Below, in pieces: positions 1 through 64,000 of a stretch of DNA of 64,000 nt. This DNA is from the human T2T-CHM13v2.0 reference genome, Homo sapiens: the NCBI RefSeq assembly GCF_009914755.1, contig NC_060932.1. One strand, given 5' to 3'. The notes under the pieces were generated by a model. The model was not told the origin of the DNA and searched no databases. It worked only from the letters and a program-made list of their open reading frames with translations. The translations under genes and the position numbers were made by a program. Positions within the stretch are counted from its first letter, which is position 1. Each line of letters opens with the position of its first letter.

Positions 1-50
1 CTTCGGGAGCACCGGCCTGGCTCTGCTCCTCTCCCAACTGGCGGCTTCAA

Positions 51-330
51 TGAGTGCTGCGGCCGCCACTTGTCGCCTTTATATAGGCACAGGGCAGACT
101 GGGTGGGACTTCTCCTTGATAGGTTGGTGCTTCAGTCCAATCACACTGAGCCTCATCTTCCACCAGACTCCAGCTTGGGAATGCCTCGGGGGGTGCGCTA
201 ATGGAATCAACTGGAACTCCCGGTTGCTAAACTTGGAGCTAGGTTGCTTTTCCTGAGTTAAGTAACTGTCCCTGCAGGGCAGTCCTATAATGGCTACTGG
301 AATTGGGCTACCTAGGATTAAATTAAGGTT
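51..330 (-). promoter_or_regulatory. Putative Pol II promoter of the REXO1L copy lying just left of the window
   Basis: Minus-strand TATATAAAG at 85-77, Inr-like CTCATT near 51, GGGTGGG box at 101-107, CCAAT at 137-141, TAATGGAATCA at 199-209. Bases 1-50 are that copy's 5' UTR. Confidence 0.6.
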
Positions 331-530
331 CAGGGAGGTTGGTCAACTTGCTTGGGCCCACACAGCACCCCTTGGAGCCAGGACTGGGCCAGCAGTCTGC
401 TGCATGCTGGAGGGCGGGATCCCTCTGGGGCTGCCTTTCCCTGCTCTGTGCACTCCGCCGCTGCGGGCAAATTGAGGACAGGAAGCGGACCGCACCCACT
501 TCTCTCCCAGGACTTGGGCAATGTTCAACA

Positions 531-1415
531 CAGGTGGTCTTCCAAAGGTTCATAGAAAATGCACATGGTGAAGAAACTATGCATGGATTTCCACTGGTGT
601 GCACTAAAATAAACTTGTCCTAACTTCTGATAACCTTTCTGAACTAGATCTAGTTTGAGGCACTAAGAAGGATGAGACATCCACTGAAAAGGACTCCCAT
701 CAGAGCAACATGAATTCCACGAAAACTGCAGCAAGAGGAAACATCAAATTTATGGTGAAGCTTGGGTGGAAGATTGAAGAAATCATTGACGTTTTAAGAA
801 AAGCTTGTAAGGACACTACCCCAAAGAAATGAACTCTTTACGAATGTATAGCTTGTTTCAAGAAGAGGTGAGAAGATGTGGAAGATGAATCCTGCAGTGG
901 CTGTGAAAACCACTGTGCCCAGATCAGCTGCAGTTACGACGAGAGCTATCAGTGGAAATTTTAAACAGGAGGGATCACGATCCTGACTCATCCCTCTGAC
1001 AAATTGTAAGCGGCAGTTGGAACATGGCTTCACCAATATGATCGCCAAGGCAAAGCATCATGAAAGCGATGGCTACCAAGAGGTGGCAGTGGTCCAGTCA
1101 AAGGAAAAGGAGGCCAGTCAGGAGCCCACATCATGGCATCAGTGTTTTGGGACACTCAAGGCATTTTGCTTGTTGACTTTCTGAAAGGCCAAACATCTGC
1201 TTATTAGGAGAGTGTTCTGAGAAGCTTAGATAAAGCTTTGGTAGAAACATGCTGGGAAAGTCTCACTAGATCCTTGTTCACCACATCAATGCTCTGCTCA
1301 TTCCTCTCATCAAACAAGGGCAATTTTGTCAGTTTCAATGGGCAGTCCTTAGGAATTCACCTTACGGGCTGCTTTCATTCCTTCTAAATTCTTTTTGTTT
1401 CCTAATGATAAAAAG
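531..1415 (+). mobile_element. Hsmar2 (mariner) transposon relic, internally deleted and 3'-truncated
   Basis: Left TIR-like caggtggtcttccaaaggttcatagaaaatg at 531. ATG at 710 reads MNSTKTAARGNIKFMVKLGWK, and later segments read WLPRGGSGPVK, VFWDTQGILLVDFL and FFLFPN, matching the Hsmar2 transposase as recalled. Stops and frameshifts present. Confidence 0.88.
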
Positions 1416-1477
1416 TCTCCTTGCCTTGCTTGGAAAGATGAGAGAAAGTCTCCTTGCCTTGTTTGGACAGATGAGAG
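1412..1477. repeat. 33-bp tandem duplication (2 copies), present in every unit
   Basis: aaagtctccttgccttgcttggaaagatgagag (1412-1444) followed by aaagtctccttgccttgtttggacagatgagag (1445-1477). Confidence 0.9.
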
Positions 1478-1900
1478 ATGAGATCCTCCTCTTCTCTCCC
1501 AGGACAGAATGGTGAGACTTGAGTTTCCTTTCTCCTCATTCTTCTCCTCCTTGAGGGAGCTGCTGTGCCGGACAGACCTGCCCCCGTGTCTAGACACTGG
1601 TAGACTCGTTTAAGTTCCTCACAGGCAATCCTCCATGGGGTCAAAGTGGAAGGACTTATTTCTTCAGGGCTCAGTAGTCCACATCCTGGCGCGCACCTTC
1701 ACCAGCCCAGGGCGGGGTAGAGGAGGGTGAAAGGGCGTGGCTCAGAGCCCGCTTCTTCCGCTCGGGCGTATCCTGGGAGGAACCCTTGTCCGGTGAGCAT
1801 GTCTTCGTCTCTACCAAATTCCCTAGTGGGACATTTCTGGCAGCCCTACTTGTTCAGCAGCTTACGGGGGTCAGGTGGACCTCTGCTAGTCACCAGCCTG
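1412..1900 (-). pseudogene. Decayed upstream fragment of the REXO1 retrocopy
   Basis: Minus-strand translations NLVETKTCSPDKGSSQDTPERKKRALSHA, QDVDY*ALKK, FDPMEDCL, NESTSV, KEEKNEEKGNSSLTIL and ISHLSKQGKE resemble the central region of human REXO1 as recalled. Frameshifts and stops present. Confidence 0.75.
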
Positions 1901-3279
1901 AAGCCCTTTCTCCATTTCAGCTATTTTGGCAGTTGCCTAGGTGACTTTTGAACCTCATTATCCAGAACAGCAAACGGACGAGGGGTGAGAAGAGTGGCCG
2001 TCTGGGTTTGCAGCATAGTGCTGCCTTCTAGGAGTTGTGCAGTCTTCGATTGTGTGAAACTTCACCTGGCTGATTTGTGGCAATGCCTCCACAAATTCGC
2101 TAAATTCAGTAGCTTTTGCCTTCCAAGATTCATTTACACAATGTTGAATGCTTTAAAGGAATGAGCATGAAGAGTGCTGGGCTGGAAAGTGATGAGATGG
2201 GTGGTAGGGACTCCTCGGAGTAGAGGAGTAGAGTTTTACTATTATGACTAGGAGGCAAATAAAAAGAAGCTGAACGTGATCCATAATAAAAGAAGCACAC
2301 ACTCACAGAGCTCCATACCAACTACATTAAAATGGAAATCATGATATTTGGAAATACAACTTAATTGGAAATCATTAAGTAATCTCATCAACCTTTTTAC
2401 AGTGGGTGGCAGGGCTATGGAGGGAAAACAGCAATGGTTCTGGCACCTACTTAACTTGATTCCATTAAATTCACCCAACAGGCCTCCAGAGAACATATTA
2501 CTGCTTTGATATTACAAAGGGAAAAACAGCTATGGCGTCTCTGAAAAGCACAACGTGCTAGGACTGGAATGACTTTAAAACCACACATAAATTTCTGAGA
2601 GATTTTTGCCATAAGGTACCATCCACCTTACTGTAAACCACATCCTAAAATTGTCTGCAGTGCAAATGGATTATGTGCATCCAACAGGAAACAGCATAGG
2701 TTGAGAAGCTGTTACTTAATAGCTTCATTGTCACCACGAGTGTAAAATGTGGGGTCTCATCACTTTTGCACCCACGTTTTGCCTGTTGGTTTCTCCACAC
2801 TGTCAGGAGCATTTGACCAACTCACTGTGGCTCAGGGTCCCTTACGCAGCCTGTTGGGGAAACCAGTGGGTATTGAAGACCTGCCTCTGGTGTGCCAGGA
2901 GGTTGTGCCTGCCGGCCACTCTGACTTGCGATCTTCCGCCTCAGTGTATGGCTTCCTACACCTGGATAATTAACATTGCCAGCATGATAAGGAGGTCCTT
3001 TCATCACTATTGCCACTAGTCCTTCCGACTCCTGTGCCCTGTTTCTCCTTTATTGGAACCCAAGAACGAGTAAACATAGCATTTTCAAACATCCCGCCCC
3101 CTTCCCTGGTAACACCAATATTCCACCATCCTAATTCCCTCACAAGCATTCAGTCTCTCCACCCTGAGGTGGTGAAATCCCTGCAGGCATTTATAAGTAT
3201 ACCTGGACAGAAGAAATACAAGATACCGTTCTATTAACTCAATATAGTGTTGCTAAGTTCGTACTTTTGTTTGGTTTAT

Positions 3280-3857
3280 TTTATTTTATAAATAGGTATC
3301 ACTCGCATGGTTCCAAATGCGATAGGCACAGAGAGTATATATGATGGAATTACATCCTCCTTCCCTGCACTCAGCAACCGAGATCTTCCCGCTACGGGCA
3401 CTCAAAGGTTTCATTGTCTGAAATATCAGCCTAAACGTAGTTTATGTTTAGGAAGCAACAACCGTAAATAGGCCCACATCCAAACGGAGTGGATTTAGGT
3501 TTCACTTTTTCAAGGAAAAACCATCAAAGAATTTTTCCACATACTTGTAAACCATCCCACGTATAGAATCCATTTTTACTGACACAAATTTAGTACCAAT
3601 AAACGACTCTTCTTCTCAATTTGTTTTATTTAACAATAAGTCTTGAACGTCATTCCCAGTTAACATTTTGAAGAGTTTCCTCTCTTTCGTTCTGTTTTAG
3701 CTGCAAAGTATTCTTCCGTAAGGATGAACGTACTATAATTTATTAGCCAGCCACTTAGTGATGTACAATTAAGCAGTTTTAAATCTTTGACTCTTGGAAA
3801 TATTGTTTCTCACACATAAATATTTCTATAAAATAAATTAGTTGAATTAGAATTGTT
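3280..3857 (-). mobile_element. Old, highly diverged L1M (L1ME-like) 3' fragment; equivalent in units 2-5
   Basis: gtattcttccgtaaggatgaacgtactataatttattagccagccacttagtgatgtacaattaagcagttttaaatctttgact resembles antisense L1ME 3' UTR motifs. Boundaries approximate. Confidence 0.45.
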
Positions 3858-4070
3858 GGAGTTCAAGACCAGCCTGGCCAACATGGTGAAACCCCATCTC
3901 TACTAGAAACACAAAATTAGCCGGACATGCCGGTACATGCCTCTAATCTCAGGTGAGGCAGGAGAATCACTTCAACCTGGGAGGCAGAGGTTGTAGTGAC
4001 TCGAAATCACGCCACTGCACTCCAGCCTGGGCGACGCGAGCGAAACTCTGTCTCAAAAAACCAAAAAAAA
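3858..4070 (+). mobile_element. 5'-truncated Alu (AluS-like)
   Basis: ggagttcaagaccagcctggccaacatggtgaaacccc ... gccactgcactccagcctgggcgac ... tctcaaaaaaccaaaaaaaa. Confidence 0.93.
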
Positions 4071-4074
4071 TTAA

Positions 4075-4945
4075 ACGTAAAAAGAAAAGCGGTACATATA
4101 CCCAATAGAACACAATTCAGCCTTAAAAAAGAAAGAAATCATCTCATTGGCAACACGAATGAGCCTAGAGGATGGTACACTGAGTGAAAGAAAGCAAAGG
4201 CCAGGCACGGTGGCTCATGCCTGTAATCCCAGTACTTTGGGAGGCCAAGGCAGGTGGAAGCATTGAACCCAGGAGTTGGAGATGAACCTGGGCAACATGG
4301 TGAAACCCCATCTCTAAAGAAACACAAAAATTAGCCAAGTGTGGCGTTGGACGCCTGTAGTCCTAGCTATTCAGGAGGCTGAAGCGGGAGGAACTCTCGA
4401 CCCCGGGAGGTGGAGGCCGTGGTGAGTGAGCCGTGTTTGTGTCACTGTACTCCAGCCTGGGTGACAGACTGAGACCCTGTCTCAAAAAATAAATAATTAC
4501 ATAATAAAGATTTAAAAAGCAAGCACAAAAAGACAAATACTGCATGATCTCACTTATATGTGCAATCTCCAACAATGCAACTCATAGCTGTAGAGAGCAG
4601 AACGGTGGTTACCCGAGGCAGGGGTCAGGGAGGGACTGGAGAGATGATAGTCTCATGATACAAAATTTCAGAGAGGAATGGTTCTAGAGATCTATTGAAC
4701 AGCCTGGCATCTACAGTGTATAAGTATGTATTGTATACTTGAAAATTGCTATAAGAGTAGATTTTAGACATGTCCTCATCACATTAAAATCAGTATGTGA
4801 GGAAACGAGTGTGTTAATTAGCTTGATTTTGTCATTCCACAATGTATACACGTATGAAACATCATGTTGTATGCCATAAATATATATAATTTTTATTTGT
4901 CAAGTTAAAATTAAAATTCATATAAATTATAAAAATAAAATGAAA
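4075..4945 (+). mobile_element. L1MA-type 3' end interrupted by an AluJ; equivalent in units 2-5
   Basis: L1M 3' motifs attcagccttaaaaaagaaagaaatc, aaagacaaatactgcatgatctcacttatatgtg and ttgaaaattgctataagagtagatttt, ending in an A-rich tail near 4930. The sequence is continuous across the Alu at 4199-4496. Confidence 0.8.
4199..4496 (+). mobile_element. Full-length Alu (AluJ-like)
   Basis: ggccaggcacggtggctcatgcctgtaatcccag...ttgaacccaggagtt...gagaccctgtctcaaaaaataaataa. The short flanking repeat aaagcaa may be the TSD. Confidence 0.93.
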
Positions 4946-5464
4946 TAACATACACTACAAAAGACGTTTATTTATTAAATCCCCACAGAAGGGGTCTAAG
5001 TGATAAAGGAAAATAAAATTCCGGGAACGGTAAAATCAATCAGAAATGCCCTACTTCAGTGCTTTCCGAAATTTGTCTGACAGAGTGGAAATCCAGTTTT
5101 TCACTAAGTCACTGTTCTGGAACAGTTTGTGTGTGTGTATGTATGTGTGTGAGGGCTCACATACACAAATTGAACTAATGGAAGTGTAAGCATTCAAATT
5201 ATCAGTTTAATTTAGTTCTATACATATACACACACACACACTCACACACCGAAAACATTGATAAAATCAGCCATTCCAGCAAAACTAGCTACTTAGTGTC
5301 TATCTCTCCTTGAAGATTCAAACTAGAAATGAGGATTTAGAGAGGCATGATGGTTCGTTCTCTCTTGGAGCCCAGTTCGAAGTTGACTGACTGATTCAGT
5401 CATTGTAATTGGTTGGTCTTGGGGAAGAATCCACTTTGACTCTTGGGAAGTCAGCTAGGTCAGC

Positions 5465-5685
5465 GGACAGAGCAGGGGCTCTGGAGCCAGACTGCCTGCA
5501 CCCGACTTCTAGCTATGATACCTTGGATAAACTACTTATCACCTGGGCTTCAGGTTCCTCATCTGTAAAATGGGGATAAGAATGCTATCTCTCTCACAAC
5601 TATTAGGAGGACTGACTGGGTTAATACGTGCAAAGTACCAAGTACATAAGAAACCAACAGCCAGTGCTCATTACAATCATTATTA
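5465..5685 (+). mobile_element. MIR SINE; equivalent in units 2-5
   Basis: gggctctggagccagactgcctg...ccttggataaactactt...ttcctcatctgtaaaatggggataag is the MIR core. Confidence 0.8.
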
Positions 5686-5829
5686 TTTTGGGCAAGTTAA
5701 GCCGCATGGTTTCTTTAGGTATAAAATTAGGCTTTATTTACCTACCTGTTGGGTTGTTCCAAGGATTAATCACATAGTGTTCATGAATTCCCTTTATAAA
5801 CTATTATACAAAAGAAATATAGTTAACAT

Positions 5830-5917
5830 TAATTGAACACCTACTATGTGCGATCGTTTTAAGGCTTGCCATGTGCTGCTTCATTCAGTCCGCACCATGA
5901 CATTAGGATCACACTTT
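5830..5917 (-). mobile_element. MIR, left half (split by the L1PA insertion)
   Basis: taattgaacacctactatgtgc...ttcattcagtccgcac resembles the antisense MIR 3' end and continues at 9591. Confidence 0.6.
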
Positions 5918-8900
5918 CGTTTTCCATTTTTTTTTAAATTATACTTTAATTACTAGGGTACATGTGCACAACGTGCAGGTTTATTACGTATGTAAGCACG
6001 TGCCATGTTGGTGTGCTGCACCCATTCACTAGTCATTTACATTAGGTATATCTCTTAATGTTATCCCTCCCCCTCCCCCCGCCCATGACAGGCCCCGGTG
6101 TGTGATGTTCCCCTTTCTGCGTCCAAGTGTTCTCCTAGTTCAATTCCCACCTATGAGTGGGATCACGCGGTGTTTGGTTTTTTTGTCCTTGCGATAGTTT
6201 GCTAAGAATGATGGTTTCCAGCTTCATCCGTGTCCCTCCGAAGGGCATGAACACATGCTTTTTTATGGCTGCATAGTATTCCACGGTGTATTTGTGCCAC
6301 GTTTCCTTAATCCAGTCTATCATTGATGGACATCTGGGCTGGTTCCAAGTCTTTGCTACTGTGAACGGTGCCGCAATAAACATACGTCTGCGTGTGTCCT
6401 TTTAGCAGCATGATTTATAGTCCTATGGGTGTATACCCAGTAATGGGACGGCTGGGTCAAATGGTATTTCTAATTCTAGATCCTTGAGGATTCGCCACAC
6501 TATCTTCCACAACCGCTGAACTGGTTTACAGTCCCACCAGCAGTGTAAAAGTGTCCCTATTTCTCCACTACCTCTCCAGCACCTGTTGTTTCCTGACTTT
6601 TTTATTGATCGCTATTGTAACTGGTGTGAGACGATATCTCTTTGCGGATTTGATTTGCATTTCTCTGATGACCAGTGTTGATGAGCATTTTTTCATGTGT
6701 CTGTTGGCTGCATAAATGTCTTCTTTTTAGAAGTGTCTCTTCATATCCTTCCCGCACTTGTTGATGGGGTTGTTTGGTTTTTCTTGTAACTCTGTTTGAG
6801 TTCTTAGTAGATTCTGGATATTAGCCCTTTGTCAGATGAGTAGATTGCAAAAATTTTCTCCCTTTCTGTAGCATGCCTGTTCACTCTGATGGGAGTTTCT
6901 TTAGCTGTGCAGAAACTCTTTAGTGTAATTAGATGCCGTTTGTCAATATTGGCTTTTGTTGCCTTTGCTTTTGGCGTTTTAGACATGAGGTCCTTGCCCA
7001 TGCCTATGTCCTGAATGGTATTGCCTAGGTTTTCTCCTAGGGTTTGTATGGCTTAAGATGTAACATTTAAGTCTTTCATCCGTCTTGAATAAACTTTTGT
7101 ATAAGGTGTAAGGAAGGGATCCAATTTCACCTTCGGACATATGGCTAGCCAGTTTTCCCAGCACCATTTATTAAATAGGGAATCCTTTCCCCATTTCTTG
7201 TTTTTGTCAGGTTTGTCAAAGATCCGACGGTTGTAGATGTGTCGTATTATTTCTGAGGGCTCTATTCTGTTCCATTGGTCTACAGTAACCAAAAAAAGGC
7301 AACCAACAGCATGCTGTTTGGTTACTGTAGGCTTGTAGTGTAGTTTGAAGTCGGGTAGCTTGATGCCTCCACCTTTGTTCTTTTGGCTTAGGATTATCTT
7401 GGCAGTGGGGGCCCTTTTGTGGTTCCATGTAAACTTTCAAGTAGTTTTTTCCAATTCTGTGAAGAAAGTCCTTGGTAGCTTGATGGGGATGGCATTGGAT
7501 CTATAATATACCTTGGGCAGTATGGCCATTTTCACGATACTGATTCTTCCTAACCGTGAGCATGGAATATTCTTCCATTGGTTTGTGTCCTCTTTTATTT
7601 CGTGGAGCAGTGATTTGTAGTTCTCCTTGAAGAGGTCCTTCGCACATCGCATCCCTTGTTAGTTGGATTCCTCAGAATTTTATTCTCTTTGAAGCAATTG
7701 TGAATGGGAGCTCAGTCATGATTTGGCTCTCTGTTTGCCTGTTATTGGTGTATGAGAATGCTTGTGTGTTTTGCACATCGATTTTGTATCCTGAGACTTT
7801 GCTGAAGTTGCTTATCAGCTTAAGGAGATTTTGGGCTGAGACGATGGGGTTTTCTAAATATTCAATCATGTCATCTACAAACAGGGACAATTTGACTTCC
7901 TCTTTTCCTAATTGATTACTCTTTATTTCTTTCTCCTGCCTGATTGCCCTGGCCAGAAGTTCCAACACTATGTTGAATAGGAGTGGTGAGAGAGGGCACC
8001 CCTGTCTTGTGGCAGTTTGCAAAGGGAATGCTTCCACTTTTTGCCCATTCAGTATGATATTGGCTGTGGGTTTGCCCTAAATAGCCCTTATTATTTTGAG
8101 GTATGTCCCATCAGTACCTAATTTATTGAGAGTTTTTGGCATGAAAGGCTGTTGAATTTTGTCAAAGGCCTTTTCTGCATCTGTTGAGATAATCACGCGG
8201 TTTCTGTCTTTGGTTCCGATTATATGCTGGATTATGTTTATTGATTTGCATATGTTGGACCAGCCTGCATGTCAGGGATGAAGCCCACTTGATCATAATG
8301 GATAAGCTCTTTGATGTGCTGCTGGATTCGGTTTGCCAGCATTTTATGGAGGATTTTTCCATCGGTGTTCCTCAGGGATATGGGCCGAAAATTCTCTTTG
8401 TTGGTTGTGTCTCTCTCAGCCTTTGGGATCAGGATGATGCTGGCCTCATAAAATGAGATAGGGAGGATTCCCTCTTTTTCTGTTGATTGGAATAGTTTCC
8501 GAAGGAATGGTACCAGCTCCTCCTTGTACTTCTGGTAGAATTCGGCTGTGAATCCGTCTGGTCCTGGAGTTTTATTGCTTGATAGGCTATTAATTATTGC
8601 CTCAATTTCAGAGCCTGTTATTGGTCTATTCAGGCATTCAGCTTCTTCCTGGTTTACTCTGGGGAGGTTGCATGTGTCCAGGAATTTATTCATTTCTTCT
8701 AGATTTCCGAGTTTGTTTGCCTAGAGGTGTTGACAGTATTCTCTCATGGTAGTTTGTACTTCTGTGGGATCAGTGGTGATATCCCCTTTATCATTTTTTA
8801 TTGCATCTGCTTGATTCTTCTTCCTTTCATTCTTTAATAGTCTTGCTAGTGGTCTATCAATTTTGTTGATGGTTTCAAAAAACCCGCTCCTGGATTCATT

Positions 8901-9590
8901 GATTTTTTGAAGGGTTTTTTGGGTCTCTATCTCCTTCAGTTCTGCTCGGATCTTAGTTATTTCTTGCCTTCTGCTAGCTTTTGAATGTGTTTGCTCTTGC
9001 TTCTCTCATCCTTTTAATGGTGATGTTAGGGTATGCATTTTTGATCTTTCCTGCTTTCCCTTGTGGGCGTTTAGTGCTATAAATTTCCCTCTACACACTG
9101 CTTAAAATGTGTCCCAGAGATTCTGGTATGTTGTGTCTTTGTTCTCATTGCTTTCAGAGAATATCTTTATTTCTGCCTTCATTTCGTTATGTACCCAGTA
9201 CTCATTCAGGAACAGCTTGTCCGGTTTCCATGCAGTTGTGCGGTTTTGAGTGAGTTTCTCAATCCTGAGGTCTAGTGTGATTGCAATGTGGTCTGAGAGA
9301 CCGTTTGTAATAATTTCTGTAATTTTACTTTTACTGAGGAGTGCTTTACTTCCAACTATGTGGTCAATGTGGAAATAAGTGTGATGTGGTGCTGAGAAGA
9401 ATGTATATTCTGTTGATTTGGGGTGGAGCGTTCTGTAGATGTCTCCTAGGTCCGCTTGGTGCAGAGCTGAGCTCAATTCCCGGATATCCTTTTTTAACTT
9501 TCTGTCTCGTTGGTGTGTCTAATGTTGACAGTGGGGTGTTAAGTTTGCCATTATTATTATTATTACTATGTGGGAGTCTAAGTCTCTTTT
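5918..9590 (-). mobile_element. 5'-truncated L1PA (ORF2 EN/RT remnants and 3' UTR), unit 1, with 11-bp TSD
   Basis: ORF2 fragments ([62 protein letters not shown]), degenerate poly(A) at about 5920-5935, and TSD gatcacacttt at 5907-5917 and 9591-9601. Many stops and frameshifts. Confidence 0.96.
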
Positions 9591-9712
9591 GATCACACTT
9601 TAAAGACCAAAAGGTAGAAGCGCAAAGACGTTATCTGTCCAATATTACAAACCTAGTAAGTGGTGGAATTTGGCCTTGAACCCAGATCTGTAACTCCAGA
9701 GCCGAAGTGCTT
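9591..9712 (-). mobile_element. MIR, right half
   Basis: acaaacctagtaagtggtggaatttggccttgaacccagatctgtaactccagagcc matches the antisense MIR consensus. Confidence 0.7.
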
Positions 9713-9837
9713 CACCCACCTCCCTGTGGTGCCTCTACAGAAAAAGAGGTAAGCAGGCATTCCGAAAGCTGGTGGGCCGGGGGGCTGGCCTTGTACTCAG
9801 AAGCCATGGAAGTCCCACGTGGGGTGGCTAGTGGTGT

Positions 9838-10030
9838 AAGGACAGAGGTCTCGGATGGGCAGAGGGATGTGGACAGGCGCGAGGGCGCGCGGCAGGGACT
9901 CGGGGGACTGGGAGTGGCGGCTCGGGGCTGCGGGAGGCGATTGGTGGAAGGACAGAGGTCTGGGAGGGGCAGAGGGATGTGGACAGGCCCGAGGGGCCGC
10001 GGCAGGGATTCCGGGGGACCGGGAGTGGGG
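9838..10030. repeat. G-rich direct repeat with ~110-bp period in the 3' region of the REXO1L gene (all units)
   Basis: aaggacagaggtct...gcagagggatgtggacagg...gcggcaggga...gggggac.gggagtgg occurs at 9838 and 9948. Confidence 0.8.
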
Positions 10031-10154
10031 GGTTGGGGTTACTCTTGGCTTTTTGCCCTCTCCTGCCGCCGGCTGCTCCAGTTTCTTTCGCTTTGCGGCG
10101 AGGTGGGCAGGGTGAGCTCTCGGGACTGATGGCGGTTTTGGAAGAGGCCTGGGG

Positions 10155-12182
10155 CTAAGGACAGGCCAGGGCGGCGGGAGAGGCGGACCGGTGGCGTGGC
10201 TGGATCTGGGCGCGCTGTCGGACCTTCCACATCACCAGCTGCAGGCAGGCGTTTGCGTCCTCGCTGGAGTTGTGGCCGTCCTGGCTGTCCTGGATGATCT
10301 GTGCCAGGTAGTCGGCCGCGAGATTCCTGAGGGAGCGCTTGTAGGGGAAACCCAGGTAGTGCGGGAAGAGCACGGCCGTGTCCACCACGGTGCTGTGGAT
10401 GAGCTTCAGGGCCAGCAGGTCGCTCTCCAGGCTGTGCCCGATGAGGATGGTTTGGGCGCTGAAAAAGCTCAGCAGGATGGCTTGGACTTGGGGCAACGTG
10501 ATGCTCGTCTTGGCGACGTCGGCCTCGGTGACTCCGGAAAACCTGGTGTTGTAGTCCACGATCTCGTTGTCGGGCTTGACGAAGGTGTCGTACACCACTC
10601 GCATGTCGGCGTCCACCACGGTGACGCGGGTCAGCTCTAGGCCATGCGTGGTGTAGCACATCTCACAGTCCAAGGCGTAGATTCCTGGATAAGCGTCTCT
10701 GGACAACTCTTTCTTGAAGGTCTCCACGAAGCCATCGAGGCTCTCCTTGCGGCCGTCCCGCACGTGCTGCTTTGCCACCTGGCAGCCCACAGAGCCAGGA
10801 GCAGCTGCACAGCAGGTGTACTGGCTAACCCGGCCTCCAGCCACCTGGCTCGAGCGGACCCGCCCCCAGTGATAATAACACAACTGGTCGCGTACACAGC
10901 GGCCCGAGGAGGACACCAGGTACTCGGTGCCACAACGGCAGCAGACCCTGCAGGAGGAGTCGCCGGGCCCCTTCCCCTGGCCAGTGAAGAGGACGGCGCC
11001 TCCGGGCCGCTCGGGGTGCGGGAAGGGGTAGCCGTTCTCCTTGAGCTGGTCCTGGGTGAGCAGGAACTCCTGGAGGCGGCTGTACAGGGCGGCCCTGCTG
11101 AGGCCGGGCATGGAGCTGGGGGTCAGGCCCTTCAGTCTCTTGAGGGTGTTCAGGACCACGTTCAGGTACCTGTTCTTGTTGGGGCTGCAGTCGTAGGCCA
11201 CCTTCTCCTCGTTCAGCGCCTTCTCCTCGGCCTCCTGCTTGGAGGCGCAGAACTTGAGACACTCTTCGGTGAACAGTTGGAGATAGCCTCGGCGGAGGAC
11301 GGTGGGGACTTGGCACCCAGAGCTTCGGAGGATAATGGGTTTCTTCAAACTCAAACTCGGTAAGGATGCACGACGGACGATTCGCTTAGAGCTGGTGGTG
11401 GCGGTGGTCTTGCATGCCATCCCTGACCTGTTGCGCGTCTTCCCTGGCTGTCTGCCGACCTTGGAGCCACGGGAGCGTTGGCTGCTGCTGGCCACCCGGG
11501 TTCTCTTGGCATCTGTGTAACCTGTGACCAAGCAAGGGCTGGAAGAGTGGGCGATCGTCTTCCTCTTCCTGGGGGCTGAGATGCGGACTCCCGAGGGCCT
11601 CTCTGTCAGCCTTGGGGCGGCTGGCAAGCGGCAGGCCGATCCCCTCTGCGCAGGGAAGTAGCACGACTCCGTCACCATCTTGGGCCACGCTGGGGGCACC
11701 GCCGGACCCCTGTTCTGGGGCTCCGCCTGGATGTCCACAAATGCTGAGGCCTGCTTGTGCATCTGGGGCACCCAGAGCCCGAAGCTCTGGGCAGGCTGAT
11801 GAGAGGGCAGTGGGAATTCTGGAGCCTCGAGGGCCGCCTCCTCGGCCACCTTCTTAGCTTCTGGGTATCCAGGTGGGAACCAGCAGGGAGCTGTGGCTCG
11901 CAACATCTTGCTGCCTTCGGGAGCACCGGCCGGGCTCTGCTCCGCTCCCAAATGGCGGCTTGCCTCCGGGGCCGCCTCCTTGGCCACCTTCTTAGCTTCT
12001 GGGTATCCAGGGCGGAACCAGCAGGGAGCTGTGGCTCGCAACATCTTGCTGCCTTCGGGAGCACCGGCCTGGCTCTGCTCCCCTCCCAAATGGCGGCTTG
12101 CCTCCAGGGCCGCCTCCTCGGCCACCTTCTTAGCTTCTGGGTATCCAGGGGGGAACCAGCAGGGAGCTGTGGCTCGCAACAT
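10155..12182 (-). CDS. REXO1L1: REXO1-like exonuclease GOR, intronless retrogene (675 aa from first ATG), copy 1; often annotated as a pseudogene
   Basis: Uninterrupted ORF with the first ATG at 12182 (gcAAGATGt); the ORF-track start at 12227 is TTG. C-terminal DEDDh motifs [14 protein letters not shown] and GHNSSEDA; Cys/His-rich CCRCG..CYYHWG region; [12 protein letters not shown] segment of the REXO1 family. Confidence 0.9.
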
Positions 12183-12238
12183 CTTGCTGCCTTCGGGAGC
12201 ACCGGCCTGGCTCTGCTCCTCTCCCAACTGGCGGCTTC
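11825..12238. repeat. 3 x 138-bp (46-aa) tandem repeat at the 5' end of the ORF (all copies)
   Basis: gccaccttcttagcttctgggtatccag at 11845, 11983 and 12121. [25 protein letters not shown] occurs three times. Confidence 0.95.
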
Positions 12239-12240
12239 AA

Positions 12241-12520
12241 TGAGTGCTGCGGCCGCCACTTGTCGCCTTTATATAGGCACAGGGCAGACTGGGTGGGACT
12301 TCTCCTTGATAGGTTGGTGCTTCAGTCCAATCACACTGAGCCTCATCTTCCACCAGACTCCAGCTTGGGAATGCCTCGGGGGGTGCGCTAATGGAATCAA
12401 CTGGAACTCCCGGTTGCTAAACTTGGAGCTAGGTTGCTTTTCCTGAGTTAAGTAACTGTCCCTGCAGGGCAGTCCTATAATGGCTACTGGAATTGGGCTA
12501 CCTAGGATTAAATTAAGGTT
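12241..12520 (-). promoter_or_regulatory. Putative promoter of copy 1 (TATA, Inr-like, GT box, CCAAT, DUX-type site)
   Basis: TATATAAAG at 12275-12267, CTCATT near 12241, GGGTGGG at 12291, CCAAT at 12327, TAATGGAATCA at 12389-12399, GGATTAAATTA at 12505-12515. Confidence 0.62.
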
Positions 12521-12720
12521 CAGGGAGGTTGGTCAACTTGCTTGGGCCCACACAGCACCCCTTGGAGCCAGGACTGGGCCAGCAGTCTGCTGCATGCTGG
12601 AGGGCGGGATCCCTCTGGGGCTGCCTTTCCCTGCTCTGTGCACTCCGCCGCTGCGGGCAAATTGAGGACAGGAAGCGGACCGCACCCACTTCTCTCCCAG
12701 GACTTGGGCAATGTTCAACA

Positions 12721-13605
12721 CAGGTGGTCTTCCAAAGGTTCATAGAAAATGCACATGGTGAAGAAACTATGCATGGATTTCCACTGGTGTGCACTAAAAT
12801 AAACTTGTCCTAACTTCTGATAACCTTTCTGAACTAGATCTAGTTTGAGGCACTAAGAAGGATGAGACATCCACTGAAAAGGACTCCCATCAGAGCAACA
12901 TGAATTCCACGAAAACTGCAGCAAGAGGAAACATCAAATTTATGGTGAAGCTTGGGTGGAAGATTGAAGAAATCATTGACGTTTTAAGAAAAGCTTGTAA
13001 GGACACTACCCCAAAGAAATGAACTCTTTACGAATGTATAGCTTGTTTCAAGAAGAGGTGAGAAGATGTGGAAGATGAATCCTGCAGTGGCTGTGAAAAC
13101 CACTGTGCCCAGATGAGCTGCAGTTACGACGAGAGCTATCAGTGGAAATTTTAAACAGGAGGGATCACGATCCTGACTCATCCCTCTGACAAATTGTAAG
13201 CGGCAGTTGGAACATGGCTTCACCAATATGATCGCCAAGGCAAAGCATCATGAAAGCGATGGCTACCAAGAGGTGGCAGTGGTCCAGTCAAAGGAAAAGG
13301 AGGCCAGTCAGGAGCCCACATCATGGCATCAGTGTTTTGGGACACTCAAGGCATTTTGCTTGTTGACTTTCTGAAAGGCCAAACATCTGCTTATTAGGAG
13401 AGTGTTCTGAGAAGCTTAGATAAAGCTTTGGTAGAAACATGCTGGGAAAGTCTCACTAGATCCTTGTTCACCACATCAATGCTCTGCTCATTCCTCTCAT
13501 CAAACAAGGGCAATTTTGTCAGTTTCAATGGGCAGTCCTTAGGAATTCACCTTACGGGCTGCTTTCATTCCTTCTAAATTCTTTTTGTTTCCTAATGATA
13601 AAAAG
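12721..13605 (+). mobile_element. Hsmar2 relic, unit 2
   Basis: Copy of 531-1415 at offset 12190. Confidence 0.88.
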
Positions 13606-14090
13606 TCTCCTTGCCTTGCTTGGAAAGATGAGAGAAAGTCTCCTTGCCTTGTTTGGACAGATGAGAGATGAGATCCTCCTCTTCTCTCCCAGGACAGAAT
13701 GGTGAGACTTGAGTTTCCTTTCTCCTCACTCTTCTCCTCCTTGAGGGAGCTGCTGTGCCGGACAGACCTGCCCCCGTGTCTAGACACTGGTAGACTCGTT
13801 TAAGTTCCTCACAGGCAATCCTCCATGGGGTCAAAGTGGAAGGACTTATTTCTTCAGGGCTCAGTAGTCCACATCCTGGCGCGCACCTTCACCAGCCCAG
13901 GGCGGGGTAGAGGAGGGTGAAAGGGCGTGGCTCAGAGCCCGCTTCTTCCGCTCGGGCGTATCCTGGGAGGAACCCTTGTCCGGTGAGCATGTCTTCGTCT
14001 CTACCAAATTCCCTAGTGGGACATTTCTGGCAGCCCTACTTGTTCAGCAGCTTACGGGGGTCAGGTGGACCTCTGCTAGTCACCAGCCTG
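13602..14090 (-). pseudogene. Decayed upstream REXO1 retrocopy fragment, unit 2
   Basis: KEEKSEEKGNSSLTIL and ISHLSKQGKE translations, as in unit 1. Confidence 0.75.
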
Positions 14091-16047
14091 AAGCCCTTTC
14101 TCCATTTCAGCTATTTTGGCAGTTGCCTAGGTGACTTTTGAACCTCATTATCCAGAACAGCAAACGGACGAGGGGTGAGAAGAGTGGCCGTCTGGGTTTG
14201 CAGCATAGTGCTGCCTTCTAGGAGTTGTGCAGTCTTCGATTGTGTGAAACTTCACCTGGCTGATTTGTGGCAATGCCTCCACAAATTCGCTAAATTCAGT
14301 AGCTTTTGCCTTCCAAGATTCATTTACACAATGTTGAATGCTTTAAAGGAATGAGCATGAAGAGTGCTGGGCTGGAAAGTGATGAGATGGGTGGTAGGGA
14401 CTCCTCGGAGTAGAGGAGTAGAGTTTTACTATTATGACTAGGAGGCAAATAAAAAGAAGCTGAACGTGATCCATAATAAAAGAAGCACACACTCACAGAG
14501 CTCCATACCAACTACATTAAAATGGAAATCATGATATTTGGAAATACAACTTAATTGGAAATCATTAAGTAATCTCATCAACCTTTTTACAGTGGGTGGC
14601 AGGGCTATGGAGGGAAAACAGCAATGGTTCTGGCACCTACTTAACTTGATTCCATTAAATTCACCCAACAGGCCTCCAGAGAACATATTACTGCTTTGAT
14701 ATTACAAAGGGAAAAACAGCTATGGCGTCTCTGAAAAGCACAACGTGCTAGGACTGGAATGACTTTAAAACCACACATAAATTTCTGAGAGATTTTTGCC
14801 ATAAGGTACCATCCACCTTACTGTAAACCACATCCTAAAATTGTCTGCAGTGCAAATGGATTATGTGCATCCAACAGGAAACAGCATAGGTTGAGAAGCT
14901 GTTACTTAATAGCTTCATTGTCACCACGAGTGTAAAATGTGGGGTCTCATCACTTTTGCACCCACGTTTTGCCTGTTGGTTTCTCCACACTGTCAGGAGC
15001 ATTTGACCAACTCACTGTGGCTCAGGGTCCCTTACGCAGCCTGTTGGGGAAACCAGTGGGTATTGAAGACCTGCCTCTGGTGTGCCAGGAGGTTGTGCCT
15101 GCCGGCCACTCTGACTTGCGATCTTCCGCCTCAGTGTATGGCTTCCTACACCTGGATAATTAACATTGCCAGCATGATAAGGAGGTCCTTTCATCACTAT
15201 TGCCACTAGTCCTTCCGACTCCTGTGCCCTGTTTCTCCTTTATTGGAACCCAAGAACGAGTAAACATAGCATTTTCAAACATCCCGCCCCCTTCCCTGGT
15301 AACACCAATATTCCACCATCCTAATTCCCTCACAAGCATTCAGTCTCTCCACCCTGAGGTGGTGAAATCCCTGCAGGCATTTATAAGTATACCTGGACAG
15401 AAGAAATACAAGATACCGTTCTATTAACTCAATATAGTGTTGCTAAGTTCGTACTTTTGTTTGGTTTATTTTATTTTATAAATAGGTATCACTCGCATGG
15501 TTCCAAATGCGATAGGCACAGAGAGTATATATGATGGAATTACATCCTCCTTCCCTGCACTCAGCAACCGAGATCTTCCCGCTACGGGCACTCAAAGGTT
15601 TCATTGTCTGAAATATCAGCCTAAACGTAGTTTATGTTTAGGAAGCAACAACCGTAAATAGGCCCACATCCAAACGGAGTGGATTTAGGTTTCACTTTTT
15701 CAAGGAAAAACCATCAAAGAATTTTTCCACATACTTGTAAACCATCCCACGTATAGAATCCATTTTTACTGACACAAATTTAGTACCAATAAACGACTCT
15801 TCTTCTCAATTTGTTTTATTTAACAATAAGTCTTGAACGTCATTCCCAGTTAACATTTTGAAGAGTTTCCTCTCTTTCGTTCTGTTTTAGCTGCAAAGTA
15901 TTCTTCCGTAAGGATGAACGTACTATAATTTATTAGCCAGCCACTTAGTGATGTACAATTAAGCAGTTTTAAATCTTTGACTCTTGGAAATATTGTTTCT
16001 CACACATAAATATTTCTATAAAATAAATTAGTTGAATTAGAATTGTT

Positions 16048-16260
16048 GGAGTTCAAGACCAGCCTGGCCAACATGGTGAAACCCCATCTCTACTAGAAAC
16101 ACAAAATTAGCCGGACATGCCGGTACATGCCTCTAATCTCAGGTGAGGCAGGAGAATCACTTCAACCTGGGAGGCAGAGGTTGTAGTGACTCGAAATCAC
16201 GCCACTGCACTCCAGCCTGGGCGACGCGAGCGAAACTCTGTCTCAAAAAACCAAAAAAAA
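16048..16260 (+). mobile_element. 5'-truncated Alu, unit 2
   Basis: Copy of 3858-4070. Confidence 0.92.
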
Positions 16261-16388
16261 TTAAACGTAAAAAGAAAAGCGGTACATATACCCAATAGAA
16301 CACAATTCAGCCTTAAAAAAGAAAGAAATCATCTCATTGGCAACACGAATGAGCCTAGAGGATGGTACACTGAGTGAAAGAAAGCAAA

Positions 16389-16687
16389 GGCCAGGCACGG
16401 TGGCTCATGCCTGTAATCCCAGTACTTTGGGAGGCCAAGGCAGGTGGAAGCATTGAACCCAGGAGTTGGAGATGAACCTGGGCAACATGGTGAAACCCCA
16501 TCTCTAAAAGAAACACAAAAATTAGCCAAGTGTGGCGTTGGACGCCTGTAGTCCTAGCTATTCAGGAGGCTGAAGCGGGAGGAACTCTCGACCCCGGGAG
16601 GTGGAGGCCGTGGTGAGTGAGCCGTGTTTGTGTCACTGTACTCCAGCCTGGGTGACAGACTGAGACCCTGTCTCAAAAAATAAATAA
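16389..16687 (+). mobile_element. AluJ-like element within L1MA, unit 2
   Basis: Copy of 4199-4496. Confidence 0.92.
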
Positions 16688-18108
16688 TTACATAATAAAG
16701 ATTTAAAAAGCAAGCACAAAAAGACAAATACTGCATGATCTCACTTATATGTGCAATCTCAAACAATGCAACTCATAGCTGTAGAGAGCAGAACGGTGGT
16801 TACCCGAGGCAGGGGTCAGGGAGGGACTGGAGAGATGATAGTCTCATGATACAAAATTTCAGAGAGGAATGGTTCTAGAGATCTATTGAACAGCCTGGCA
16901 TCTACAGTGTATAAGTATGTATTGTATACTTGAAAATTGCTATAAGAGTAGATTTTAGACATGTCCTCATCACATTAAAATCAGTATGTGAGGAAACGAG
17001 TGTGTTAATTAGCTTGATTTTGTCATTCCACAATGTATACACGTATGAAACATCATGTTGTATGCCATAAATATATATAATTTTTATTTGTCAAGTTAAA
17101 ATTAAAATTCATATAAATTATAAAAATAAAATGAAATAACATACACTACAAAAGACGTTTATTTATTAAATCCCCACAGAAGGGGTCTAAGTGATAAAGG
17201 AAAATAAAATTCCGGGAACGGTAAAATCAATCAGAAATGCCCTACTTCAGTGCTTTCCGAAATTTGTCTGACAGAGTGGAAATCCAGTTTTTCACTAAGT
17301 CACTGTTCTGGAACAGTTTGTGTGTGTGTATGTATGTGTGTGAGGGCTCACATACACAAATTGAACTAATGGAAGTGTAAGCATTCAAATTATCAGTTTA
17401 ATTTAGTTCTATACATATACACACACACACACTCACACACCGAAAACATTGATAAAATCAGCCATTCCAGCAAAACTAGCTACTTAGTGTCTATCTCTCC
17501 TTGAAGATTCAAACTAGAAATGAGGATTTAGAGAGGCATGATGGTTCGTTCTCTCTTGGAGCCCAGTTCGAAGTTGACTGACTGATTCAGTCATTGTAAT
17601 TGGTTGGTCTTGGGGAAGAATCCACTTTGACTCTTGGGAAGTCAGCTAGGTCAGCGGACAGAGCAGGGGCTCTGGAGCCAGACTGCCTGCACCCGACTTC
17701 TAGCTATGATACCTTGGATAAACTACTTATCACCTGGGCTTCAGGTTCCTCATCTGTAAAATGGGGATAAGAATGCTATCTCTCTCACAACTATTAGGAG
17801 GACTGACTGGGTTAATACGTGCAAAGTACCAAGTACATAAGAAACCAACAGCCAGTGCTCATTACAATCATTATTATTTTGGGCAAGTTAAGCCGCATGG
17901 TTTCTTTAGGTATAAAATTAGGCTTTATTTACCTACCTGTTGGGTTGTTCCAAGGATTAATCACATAGTGTTCATGAATTCCCTTTATAAACTATTATAC
18001 AAAAGAAATATAGTTAACATTAATTGAACACCTACTATGTGCGATCGTTTTAAGGCTTGCCATGTGCTGCTTCATTCAGTCCGCACCATGACATTAGGAT
18101 CACACTTT

Positions 18109-21100
18109 CGTTTTCCATTTTTTTTTAAATTATACTTTAATTACTAGGGTACATGTGCACAACGTGCAGGTTTATTACGTATGTAAGCACGTGCCATGTT
18201 GGTGTGCTGCACCCATTCACTAGTCATTTACATTAGGTATATCTCTTAATGTTATCCCTCCCCCTCCCCCCGCCCATGACAGGCCCCGGTGTGTGATGTT
18301 CCCCTTTCTGCGTCCAAGTGTTCTCCTAGTTCAATTCCCACCTATGAGTGGGATCACGCGGTGTTTGGTTTTTTTGTCCTTGCGATAGTTTGCTAAGAAT
18401 GATGGTTTCCAGCTTCATCCGTGTCCCTCCGAAGGGCATGAACACATGCTTTTTTATGGCTGCATAGTATTCCACGGTGTATTTGTGCCACGTTTCCTTA
18501 ATCCAGTCTATCATTGATGGACATCTGGGCTGGTTCCAAGTCTTTGCTACTGTGAACGGTGCCGCAATAAACATACGTCTGCGTGTGTCCTTTTAGCAGC
18601 ATGATTTATAGTCCTATGGGTGTATACCCAGTAATGGGACGGCTGGGTCAAATGGTATTTCTAATTCTAGATCCTTGAGGATTCGCCACACTATCTTCCA
18701 CAACCGCTGAACTGGTTTACAGTCCCACCAGCAGTGTAAAAGTGTCCCTATTTCTCCACTACCTCTCCAGCACCTGTTGTTTCCTGACTTTTTTATTGAT
18801 CGCTATTGTAACTGGTGTGAGACGATATCTCTTTGCGGATTTGATTTGCATTTCTCTGATGACCAGTGTTGATGAGCATTTTTTCATGTGTCTGTTGGCT
18901 GCATAAATGTCTTCTTTTTAGAAGTGTCTCTTCATATCCTTCCCGCACTTGTTGATGGGGTTGTTTGGTTTTTCTTGTAACTCTGTTTGAGTTCTTAGTA
19001 GATTCTGGATATTAGCCCTTTGTCAGATGAGTAGATTGCAAAAATTTTCTCCCTTTCTGTAGCATGCCTGTTCACTCTGATGGGAGTTTCTTTAGCTGTG
19101 CAGAAACTCTTTAGTGTAATTAGATGCCGTTTGTCAATATTGGCTTTTGTTGCCTTTGCTTTTGGCGTTTTAGACATGAGGTCCTTGCCCATGCCTATGT
19201 CCTGAATGGTATTGCCTAGGTTTTCTCCTAGGGTTTGTATGGCTTAAGATGTAACATTTAAGTCTTTCATCCGTCTTGAATAAACTTTTGTATAAGGTGT
19301 AAGGAAGGGATCCAATTTCACCTTCGGACATATGGCTAGCCAGTTTTCCCAGCACCATTTATTAAATAGGGAATCCTTTCCCCATTTCTTGTTTTTGTCA
19401 GGTTTGTCAAAGATCCGACGGTTGTAGATGTGTCGTATTATTTCTGAGGGCTCTATTCTGTTCCATTGGTCTACAGTAACCAAAAAAAGGCAACCAACAG
19501 CATGCTGTTTGGTTACTGTAGGCTTGTAGTGTAGTTTGAAGTCGGGTAGCTTGATGCCTCCACCTTTGTTCTTTTGGCTTAGGATTATCTTGGCAGTGGG
19601 GGCCCTTTTGTGGTTCCATGTAAACTTTCAAGTAGTTTTTTCCAATTCTGTGAAGAAAGTCCTTGGTAGCTTGATGGGGATGGCATTGGATCTATAATAT
19701 ACCTTGGGCAGTATGGCCATTTTCACGATACTGATTCTTCCTAACCGTGAGCATGGAATATTCTTCCATTGGTTTGTGTCCTCTTTTATTTCGTGGAGCA
19801 GTGATTTGTAGTTCTCCTTGAAGAGGTCCTTCGCACATCGCATCCCTTGTTAGTTGGATTCCTCAGAATTTTATTCTCTTTGAAGCAATTGTGAATGGGA
19901 GCTCAGTCATGATTTGGCTCTCTGTTTGCCTGTTATTGGTGTATGAGAATGCTTGTGTGTTTTGCACATCGATTTTGTATCCTGAGACTTTGCTGAAGTT
20001 GCTTATCAGCTTAAGGAGATTTTGGGCTGAGACGATGGGTTTTTCTAAATATTCAATCATGTCATCTACAAACAGGGACAATTTGACTTCCTCTTTTCCT
20101 AATTGATTACTCTTTATTTCTTTCTCCTGCCTGATTGCCCTGGCCAGAAGTTCCAACACTATGTTGAATAGGAGTGGTGAGAGAGGGCACCCCTGTCTTG
20201 TGGCAGTTTGCAAAGGGAATGCTTCCACTTTTTGCCCATTCAGTATGATATTGGCTGTGGGTTTGCCCTAAATAGCCCTTATTATTTTGAGGTATGTCCC
20301 ATCAGTACCTAATTTATTGAGAGTTTTTGGCATGAAAGGCTGTTGAATTTTGTCAAAGGCCTTTTCTGCATCTGTTGAGATAATCACGCGGTTTCTGTCT
20401 TTGGTTCCGATTATATGCTGGATTATGTTTATTGATTTGCATATGTTGGACCAGCCTTGCATGTCAGGGATGAAGCCCACTTGATCATAATGGATAAGCT
20501 CTTTGATGTGCTGCTGGATTCGGTTTGCCAGCATTTTATGGAGGATTTTTCCATCGGTGTTCCTCAGGGATATGGGCCGAAAATTCTCTTTGTTGGTTGT
20601 GTCTCTCTCAGCCTTTGGGATCAGGATGATGCTGGCCTCATAAAATGAGATAGGGAGGATTCCCTCTTTTTCTGTTGATTGGAATAGTTTCCGAAGGAAT
20701 GGTACCAGCTCCTCCTTGTACTTCTGGTAGAATTCGGCTGTGAATCCGTCTGGTCCTGGAGTTTTATTGCTTGATAGGCTATTAATTATTGCCTCAATTT
20801 CAGAGCCTGTTATTGGTCTATTCAGGCATTCAACTTCTTCCTGGTTTACTCTGGGGAGGTTGCATGTGTCCAGGAATTTATTCATTTCTTCTAGATTTCC
20901 GAGTTTGTTTGCCTAGAGGTGTTGACAGTATTCTCTCATGGTAGTTTGTACTTCTGTGGGATCAGTGGTGATATCCCCTTTATCATTTTTTATTGCATCT
21001 GCTTGATTCTTCTTCCTTTCATTCTTTAATAGTCTTGCTAGTGGTCTATCAATTTTGTTGATGGTTTCAAAAAACCCGCTCCTGGATTCATTGATTTTTT

Positions 21101-21782
21101 GAAGGGTTTTTTGGGTCTCTATCTCCTTCAGTTCTGCTCGGATCTTAGTTATTTCTTGCCTTCTGCTAGCTTTTGAATGTGTTTGCTCTTGCTTCTCTCA
21201 TCCTTTTAATGGTGATGTTAGGGTATGCATTTTTGATCTTTCCTGCTTTCCCTTGTGGGCGTTTAGTGCTATAAATTTCCCTCTACACACTGCTTAAAAT
21301 GTGTCCCAGAGATTCTGGTATGTTGTGTCTTTGTTCTCATTGCTTTCAGAGAATATCTTTATTTCTGCCTTCATTTCGTTATGTACCCAGTACTCATTCA
21401 GGAACAGCTTGTCCGGTTTCCATGCAGTTGTGCGGTTTTGAGTGAGTTTCTCAATGCTGAGGTCTAGTGTGATTGCAATGTGGTCTGAGAGACCGTTTGT
21501 AATAATTTCTGTTATTTTACTTTTACTGAGGAGTGCTTTACTTCCAACTATGTGGTCAATGTGGAAATAAGTGTGATGTGGTGCTGAGAAGAATGTATAT
21601 TCTGTTGATTTGGGGTGGAGCGTTCTGTAGATGTCTCCTAGGTCCGCTTGGTGCAGAGCTGAGCTCAATTCCCGGATATCCTTTTTTAACTTTCTGTCTC
21701 GTTGGTGTGTCTAATGTTGACAGTGGGGTGTTAAGTTTGCCATTATTATTATTATTACTATGTGGGAGTCTAAGTCTCTTTT
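18109..21782 (-). mobile_element. 5'-truncated L1PA, unit 2
   Basis: ORF2 fragments in the ORF track (18326-21668) and the same gatcacacttt TSD. Confidence 0.96.
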
Positions 21783-22346
21783 GATCACACTTTAAAGACC
21801 AAAAGGTAGAAGCGCAAAGACGTTATCTGTCCAATATTACAAACCTAGTAAGTGGTGGAATTTGGCCTTGAACCCAGATCTGTAACTCCAGAGCCGAAGT
21901 GCTTCACCCACCTCCCTGTGGTGCCTCTACAGAAAAAGAGGTAAGCAGACATTCCGAAAGCTGGTGGGCCGGGGGGCTGGCCTTGTACTCAGAAGCCATG
22001 GAAGTCCCACGTGGGGTGGCTAGTGGTGTAAGGACAGAGGTCTCGGATGGGCAGAGGGATGTGGACAGGCGCGAGGGCGCGCGGCAGGGACTCGGGGGAC
22101 TGGGAGTGGCGGCTCGGGGCTGCGGGAGGCGATTGGTGGAAGGACAGAGGTCTGGGAGGGGCAGAGGGATGTGGACAGGCCCGAGGGGCCGCGGCAGGGA
22201 TTCCGGGGGACCGGGAGTGGGGGGTTGGGGTTACTCTTGGCTTTTTGCCCTCTCCTGCCGCCGGCTGCTCCAGTTTCTTTCGCTTTGCGGCGAGGTGGGC
22301 AGGGTGAGCTCTCGGGACTGATGGCGGTTTTGGAAGAGGCCTGGGG

Positions 22347-24374
22347 CTAAGGACAGGCCAGGGCGGCGGGAGAGGCGGACCGGTGGCGTGGCTGGATCTG
22401 GGCGCGCTGTCGGACCTTCCACATCACCAGCTGCAGGCAGGCGTTTGCGTCCTCGCTGGAGTTGTGGCCGTCCTGGCTGTCCTGGATGATCTGTGCCAGG
22501 TAGTCGGCCGCGAGATTCCTGAGGGAGCGCTTGTAGGGGAAACCCAGGTAGTGCGGGAAGAGCACGGCCGTGTCCACCACGGTGCTGTGGATGAGCTTCA
22601 GGGCCAGCAGGTCGCTCTCCAGGCTGTGCCCGATGAGGATGGTTTGGGCGCTGAAAAAGCTCAGCAGGATGGCTTGGACTTGGGGCAACGTGATGCTCGT
22701 CTTGGCGACGTCGGCCTCGGTGACTCCGGAAAACCTGGTGTTGTAGTCCACGATCTCGTTGTCGGGCTTGACGAAGGTGTCGTACACCACTCGCATGTCG
22801 GCGTCCACCACGGTGACGCGGGTCAGCTCTAGGCCATGCGTGGTGTAGCACATCTCACAGTCCAAGGCGTAGATTCCTGGATAAGCGTCTCTGGACAACT
22901 CTTTCTTGAAGGTCTCCACGAAGCCATCGAGGCTCTCCTTGCGGCCGTCCCGCACGTGCTGCTTTGCCACCTGGCAGCCCACAGAGCCAGGAGCAGCTGC
23001 ACAGCAGGTGTACTGGCTAACCCGGCCTCCAGCCACCTGGCTCGAGCGGACCCGCCCCCAGTGATAATAACACAACTGGTCGCGTACACAGCGGCCCGAG
23101 GAGGACACCAGGTACTCGGTGCCACAACGGCAGCAGACCCTGCAGGAGGAGTCGCCGGGCCCCTTCCCCTGGCCAGTGAAGAGGACGGCGCCTCCGGGCC
23201 GCTCGGGGTGCGGGAAGGGGTAGCCGTTCTCCTTGAGCTGGTCCTGGGTGAGCAGGAACTCCTGGAGGCGGCTGTACAGGGCGGCCCTGCTGAGGCCGGG
23301 CATGGAGCTGGGGGTCAGGCCCTTCAGTCTCTTGAGGGTGTTCAGGACCACGTTCAGGTACCTGTTCTTGTTGGGGCTGCAGTCGTAGGCCACCTTCTCC
23401 TCGTTCAGCGCCTTCTCCTCGGCCTCCTGCTTGGAGGCGCAGAACTTGAGACACTCTTCGGTGAACAGTTGGAGATAGCCTCGGCGGAGGACGGTGGGGA
23501 CTTGGCACCCAGAGCTTCGGAGGATAATGGGTTTCTTCAAACTCAAACTCGGTAAGGATGCACGACGGACGATTCGCTTAGAGCTGGTGGTGGCGGTGGT
23601 CTTGCATGCCATCCCTGACCTGTTGCGCGTCTTCCCTGGCTGTCTGCCGACCTTGGAGCCACGGGAGCGTTGGCTGCTGCTGGCCACCCGGGTTCTCTTG
23701 GCATCTGTGTAACCTGTGACCAAGCAAGGGCTGGAAGAGTGGGCGATCGTCTTCCTCTTCCTGGGGGCTGAGATGCGGACTCCCGAGGGCCTCTCTGTCA
23801 GCCTTGGGGCGGCTGGCAAGCGGCAGGCCGATCCCCTCTGCGCAGGGAAGTAGCACGACTCCGTCACCATCTTGGGCCACGCTGGGGGCACCGCCGGACC
23901 CCTGTTCTGGGGCTCCGCCTGGATGTCCACAAATGCTGAGGCCTGCTTGTGCATCTGGGGCACCCAGAGCCCGAAGCTCTGGGCAGGCTGATGAGAGGGC
24001 AGTGGGAATTCTGGAGCCTCGAGGGCCGCCTCCTCGGCCACCTTCTTAGCTTCTGGGTATCCAGGTGGGAACCAGCAGGGAGCTGTGGCTCGCAACATCT
24101 TGCTGCCTTCGGGAGCACCGGCCGGGCTCTGCTCCGCTCCCAAATGGCGGCTTGCCTCCGGGGCCGCCTCCTTGGCCACCTTCTTAGCTTCTGGGTATCC
24201 AGGGCGGAACCAGCAGGGAGCTGTGGCTCGCAACATCTTGCTGCCTTCGGGAGCACCGGCCTGGCTCTGCTCCCCTCCCAAATGGCGGCTTGCCTCCAGG
24301 GCCGCCTCCTCGGCCACCTTCTTAGCTTCTGGGTATCCAGGGGGGAACCAGCAGGGAGCTGTGGCTCGCAACAT
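22347..24374 (-). CDS. REXO1L1: REXO1-like exonuclease GOR retrogene, copy 2
   Basis: Protein identical to copy 1 in the ORF track; DEDDh motifs intact. Confidence 0.9.
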
Positions 24375-24432
24375 CTTGCTGCCTTCGGGAGCACCGGCCT
24401 GGCTCTGCTCCTCTCCCAACTGGCGGCTTCAA

Positions 24433-24712
24433 TGAGTGCTGCGGCCGCCACTTGTCGCCTTTATATAGGCACAGGGCAGACTGGGTGGGACTTCTCCTTG
24501 ATAGGTTGGTGCTTCAGTCCAATCACACTGAGCCTCATCTTCCACCAGACTCCAGCTTGGGAATGCCTCGGGGGGTGCGCTAATGGAATCAACTGGAACT
24601 CCCGGTTGCTAAACTTGGAGCTAGGTTGCTTTTCCTGAGTTAAGTAACTGTCCCTGCAGGGCAGTCCTATAATGGCTACTGGAATTGGGCTACCTAGGAT
24701 TAAATTAAGGTT
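24433..24712 (-). promoter_or_regulatory. Putative promoter of copy 2
   Basis: Same TATA, CCAAT and TAATGGAATCA motifs as copy 1. Confidence 0.6.
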
Positions 24713-24912
24713 CAGGGAGGTTGGTCAACTTGCTTGGGCCCACACAGCACCCCTTGGAGCCAGGACTGGGCCAGCAGTCTGCTGCATGCTGGAGGGCGGG
24801 ATCCCTCTGGGGCTGCCTTTCCCTGCTCTGTGCACTCCGCCGCTGCGGGCAAATTGAGGACAGGAAGCGGACCGCACCCACTTCTCTCCCAGGACTTGGG
24901 CAATGTTCAACA

Positions 24913-25797
24913 CAGGTGGTCTTCCAAAGGTTCATAGAAAATGCACATGGTGAAGAAACTATGCATGGATTTCCACTGGTTTGCACTAAAATAAACTTGT
25001 CCTAACTTCTGATAACCTTTCTGAACTAGATCTAGTTTGAGGCACTAAGAAGGATGAGACATCCACTGAAAAGGACTCCCATCAGAGCAACATGAATTCC
25101 ACGAAAATTGCAGCAAGAGGAAACATCAAATTTGTGGTGAAGCTTGGGTGGAAGATTGAAGAAATCATTGACGTTTTAAGAAAAGCTTGTAAGGACACTA
25201 CCCCGAAGAAATGAACTCTTTACGAATGTATAGCTTGTTTCAAGAAGAGTTGAGAAGATGTGGAAGATGAATCCTGCAGTGGCTGTGAAAACCACTGTGC
25301 CCAGATGAGCTGCAGTTACGACGAGAGCTATCAGTGGAAATTTTAAACAGGAGGGATCACGATCCTGACGCATCCCTCTGACAAATTGTAAGCGGAAGTT
25401 GGAACATGGCTTCACCAATATGATCTCGAAGGCAAAGCATCATGAAAACGATGGCTACCAAGAGGTGGCAGTGGTCCAGTCAAAGGAAAAGGAGGCCAGT
25501 CAGGAGCCCACATCATGGCATCAGTGTTTTGGGACACTCAAGGCATTTTGCTTGTTGACTTTCTGAAAGGCCAAACATCTGCTTATTAGGAGAGTGTTCT
25601 GAGAAGCTTAGATAAAGCTTTGGTAGAAACATGCTGGGAAAGTCTCACTAGATCCTTGTTCACCACATCAATGCTCTGCTCATTCCTCTCATCAAACAAG
25701 GGCAATTTTGTCAGTTTCAATGGGCAGTCCTTAGGAATTCACCTTACGGGCTGCTTTCATTCCTTCTAAATTCTTTTTGTTTCCTAATGATAAAAAG
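24913..25797 (+). mobile_element. Hsmar2 relic, unit 3
   Basis: Copy of 531-1415 at offset 24382, with several substitutions. Confidence 0.88.
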
Positions 25798-26282
25798 TCT
25801 CCTTGCCTTGCTTGGAAAGATGAGAGAAAGTCTCCTTGCCTTGTTTGGACAGATGAGAGATGAGATCCTCCTCTTCTCTCCCAGGACAGAATGGTGAGAC
25901 TTGAGTTTCCTTTCTCCTCACTCTTCTCCTCCTTGAGGGAGCTGCTGTGCCGGACAGACCTGCCCCCGTGTCTAGACACTGGTAGACTCGTTTAAGTTCC
26001 TCACAGGCAATCCTCCATGGGGTCAAAGTGGAAGGACTTATTTCTTCAGGGCTCAGTAGTCCACATCCTGGCGCGCACCTTCACCAGCCCAGGGCGGGGT
26101 AGAGGAGGGTGAAAGGGCGTGGCTCAGAGCCCGCTTCTTCCGCTCGGGCGTATCCTGGGAGGAACCCTTGTCCGGTGAGCATGTCTTCGTCTCTACCAAA
26201 TTCCCTAGTGGGACATTTCTGGCAGCCCTACTTGTTCAGCAGCTTACGGGGGTCAGGTGGACCTCTGCTAGTCACCAGCCTG
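25794..26282 (-). pseudogene. Decayed upstream REXO1 retrocopy fragment, unit 3
   Basis: As in unit 1. Confidence 0.75.
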
Positions 26283-28239
26283 AAGCCCTTTCTCCATTTC
26301 AGCTATTTTGGCAGTTGCCTAGGTGACTTTTGAACCTCATTATCCAGAACAGCAAACGGACGAGGGGTGAGAAGAGTGGCCGTCTGGGTTTGCAGCATAG
26401 TGCTGCCTTCTAGGAGTTGTGCAGTCTTCGATTGTGTGAAACTTCACCTGGCTGATTTGTGGCAATGCCTCCACAAAATCGCTAAATTCAGTAGCTTTGG
26501 CCTTCCAAGATTCATTTACACAATGTTGAATGCTTTAAATGAATGAGCATGAAGAGTGCTGGGCTGGAAAGTGATGAGATGGGTGGTAGGGACTCCTCGG
26601 AGTAGAGGAGTAGAGTTTTACTATTATGACTAGGAGGCAAATAAAAAGAAGCTGAACGTGATCCATAATAAAAGAAGCACACACTCACAGAGCTCCATAC
26701 CAACTACATTAAAATGGAAATCATGATATTTGGAAATACAACTTAATTGGAAATCATTAAGTAATCTCATCAACCTTTTTACAGTGGGTGGCAGGGCTAT
26801 GGAGGGAAAACAGCAATGGTTCTGGCACCTACTTAACTTGATTCCATTAAATTCACCCAACAGGCCTCCAGAGAACATATTACTGCTTTGATATTACAAA
26901 GGGAAAAACAGCTATGGCGTCTCTGAAAAGCACAACGTGCTAGGACTGGAATGACTTTAAAACCACACATAAATTTCTGAGAGATTTTTGCCATAAGGTA
27001 CCATCCACCTTACTGTAAACCACATCCTAAAATTGTCTGCAGTGCAAATGGATTATGTGCATCCAACAGGAAACAGCATAGGTTGAGAAGCTGTTACTTA
27101 ATAGCTTCATTGTCACCACGAGTGTAAAGTGTGGGGTCTCATCACTTTTGCACCCACGTTTTGCCTGTTGGTTTCTCCACACTGTCAGGAGCATTTGACC
27201 AACTCACTGTGGCTCAGGGTCCCTTACGCAGCCTGTTGGGGAAACCAGTGGGTATTGAAGACCTGCCTCTGGTGTGCCAGGAGGTTGTGCCTGCCGGCCA
27301 CTCTGACTTGCGATCTTCCGCCTCAGTGTATGGCTTCCTACACCTGGGTAATTAACATAGCCAGCATGATAAGGAGGTCCTTTCATCACTATTGCCACTA
27401 GTCCTTCCGACTCCTGTGCCCTGTTTCTCCTTTATTGGAACCCAAGAACGAGTAAACATAGCATTTTCAAACATCCCGCCCCCTTCCCTGGTAACACCAA
27501 TATTCCACCATCCTAATTCCCTCACAAGCATTGAGTCTCTCCACCCTGAGGTGGTGAAATCCCTGCAGGCATTTATAAGTATACCTGGACAGAAGAAATA
27601 CAAGATACCGTTCTATTAACTCAATATAGTGTTGCTAAGTTCGTACTTTTGCTTGGTTTATTTTATTTTATAAATAGGTATCACTCGCATGGTTCCAAAT
27701 GCGATAGGCACAGAGAGTATATATGATGGAATTACATCCTCCTTCCCTGCACTCAGCAACCGAGATCTTCCCGCTACGGGCACTCAAAGGTTTCATTGTC
27801 TGAAATATCAGCCTAAACGTAGTTTATGTTTAGGAAGCAACAACCGTAAATAGGCCCACATCCAAACGGAGTGGATTTAGGTTTCACTTTTTCAAGGAAA
27901 AACCATCAAAGAATTTTTCCACATACTTATAAACCATCCCACGTATAGAATCCATTTTTACTGACACAAATTTAGTACCAATAAACGACTCTTCTTCTCA
28001 ATTTGTTTTATTTAACAATAAGTCTTGAACGTCATTCCCAGTTAACATTTTGAAGAGTTTCCTCTCTTTCGTTCTGTTTTAGCTGCAAAGTATTCTTCCG
28101 TAAGGATGAACGTACTATAATTTATTAGCCAGCCACTTAGTGATGTACAATTAAGCAGTTTTAAATCTTTGACTCTTGAAAATATTGTTTCTCACACATA
28201 AATATTTCTATAAAATAAATTAGTTGAATTAGAATTGTT

Positions 28240-28452
28240 GGAGTTCAAGACCAGCCTGGCCAACATGGTGAAACCCCATCTCTACTAGAAACACAAAATT
28301 AGCCGGACATGCCGGTACATGCCTCTAATCTCAGGTGAGGCAGGAGAATCACTTCAACCTGGGAGGCAGAGGTTGTAGTGACTCGAAATCACGCCACTGC
28401 ACTCCAGCCTGGGCGACGCGAGCGAAACTCTGTCTCAAAAAACCAAAAAAAA
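28240..28452 (+). mobile_element. 5'-truncated Alu, unit 3
   Basis: Copy of 3858-4070. Confidence 0.92.
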
Positions 28453-28580
28453 TTAAACATAAAAAGAAAAGCGGTACATATACCCAATAGAACACAATTC
28501 AGCCTTAAAAAAGAAAGAAATCATCTCATTGGCAACACGAATGAGCCTAGAGGATGGTACACTGAGTGAAAGAAAGCAAA

Positions 28581-28879
28581 GGCCAGGCACGGTGGCTCAT
28601 GCCTGTAATCCCAGTACTTTGGGAGGCCAAGGCAGGTGGAAGCGTTGAGCCCAGGAGTTGGAGATGAACCTGGGCAACATGGTGAAACCCCATCTCTAAA
28701 AGAAACACAAAAATTAGCCAAGTGTGGCGTTGGAAGCCTGTAGTCCTAGCTATTCAGGAGGCTGAAGCGGGAGGAACTCTCGACCCCGGGAGGTGGAGGC
28801 CGTGGTGAGTGAGCCGTGTTTGTGTCACTGTACTCCAGCCTGGGTGACAGACTGAGACCCTGTCTCAAAAAATAAATAA
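28581..28879 (+). mobile_element. AluJ-like element within L1MA, unit 3
   Basis: Copy of 4199-4496. Confidence 0.92.
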
Positions 28880-30300
28880 TTACATAATAAAGATTTAAAA
28901 AGCAAGCACAAAAAGACAAATACTGCATGATCTCACTTATATGTGCAATCTCAAACAATGCAACTCATAGCTGTAGAGAGCAGAACGGTGGTTACCCGAG
29001 GCAGGGGTCAGGGAGGGACTGGAGAGATGATAGTCTCATGATAAAAAATTTCAGAGAGGAATGGTTCTAGAGATCTATTGAACAGCCTGGCATCTACAGT
29101 GTATAAGTATGTATTGTATACTTGAAAATTGCTATAAGAGTAGATTTTAGACATGTCCTCATCACATTAAAATCAGTATGTGAGGAAACGAGTGTGTTAA
29201 TTAGCTTGATTTTGTCATTCCACAATGTATACACATATGAAACATCATGTTGTATGCCATAAATATATATAATTTTTATTTGTCAAGTTAAAATTAAAAT
29301 TCATATAAATTATAAAAATAAAATGAAACAACATACACTACAAAAGACTTTTATTTATTAAATCCCCACAGAAGGGGTCAGAGTGATAAAGGAAAATAAA
29401 ATTCCGGGAACGGTAAAATCAATCAGAAATGCCCTACTTCAGTGCTTTCCGAAATTTGTCTGACAGAGTGGAAATCCAGTTTTTCACTAAGTCACTGTTC
29501 TGGAACAGTTTGTGTGTGTGTATGTATGTGTGTGAGGGCTCACATACACAAATTGAACTAATGGAAGTGTAAGCATTCAAATTATCAGTTTAATTTAGTT
29601 CTATACATATACACACACACACACTCACACACCGAAAACATTGATAAAATCAGCCATTCCAGCAAAACTAGCTACTTAGTGTCTATCTCTCCTTGAAGAT
29701 TCAAACTAGAAATGAGGATTTAGAGAGGCATGATGGTTCGTTCTCTCTTGGAGCCCAGTTCGAAGTTGACTGACTGATTCAGTCATTGTAATTGGTTGGT
29801 CTTGGGGAAGAATCCACTTTGACTCTTGGGAAGTCAGCTAGGTCAGCGGACAGAGCAGGGGCTCTGGAGCCAGACTGCCTGCACCCGACTTCTAGCTATG
29901 ATACCTTGGAAAAACTACTTATCACCTGGACTTCAGGTTCCTCATCTGTAAAATGGGGATAAGAATGCTATCTCTCTCACAACTGTTAGGAGGACTGACT
30001 GGGTTAATACGTGCAAAGTACCAAGTACATAAGAAACCAACAGCCAGTGCTCATTACAATCATTATTATTTTGGGCAAGTTAAGCCGCATGGTTTCTTTA
30101 GGTATAAAATTAGGCTTTATTTACCTACCTGTTGGGTTGTTCCAAGGATTAATCACATAGTGTTCATGAATTCCCTTTATAAACTATTATAGAAAAGAAA
30201 TATAGTTAACATTAATTGAACACCTACTATGTGCGATCGTTTTAAGGCTTGCCATGTGCTGCTTCATTCAGTCCGCACCATGACATTAGGATCACACTTT

Positions 30301-33300
30301 CGTTTTCCATTTTTTTTTAAATTATACTTTAATTACTAGGGCACATGTGCACAACGTGCAGGTTTATTACGTATGTAAGCACGTGCCATGTTGGTGTGCT
30401 GCACCCATTCACTAGTCATTTACATTAGGTATATCTCTTAATGTTATCCCTCCCCCTCCCCCCGCCCATGACAGGCCCCGGTGTGTGATGTTCCCCTTTC
30501 TGCGTCCAAGTGTTCTCCTAGTTCAATTCCCACCTATGAGTGGGATCACGCGGTGTTTGGTTTTTTTGTCTTTGCGATAGTTTGCTAAGAATGATGGTTT
30601 CCAGCTTCATCCGTGTCCCTCCGAAGGGCATGAACACATGCTTTTTTATGGCTGCATAGTATTCCACGGTGTATTTGTGCCACGTTTCCTTAATCCAGTC
30701 TATCATTGATGGACATCTGGGCTGGTTCCAAGTCTTTGCTACTGTGAACGGTGCCGCAATAAACATGCGTCTGCGTGTGTCCTTTTAGCAGCATGATTTA
30801 TAGTCCTATGGGTGTATACCCAGTAATGGGACGGCTGGGTCAAATGGTATTTCTAATTCTAGATCCTTGAGGATTCGCCACACTGTCTTCCACAACCGCT
30901 GAACTGGTTTACAGTCCCACCAGCAGTGTAAAAGTGTTCCTATTTCTCCACTACCTCTCCAGCACCTGTTGTTTCCTGACTTTTTTATTGATCGCTATTC
31001 TAACTGGTGTGAGACGATATCTCTTTGCGGATTTGATTTGCATTTCTCTGATGACCAGTGTTGATGGGCATTTTTTCATGTGTCTGTTGGCTGCATAAAT
31101 GTCTTCTTTTTAGAAGTGTCTCTTCATATCCTTCCCGCACTTGTTGATGGGGTTGTTTGGTTTTTCTTGTAACTCTGTTTGAGTTCTTAGTAGATTCTGG
31201 ATATTAGCCCTTTGTCAGATGAGTAGATTGCAAAAATTTTCTCCCTTTCTGTAGCATGCCTGTTCACTCTGATGGGAGTTTCTTTAGCTGTGCAGAAACT
31301 CTTTAGTGTAATTAGATGCCGTTTGTCAATATTGGCTTTTGTTGCCTTTGCTTTTGGCGTTTTAGACATGAGGTCCTTGCCCATGCCTGTGTCCTGAATG
31401 GTATTGCCTAGGTTTTCTCCTAGGGTTTGTATGGCTTAAGATGTAACATTTAAGTCTTTCATCCGTCTTGAATAAACTTTTGCATAAGGTGTAAGGAAGG
31501 GATCCAATTTCACCTTCGGACATATGGCTAGCCAGTTTTCCCAGCACCATTTATTAAATAGGGAATCCTTTCCCCATTTCTTGTTTTTGTCAGGTTTGTC
31601 AAAGATCCGACGGTTGTAGATGTGTCGTATTATTTCTGAGGGCTCTATTCTGTTCCATTGGTCTACAGTAACCAAAAAGGCAACCAACAGCATGCTGTTT
31701 GGTTACTGTAGGCTTGTAGTGTAGTTTGAAGTCGGGTAGCTTGATGCCTCCACCTTTGTTCTTTTGGCTTAGGATTATCTTGGCAGTGGGGGCCCTTTTG
31801 TGGTTCCATGTAAACTTTCAAGTAGTTTTTTCCAATTCTGTGAAGAAAGTCCTTGGTAGCTTGATGGGGATGGCATTGGATCTATAATATACCTTGGGCA
31901 GTATGGCCATTTTCACGATACTGATTCTTCCTAACCGTGAGCATGGAATATTCTTCCATTGGTTTGTGTCCTCTTTTATTTCGTGGAGCAGTGGTTTGTA
32001 GTTCTCCTTGAAGAGGTCCTTCGCACATCGCATCCCTTGTTAGTTGGATTCCTCAGTATTTTATTCTCTTTGAAGCAATTGTGAATGGGAGCTCAGTCAT
32101 GATTTGGCTCTCTGTTTGCCTGTTATTGGTGTATGAGAATGCTTGTGTTTTTTGCACATCGATTTTGTATCCTGAGACTTTGCTGAAGTTGCTTATCAGC
32201 TTAAGGAGATTTTGGGCTGAGACGCTGGGGTTTTCTAAATATTCAATCATGTCATCTACAAACAGGGACAATTTGACTTCCTCTTTTCCTAATTGATTAC
32301 TCTTTATTTCTTTCTCCTGCCTGATTGCCCTGGCCAGAAGTTCCAACACCATGTTGAATAGGAGTGGTGAGAGAGGGCACCCCTGTCTTGTGGCAGTTTG
32401 CAAAGGGAATGCTTCCACTTTTTGCCCATTCAGTATAATATTGGCTGTGGGTTTGCCCTAAATAGCCCTTATTATTTTGAGGTATGTCCCATCAGTACCT
32501 AATTTATTGAGAGTTTTTGGCATGAAAGGCTGTTGAATTTTGTCAAAGGCCTTTTCTGCATCTGTTGAGATAATCACGCGGTTTCTGTCTTTGGTTCCGA
32601 TTATATGCTGGATTATGTTTATTGATTTGCATATGTTGGACCAGCCTTGCATGTCAGGGATGAAGCCCACTTGATCATAATGGATAAGCTCTTTGATGTG
32701 CTGCTGGATTCGGTTTGCCAGCATTTTATGGAGGATTTTTCCATCGGTGTTCCTCAGGGATATGGGCCGAAAATTCTCTTTGTTGGTTGTGTCTCTCTCA
32801 GCCTTTGGGATCAGGATGATGCTGGCCTCATAAAATGAGATAGGGAGGATTCCCTCTTTTTCTGTTGATTGGAATAGTTTCCGAAGGAATGGTACCAGCT
32901 CCTCCTTGTACTTCTGGTAGAATTCGGCTGTGAATCCGTCTGGTCCTGGAGTTTTATTGCTTGATAGGCTATTAATTATTGCCTCAATTTCAGAGCCTGT
33001 TATTGGTCTATTCAGGCATTCAACTTCTTCCTGGTTTACTCTGGGGAGGTTGCATGTGTCCAGGAATTTATTCATTTCTTCTAGATTTCCGAGTTTGTTT
33101 GCCTAGAGGTGTTGACAGTATTCTCTCATGGTAGTTTGTACTTCTGTGGGATCAGTGGTGATATCCCCTTTATCATTTTTTATTGCATCTGCTTGATTCT
33201 TCTTCCTTTCATTCTTTAATAGTCTTGCTAGTGGTCTATCAATTTTGTTGATGGTTTCAAAAAACCCGCTCCTGGATTCATTGATTTTTTGAAGGGTTTT

Positions 33301-33972
33301 TTGGGTCTCTATCTCCTTCAGTTCTGCTCGGATCTTAGTTATTTCTTGCCTTCTGCTAGCTTTTGAATGTGTTTGCTCTTGCTTCTCTCATCCTTTTAAT
33401 GGTGATGTTAGGGTATGCATTTTTGATCTTTCCTGCTTTCCCTTGTGGGCATTTAGTGCTATAAATTTCCCTCTACACACTGCTTTAAATGTGTCCCAGA
33501 GATTCTGGTATGTTGTGTCTTTGTTCTCATTGCTTTCAGAGAATATCTTTATTTCTGCCTTCATTTCGTTATGTACCCAGTACTCATTCAGGAACAGCTT
33601 GTCCGGTTTCCATGCAGTTGTGCGGTTTTGAGTGAGTTTCTCAATCCTGAGGTCTAGTGTGATTGCAATGTGGTCTGAGAGACCGTTTGTAATAATTTCT
33701 GTAATTTTACTTTTACTGAGGAGTGCTTTACTTCCAACTATGTGGTCAATGTGGAAATAAGTGTGATGTGGTGCTGAGAAGAATGTATATTCTGTTGATT
33801 TGGGGTGGAGCGTTCTGTACATGTCTCCTAGGTCCGCTTGGTGCAGAGCTGAGCTCAATTCCCGGATATCCTTTTTTAACTTTCTGTCTCGTTGGTGTGT
33901 CTAATGTTGACAGTGGGGTGTTAAGTTTGCCATTATTATTATTATTACTATGTGGGAGTCTAAGTCTCTTTT
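30301..33972 (-). mobile_element. 5'-truncated L1PA, unit 3
   Basis: ORF2 fragments (30518-33858) and the same TSD. Confidence 0.96.
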
Positions 33973-34536
33973 GATCACACTTTAAAGACCAAAAGGTAGA
34001 AGCGCAAAGACGTTATCTGTCCAATATTACAAACCTAGTAAGTGGTGGAATTTGGCCTTGAACCCAGATCTGTAACTCCAGAGCCGAAGTGCTTCACCCA
34101 CCTCCCTGTGGTGCCTCTACAGAAAAAGAGGTAAGCAGGCATTCCGAAAGCTGGTGGGCCGGGGGGCTGGCCTTGTACTCAGAAGCCATGGAAGTCCCAC
34201 GTGGGGTGGCTAGTGGTGTAAGGACAGAGGTCTCGGATGGGCAGAGGGATGTGGACAGGCGCGAGGGCGCGCGGCAGGGACTCGGGGGACTGGGAGTGGC
34301 GGCTCGGGGCTGCGGGAGGCGATTGGTGGAAGGACAGAGGTCTGGGAGGGGCAGAGGGATGTGGACAGGCCCGAGGGGCCGCGGCAGGGATTCCGGGGGA
34401 CCGGGAGTGGGGGGTTGGGGTTACTCTTGGCTTTTTGCCCTCTCCTGCCGCCGGCTGCTCCAGTTTCTTTCGCTTTGCGGCGAGGTGGGCAGGGTGAGCT
34501 CTCGGGACTGATGGCGGTTTTGGAAGAGGCCTGGGG

Positions 34537-36564
34537 CTAAGGACAGGCCAGGGCGGCGGGAGAGGCGGACCGGTGGCGTGGCTGGATCTGGGCGCGCTGT
34601 CGGACCTTCCACATCACCAGCTGCAGGCAGGCGTTTGCGTCCTCGCTGGAGTTGTGGCCGTCCTGGCTGTCCTGGATGATCTGTGCCAGGTAGTCGGCCG
34701 CGAGATTCCTGAGGGAGCGCTTGTAGGGGAAACCCAGGTAGTGCGGGAAGAGCACGGCCGTGTCCACCACGGTGCTGTGGATGAGCTTCAGGGCCAGCAG
34801 GTCGCTCTCCAGGCTGTGCCCGATGAGGATGGTTTGGGCGCTGAAAAAGCTCAGCAGGATGGCTTGGACTTGGGGCAACGTGATGCTCGTCTTGGCGACG
34901 TCGGCCTCGGTGACTCCGGAAAACCTGGTGTTGTAGTCCACGATCTCGTTGTCGGGCTTGACGAAGGTGTCGTACACCACTCGCATGTCGGCGTCCACCA
35001 CGGTGACGCGGGTCAGCTCTAGGCCATGCGTGGTGTAGCACATCTCACAGTCCAAGGCGTAGATTCCTGGATAAGCGTCTCTGGACAACTCTTTCTTGAA
35101 GGTCTCCACGAAGCCATCGAGGCTCTCCTTGCGGCCGTCCCGCACGTGCTGCTTTGCCACCTGGCAGCCCACAGAGCCAGGAGCAGCTGCACAGCAGGTG
35201 TACTGGCTAACCCGGCCTCCAGCCACCTGGCTCGAGCGGACCCGCCCCCAGTGATAATAACACAACTGGTCGCGTACACAGCGGCCCGAGGAGGACACCA
35301 GGTACTCGGTGCCACAACGGCAGCAGACCCTGCAGGAGGAGTCGCCGGGCCCCTTCCCCTGGCCAGTGAAGAGGACGGCGCCTCCGGGCCGCTCGGGGTG
35401 CGGGAAGGGGTAGCCGTTCTCCTTGAGCTGGTCCTGGGTGAGCAGGAACTCCTGGAGGCGGCTGTACAGGGCGGCCCTGCTGAGGCCGGGCATGGAGCTG
35501 GGGGTCAGGCCCTTCAGTCTCTTGAGGGTGTTCAGGACCACGTTCAGGTACCTGTTCTTGTTGGGGCTGCAGTCGTAGGCCACCTTCTCCTCGTTCAGCG
35601 CCTTCTCCTCGGCCTCCTGCTTGGAGGCGCAGAACTTGAGACACTCTTCGGTGAACAGTTGGAGATAGCCTCGGCGGAGGACGGTGGGGACTTGGCACCC
35701 AGAGCTTCGGAGGATAATGGGTTTCTTCAAACTCAAACTCGGTAAGGATGCACGACGGACGATTCGCTTAGAGCTGGTGGTGGCGGTGGTCTTGCATGCC
35801 ATCCCTGACCTGTTGCGCGTCTTCCCTGGCTGTCTGCCGACCTTGGAGCCACGGGAGCGTTGGCTGCTGCTGGCCACCCGGGTTCTCTTGGCATCTGTGT
35901 AACCTGTGACCAAGCAAGGGCTGGAAGAGTGGGCGATCGTCTTCCTCTTCCTGGGGGCTGAGATGCGGACTCCCGAGGGCCTCTCTGTCAGCCTTGGGGC
36001 GGCTGGCAAGCGGCAGGCCGATCCCCTCTGCGCAGGGAAGTAGCACGACTCCGTCACCATCTTGGGCCACGCTGGGGGCACCGCCGGACCCCTGTTCTGG
36101 GGCTCCGCCTGGATGTCCACAAATGCTGAGGCCTGCTTGTGCATCTGGGGCACCCAGAGCCCGAAGCTCTGGGCAGGCTGATGAGAGGGCAGTGGGAATT
36201 CTGGAGCCTCGAGGGCCGCCTCCTCGGCCACCTTCTTAGCTTCTGGGTATCCAGGTGGGAACCAGCAGGGAGCTGTGGCTCGCAACATCTTGCTGCCTTC
36301 GGGAGCACCGGCCGGGCTCTGCTCCGCTCCCAAATGGCGGCTTGCCTCCGGGGCCGCCTCCTTGGCCACCTTCTTAGCTTCTGGGTATCCAGGGCGGAAC
36401 CAGCAGGGAGCTGTGGCTCGCAACATCTTGCTGCCTTCGGGAGCACCGGCCTGGCTCTGCTCCCCTCCCAAATGGCGGCTTGCCTCCAGGGCCGCCTCCT
36501 CGGCCACCTTCTTAGCTTCTGGGTATCCAGGGGGGAACCAGCAGGGAGCTGTGGCTCGCAACAT
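34537..36564 (-). CDS. REXO1L1: REXO1-like exonuclease GOR retrogene, copy 3
   Basis: Protein identical to copy 1; DEDDh motifs intact. Confidence 0.9.
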
Positions 36565-36622
36565 CTTGCTGCCTTCGGGAGCACCGGCCTGGCTCTGCTC
36601 CTCTCCCAACTGGCGGCTTCAA

Positions 36623-36902
36623 TGAGTGCTGCGGCCGCCACTTGTCGCCTTTATATAGGCACAGGGCAGACTGGGTGGGACTTCTCCTTGATAGGTTGGT
36701 GCTTCAGTCCAATCACACTGAGCCTCATCTTCCACCAGACTCCAGCTTGGGAATGCCTCAGGGGGTGCGCTAATGGAATCAACTGGAACTCCCGGTTGCT
36801 AAACTTGGAGCTAGGTTGCTTTTCCTGAGTTAAGTAACTGTCCCTGCAGGGCAGTCCTATAATGGCTACTGGAATTGGGCTACCTAGGATTAAATTAAGG
36901 TT
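36623..36902 (-). promoter_or_regulatory. Putative promoter of copy 3
   Basis: Same motifs; one G>A change (atgcctcagggg) outside the motifs. Confidence 0.6.
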
Positions 36903-37102
36903 CAGGGAGGTTGGTCAACTTGCTTGGGCCCACACAGCACCCCTTGGAGCCAGGACTGGGCCAGCAGTCTGCTGCATGCTGGAGGGCGGGATCCCTCTGG
37001 GGCTGCCTTTCCCTGCTCTGTGCACTCCGCCGCTGCGGGCAAATTGAGGACAGGAAGCGGACCGCACCCACTTCTCTCCCAGGACTTGGGCAATGTTCAA
37101 CA

Positions 37103-37987
37103 CAGGTGGTCTTCCAAAGGTTCATAGAAAATGCACATGGTGAAGAAACTATGCATGGATTTCCACTGGTTTGCACTAAAATAAACTTGTCCTAACTTCT
37201 GATAACCTTTCTGAACTAGATCTAGTTTGAGGCACTAAGAAGGATGAGACATCCACTGAAAAGGACTCCCATCAGAGCAACTTGAATTCCACGAAAATTG
37301 CAGCAAGAGGAAACATCAAATTTATGGTGAAGCTTGGGTGGAAGATTGAAGAAATCATTGACGTTTTAAGAAAAGCTTGTAAGGACACTACCCCAAAGAA
37401 ATGAACTCTTTACGAATGTATAGCTTGTTTCAAGAAGAGGTGAGAAGATGTGGAAGATGAATCCTGCAGTGGCTGTGAAAACCACTGTGCCCAGATCAGC
37501 TGCAGTTACGACGAGAGCTATCAGTGGAAATTTTAAACAGGAGGGATCACGATCCTGACGCATCCCTCTGACAAATTGTAAGCGGAAGTTGGAACATGGC
37601 TTCACCAATATGATCTCGAAGGCAAAGCATCATGAAAGCGATGGCTACCAAGAGGTGGCAGTGGTCCAGTCAAAGGAAAAGGAGGCCAGTCAGGAGCCCA
37701 CATCATGGCATCAGTGTTTTGGGACACTCAAGGCATTTTGCTTGTTGACTTTCTGAAAGGCCAAACATCTGCTTATTAGGAGAGTGTTCTGAGAAGCTTA
37801 GATAAAGCTTTGGTAGAAACATGCTGGGAAAGTCTCACTAGATCCTTGTTCACCACATCAATGCTCTGCTCATTCCTCTCATCAAACAAGGGCAATTTTG
37901 TCAGTTTCAATGGGCAGTCCTTAGGAATTCACCTTACGGGCTGCTTTCATTCCTTCTAAATTCTTTTTGTTTCCTAATGATAAAAAG
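37103..37987 (+). mobile_element. Hsmar2 relic, unit 4
   Basis: Copy of 531-1415 at offset 36572. Confidence 0.88.
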
Positions 37988-38472
37988 TCTCCTTGCCTTG
38001 CTTGGAAAGATGAGAGAAAGTCTCCTTGCCTTGTTTGGACAGATGAGAGATGAGATCCTCCTCTTCTCTCCCAGGACAGAATGGTGAGACTTGAGTTTCC
38101 TTTCTCCTCACTCTTCTCCTCCTTGAGGGAGCTGCTGTGCCGGACAGACCTGCCCCCGTGTCTAGACACTGGTAGACTCGTTTAAGTTCCTCACAGGCAA
38201 TCCTCCATGGGGTCAAAGTGGAAGGACTTATTTCTTCAGGGCTCAGTAGTCCACATCCTGGCGCGCACCTTCACCAGCCCAGGGCGGGGTAGAGGAGGGT
38301 GAAAGGGCGTGGCTCAGAGCCCGCTTCTTCCGCTCGGGCGTATCCTGGGAGGAACCCTTGTCCGGTGAGCATGTCTTCGTCTCTACCAAATTCCCTAGTG
38401 GGACATTTCTGGCAGCCCTACTTGTTCAGCAGCTTACGGGGGTCAGGTGGACCTCTGCTAGTCACCAGCCTG
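37984..38472 (-). pseudogene. Decayed upstream REXO1 retrocopy fragment, unit 4
   Basis: As in unit 1. Confidence 0.75.
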
Positions 38473-40428
38473 AAGCCCTTTCTCCATTTCAGCTATTTTG
38501 GCAGTTGCCTAGGTGACTTTTGAACCTCATTATCCAGAACAGCAAACGGACGAGGGGTGAGAAGAGTGGCCGTCTGGGTTTGCAGCATAGTGCTGCCTTC
38601 TAGGAGTTGTGCAGTCTTCGATTGTGTGAAACTTCACCTGGCTGATTTGTGGCAATGCCTCCACAAATTCGCTAAATTCAGTAGCTTTTGCCTTCCAAGA
38701 TTCATTTACACAATGTTGAATGCTTTAAATGAATGAGCATGAAGAGTGCTGGGCTGGAAAGTGATGAGATGGGTGGTAGGGACTCCTCGGAGTAGAGGAG
38801 TAGAGTTTTACTATTATGACTAGGAGGCAAATAAAAAGAAGCTGAACGTGATCCATAATAAAAGAAGCACACACTCACAGAGCTCCATACCAACTACATT
38901 AAAATGGAAATCATGATATTTGGAAATACAACTTAATTGGAAATCATTAAGTAATCTCATCAACCTTTTTACAGTGGGTGGCAGGGCTATGGAGGGAAAA
39001 CAGCAATGGTTCTGGCACCTACTTAACTTGATTCCATTAAATTCACCCAACAGGCCTCCAGAGAAGATATTACTGCTTTGATATTACAAAGGGAAAAACA
39101 GCTATGGCGTCTCTGAAAAGCACAACGTGCTAGGACTGGAATGACTTTAAAACCACACATAAATTTCTGAGAGATTTTTGCCATAAGGTACCATCCACCT
39201 TACTGTAAACCACATCCTAAAATTGTCTGCAGTGCAAATGGATTATGTGCATCCAACAGGAAACAGCATAGGTTGAGAAGCTGTTACTTAATAGCTTCAT
39301 TGTCACCACGAGTGTAAAGTGTGGGGTCTCATCACTTTTGCACCCACGTTTTGCCTGTTGGTTTCTCCACACTGTCAGGAGCATTTGACCAACTCACTGT
39401 GGCTCAGGGTCCCTTACGCAGCCTGTTGGGGAAACCAGTGGGTATTGAAGACCTGCCTCTGGTGTGCCAGGAGGTTGTGCCTGCCGGCCACTCTGACTTG
39501 CGATCTTCCGCCTCAGTGTATGGCTTCCTACACCTGGGTAATTAACATTGCCAGCATGATAAGGAGGTCCTTTCATCACTATTGCCACTAGTCCTTCCGA
39601 CTCCTGTGCCCTGTTTCTCCTTTATTGGAACCCAAGAACGAGTAAACATAGCATTTTCAAACATCCCGCCCCCTTCCCTGGTAACACCAATATTCCACCA
39701 TCCTAATTCCCTCACAAGCATTCAGTCTCTCCACCCTGAGGTGGTGAAATCCCTGCAGGCATTTATAAGTATACCTGGACAGAAGAAATACAAGATACCG
39801 TTCTATTAACTCAATATAGTGTTGCTAAGTTCGTACTTGTGCTTGGTTTATTTTATTTTATAAATAGGTATCACTCGCATGGTTCCAAATGCGGTAGGCA
39901 CAGAGAGTATATATGATGGAATTACATCCTCCTTCCCTGCACTCACCAACCGAGATCATCCCGCTACGGGCACTCAAAGGTTTCATTGTCTGAAATATCA
40001 GCCTAAACGTAGTTTATGTTTAGGAAGCAACAACCGTAAATAGGCCCACATCCAAACGGAGTGGATTTAGGTTTCACTTTTTCAAGGAAAAACCATCAAA
40101 GAATTTTTCCACATACTTATAAACCATCCCACGTATAGAATCCATTTTTACTGACACAAATTTAGTACCAATAAACGACTCTTCTTCTCAATTTGTTTTA
40201 TTTAACAATAAGTCTTGAACGTCATTCCCAGTTAACATTTTGAAGAGTTTCCTCTCTTTCGTTCTGTTTTAGCTGCAAAGTATTCTTCCGTAAGGATGAA
40301 CGTACTATAATTTATTAGCCAGCCACTTAGTGATGTACAATTAAACAGTTTTAATCTTTGACTCTTGAAAATATTGTTTCTCACACATAAATATTTCTAT
40401 AAAATAAATTAATTGAATTAGAATTGTT

Positions 40429-40641
40429 GGAGTTCAAGACCAGCCTGGCCAACATGGTGAAACCCCATCTCTACTAGAAACACAAAATTAGCCGGACATG
40501 CCGGTACATGCCTCTAATCTCAGGTGAGGCAGGAGAATCACTTCAACCTGGGAGGCAGAGGTTGTAGTGACTCGAAATCACGCCACTGCACTCCAGCCTG
40601 GGCGACGCGAGCGAAACTCTGTCTCAAAAAACCAAAAAAAA
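40429..40641 (+). mobile_element. 5'-truncated Alu, unit 4
   Basis: Copy of 3858-4070. Confidence 0.92.
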
Positions 40642-40769
40642 TTAAACATAAAAAGAAAAGCGGTACATATACCCAATAGAACACAATTCAGCCTTAAAAA
40701 AGAAAGAAATCATCTCATTGGCAACACGAATGAGCCTAGAGGATGGTACACTGAGTGAAAGAAAGCAAA

Positions 40770-41068
40770 GGCCAGGCACGGTGGCTCATGCCTGTAATCC
40801 CAGTACTTTGGGAGGCCAAGGCAGGTGGAAGCGTTGAGCCCAGGAGTTGGAGATGAACCTGGGCAACATGGTGAAACCCCATCTCTAAAAGAAACACAAA
40901 AATTAGCCAAGTGTGGCGTTGGACGCCTGTAGTCCTAGCTATTCAGGAGGCTGAAGCGGGAGGAACTCTCGACCCCGGGAGGTGGAGGCCGTGGTGAGTG
41001 AGCCGTGTTTGTGTCACTGTACTCCAGCCTGGGTGACAGACTGAGACCCTGTCTCAAAAAATAAATAA
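40770..41068 (+). mobile_element. AluJ-like element within L1MA, unit 4
   Basis: Copy of 4199-4496. Confidence 0.92.
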
Positions 41069-42489
41069 TTACATAATAAAGATTTAAAAAGCAAGCACAA
41101 AAAGACAAATACTGCATGATCTCACTTATATGTGCAATCTCAAACAATGCAACTCATAGCTGTAGAGAGCAGAACGGTGGTTACCCGAGGCAGGGGTCAG
41201 GGAGGGACTGGAGAGATGATAGTCTCATGATACAAAATTTCAGAGAGGAATGGTTCTAGAGATCTATTGAACAGCCTGGCATCTACAGTGTATAAGTATG
41301 TATTGTATACTTGAAAATTGCTATAAGAGTAGATTTTAGACATGTCCTCATCACATTAAAATCAGTATGTGAGGAAACGAGTGTGTTAATTAGCTTGATT
41401 TTGTCATTCCACAATGTATACACGTATGAAACATCATGTTGTATGCCATAAATATATATAATTTTTATTTGTCAAGTTAAAATTAAAATTCATATAAATT
41501 ATAAAAATAAAATGAAATAACATACACTACAAAAGACGTTTATTTATTAAATCCCCACAGAAGGGGTCTAAGTGATAAAGGAAAATAAAATTCCGGGAAC
41601 GGTAAAATCAATCAGAAATGCCCTACTTCAGTGCTTTCCGAAATTTGTCTGACAGAGTGGAAATCCAGTTTTTCACTAAGTCACTGTTCTGGAACAGTTT
41701 GTGTGTGTGTATGTATGTGTGTGAGGGCTCACATACACAAATTGAACTAATGGAAGTGTAAGCTTTCAAATTATCAGTTTAATTTAGTTCTATACATATA
41801 CACACACACACACTCACACACCGAAAACATTGATAAAATCAGCCATTCCAGCAAAACTAGCTACTTAGTGTCTATCTCTCCTTGAAGATTCAAACTAGAA
41901 ATGAGGATTTAGAGAGGCATGATGGTTCGTTCTCTCTTGGAGCCCAGTTCGAAGTTGACTGACTGATTCAGTCATTGTAATTGGTTGGTCTTGGGGAAGA
42001 ATCCACTTTGACTCTTGGGAAGTCAGCTAGGTCAGCGGACAGAGCAGGGGCTCTGGAGCCAGACTGCCTGCACCCGACTTCTAGCTATGATACCTTGGAT
42101 AAACTACTTATCACCTGGGCTTCAGGTTCCTCATCTGTAAAATGGGGATAAGAATGCTATCTCTCTCACAACTATTAGGAGGGCTGACTGGGTTAATACG
42201 TGCAAAGTACCGAGTACATAAGAAGCCAACAGCCAGTGCTCATTACAATCATTATTATTTTGGGCAAGTTAAGCCGCATGGTTTCTTTAGGTATAAAATT
42301 AGGCTTTATTTACCTACCTGTTGGGTTGTTCCAAGGATTAATCACATAGTGTTCATGAATTCCCTTTATAAACTATTGTAGAAAAGAAATATAGTTAACA
42401 TTAATTGAACACCTACTATGTGCGATCGTTTTAAGGCTTGCCATGTGCTGCTTCATTCAGTCCGCACCATGACATTAGGATCACACTTT

Positions 42490-46161
<3,672 letters not shown>

Positions 46162-46725
46162 GATCACACTTTAAAGACCAAAAGGTAGAAGCGCAAAGAC
46201 GTTATCTGTCCAATATTACAAACCTAGTAAGTGGTGGAATTTGGCCTTGAACCCAGATCTGTAACTCCAGAGCCGAAGTGCTTCACCCACCTCCCTGTGG
46301 TGCCTCTACAGAAAAAGAGGTAAGCAGGCATTCCGAAAGCTGGTGGGCCGGGGGGCTGGCCTTGTACTCAGAAGCCATGGAAGTCCCACGTGGGGTGGCT
46401 AGTGGTGTAAGGACAGAGGTCTCGGATGGGCAGAGGGATGTGGACAGGCGCGAGGGCGCGCGGCAGGGACTCGGGGGACTGGGAGTGGCGGCTCGGGGCT
46501 GCGGGAGGCGATTGGTGGAAGGACAGAGGTCTGGGAGGGGCAGAGGGATGTGGACAGGCCCGAGGGGCCGCGGCAGGGATTCCGGGGGACCGGGAGTGGG
46601 GGGTTGGGGTTACTCTTGGCTTTTTGCCCTCTCCTGCCGCCGGCTGCTCCAGTTTCTTTCGCTTTGCGGCGAGGTGGGCAGGGTGAGCTCTCGGGACTGA
46701 TGGCGGTTTTGGAAGAGGCCTGGGG

Positions 46726-48753
46726 CTAAGGACAGGCCAGGGCGGCGGGAGAGGCGGACCGGTGGCGTGGCTGGATCTGGGCGCGCTGTCGGACCTTCCA
46801 CATCACCAGCTGCAGGCAGGCGTTTGCGTCCTCGCTGGAGTTGTGGCCGTCCTGGCTGTCCTGGATGATCTGTGCCAGGTAGTCGGCCGCGAGATTCCTG
46901 AGGGAGCGCTTGTAGGGGAAACCCAGGTAGTGCGGGAAGAGCACGGCCGTGTCCACCACGGTGCTGTGGATGAGCTTCAGGGCCAGCAGGTCGCTCTCCA
47001 GGCTGTGCCCGATGAGGATGGTTTGGGCGCTGAAAAAGCTCAGCAGGATGGCTTGGACTTGGGGCAACGTGATGCTCGTCTTGGCGACGTCGGCCTCGGT
47101 GACTCCGGAAAACCTGGTGTTGTAGTCCACGATCTCGTTGTCGGGCTTGACGAAGGTGTCGTACACCACTCGCATGTCGGCGTCCACCACGGTGACGCGG
47201 GTCAGCTCTAGGCCATGCGTGGTGTAGCACATCTCACAGTCCAAGGCGTAGATTCCTGGATAAGCGTCTCTGGACAACTCTTTCTTGAAGGTCTCCACGA
47301 AGCCATCGAGGCTCTCCTTGCGGCCGTCCCGCACGTGCTGCTTTGCCACCTGGCAGCCCACAGAGCCAGGAGCAGCTGCACAGCAGGTGTACTGGCTAAC
47401 CCGGCCTCCAGCCACCTGGCTCGAGCGGACCCGCCCCCAGTGATAATAACACAACTGGTCGCGTACACAGCGGCCCGAGGAGGACACCAGGTACTCGGTG
47501 CCACAACGGCAGCAGACCCTGCAGGAGGAGTCGCCGGGCCCCTTCCCCTGGCCAGTGAAGAGGACGGCGCCTCCGGGCCGCTCGGGGTGCGGGAAGGGGT
47601 AGCCGTTCTCCTTGAGCTGGTCCTGGGTGAGCAGGAACTCCTGGAGGCGGCTGTACAGGGCGGCCCTGCTGAGGCCGGGCATGGAGCTGGGGGTCAGGCC
47701 CTTCAGTCTCTTGAGGGTGTTCAGGACCACGTTCAGGTACCTGTTCTTGTTGGGGCTGCAGTCGTAGGCCACCTTCTCCTCGTTCAGCGCCTTCTCCTCG
47801 GCCTCCTGCTTGGAGGCGCAGAACTTGAGACACTCTTCGGTGAACAGTTGGAGATAGCCTCGGCGGAGGACGGTGGGGACTTGGCACCCAGAGCTTCGGA
47901 GGATAATGGGTTTCTTCAAACTCAAACTCGGTAAGGATGCACGACGGACGATTCGCTTAGAGCTGGTGGTGGCGGTGGTCTTGCATGCCATCCCTGACCT
48001 GTTGCGCGTCTTCCCTGGCTGTCTGCCGACCTTGGAGCCACGGGAGCGTTGGCTGCTGCTGGCCACCCGGGTTCTCTTGGCATCTGTGTAACCTGTGACC
48101 AAGCAAGGGCTGGAAGAGTGGGCGATCGTCTTCCTCTTCCTGGGGGCTGAGATGCGGACTCCCGAGGGCCTCTCTGTCAGCCTTGGGGCGGCTGGCAAGC
48201 GGCAGGCCGATCCCCTCTGCGCAGGGAAGTAGCACGACTCCGTCACCATCTTGGGCCACGCTGGGGGCACCGCCGGACCCCTGTTCTGGGGCTCCGCCTG
48301 GATGTCCACAAATGCTGAGGCCTGCTTGTGCATCTGGGGCACCCAGAGCCCGAAGCTCTGGGCAGGCTGATGAGAGGGCAGTGGGAATTCTGGAGCCTCG
48401 AGGGCCGCCTCCTCGGCCACCTTCTTAGCTTCTGGGTATCCAGGTGGGAACCAGCAGGGAGCTGTGGCTCGCAACATCTTGCTGCCTTCGGGAGCACCGG
48501 CCGGGCTCTGCTCCGCTCCCAAATGGCGGCTTGCCTCCGGGGCCGCCTCCTTGGCCACCTTCTTAGCTTCTGGGTATCCAGGGCGGAACCAGCAGGGAGC
48601 TGTGGCTCGCAACATCTTGCTGCCTTCGGGAGCACCGGCCTGGCTCTGCTCCCCTCCCAAATGGCGGCTTGCCTCCAGGGCCGCCTCCTCGGCCACCTTC
48701 TTAGCTTCTGGGTATCCAGGGGGGAACCAGCAGGGAGCTGTGGCTCGCAACAT
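46726..48753 (-). CDS. REXO1L1: REXO1-like exonuclease GOR retrogene, copy 4
   Basis: Protein identical to copy 1; DEDDh motifs intact. Confidence 0.9.
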
Positions 48754-48811
48754 CTTGCTGCCTTCGGGAGCACCGGCCTGGCTCTGCTCCTCTCCCAACT
48801 GGCGGCTTCAA

Positions 48812-49091
48812 TGAGTGCTGCGGCCGCCACTTGTCGCCTTTATATAGGCACAGGGCAGACTGGGTGGGACTTCTCCTTGATAGGTTGGTGCTTCAGTCCA
48901 ATCACACTGAGCCTCATCTTCCACCAGACTCCAGCTTGGGAATGCCTCAGGGGGTGCGCTAATGGAATCAACTGGAACTCCCGGTTGCTAAACTTGGAGC
49001 TAGGTTGCTTTTCCTGAGTTAAGTAACTGTCCCTGCAGGGCAGTCCTATAATGGCTACTGGAATTGGGCTACCTAGGATTAAATTAAGGTT
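48812..49091 (-). promoter_or_regulatory. Putative promoter of copy 4
   Basis: Same motifs as copy 1. Confidence 0.6.
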
Positions 49092-49291
49092 CAGGGAGGT
49101 TGGTCAACTTGCTTGGGCCCACACAGCACCCCTTGGAGCCAGGACTGGGCCAGCAGTCTGCTGCATGCTGGAGGGCGGGATCCCTCTGGGGCTGCCTTTC
49201 CCTGCTCTGTGCACTCCGCCGCTGCGGGCAAATTGAGGACAGGAAGCGGACCGCACCCACTTCTCTCCCAGGACTTGGGCAATGTTCAACA

Positions 49292-50176
49292 CAGGTGGTC
49301 TTCCAAAGGTTCATAGAAAATGCACATGGTGAAGAAACTATGCATGGATTTCCACTGGTTTGCACTAAAATAAACTTGTCCTAACTTCTGATAACCTTTC
49401 TGAACTAGATCTAGTTTGAGGCACTAAGAAGGATGAGACATCCACTGAAAAGGACTCCCATCAGAGCAACATGAATTCCACGAAAATTGCAGCAAGAGGA
49501 AACATCAAATTTATGGTGAAGCTTGGGTGGAAGATTGAAGAAATCATTGACGTTTTAAGAAAAGCTTGTAAGGACACTACCCCAAAGAAATGAACTCTTT
49601 ACGAATGTATAGCTTGTTTCAAGAAGAGGTGAGAAGATGTGGAAGATGAATCCTGCAGTGGCTGTGAAAACCACTGTGCCCAGATCAGCTGCAGTTACGA
49701 CGAGAGCTATCAGTGGAAATTTTAAACAGGAGGGATCACGATCCTGACGCATCCCTCTGACAAATTGTAAGCGGAAGTTGGAACATGGCTTCACCAATAT
49801 GATCTCCAAGGCAAAGCATCATGAAAGCGATGGCTACCAAGAGGTGGCAGTGGTCCAGTCAAAGGAAAAGGAGGCCAGTCAGGAGCCCACATCATGGCAT
49901 CAGTGTTTTGGGACACTCAAGGCATTTTGCTTGTTGACTTTCTGAAAGGCCAAACATCTGCTTATTAGGAGAGTGTTCTGAGAAGCTTAGATAAAGCTTT
50001 GGTAGAAACATGCTGGGAAAGTCTCACTAGATCCTTGTTCACCACATCAATGCTCTGCTCATTCCTCTCATCAAACAAGGGCAATTTTGTCAGTTTCAAT
50101 GGGCAGTCCTTAGGAATTCACCTTACGGGCTGCTTTCATTCCTTCTAAATTCTTTTTGTTTCCTAATGATAAAAAG
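49292..50176 (+). mobile_element. Hsmar2 relic, unit 5
   Basis: Copy of 531-1415 at offset 48761. Confidence 0.88.
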
Positions 50177-50661
50177 TCTCCTTGCCTTGCTTGGAAAGAT
50201 GAGAGAAAGTCTCCTTGCCTTGTTTGGACAGATGAGAGATGAGATCCTCCTCTTCTCTCCCAGGACAGAATGGTGAGACTTGAGTTTCCTTTCTCCTCAC
50301 TCTTCTCCTCCTTGAGGGAGCTGCTGTGCCGGACAGACCTGCCCCCGTGTCTAGACACTGGTAGACTCGTTTAAGTTCCTCACAGGCAATCCTCCATGGG
50401 GTCAAAGTGGAAGGACTTATTTCTTCAGGGCTCAGTAGTCCACATCCTGGCGCGCACCTTCACCAGCCCAGGGCGGGGTAGAGGAGGGTGAAAGGGCGTG
50501 GCTCAGAGCCCGCTTCTTCCGCTCGGGCGTATCCTGGGAGGAACCCTTGTCCGGTGAGCATGTCTTCGTCTCTACCAAATTCCCTAGTGGGACATTTCTG
50601 GCAGCCCTACTTGTTCAGCAGCTTACGGGGGTCAGGTGGACCTCTGCTAGTCACCAGCCTG
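50173..50661 (-). pseudogene. Decayed upstream REXO1 retrocopy fragment, unit 5
   Basis: As in unit 1. Confidence 0.75.
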
Positions 50662-52617
50662 AAGCCCTTTCTCCATTTCAGCTATTTTGGCAGTTGCCTA
50701 GGTGACTTTTGAACCTCATTATCCAGAACAGCAAACGGACGAGGGGTGAGAAGAGTGGCCGTCTGGGTTTGCAGCATAGTGCTGCCTTCTAGGAGTTGTG
50801 CAGTCTTCGATTGTGTGAAACTTCACCTGGCTGATTTGTGGCAATGCCTCCACAAATTCGCTAAATTCAGTAGCTTTTGCCTTCCAAGATTCATTTACAC
50901 AATGTTGAATGCTTTAAATGAATGAGCATGAAGAGTGCTGGGCTGGAAAGTGATGAGATGGGTGGTAGGGACTCCTCGGAGTAGAGGAGTAGAGTTTTAC
51001 TATTATGACTAGGAGGCAAATAAAAAGAAGCTGAACGTGATCCATAATAAAAGAAGCACACACTCACAGAGCTCCATACCAACTACATTAAAATGGAAAT
51101 CATGATATTTGGAAATACAACTTAATTGGAAATCATTAAGTAATCTCATCAACCTTTTTACAGTGGGTGGCAGGGCTATGGAGGGAAAACAGCAATGGTT
51201 CTGGCACCTACTTAACTTGATTCCATTAAATTCACCCAACAGGCCTCCAGAGAACATATTACTGCTTTGATATTACAAAGGGAAAAACAGCTATGGCGTC
51301 TCTGAAAAGCACAACGTGCTAGGACTGGAATGACTTTAAAACCACACATAAATTTCTGAGAGATTTTTGCCATAAGGTACCATCCACCTTACTGTAAACC
51401 ACATCCTAAAATTGTCTGCAGTGCAAATGGATTATGTGCATCCAACAGGAAACAGCATAGGTTGAGAAGCTGTTACTTAATAGCTTCATTGTCACCACGA
51501 GTGTAAAGTGTGGGGTCTCATCACTTTTGCACCCACGTTTTGCCTGTTGGTTTCTCCACACTGTCAGGAGCATTTGACCAACTCACTGTGGCTCAGGGTC
51601 CCTTACGCAGCCTGTTGGGGAAACCAGTGGGTATTGAAGACCTGCCTCTGGTGTGCCAGGAGGTTGTGCCTGCCGGCCACTCTGACTTGCGATCTTCCGC
51701 CTCAGTGTATGGCTTCCTACACCTGGGTAATTAACATTGCCAGCATGATAAGGAGGTCCTTTCATCACTATTGCCACTAGTCCTTCCGACTCCTGTGCCC
51801 TGTTTCTCCTTTATTGGAACCCAAGAACGAGTAAACATAGCATTTTCAAACATCCCGCCCCCTTCCCTGGTAACACCAATATTCCACCATCCTAATTCCC
51901 TCACAAGCATTCAGTCTCTCCACCCTGAGGTGGTGAAATCCCTGCAGGCATTTATAAGTATACCTGGACAGAAGAAATACAAGATACCGTTCTATTAACT
52001 CAATATAGTGTTGCTAAGTTCGTACTTGTGCTTGGTTTATTTTATTTTATAAATAGGTATCACTCGCATGGTTCCAAATGCGGTAGGCACAGAGAGTATA
52101 TATGATGGAATTACATCCTCCTTCCCTGCACTCACCAACCGAGATCATCCCGCTACGGGCACTCAAAGGTTTCATTGTCTGAAATATCAGCCTAAACGTA
52201 GTTTATGTTTAGGAAGCAACAACCGTAAATAGGCCCACATCCAAACGGAGTGGATTTAGGTTTCACTTTTTCAAGGAAAAACCATCAAAGAATTTTTCCA
52301 CATACTTATAAACCATCCCACGTATAGAATCCATTTTTACTGACACAAATTTAGTACCAATAAACGACTCTTCTTCTCAATTTGTTTTATTTAACAATAA
52401 GTCTTGAACGTCATTCCCAGTTAACATTTTGAAGAGTTTCCTCTCTTTCGTTCTGTTTTAGCTGCAAAGTATTCTTCCGTAAGGATGAACGTACTATAAT
52501 TTATTAGCCAGCCACTTAGTGATGTACAATTAAACAGTTTTAATCTTTGACTCTTGAAAATATTGTTTCTCACACATAAATATTTCTATAAAATAAATTA
52601 ATTGAATTAGAATTGTT

Positions 52618-52830
52618 GGAGTTCAAGACCAGCCTGGCCAACATGGTGAAACCCCATCTCTACTAGAAACACAAAATTAGCCGGACATGCCGGTACATGC
52701 CTCTAATCTCAGGTGAGGCAGGAGAATCACTTCAACCTGGGAGGCAGAGGTTGTAGTGACTCGAAATCACGCCACTGCACTCCAGCCTGGGCGACGCGAG
52801 CGAAACTCTGTCTCAAAAAACCAAAAAAAA
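52618..52830 (+). mobile_element. 5'-truncated Alu, unit 5
   Basis: Copy of 3858-4070. Confidence 0.92.
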
Positions 52831-52958
52831 TTAAACATAAAAAGAAAAGCGGTACATATACCCAATAGAACACAATTCAGCCTTAAAAAAGAAAGAAATC
52901 ATCTCATTGGCAACACGAATGAGCCTAGAGGATGGTACACTGAGTGAAAGAAAGCAAA

Positions 52959-53257
52959 GGCCAGGCACGGTGGCTCATGCCTGTAATCCCAGTACTTTGG
53001 GAGGCCAAGGCAGGTGGAAGCGTTGAGCCCAGGAGTTGGAGATGAACCTGGGCAACATGGTGAAACCCCATCTCTAAAAGAAACACAAAAATTAGCCAAG
53101 TGTGGCGTTGGACGCCTGTAGTCCTAGCTATTCAGGAGGCTGAAGCGGGAGGAACTCTCGACCCCGGGAGGTGGAGGCCGTGGTGAGTGAGCCGTGTTTG
53201 TGTCACTGTACTCCAGCCTGGGTGACAGACTGAGACCCTGTCTCAAAAAATAAATAA
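52959..53257 (+). mobile_element. AluJ-like element within L1MA, unit 5
   Basis: Copy of 4199-4496. Confidence 0.92.
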
Positions 53258-54678
53258 TTACATAATAAAGATTTAAAAAGCAAGCACAAAAAGACAAATA
53301 CTGCATGATCTCACTTATATGTGCAATCTCAAACAATGCAACTCATAGCTGTAGAGAGCAGAACGGTGGTTACCCGAGGCAGGGGTCAGGGAGGGACTGG
53401 AGAGATGATAGTCTCATGATACAAAATTTCAGAGAGGAATGGTTCTAGAGATCTATTGAACAGCCTGGCATCTACAGTGTATAAGTATGTATTGTATACT
53501 TGAAAATTGCTATAAGAGTAGATTTTAGACATGTCCTCATCACATTAAAATCAGTATGTGAGGAAACGAGTGTGTTAATTAGCTTGATTTTGTCATTCCA
53601 CAATGTATACACGTATGAAACATCATGTTGTATGCCATAAATATATATAATTTTTATTTGTCAAGTTAAAATTAAAATTCATATAAATTATAAAAATAAA
53701 ATGAAATAACATACACTACAAAAGACGTTTATTTATTAAATCCCCACAGAAGGGGTCTAAGTGATAAAGGAAAATAAAATTCCGGGAACGGTAAAATCAA
53801 TCAGAAATGCCCTACTTCAGTGCTTTCCGAAATTTGTCTGACAGAGTGGAAATCCAGTTTTTCACTAAGTCACTGTTCTGGAACAGTTTGTGTGTGTGTA
53901 TGTATGTGTGTGAGGGCTCACATACAAAAATTGAACTAATGGAAGTGTAAGCTTTCAAATTATCAGTTTAATTTAGTTCTATACATATACACACACACAC
54001 ACTCACACACCGAAAACATTGATAAAATCAGCCATTCCAGCAAAACTAGCTACTTAGTGTCTATCTCTCCTTGAAGATTCAAACTAGAAATGAGGATTTA
54101 GAGAGGCATGATGGTTCGTTCTCTCTTGGAGCCCAGTTCGAAGTTGACTGACTGATTCAGTCATTGTAATTGGTTGGTCTTGGGGAAGAATCCACTTTGA
54201 CTCTTGGGAAGTCAGCTAGGTCAGCGGACAGAGCAGGGGCTCTGGAGCCAGACTGCCTGCACCCGACTTCTAGCTATGATACCTTGGATAAACTACTTAT
54301 CACCTGGGCTTCAGGTTCCTCATCTGTAAAATGGGGATAAGAATGCTATCTCTCTCACAACTATTAGGAGGGCTGACTGGGTTAATACGTGCAAAGTACC
54401 GAGTACATAAGAAGCCAACAGCCAGTGCTCATTACAATCATTATTATTTTGGGCAAGTTAAGCCGCATGGTTTCTTTAGGTATAAAATTAGGCTTTATTT
54501 ACCTACCTGTTGGGTTGTTCCAAGGATTAATCACATAGTGTTCATGAATTCCCTTTATAAACTATTGTAGAAAAGAAATATAGTTAACATTAATTGAACA
54601 CCTACTATGTGCGATCGTTTTAAGGCTTGCCATGTGCTGCTTCATTCAGTCCGCACCATGACATTAGGATCACACTTT

Positions 54679-57600
54679 CGTTTTCCATTTTTTTTTAAAT
54701 TATACTTTAATTACTAGGGTACATGTGCACAACGTGCAGGTTTATTACGTATGTAAGCACGTGCCATGTTGGTGTGCTGCACCCATTCACTAGTCATTTA
54801 CATTAGGTATATCTCTTAATGTTATCCCTCCCCCTCCCCCCGCCCATGACAGGCCCCGGTGTGTGATGTTCCCCTTTCTGCGTCCAAGTGTTCTCCTAGT
54901 TCAATTCCCACCTATGAGTGGGATCACGCGGTGTTTGGTTTTTTTGTCCTTGCGATAGTTTGCTAAGAATGATGGTTTCCAGCTTCATCCGTGTCCCTCC
55001 GAAGGGCATGAACACATGCTTTTTTATGGCTGCATAGTATTCCAAGGTGTATTTGTGCCACGTTTCCTTAATCCAGTCTATCATTGATGGACATCTGGGC
55101 TGGTTCCAAGTCTTTGCTACTGTGAACGGTGCCGCAATAAACATACGTCTGCGTGTGTCCTTTTAGCAGCATGATTTATAGTCCTATGGGTGTATACCCA
55201 GTAATGGGACGGCTGGGTCAAATGGTATTTCTAATTCTAGATCCTTGAGGATTCGCCACACTATCTTCCACAACCGCTGAACTGGTTTACAGTCCCACCA
55301 GCAGTGTAAAAGTGTCCCTATTTCTCCACTACCTCTCCAGCACCTGTTGTTTCCTGACTTTTTTATTGATCGCTATTGTAACTGGTGTGAGACGATATCT
55401 CTTTGCGGATTTGATTTGCATTTCTCTGATGACCAGTGTTGATGAGCATTTTTTCATGTGTCTGTTGGCTGCATAAATGTCTTCTTTTTAGAAGTGTCTC
55501 TTCATATCCTTCCCGCACTTGTTGATGGGGTTGTTTGGTTTTTCTTGTAACTCTGTTTGAGTTCTTAGTAGATTCTGGATATTAGCCCTTTGTCAGATGA
55601 GTAGATTGCAAAAATTTTCTCCCTTTCTGTAGCATGCCTGTTCACTCTGATGGGAGTTTCTTTAGCTGTGCAGAAATTCTTTAGTGTAATTAGATGCCGT
55701 TTGTCAATATTGGCTTTTGTTGCCTTTGCTTTTGGCGTTTTAGACATGAGGTCCTTGCCCATGCCTATGTCCTGAATGGTATTGCCTAGGTTTTCTCCTA
55801 GGGTTCGTATGGCTTAAGATGTAACATTTAAGTCTTTCATCCGTCTTGAATAAACTTTTGCATAAGGTGTAAGGAAGGGATCCAATTTCACCTTCGGACA
55901 TATGGCTAGCCAGTTTTCCCAGCACCATTTATTAAATAGGGAATCCTTTCCCCATTTCTTGTTTTTGTCAGGTTTGTCAAAGATCCGACGGTTGTAGATG
56001 TGTCGTATTATTTCTGAGGGCTCTATTCTGTTCCATTGGTCTACAGTAACCAAAAAGGCAACCAACAGCATGCTGTTTGGTTACTGTAGGCTTGTAGTGT
56101 AGTTTGAAGTCGGGTAGCTTGATGCCTCCACCTTTGTTCTTTTGGCTTAGGATTATCTTGGCAGTGGGGGCCCTTTTGTGGTTCCATGTAAACTTTCAAG
56201 TAGTTTTTTCCAATTCTGTGAAGAAAGTCCTTGGTAGCTTGATGGGGATGGCATTGGATCTATAATATACCTTGGGCAGTATGGCCATTTTCACGATACT
56301 GATTCTTCCTAACCGTGAGCATGGAATATTCTTCCATTGGTTTGTGTCCTCTTTTATTTCGTGGAGCAGTGGTTTGTAGTTCTCCTTGAAGAGGTCCTTC
56401 GCACATCGCATCCCTTGTTAGTTGGATTCCTCAGAATTTTATTCTCTTTGAAGCAATTGTGAATGGGAGCTCAGTCATGATTTGGCTCTCTGTTTGCCTG
56501 TTATTGGTGTATGAGAATGCTTGTGTGTTTTGCACATCGATTTTGTATCCTGAGACTTTGCTGAAGTTGCTTATCAGCTTAAGGAGATTTTGGGCTGAGA
56601 CGATGGGGTTTTCTAAATATTCAATCATGTCATCTACAAACAGGGACAATTTGACTTCCTCTTTTCCTAATTGATTACTCTTTATTTCTTTCTCCTGCCT
56701 GATTGCCCTGGCCAGAAGTTCCAACACTATGTTGAATAGGAGTGGTGAGAGAGGGCACCCCTGTCTTGTGGCAGTTTGCAAAGGGAATGCTTCCACTTTT
56801 TGCCCATTCAGTATGATATTGGCTGTGGGTTTGCCCTAAATAGCCCTTATTATTTTGAGGTATGTCCCATCAGTACCTAATTTATTGAGAGTTTTTGGCA
56901 TGAAAGGCTGTTGAATTTTGTCAAAGGCCTTTTCTGCATCTGTTGAGATAATCACGCGGTTTCTGTCTTTGGTTCCGATTATATGCTGGATTATGTTTAT
57001 TGATTTGCATATGTTGGACCAGCCTTGCATGTCAGGGATGAAGCCCACTTGATCATAATGGATAAGCTCTTTGATGTGCTGCTGGATTCGGTTTGCCAGC
57101 ATTTTATGGAGGATTTTTCCATCGGTGTTCCTCAGGGATATGGGCCGAAAATTCTCTTTGTTGGTTGTGTCTCTCTCAGCCTTTGGGATCAGGATGATGC
57201 TGGCCTCATAAAATGAGATAGGGAGGATTCCCTCTTTTTCTGTTGATTGGAATAGTTTCCGAAGGAATGGTACCAGCTCCTCCTTGTACTTCTGGTAGAA
57301 TTCGGCTGTGAATCCGTCTGGTCCTGGAGTTTTATTGCTTGATAGGCTATTAATTATTGCCTCAATTTCAGAGCCTGTTATTGGTCTATTCAGGCATTCA
57401 ACTTCTTCCTGGTTTACTCTGGGGAGGTTGCATGTGTCCAGGAATTTATTCATTTCTTCTAGATTTCCGAGTTTGTTTGCCTAGAGGTGTTGACAGTATT
57501 CTCTCATGGTAGTTTGTACTTCTGTGGGATCAGTGGTGATATCCCCTTTATCATTTTTTATTGCATCTGCTTGATTCTTCTTCCTTTCATTCTTTAATAG

Positions 57601-58350
57601 TCTTGCTAGTGGTCTATCAATTTTGTTGATGGTTTCAAAAAACCCGCTCCTGGATTCATTGATTTTTTGAAGGGTTTTTTGGGTCTCTATCTCCTTCAGT
57701 TCTGCTCGGATCTTAGTTATTTCTTGCCTTCTGCTAGCTTTTGAATGTGTTTGCTCTTGCTTCTCTCATCCTTTTAATGGTGATGTTAGGGTATGCATTT
57801 TTGATCTTTCCTGCTTTCCCTTGTGGGCGTTTAGTGCTATAAATTTCCCTCTACACACTGCTTAAAATGTGTCCCAGAGATTCTGGTATGTTGTGTCTTT
57901 GTTCTCATTGCTTTCAGAGAATATCTTTATTTCTGCCTTCATTTCGTTATGTACCCAGTACTCATTCAGGAACAGCTTGTCCGGTTTCCATGCAGTTGTG
58001 CGGTTTTGAGTGAGTTTCTCAATCCTGAGGTCTAGTGTGATTGCAATGTGGTCTGAGAGACCGTTTGTAATAATTTCTGTTATTTTACTTTTACTGAGGA
58101 GTGCTTTACTTCCAACTATGTGGTCAATGTGGAAATAAGTGTGATGTGGTGCTGAGAAGAATGTATATTCTGTTGATTTGGGGTGGAGCGTTCTGTACAT
58201 GTCTCCTAGGTCCGCTTGGTGCAGAGCTGAGCTCAATTCCCGGATATCCTTTTTTAACTTTCTGTCTCGTTGGTGTGTCTAATGTTGACAGTGGGGTGTT
58301 AAGTTTGCCATTATTATTATTATTACTATGTGGGAGTCTAAGTCTCTTTT
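54679..58350 (-). mobile_element. 5'-truncated L1PA, unit 5
   Basis: ORF2 fragments (54896-58236) and the same TSD. Confidence 0.96.
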
Positions 58351-58914
58351 GATCACACTTTAAAGACCAAAAGGTAGAAGCGCAAAGACGTTATCTGTCC
58401 AATATTACAAACCTAGTAAGTGGTGGAATTTGGCCTTGAACCCAGATCTGTAACTCCAGAGCCGAAGTGCTTCACCCACCTCCCTGTGGTGCCTCTACAG
58501 AAAAAGAGGTAAGCAGGCATTCCGAAAGCTGGTGGGCCGGGGGGCTGGCCTTGTACTCAGAAGCCATGGAAGTCCCACGTGGGGTGGCTAGTGGTGTAAG
58601 GACAGAGGTCTCGGATGGGCAGAGGGATGTGGACAGGCGCGAGGGCGCGCGGCAGGGACTCGGGGGACTGGGAGTGGCGGCTCGGGGCTGCGGGAGGCGA
58701 TTGGTGGAAGGACAGAGGTCTGGGAGGGGCAGAGGGATGTGGACAGGCCCGAGGGGCCGCGGCAGGGATTCCGGGGGACCGGGAGTGGGGGGTTGGGGTT
58801 ACTCTTGGCTTTTTGCCCTCTCCTGCCGCCGGCTGCTCCAGTTTCTTTCGCCTTGCGGCGAGGTGGGCAGGGTGAGCTCTCGGGACTGATGGCGGTTTTG
58901 GAAGAGGCCTGGGG

Positions 58915-60942
58915 CTAAGGACAGGCCAGGGCGGCGGGAGAGGCGGACCGGTGGCGTGGCTGGATCTGGGCGCGCTGTCGGACCTTCCACATCACCAGCT
59001 GCAGGCAGGCGTTTGCGTCCTCGCTGGAGTTGTGGCCGTCCTGGCTGTCCTGGATGATCTGTGCCAGGTAGTCGGCCGCGAGATTCCTGAGGGAGCGCTT
59101 GTAGGGGAAACCCAGGTAGTGCGGGAAGAGCACGGCCGTGTCCACCACGGTGCTGTGGATGAGCTTCAGGGCCAGCAGGTCGCTCTCCAGGCTGTGCCCG
59201 ATGAGGATGGTTTGGGCGCTGAAAAAGCTCAGCAGGATGGCTTGGACTTGGGGCAACGTGATGCTCGTCTTGGCGACGTCGGCCTCGGTGACTCCGGAAA
59301 ACCTGGTGTTGTAGTCCACGATCTCGTTGTCGGGCTTGACGAAGGTGTCGTACACCACTCGCATGTCGGCGTCCACCACGGTGACGCGGGTCAGCTCTAG
59401 GCCATGCGTGGTGTAGCACATCTCACAGTCCAAGGCGTAGATTCCTGGATAAGCGTCTCTGGACAACTCTTTCTTGAAGGTCTCCACGAAGCCATCGAGG
59501 CTCTCCTTGCGGCCGTCCCGCACGTGCTGCTTTGCCACCTGGCAGCCCACAGAGCCAGGAGCAGCTGCACAGCAGGTGTACTGGCTAACCCGGCCTCCAG
59601 CCACCTGGCTCGAGCGGACCCGCCCCCAGTGATAATAACACAACTGGTCGCGTACACAGCGGCCCGAGGAGGACACCAGGTACTCGGTGCCACAACGGCA
59701 GCAGACCCTGCAGGAGGAGTCGCCGGGCCCCTTCCCCTGGCCAGTGAAGAGGACGGCGCCTCCGGGCCGCTCGGGGTGCGGGAAGGGGTAGCCGTTCTCC
59801 TTGAGCTGGTCCTGGGTGAGCAGGAACTCCTGGAGGCGGCTGTACAGGGCGGCCCTGCTGAGGCCGGGCATGGAGCTGGGGGTCAGGCCCTTCAGTCTCT
59901 TGAGGGTGTTCAGGACCACGTTCAGGTACCTGTTCTTGTTGGGGCTGCAGTCGTAGGCCACCTTCTCCTCGTTCAGCGCCTTCTCCTCGGCCTCCTGCTT
60001 GGAGGCGCAGAACTTGAGACACTCTTCGGTGAACAGTTGGAGATAGCCTCGGCGGAGGACGGTGGGGACTTGGCACCCAGAGCTTCGGAGGATAATGGGT
60101 TTCTTCAAACTCAAACTCGGTAAGGATGCACGACGGACGATTCGCTTAGAGCTGGTGGTGGCGGTGGTCTTGCATGCCATCCCTGACCTGTTGCGCGTCT
60201 TCCCTGGCTGTCTGCCGACCTTGGAGCCACGGGAGCGTTGGCTGCTGCTGGCCACCCGGGTTCTCTTGGCATCTGTGTAACCTGTGACCAAGCAAGGGCT
60301 GGAAGAGTGGGCGATCGTCTTCCTCTTCCTGGGGGCTGAGATGCGGACTCCCGAGGGCCTCTCTGTCAGCCTTGGGGCGGCTGGCAAGCGGCAGGCCGAT
60401 CCCCTCTGCGCAGGGAAGTAGCACGACTCCGTCACCATCTTGGGCCACGCTGGGGGCACCGCCGGACCCCTGTTCTGGGGCTCCGCCTGGATGTCCACAA
60501 ATGCTGAGGCCTGCTTGTGCATCTGGGGCACCCAGAGCCCGAAGCTCTGGGCAGGCTGATGAGAGGGCAGTGGGAATTTTGGAGCCTCGAGGGCCGCCTC
60601 CTCGGCCACCTTCTTAGCTTCTGGGTATCCAGGTGGGAACCAGCAGGGAGCTGTGGCTCGCAACATCTTGCTGCCTTCGGGAGCACCGGCCGGGCTCTGC
60701 TCCGCTCCCAAATGGCGGCTTGCCTCCGGGGCCGCCTCCTTGGCCACCTTCTTAGCTTCTGGGTATCCAGGGCGGAACCAGCAGGGAGCTGTGGCTCGCA
60801 ACATCTTGCTGCCTTCGGGAGCACCGGCCTGGCTCTGCTCCCCTCCCAAATGGCGGCTTGCCTCCAGGGCCGCCTCCTCGGCCACCTTCTTAGCTTCTGG
60901 GTATCCAGGGGGGAACCAGCAGGGAGCTGTGGCTCGCAACAT
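58915..60942 (-). CDS. REXO1L1: REXO1-like exonuclease GOR retrogene, copy 5 (E122K variant)
   Basis: Identical to the other copies except APEF>APKF (plus-strand C>T at 60579). Confidence 0.9.
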
Positions 60943-61000
60943 CTTGCTGCCTTCGGGAGCACCGGCCTGGCTCTGCTCCTCTCCCAACTGGCGGCTTCAA

Positions 61001-61280
61001 TGAGTGCTGCGGCCGCCACTTGTCGCCTTTATATAGGCACAGGGCAGACTGGGTGGGACTTCTCCTTGATAGGTTGGTGCTTCAGTCCAATCACACTGAG
61101 CCTCATCTTCCACCAGACTCCAGCTTGGGAATGCCTCAGGGGGTGCGCTAATGGAATCAACTGGAACTCCCGGTTGCTAAACTTGGAGCTAGGTTGCTTT
61201 TCCTGAGTTAAGTAACTGTCCCTGCAGGGCAGTCCTATAATGGCTACTGGAATTGGGCTACCTAGGATTAAATTAAGGTT
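61001..61280 (-). promoter_or_regulatory. Putative promoter of copy 5
   Basis: Same motifs as copy 1. Confidence 0.6.
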
Positions 61281-61480
61281 CAGGGAGGTTGGTCAACTTG
61301 CTTGGGCCCACACAGCACCCCTTGGAGCCAGGACTGGGCCAGCAGTCTGCTGCATGCTGGAGGGCGGGATCCCTCTGGGGCTGCCTTTCCCTGCTCTGTG
61401 CACTCCGCCGCTGCGGGCAAATTGAGGACAGGAAGCGGACCGCACCCACTTCTCTCCCAGGACTTGGGCAATGTTCAACA

Positions 61481-62365
61481 CAGGTGGTCTTCCAAAGGTT
61501 CATAGAAAATGCACATGGTGAAGAAACTATGCATGGATTTCCACTGGTTTGCACTAAAATAAACTTGTCCTAACTTCTGATAACCTTTCTGAACTAGATC
61601 TAGTTTGAGGCACTAAGAAGGATGAGACATCCACTGAAAAGGACTCCCATCAGAGCAACTTGAATTCCACGAAAATTGCAGCAAGAGGAAACATCAAATT
61701 TATGGTGAAGCTTGGGTGGAAGATTGAAGAAATCATTGACGTTTTAAGAAAAGCTTGTAAGGACACTACCCCAAAGAAATGAACTCTTTACGAATGTATA
61801 GCTTGTTTCAAGAAGAGGTGAGAAGATGTGGAAGATGAATCCTGCAGTGGCTGTGAAAACCACTGTGCCCAGATCAGCTGGATTTACGACGAGAGCTATC
61901 AGTGGAAATTTTAAACAGGAGGGATCACGATCCTGACGCATCCCTCTGACAAATTGTAAGCGGCAGTTGGAACATGGCTTCACCAATATGATCTCGAAGG
62001 CAAAGCATCATGAAAGCGATGGCTACCAAGAGGTGGCAGTGGTCCAGTCAAAGGAAAAGGAGGCCAGTCAGGAGCCCACATCATGGCATCAGTGTTTTGG
62101 GACACTCAAGGCATTTTGCTTGTTGACTTTCTGAAAGGCCAAACATCTGCTTATTAGGAGAGTGTTCTGAGAAGCTTAGATAAAGCTTTGGTAGAAACAT
62201 GCTGGGAAAGTCTCACTAGATCCTTGTTCACCACATCAATGCTCTGCTCATTCCTCTCATCAAACAAGGGCAATTTTGTCAGTTTCAATGGGCAGTCCTT
62301 AGGAATTCACCTTACGGGCTGCTTTCATTCCTTCTAAATTCTTTTTGTTTCCTAATGATAAAAAG
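61481..62365 (+). mobile_element. Hsmar2 relic, unit 6
   Basis: Copy of 531-1415 at offset 60950. Confidence 0.88.
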
Positions 62366-62850
62366 TCTCCTTGCCTTGCTTGGAAAGATGAGAGAAAGTC
62401 TCCTTGCCTTGTTTGGACAGATGAGAGATGAGATCCTCCTCTTCTCTCCCAGGACAGAATGGTGAGACTTGAGTTTCCTTTCTCCTCACTCTTCTCCTCC
62501 TTGAGGGAGCTGCTGTGCCGGACAGACCTGCCCCCGTGTCTAGACACTGGTAGACTCGTTTAAGTTCCTCACAGGCAATCCTCCATGGGGTCAAAGTGGA
62601 AGGACTTATTTCTTCAGGGCTCAGTAGTCCACATCCTGGCGCGCACCTTCACCAGCCCAGGGCGGGGTAGAGGAGGGTGAAAGGGCGTGGCTCAGAGCCC
62701 GCTTCTTCCGCTCGGGCGTATCCTGGGAGGAACCCTTGTCCGGTGAGCATGTCTTCGTCTCTACCAAATTCCCTAGTGGGACATTTCTGGCAGCCCTACT
62801 TGTTCAGCAGCTTACGGGGGTCAGGTGGACCTCTGCTAGTCACCAGCCTG
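62362..62850 (-). pseudogene. Decayed upstream REXO1 retrocopy fragment, unit 6
   Basis: As in unit 1. Confidence 0.75.
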
Positions 62851-64000
62851 AAGCCCTTTCTCCATTTCAGCTATTTTGGCAGTTGCCTAGGTGACTTTTG
62901 AACCTCATTATCCAGAACAGCAAACGGACGAGGGGTGAGAAGAGTGGCCGTCTGGGTTTGCAGCATAGTGCTGCCTTCTAGGAGTTGTGCAGTCTTCGAT
63001 TGTGTGAAACTTCACCTGGCTGATTTGTGGCAATGCCTCCACAAATTCGCTAAATTCAGTAGCTTTTGCCTTCCAAGATTCATTTACACAATGTTGAATG
63101 CTTTAAATGAATGAGCATGAAGAGTGCTGGGCTGGAAAGTGATGAGATGGGTGGTAGGGACTCCTCGGAGTAGAGGAGTAGAGTTTTACTATTATGACTA
63201 GGAGGCAAATAAAAAGAAGCTGAACGTGATCCATAATAAAAGAAGCACACACTCACAGAGCTCCATACCAACTACATTAAAATGGAAATCATGATATTTG
63301 GAAATACAACTTAATTGGAAATCATTAAGTAATCTCATCAACCTTTTTACAGTGGGTGGCAGGGCTATGGAGGGAAAACAGCAATGGTTCTGGCACCTAC
63401 TTAACTTGATTCCATTAAATTCACCCAACAGGCCTCCAGAGAACATATTACTGCTTTGATATTACAAAGGGAAAAACAGCTATGGCGTCTCTGAAAAGCA
63501 CAACGTGCTAGGACTGGAATGACTTTAAAACCACACATAAATTTCTGAGAGATTTTTGCCATAAGGTACCATCCACCTTACTGTAAACCACATCCTAAAA
63601 TTGTCTGCAGTGCAAATGGATTATGTGCATCCAACAGGAAACAGCATAGGTTGAGAAGCTGTTACTTAATAGCTTCATTGTCACCACGAGTGTAAAGTGT
63701 GGGGTCTCATCACTTTTGCACCCACGTTTTGCCTGTTGGTTTCTCCACACTGTCAGGAGCATTTGACCAACTCACTGTGGCTCAGGGTCCCTTACGCAGC
63801 CTGTTGGGGAAACCAGTGGGTATTGAAGACCTGCCTCTGGTGTGCCAGGACGTTGTGCCTGCCGGCCACTCTGACTTGCGATCTTCCGCCTCAGTGTATG
63901 GCTTCCTACACCTGGGTAATTAACATTGCCAGCATGATAAGGAGGTCCTTTCATCACTATTGCCACTAGTCCTTCCGACTCCTGTGCCCTGTTTCTCCTT

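What the first reader, a model, noticed from the sequence alone, without database searches (positions are those of the whole stretch)
11727..14090. Split retrogene: a ~1.9-kb block replaced the REXO1 5' part with a new promoter and N-terminus
Seen: 13602-14090 (minus) translates in pieces to KKRALSHA, DVDY*ALKK, DPMEDCL, NESTSV, KEEKSEEKG and ISHLSKQGKE, while the intact ORF contains [15 protein letters not shown] at about 11726. As I recall human REXO1, it reads ...[25 protein letters not shown]... continuously, so the two pieces join almost residue for residue. Between them lie the Hsmar2 relic, the TATA/CCAAT promoter and about 150 codons I cannot match to REXO1. Inference: a longer retrocopy was interrupted, the upstream half decayed with stops and frameshifts, and the half fused to the captured promoter stayed open. 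The decayed half is a same-age neutral control that argues for selection on the ORF.
Basis: partly seen in the sequence, partly recalled or inferred. Interest (0 to 1): 0.8.

Follow-up and report, generated by a model that had tools for sequence, protein, structure and literature searches.

The report
GOR retrogene kept its parent's intron
The 1.9-kb stretch that splits the REXO1-derived pieces in each GOR/REXO1L1 repeat unit is not foreign DNA but most of one of REXO1's own introns, so the gene is a partly spliced retrocopy whose start codon and likely promoter come from that intron.

Summary
Window 14096-13641 (minus) is a decayed copy of REXO1 coding sequence, with 4 in-frame stops and 6 frameshifting indels. 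It is collinear with the intact 675-codon ORF (12182-10155), whose REXO1 exon homology starts at 11729.

The 1.9-kb block between the two pieces was not inserted or captured. From 13054 to 11730 it aligns with the 2,053-bp REXO1 intron on chr19 that lies between the same two exons (E 2e-77). That intron holds an Hsmar2 copy at the same site and in the same orientation. Its unique flanks also match the window (z 13-34; controls 1-3).

All 12 other intron positions in the copied span are cleanly absent. The unit is therefore a semi-processed retrocopy. The upstream exon ends exactly at its splice donor and is joined to the inside of Hsmar2, by a cryptic acceptor or by a deletion.

The first 151 codons are intron-derived, lengthened by a 138-bp triplication. 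The same N-terminus ([15 protein letters not shown]) heads short REXO1-like proteins of other primates, Glires and bats. It is also open in frame in human REXO1's intron. It is therefore old, possibly an alternative first exon of REXO1.

Selection on the ORF is supported. This is a new member of a known kind.

The parts
13641..14096 (-). Decayed REXO1 coding sequence. It comprises the 3' part of REXO1's large exon (14096-13750) joined without an intron to the 105-bp exon (13749-13641). The copy is 5'-truncated at about 14096.
   Evidence: Searches give collinear blastn hits to chr19 1798716-1798192 and 1797258-1797155. The junction GGCACAGCAG|CTCCCTCAAGG matches REXO1 GGCCCGGCAG|CCCCCCAAGG. 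There are 4 stops and 6 frameshifts. No REXO1 similarity was found further upstream in the unit.
13602..13667 (-). A 33-bp tandem duplication (two copies, 90% alike). It spans the junction between the exon end (GGAG) and the Hsmar2-internal sequence (ACTTT), so it arose after that junction formed.
   Evidence: (TRF: 13595-13668, period 33, 2.2 copies) and the sequence.
12726..13606 (+). Hsmar2 mariner relic, antisense to the gene. The 5' ITR is at about 12714-12747, there is an internal deletion of about 170 bp at 13087/13088, and the last 220 bp or so (with the 3' ITR) are missing. It is part of the retained REXO1 intron.
   Evidence: PF01359 matches 13254-13394. Eleven of 11 other genomic copies align to 12714-13091 and 8 of 11 also to 13085-13608. 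The ITR matches the oligo in PMC3770610. The chr19 intron holds the 5' 354 bp of a copy at the same place.
12183..12725 (-). Unique intron-derived DNA upstream of the first ATG, and the putative promoter. It holds inverted CCAAT at 12331-12327, GTCCCACCC at 12299-12291 and TATATAAA at 12275-12268.
   Evidence: It aligns with chr19 1795752-1795340 (local score z 32, against 1-3 for controls). ATTGG and the GC-rich box have counterparts in the chr19 intron. The TATA box has none.
11824..12237 (-). Three tandem copies of a 138-bp unit, each holding an in-frame ATG (aa 1, 46 and 92). REXO1's intron has one copy.
   Evidence: period 138, 3.0 copies, 95% matches; alignment of the three copies with chr19 1795345-1795180. 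New World monkey GOR proteins of 578-584 aa begin at the equivalent of aa 92.
11730..12182 (-). Intron-derived coding part of the ORF (aa 1-151). The last 60 codons and the third repeat copy are collinear and in frame with the 3' end of REXO1's intron.
   Evidence: tblastn matches aa 94-223 to chr19 1795278-1794880 with no gap before the exon start. The alignment from 11910 to 11730 has no gap.
10155..11729 (-). Exon-derived coding part (aa 152-675 plus the stop codon). It covers REXO1 exon blocks from VEPPRRG to the C-terminus, without introns and without the cassette exon. It holds the EloA-BP1 domain and the DEDDh exonuclease motifs.
   Evidence: Twelve exon blocks are contiguous in the window and separated by introns on chr19. 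PF15870 matches at E 2e-38. The motifs [14 protein letters not shown] and GHNSSEDA are present. The cassette exon at chr19 1790448-1790332 is absent.
9778..10154 (-). Remnant of REXO1's 3' UTR. Homology stops at about 9778. There is no poly(A) tail and no target-site duplication.
   Evidence: 10281-9836 matches chr19 1787469-1787033, and 9840-9778 matches 1786775-1786713. One search found no A-run and no shared word longer than 7 bases between the two ends.

Best explanation
Each 12.2-kb unit carries one semi-processed retrocopy of REXO1, which lies on chr19.

The template RNA:
- It started in or before REXO1's large exon.
- It had the intron after the large exon removed, and all introns downstream of exon 'VEPPRRG...' removed.
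- It skipped one cassette exon.
- It kept about 1.6 kb of the 2-kb intron between the 105-bp exon and the next exon. That intron already held an antisense Hsmar2 element.

The junction:
- The 105-bp exon ends exactly at its splice donor.
- It is joined to a point inside Hsmar2.
- The most likely cause is splicing to a cryptic acceptor. A later deletion is the alternative.

The coding sequence:
- The retained intron sequence reads in frame into the next exon from an ATG 60 codons upstream.
- That ATG-to-exon stretch became the N-terminus of GOR.
- A 138-bp unit holding the ATG was later triplicated.
- The DNA just upstream is also intron-derived. It holds CCAAT- and GC-box-like motifs shared with REXO1's intron and a TATA box found only in GOR. 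It is the likely promoter.

The outcome:
- With translation starting inside the retained intron, the upstream exon copies were no longer read and decayed.
- The downstream ORF stayed under selection.

What is shown and what is inferred:
- Shown: the homology and collinearity of every segment, the absence of the other introns, the decay of the upstream part and the intactness of the ORF.
- Inferred: the RNA intermediate, the cryptic splice, promoter activity, and where translation starts.
For: 1. Block equals intron.
- Relaxed blastn joins window 13054-12110 to chr19 1796108-1795209 in one alignment (969 columns, E 2e-77), then 11927-11518 to 1795301-1794884 (E 4e-52).
- Default blastn already gave 13043-12582 and 11896-11547.
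- The parts outside Hsmar2 score z 32, 34 and 13 against shuffles. Two control pairs score z 1.2 and 2.9.

2. Same Hsmar2 site.
- Chr19 1795753-1796105 belongs to the same repeat family. Thirty-nine other hits at 76-80% identity were scored, out of 874 candidates.
- It has the same orientation as the window's relic. The alignment runs on past the ITR into flanks that are unrelated in the 11 other copies.

3. What chr19 lacks.
- Chr19 has no counterpart of window 13594-13054.
- At that place it holds a cluster of four Alu pieces (1797120-1796107).
- In the window this stretch is the continuation of the same Hsmar2 element.

4. Processing.
- The intron between the large exon and the 105-bp exon is precisely absent.
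- Eleven intron positions downstream are absent.
- The cassette exon is absent, with the same SR|AALY junction as the annotated exon-skipped REXO1 records of Old World monkeys.

5. The junction.
- The exon's last bases GGAG abut ACTTTTTATCATTAGG of Hsmar2. The donor GTAAGG is missing.
- Other Hsmar2 copies read ...CCCTTTAAAG|ATTTT at that point, and one reads TTTACAG|A.

6. Age of the N-terminus.
- The same start heads anthropoid GOR proteins and short REXO1-like proteins of Microcebus, Otolemur, Nycticebus, Lepus, Castor, Sciurus and Myotis.
- Human REXO1's intron reads MALRTTAPCCFPP... in frame.

7. Selection.
- Sixty-three of the 66 array copies scored have no internal stop.
- Human GOR against New World monkey GOR is 91-92% identical in the exonuclease part and 61-64% in the linker. 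The DEDDh motifs are kept in 16 of 16 sequences.
- CpG observed/expected is 0.69 in the exon-derived ORF and 0.39 in the decayed exons.
Against: - Neither a poly(A) tail nor a target-site duplication was found. 3' UTR homology stops about 700 bp short of where I would expect REXO1's mRNA to end (the expected mRNA end is recalled, from no call). The usual end marks of retroposition are therefore missing.
- The two Hsmar2 copies share only 7 derived substitutions in 342 columns. That is no more than random pairs share (3-12 in 22 comparisons). Common descent of the Hsmar2 copies therefore rests on position, orientation and flanks, not on shared mutations.
- Identity in the unique intron part is low (62.5% over 730 aligned columns with 96 gap columns).
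- REXO1's exon borders were inferred from GT-AG sites and from protein records of other species. No human REXO1 annotation was consulted.
- Promoter activity and the transcription start were not tested. The TATA box has no counterpart in REXO1's intron.
- The chr19 intron stretch is not CpG-island-like (observed/expected 0.36, the same as another REXO1 intron at 0.34).
- RefSeq's models in this window annotate only the last 318 codons (hub annotation).
Confidence: 0.88

Rival explanations
1. A fully processed REXO1 retrocopy was later interrupted by a foreign 1.9-kb block (Hsmar2 plus a promoter plus new coding DNA) that came from another locus.
For: The block holds a transposon relic and a TATA box that REXO1's intron lacks. 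The exon's splice donor and the first 35 bp or so of the intron are missing from the window.
Against: Of the block's 1,877 bp, 1,325 (13054-11730) align collinearly with the REXO1 intron that lies between exactly these two exons. The other 552 bp are the continuation of the same Hsmar2 element. The break in the REXO1 coding sequence falls exactly on an exon-exon boundary, which a random insertion would hit only rarely.
Confidence: 0.03
2. Same origin, different junction. The whole intron was retained in the template RNA. A later genomic deletion then removed the splice donor, the first part of the intron and the last 220 bp or so of Hsmar2. No cryptic splice was involved.
For: The exon end (..GGAG) and the Hsmar2 site (..AAAG|A) share AG, so a microhomology deletion gives the same sequence. 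The most common reading in other copies, AAG, is a weak acceptor. The upstream region has other deletions, including one of 180 bp.
Against: The upstream breakpoint coincides to the base with the exon's end. Splicing explains this directly. A deletion explains it only by chance (about 2-3 positions out of several hundred; my estimate). One Hsmar2 copy (L039) shows that a single change gives TTTACAG|A, a good acceptor.
Confidence: 0.4
3. The N-terminal extension and promoter were not born in GOR. REXO1 itself has an old internal promoter and an alternative first exon in this intron, giving a short isoform that starts [16 protein letters not shown] simply inherited both.
For: Human REXO1's intron has an in-frame ATG at the same place and an open frame of 307 codons that runs from the intron into the exon. 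Two unnamed transcript-like records (P0135 and P0139, from contigs of 2.5-3.1 kb) group with sheep and hare REXO1 proper, yet start inside this intron sequence. Short REXO1-like proteins of three mammalian orders start at this Met. The ATTGG and GC-rich boxes are shared by GOR's upstream region and the chr19 intron.
Against: Between GOR and the human intron, differences by codon position are 0.23, 0.38 and 0.33 and omega is 0.65, so there is no coding signature. In the hare-like REXO1 record the motif has degraded (GAAVLCGFPPG) and the Met lies elsewhere. The chr19 stretch is not CpG-island-like. P0135 and P0139 could be intron-retaining fragments with a predicted ORF. A search limited to the extension found only 10 anthropoid GOR proteins and no REXO1 isoform.
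Confidence: 0.35

Closest known systems
Semi-processed retrocopies (for example mouse preproinsulin I, and the TMF1 copy inserted in CYBB), as described in PMC4151081 (passages read)
   Same: The copy is RNA-derived and lacks most of the parent's introns but keeps one. In the preproinsulin case (from my own knowledge) the copy also carried parental regulatory DNA because the template RNA was aberrant. That parallels a promoter lying in retained intron DNA here.
   Different: Only part of the intron is kept here, and it is joined at the exact donor to a site inside a transposon. The retained intron supplies the start codon and 60 codons of new N-terminus, triplicated to 151. The upstream exons became a dead leader. 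The whole unit was then amplified to about 70 tandem copies. No poly(A) tail or target-site duplication is left.
REXO1L1 / GOR 12.2-kb tandem array at 8q21.2 (PMC8099727, PMC4063668, PMC2588610, PMC4422118; passages read)
   Same: This is that locus. It has a 12.19-kb unit, one GOR ORF per unit and about 70 units in CHM13. Copy number is variable in humans and higher in chimpanzee and gorilla.
   Different: In the passages I read, those papers treat the gene as a mono-exonic gene or pseudogene. They do not mention a retrocopy origin, the decayed upstream REXO1 exons or the intron origin of the 5' part. The terms 'retro' and 'intron' occur 0 times in PMC4422118. No held paper contains both REXO1L and retrocop*.
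ELOA3 tandem retrogene array (PMC10664989; passages read)
   Same: It is a primate tandem array of an intronless retrogene with an HSMAR2 element just upstream of the coding exon. Its parent, Elongin A, is the binding partner after which REXO1's EloA-BP1 domain is named. Copy number is also highest in chimpanzee and gorilla (PMC4063668).
   Different: The parent gene and the chromosome differ. No retained parental intron is reported there. Whether its HSMAR2 came from the parent was not examined here.

Membership tests
Retrocopy (processed copy) of REXO1 | The parent's introns are absent at exon-exon junctions | tested here: met
   Twelve of the 13 intron positions in the copied span are precisely absent. 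The parent lies on another chromosome (chr19 against chr8).
Retrocopy (processed copy) of REXO1 | A 3' poly(A) tail and flanking target-site duplication | tested here: not met
   There is no A-run at the end of homology (about 9778). No direct repeat longer than 7 bases is shared by the two ends. Old age and later rearrangement (a MIR-like stretch and an L1 fragment follow) may have erased them.
Semi-processed retrocopy | At least one parental intron, or part of one, is kept in place between the exons that flank it in the parent | tested here: met
   Window 13054-11730 aligns with chr19 1796108-1795102, between the copies of the 105-bp exon and the next exon.
REXO1/Rex1-type DEDDh exonuclease | Catalytic DEDDh motifs (DxE, D, Hx4D) | tested here: met
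   [14 protein letters not shown] and GHNSSEDA are present in the window's ORF and in 15 of 15 relatives checked. The assignment of these motifs to DEDDh residues is from my own knowledge.
REXO1/Rex1-type DEDDh exonuclease | Pfam exonuclease domain PF00929 | tested here: inconclusive
   It is not listed at E <= 0.01 for the window's ORF. It is precomputed for gibbon GOR and for many REXO1 records.
REXO1/Rex1-type DEDDh exonuclease | EloA-BP1 domain PF15870 | tested here: met
   E 2e-38, 132.5 bits against a cut-off of 27.
Hsmar2 mariner element | Hsmar2 terminal inverted repeat and mariner transposase remnant | tested here: met
   The 5' ITR oligo in PMC3770610 matches the consensus of 11 genomic copies and, with changes, window 12714-12747 and chr19. 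PF01359 matches 13254-13394(+) at E 5e-7. The 3' ITR is absent from the window copy.

The most novel reading that the evidence does not exclude
REXO1 carries a conserved internal transcription unit in the intron before exon 'VEPPRRG'. It consists of a promoter and an alternative first exon, and encodes a short isoform that starts [15 protein letters not shown]. RNAs containing this stretch were retrocopied more than once in mammals: as GOR in primates, and as separate copies in Glires and in bats. The primate copy was made from a longer, partly spliced RNA, so it carried the internal promoter along. That would explain why it stayed expressed and under selection, and why it could later be amplified to hundreds of copies.
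Probability: 0.25. Interest if true: 0.65.

Novelty: new member of a known kind. Interest (0 to 1): 0.5.

Why it matters
[quoted passage not shown] Databases still label it sometimes a gene and sometimes a pseudogene.

Knowing its anatomy does three things.
- It explains where the gene's 5' end came from. That is the usual puzzle for retrogenes, which arrive without promoters.
- It gives an internal neutral control (the dead upstream exons) showing that the ORF was kept by selection.
- It corrects the gene model. The ORF has 675 codons with an intron-derived, triplicated N-terminus, not only the 318 codons annotated in this assembly.

It also yields a testable lead: REXO1 itself may have an unannotated short isoform, and that isoform may have been copied repeatedly in mammals.

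Tried and rejected
- Searching the whole genome with the window's Hsmar2 stretch returned only array copies: 40 scored of 1,094 candidates, all on chr8. I used the chr19 copy as the query instead.
- A forced global alignment of the block with the whole intron ran through Alu sequence and was discarded in favour of local alignments.
Stop-free stretches were sent instead. Only 1 of the 6 matched a mariner family.
- Pairwise dN/dS as a contrast between the two halves gave 0.32 against 0.33 and does not discriminate.
- Shared derived substitutions as proof of one Hsmar2 insertion showed no excess.
- No poly(A) tail or target-site duplication was found.
- Phylogeny of the short REXO1-like proteins:
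  - The 'careful' tree never finished.
  - The quick mixture-model tree puts all 16 short proteins in one clade (SH-aLRT 98).
  - My own LG+F+G4 tree puts the bat ones with bat REXO1 instead.
  - The AU test does not reject separate origins per order (p 0.224).
  - A third tree, under a looser constraint, scored worse than the stricter one. That means its fast search failed, so I disregard it.
  - One origin or several therefore stays open.
- A protein search limited to the N-terminal extension found only 10 anthropoid GOR proteins.
- I considered and rejected DNA-level duplication of REXO1 as the origin, because 12 introns are missing.
- I also rejected gene conversion from GOR into REXO1 as the direction of copying, because REXO1 has the full exon-intron structure and orthologues down to birds.


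Full report
WHAT IS IN THE WINDOW

The window lies in the REXO1L1/GOR tandem array on chr8. Five units fall in the window. They are 99.72-99.84% identical over the 4,319 bp studied.

Each unit has a minus-strand ORF of 675 codons. In unit 1 it runs from 12182 to 10155. A search of the same assembly with this protein scored 66 places out of 600 candidates, all in the array. Sixty-three have no internal stop and three have one TGA.

The parent gene REXO1 was found on chr19 at about 1787313-1800020, on the minus strand. I found it by fetching 120 kb and running tblastn and blastn.

CHECK OF THE OBSERVATION

- Window 14096-13750 aligns with the 3' part of REXO1's large exon.
- Window 13749-13641 aligns with the following 105-bp exon.
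- The intron between these two exons is removed to the base.

No REXO1 similarity lies further upstream in the unit. The copy is therefore 5'-truncated at about 14096.

Against REXO1's reading frame this piece has 4 stops and six frameshifting indels. It also has in-frame deletions of 3 and 180 bases, at 70% identity.

The ORF's exon homology begins at 11729 (aa 152, AEPQNRG...), which is the first codon of the next REXO1 exon. The recalled REXO1 sequence across this boundary is confirmed in two ways. GT-AG sites flank a 2,053-bp intron on chr19 (1797154-1795102). REXO1 protein records of macaque and dog read straight through.

WHAT THE 1.9-KB BLOCK IS

The block (13606-11730) is not foreign DNA.
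- Local alignment joins 13054-12110 to chr19 1796108-1795209 in a single alignment (E 2e-77).
- It joins the second and third 138-bp copies to chr19 1795301-1795199.
- It joins 11927-11518 to chr19 1795301-1794884.
- All of these chr19 stretches lie in the intron between the same two exons, or run from it into the next exon.

Outside the transposon the match is far above chance. Local scores have z of 32, 34 and 13 against shuffles, while two unrelated control pairs give z of 1.2 and 2.9.

The transposon is Hsmar2.
- Its 5' ITR matches the oligo printed in PMC3770610.
- PF01359 matches 13254-13394.
- Eleven of 11 other genomic copies align with 12714-13091, and 8 of 11 also with 13085-13608.

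REXO1's intron holds the first 354 bp of an Hsmar2 copy in the same orientation, with its ITR at the matching place. Beyond the ITR the window and chr19 keep aligning, whereas the flanks of the other copies are unrelated.

The 552 bp of the window's relic that chr19 lacks correspond to the place where chr19 now has four Alu pieces. A later loss on chr19 therefore accounts for the difference.

Length also fits. The unique intron part is 651 bp on chr19. In the window it is 996 bp, of which 276 bp are the two extra copies of the 138-bp unit.

HOW THE UNIT AROSE

Twelve of the 13 intron positions in the copied span are cleanly absent.

The cassette exon at chr19 1790448-1790332 is also absent. 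The junction is the same SR|AALY as in the exon-skipped REXO1 records of Old World monkeys. The template was therefore a spliced RNA of a known isoform type that kept part of one intron. That makes the unit a semi-processed retrocopy, a class described in PMC4151081.

The 105-bp exon ends exactly at its donor (GGAG) and continues with Hsmar2-internal sequence (ACTTTTTATC...). The donor GTAAGG, the first 35 bp or so of the intron and the last 220 bp or so of Hsmar2 are missing. At that point other Hsmar2 copies read ...CCCTTTAAAG|ATTTT in the antisense direction, and one reads TTTACAG|A.

I think splicing to a cryptic acceptor in antisense Hsmar2 is somewhat more likely than a later deletion with AG microhomology. 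The reason is that the upstream breakpoint is the exact exon end. The sequence alone cannot decide between the two.

A 33-bp tandem duplication later copied this junction.

The usual end marks of retroposition are not found. There is no poly(A) tail and no target-site duplication, and 3' UTR homology ends at about 9778.

WHERE THE N-TERMINUS AND PROMOTER COME FROM

ORF aa 94-151 align without a gap, and in the same frame, with the last 60 codons' worth of REXO1's intron. That intron has an ATG at the matching place (MALRTTAPCCFPP...) and an open frame of 307 codons that runs into the exon.

The 138-bp unit that holds this ATG is triplicated in the window. New World monkey GOR proteins of 578-584 aa start at the equivalent of aa 92, so they show one copy.

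Upstream of the first ATG the DNA is still intron-derived. An inverted CCAAT and a GC-rich box have counterparts in the chr19 intron. The TATA box (12275-12268) has none. Promoter function is inferred, not shown.

THE EXTENSION IS OLD

The same N-terminus heads two groups of proteins:
- GOR proteins of apes and New World monkeys;
- short, fast-evolving REXO1-like proteins of mouse lemur, galago, slow loris, hare, beaver, squirrel and Myotis.

Two unnamed transcript-like records group with sheep and hare REXO1 proper and also start in this intron stretch.

The phylogeny is unresolved.
- A quick mixture-model tree joins all 16 short proteins (SH-aLRT 98).
- An LG+F+G4 tree places the bat ones with bat REXO1.
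- An AU test does not reject separate origins per order (p 0.224).
- The careful tree did not finish.

The introduction of PMC3770610 places Hsmar2 in the primate lineage. The window and chr19 Hsmar2 copies behave as a star with the rest of the family. They differ from the consensus by 20.5% and 15.2% and from each other by 28.7%, and they share 7 derived sites against a background of 3-12. GOR therefore arose about when Hsmar2 was active.

That fits a primate-stem origin for GOR and independent copies elsewhere. It conflicts with a single origin before primates, Glires and bats diverged. I leave this open.

It is also the basis of the novel reading: REXO1 may have an internal alternative first exon that was copied repeatedly. 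Three results count against that reading.
- The comparison of GOR with the human intron shows no codon-position signature (0.23, 0.38, 0.33; omega 0.65).
- The chr19 stretch is not CpG-island-like (0.36).
- The search limited to the extension found only anthropoid GORs (10 proteins).

SELECTION

The upstream piece has 10 in 456 bp. The 1,575 bp of exon-derived ORF have none, and the 453 bp of intron-derived ORF have none.

It does not hold for pairwise dN/dS, which is 0.32 against 0.33.

There is independent support.
- Human GOR against New World monkey GOR is 91-92% identical in the exonuclease part, 83-86% in the middle, 61-64% in the linker and 69-72% in the extension.
- REXO1 proper, macaque against capuchin, is 93-98% identical in the same regions.
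- The DEDDh motifs are intact in 16 of 16 sequences.
- CpG observed/expected is 0.69 in the exon-derived ORF and 0.39 in the dead exons.

The C-terminal half is therefore under purifying selection. The linker and the extension evolve at about the rate I would expect for neutral sequence. That expectation rests on a recalled human-marmoset divergence and is only rough.

WHAT IS KNOWN

In the passages I read, the array papers describe unit size, copy number, methylation and the neocentromere, and call the gene mono-exonic or a pseudogene.

I found no statement that it is a retrocopy with a retained parental intron.
- The search for REXO1L1 found 40 papers, of which I looked at four by term search.
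- The search for REXO1, retrogene and GOR listed nothing that bears on this among the 15 shown.
- The search for REXO1L with retrocop* found 0 papers.
- Tyson et al. 2014 is not held, and I did not open any supplements.

VERDICT

The finding is a new, well-documented member of a known kind and of moderate interest. It also gives a more interesting but unproven lead about an internal REXO1 isoform and recurrent retrocopying.

Noticed in passing
window 12726-13606 and the same stretch in the other four units (+12192, +24382, +36571, +48760): Among the five units, differences from unit 1 are concentrated in the Hsmar2 relic (6-10 per 881 bp). The exon-derived ORF (1,572 bp) and the decayed exons (490 bp) show none. 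Unit 1 may carry a different variant or conversion tract there.
   Followed up: partly
window 10155-11111 (hub annotation) against 10155-12182: The RefSeq models for this assembly annotate only the last 318 codons of an ORF that is open for 675 codons in 63 of the 66 array copies scored.
   Followed up: partly
window 8200-9720 (minus): Directly after the end of REXO1 3' UTR homology come a MIR-like stretch (about 9720-9600) and an L1 ORF2-like fragment (about 9560-8200) in the same orientation as the gene. These names come from reading the sequence, not from a family search.
   Followed up: no
L014 (chr19 1790001-1800000): 1795653-1794733, minus strand: REXO1's intron runs open in the exon's frame for 185 codons before the exon, 307 codons in all. 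An ATG lies 61 codons upstream of the exon, at the position of GOR's start. For DNA of this GC content my rough estimate is that 185 open codons occur by chance about 1% of the time.
   Followed up: partly
L014: chr19 1797120-1796107: A cluster of four Alu pieces fills half of this REXO1 intron. It sits exactly where about 930 bp of the Hsmar2 element are missing relative to the GOR copy. This suggests an Alu-associated deletion in the REXO1 lineage.
   Followed up: partly
literature: PMC10664989 and PMC4063668: The ELOA3 (TCEB3C) array is another primate tandem array of a retrogene with an HSMAR2 just upstream. Its parent, Elongin A, is the partner named in REXO1's EloA-BP1 domain, a domain that GOR keeps. 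Both arrays are largest in chimpanzee and gorilla. Paired amplification of the two partners is possible. This is speculation.
   Followed up: no
G000 chr8 86143637-86145637, 86810958-86812958 and 86835199-86837199: Three array copies differ from the rest. They show 98% identity, match only from aa 11, and have one TGA inside a longer open frame of 707 codons. They form a variant subfamily of units.
   Followed up: no
proteins P0167 (Nycticebus) and P0223, against P0162 (Otolemur) and P0173/P0230 (Myotis): Within the loris group and within the bat group of short REXO1-like proteins, one record includes the REXO1 cassette exon and its close relatives do not. This is either an annotation difference or a sign that these copies came from a different splice form than GOR.
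   Followed up: no
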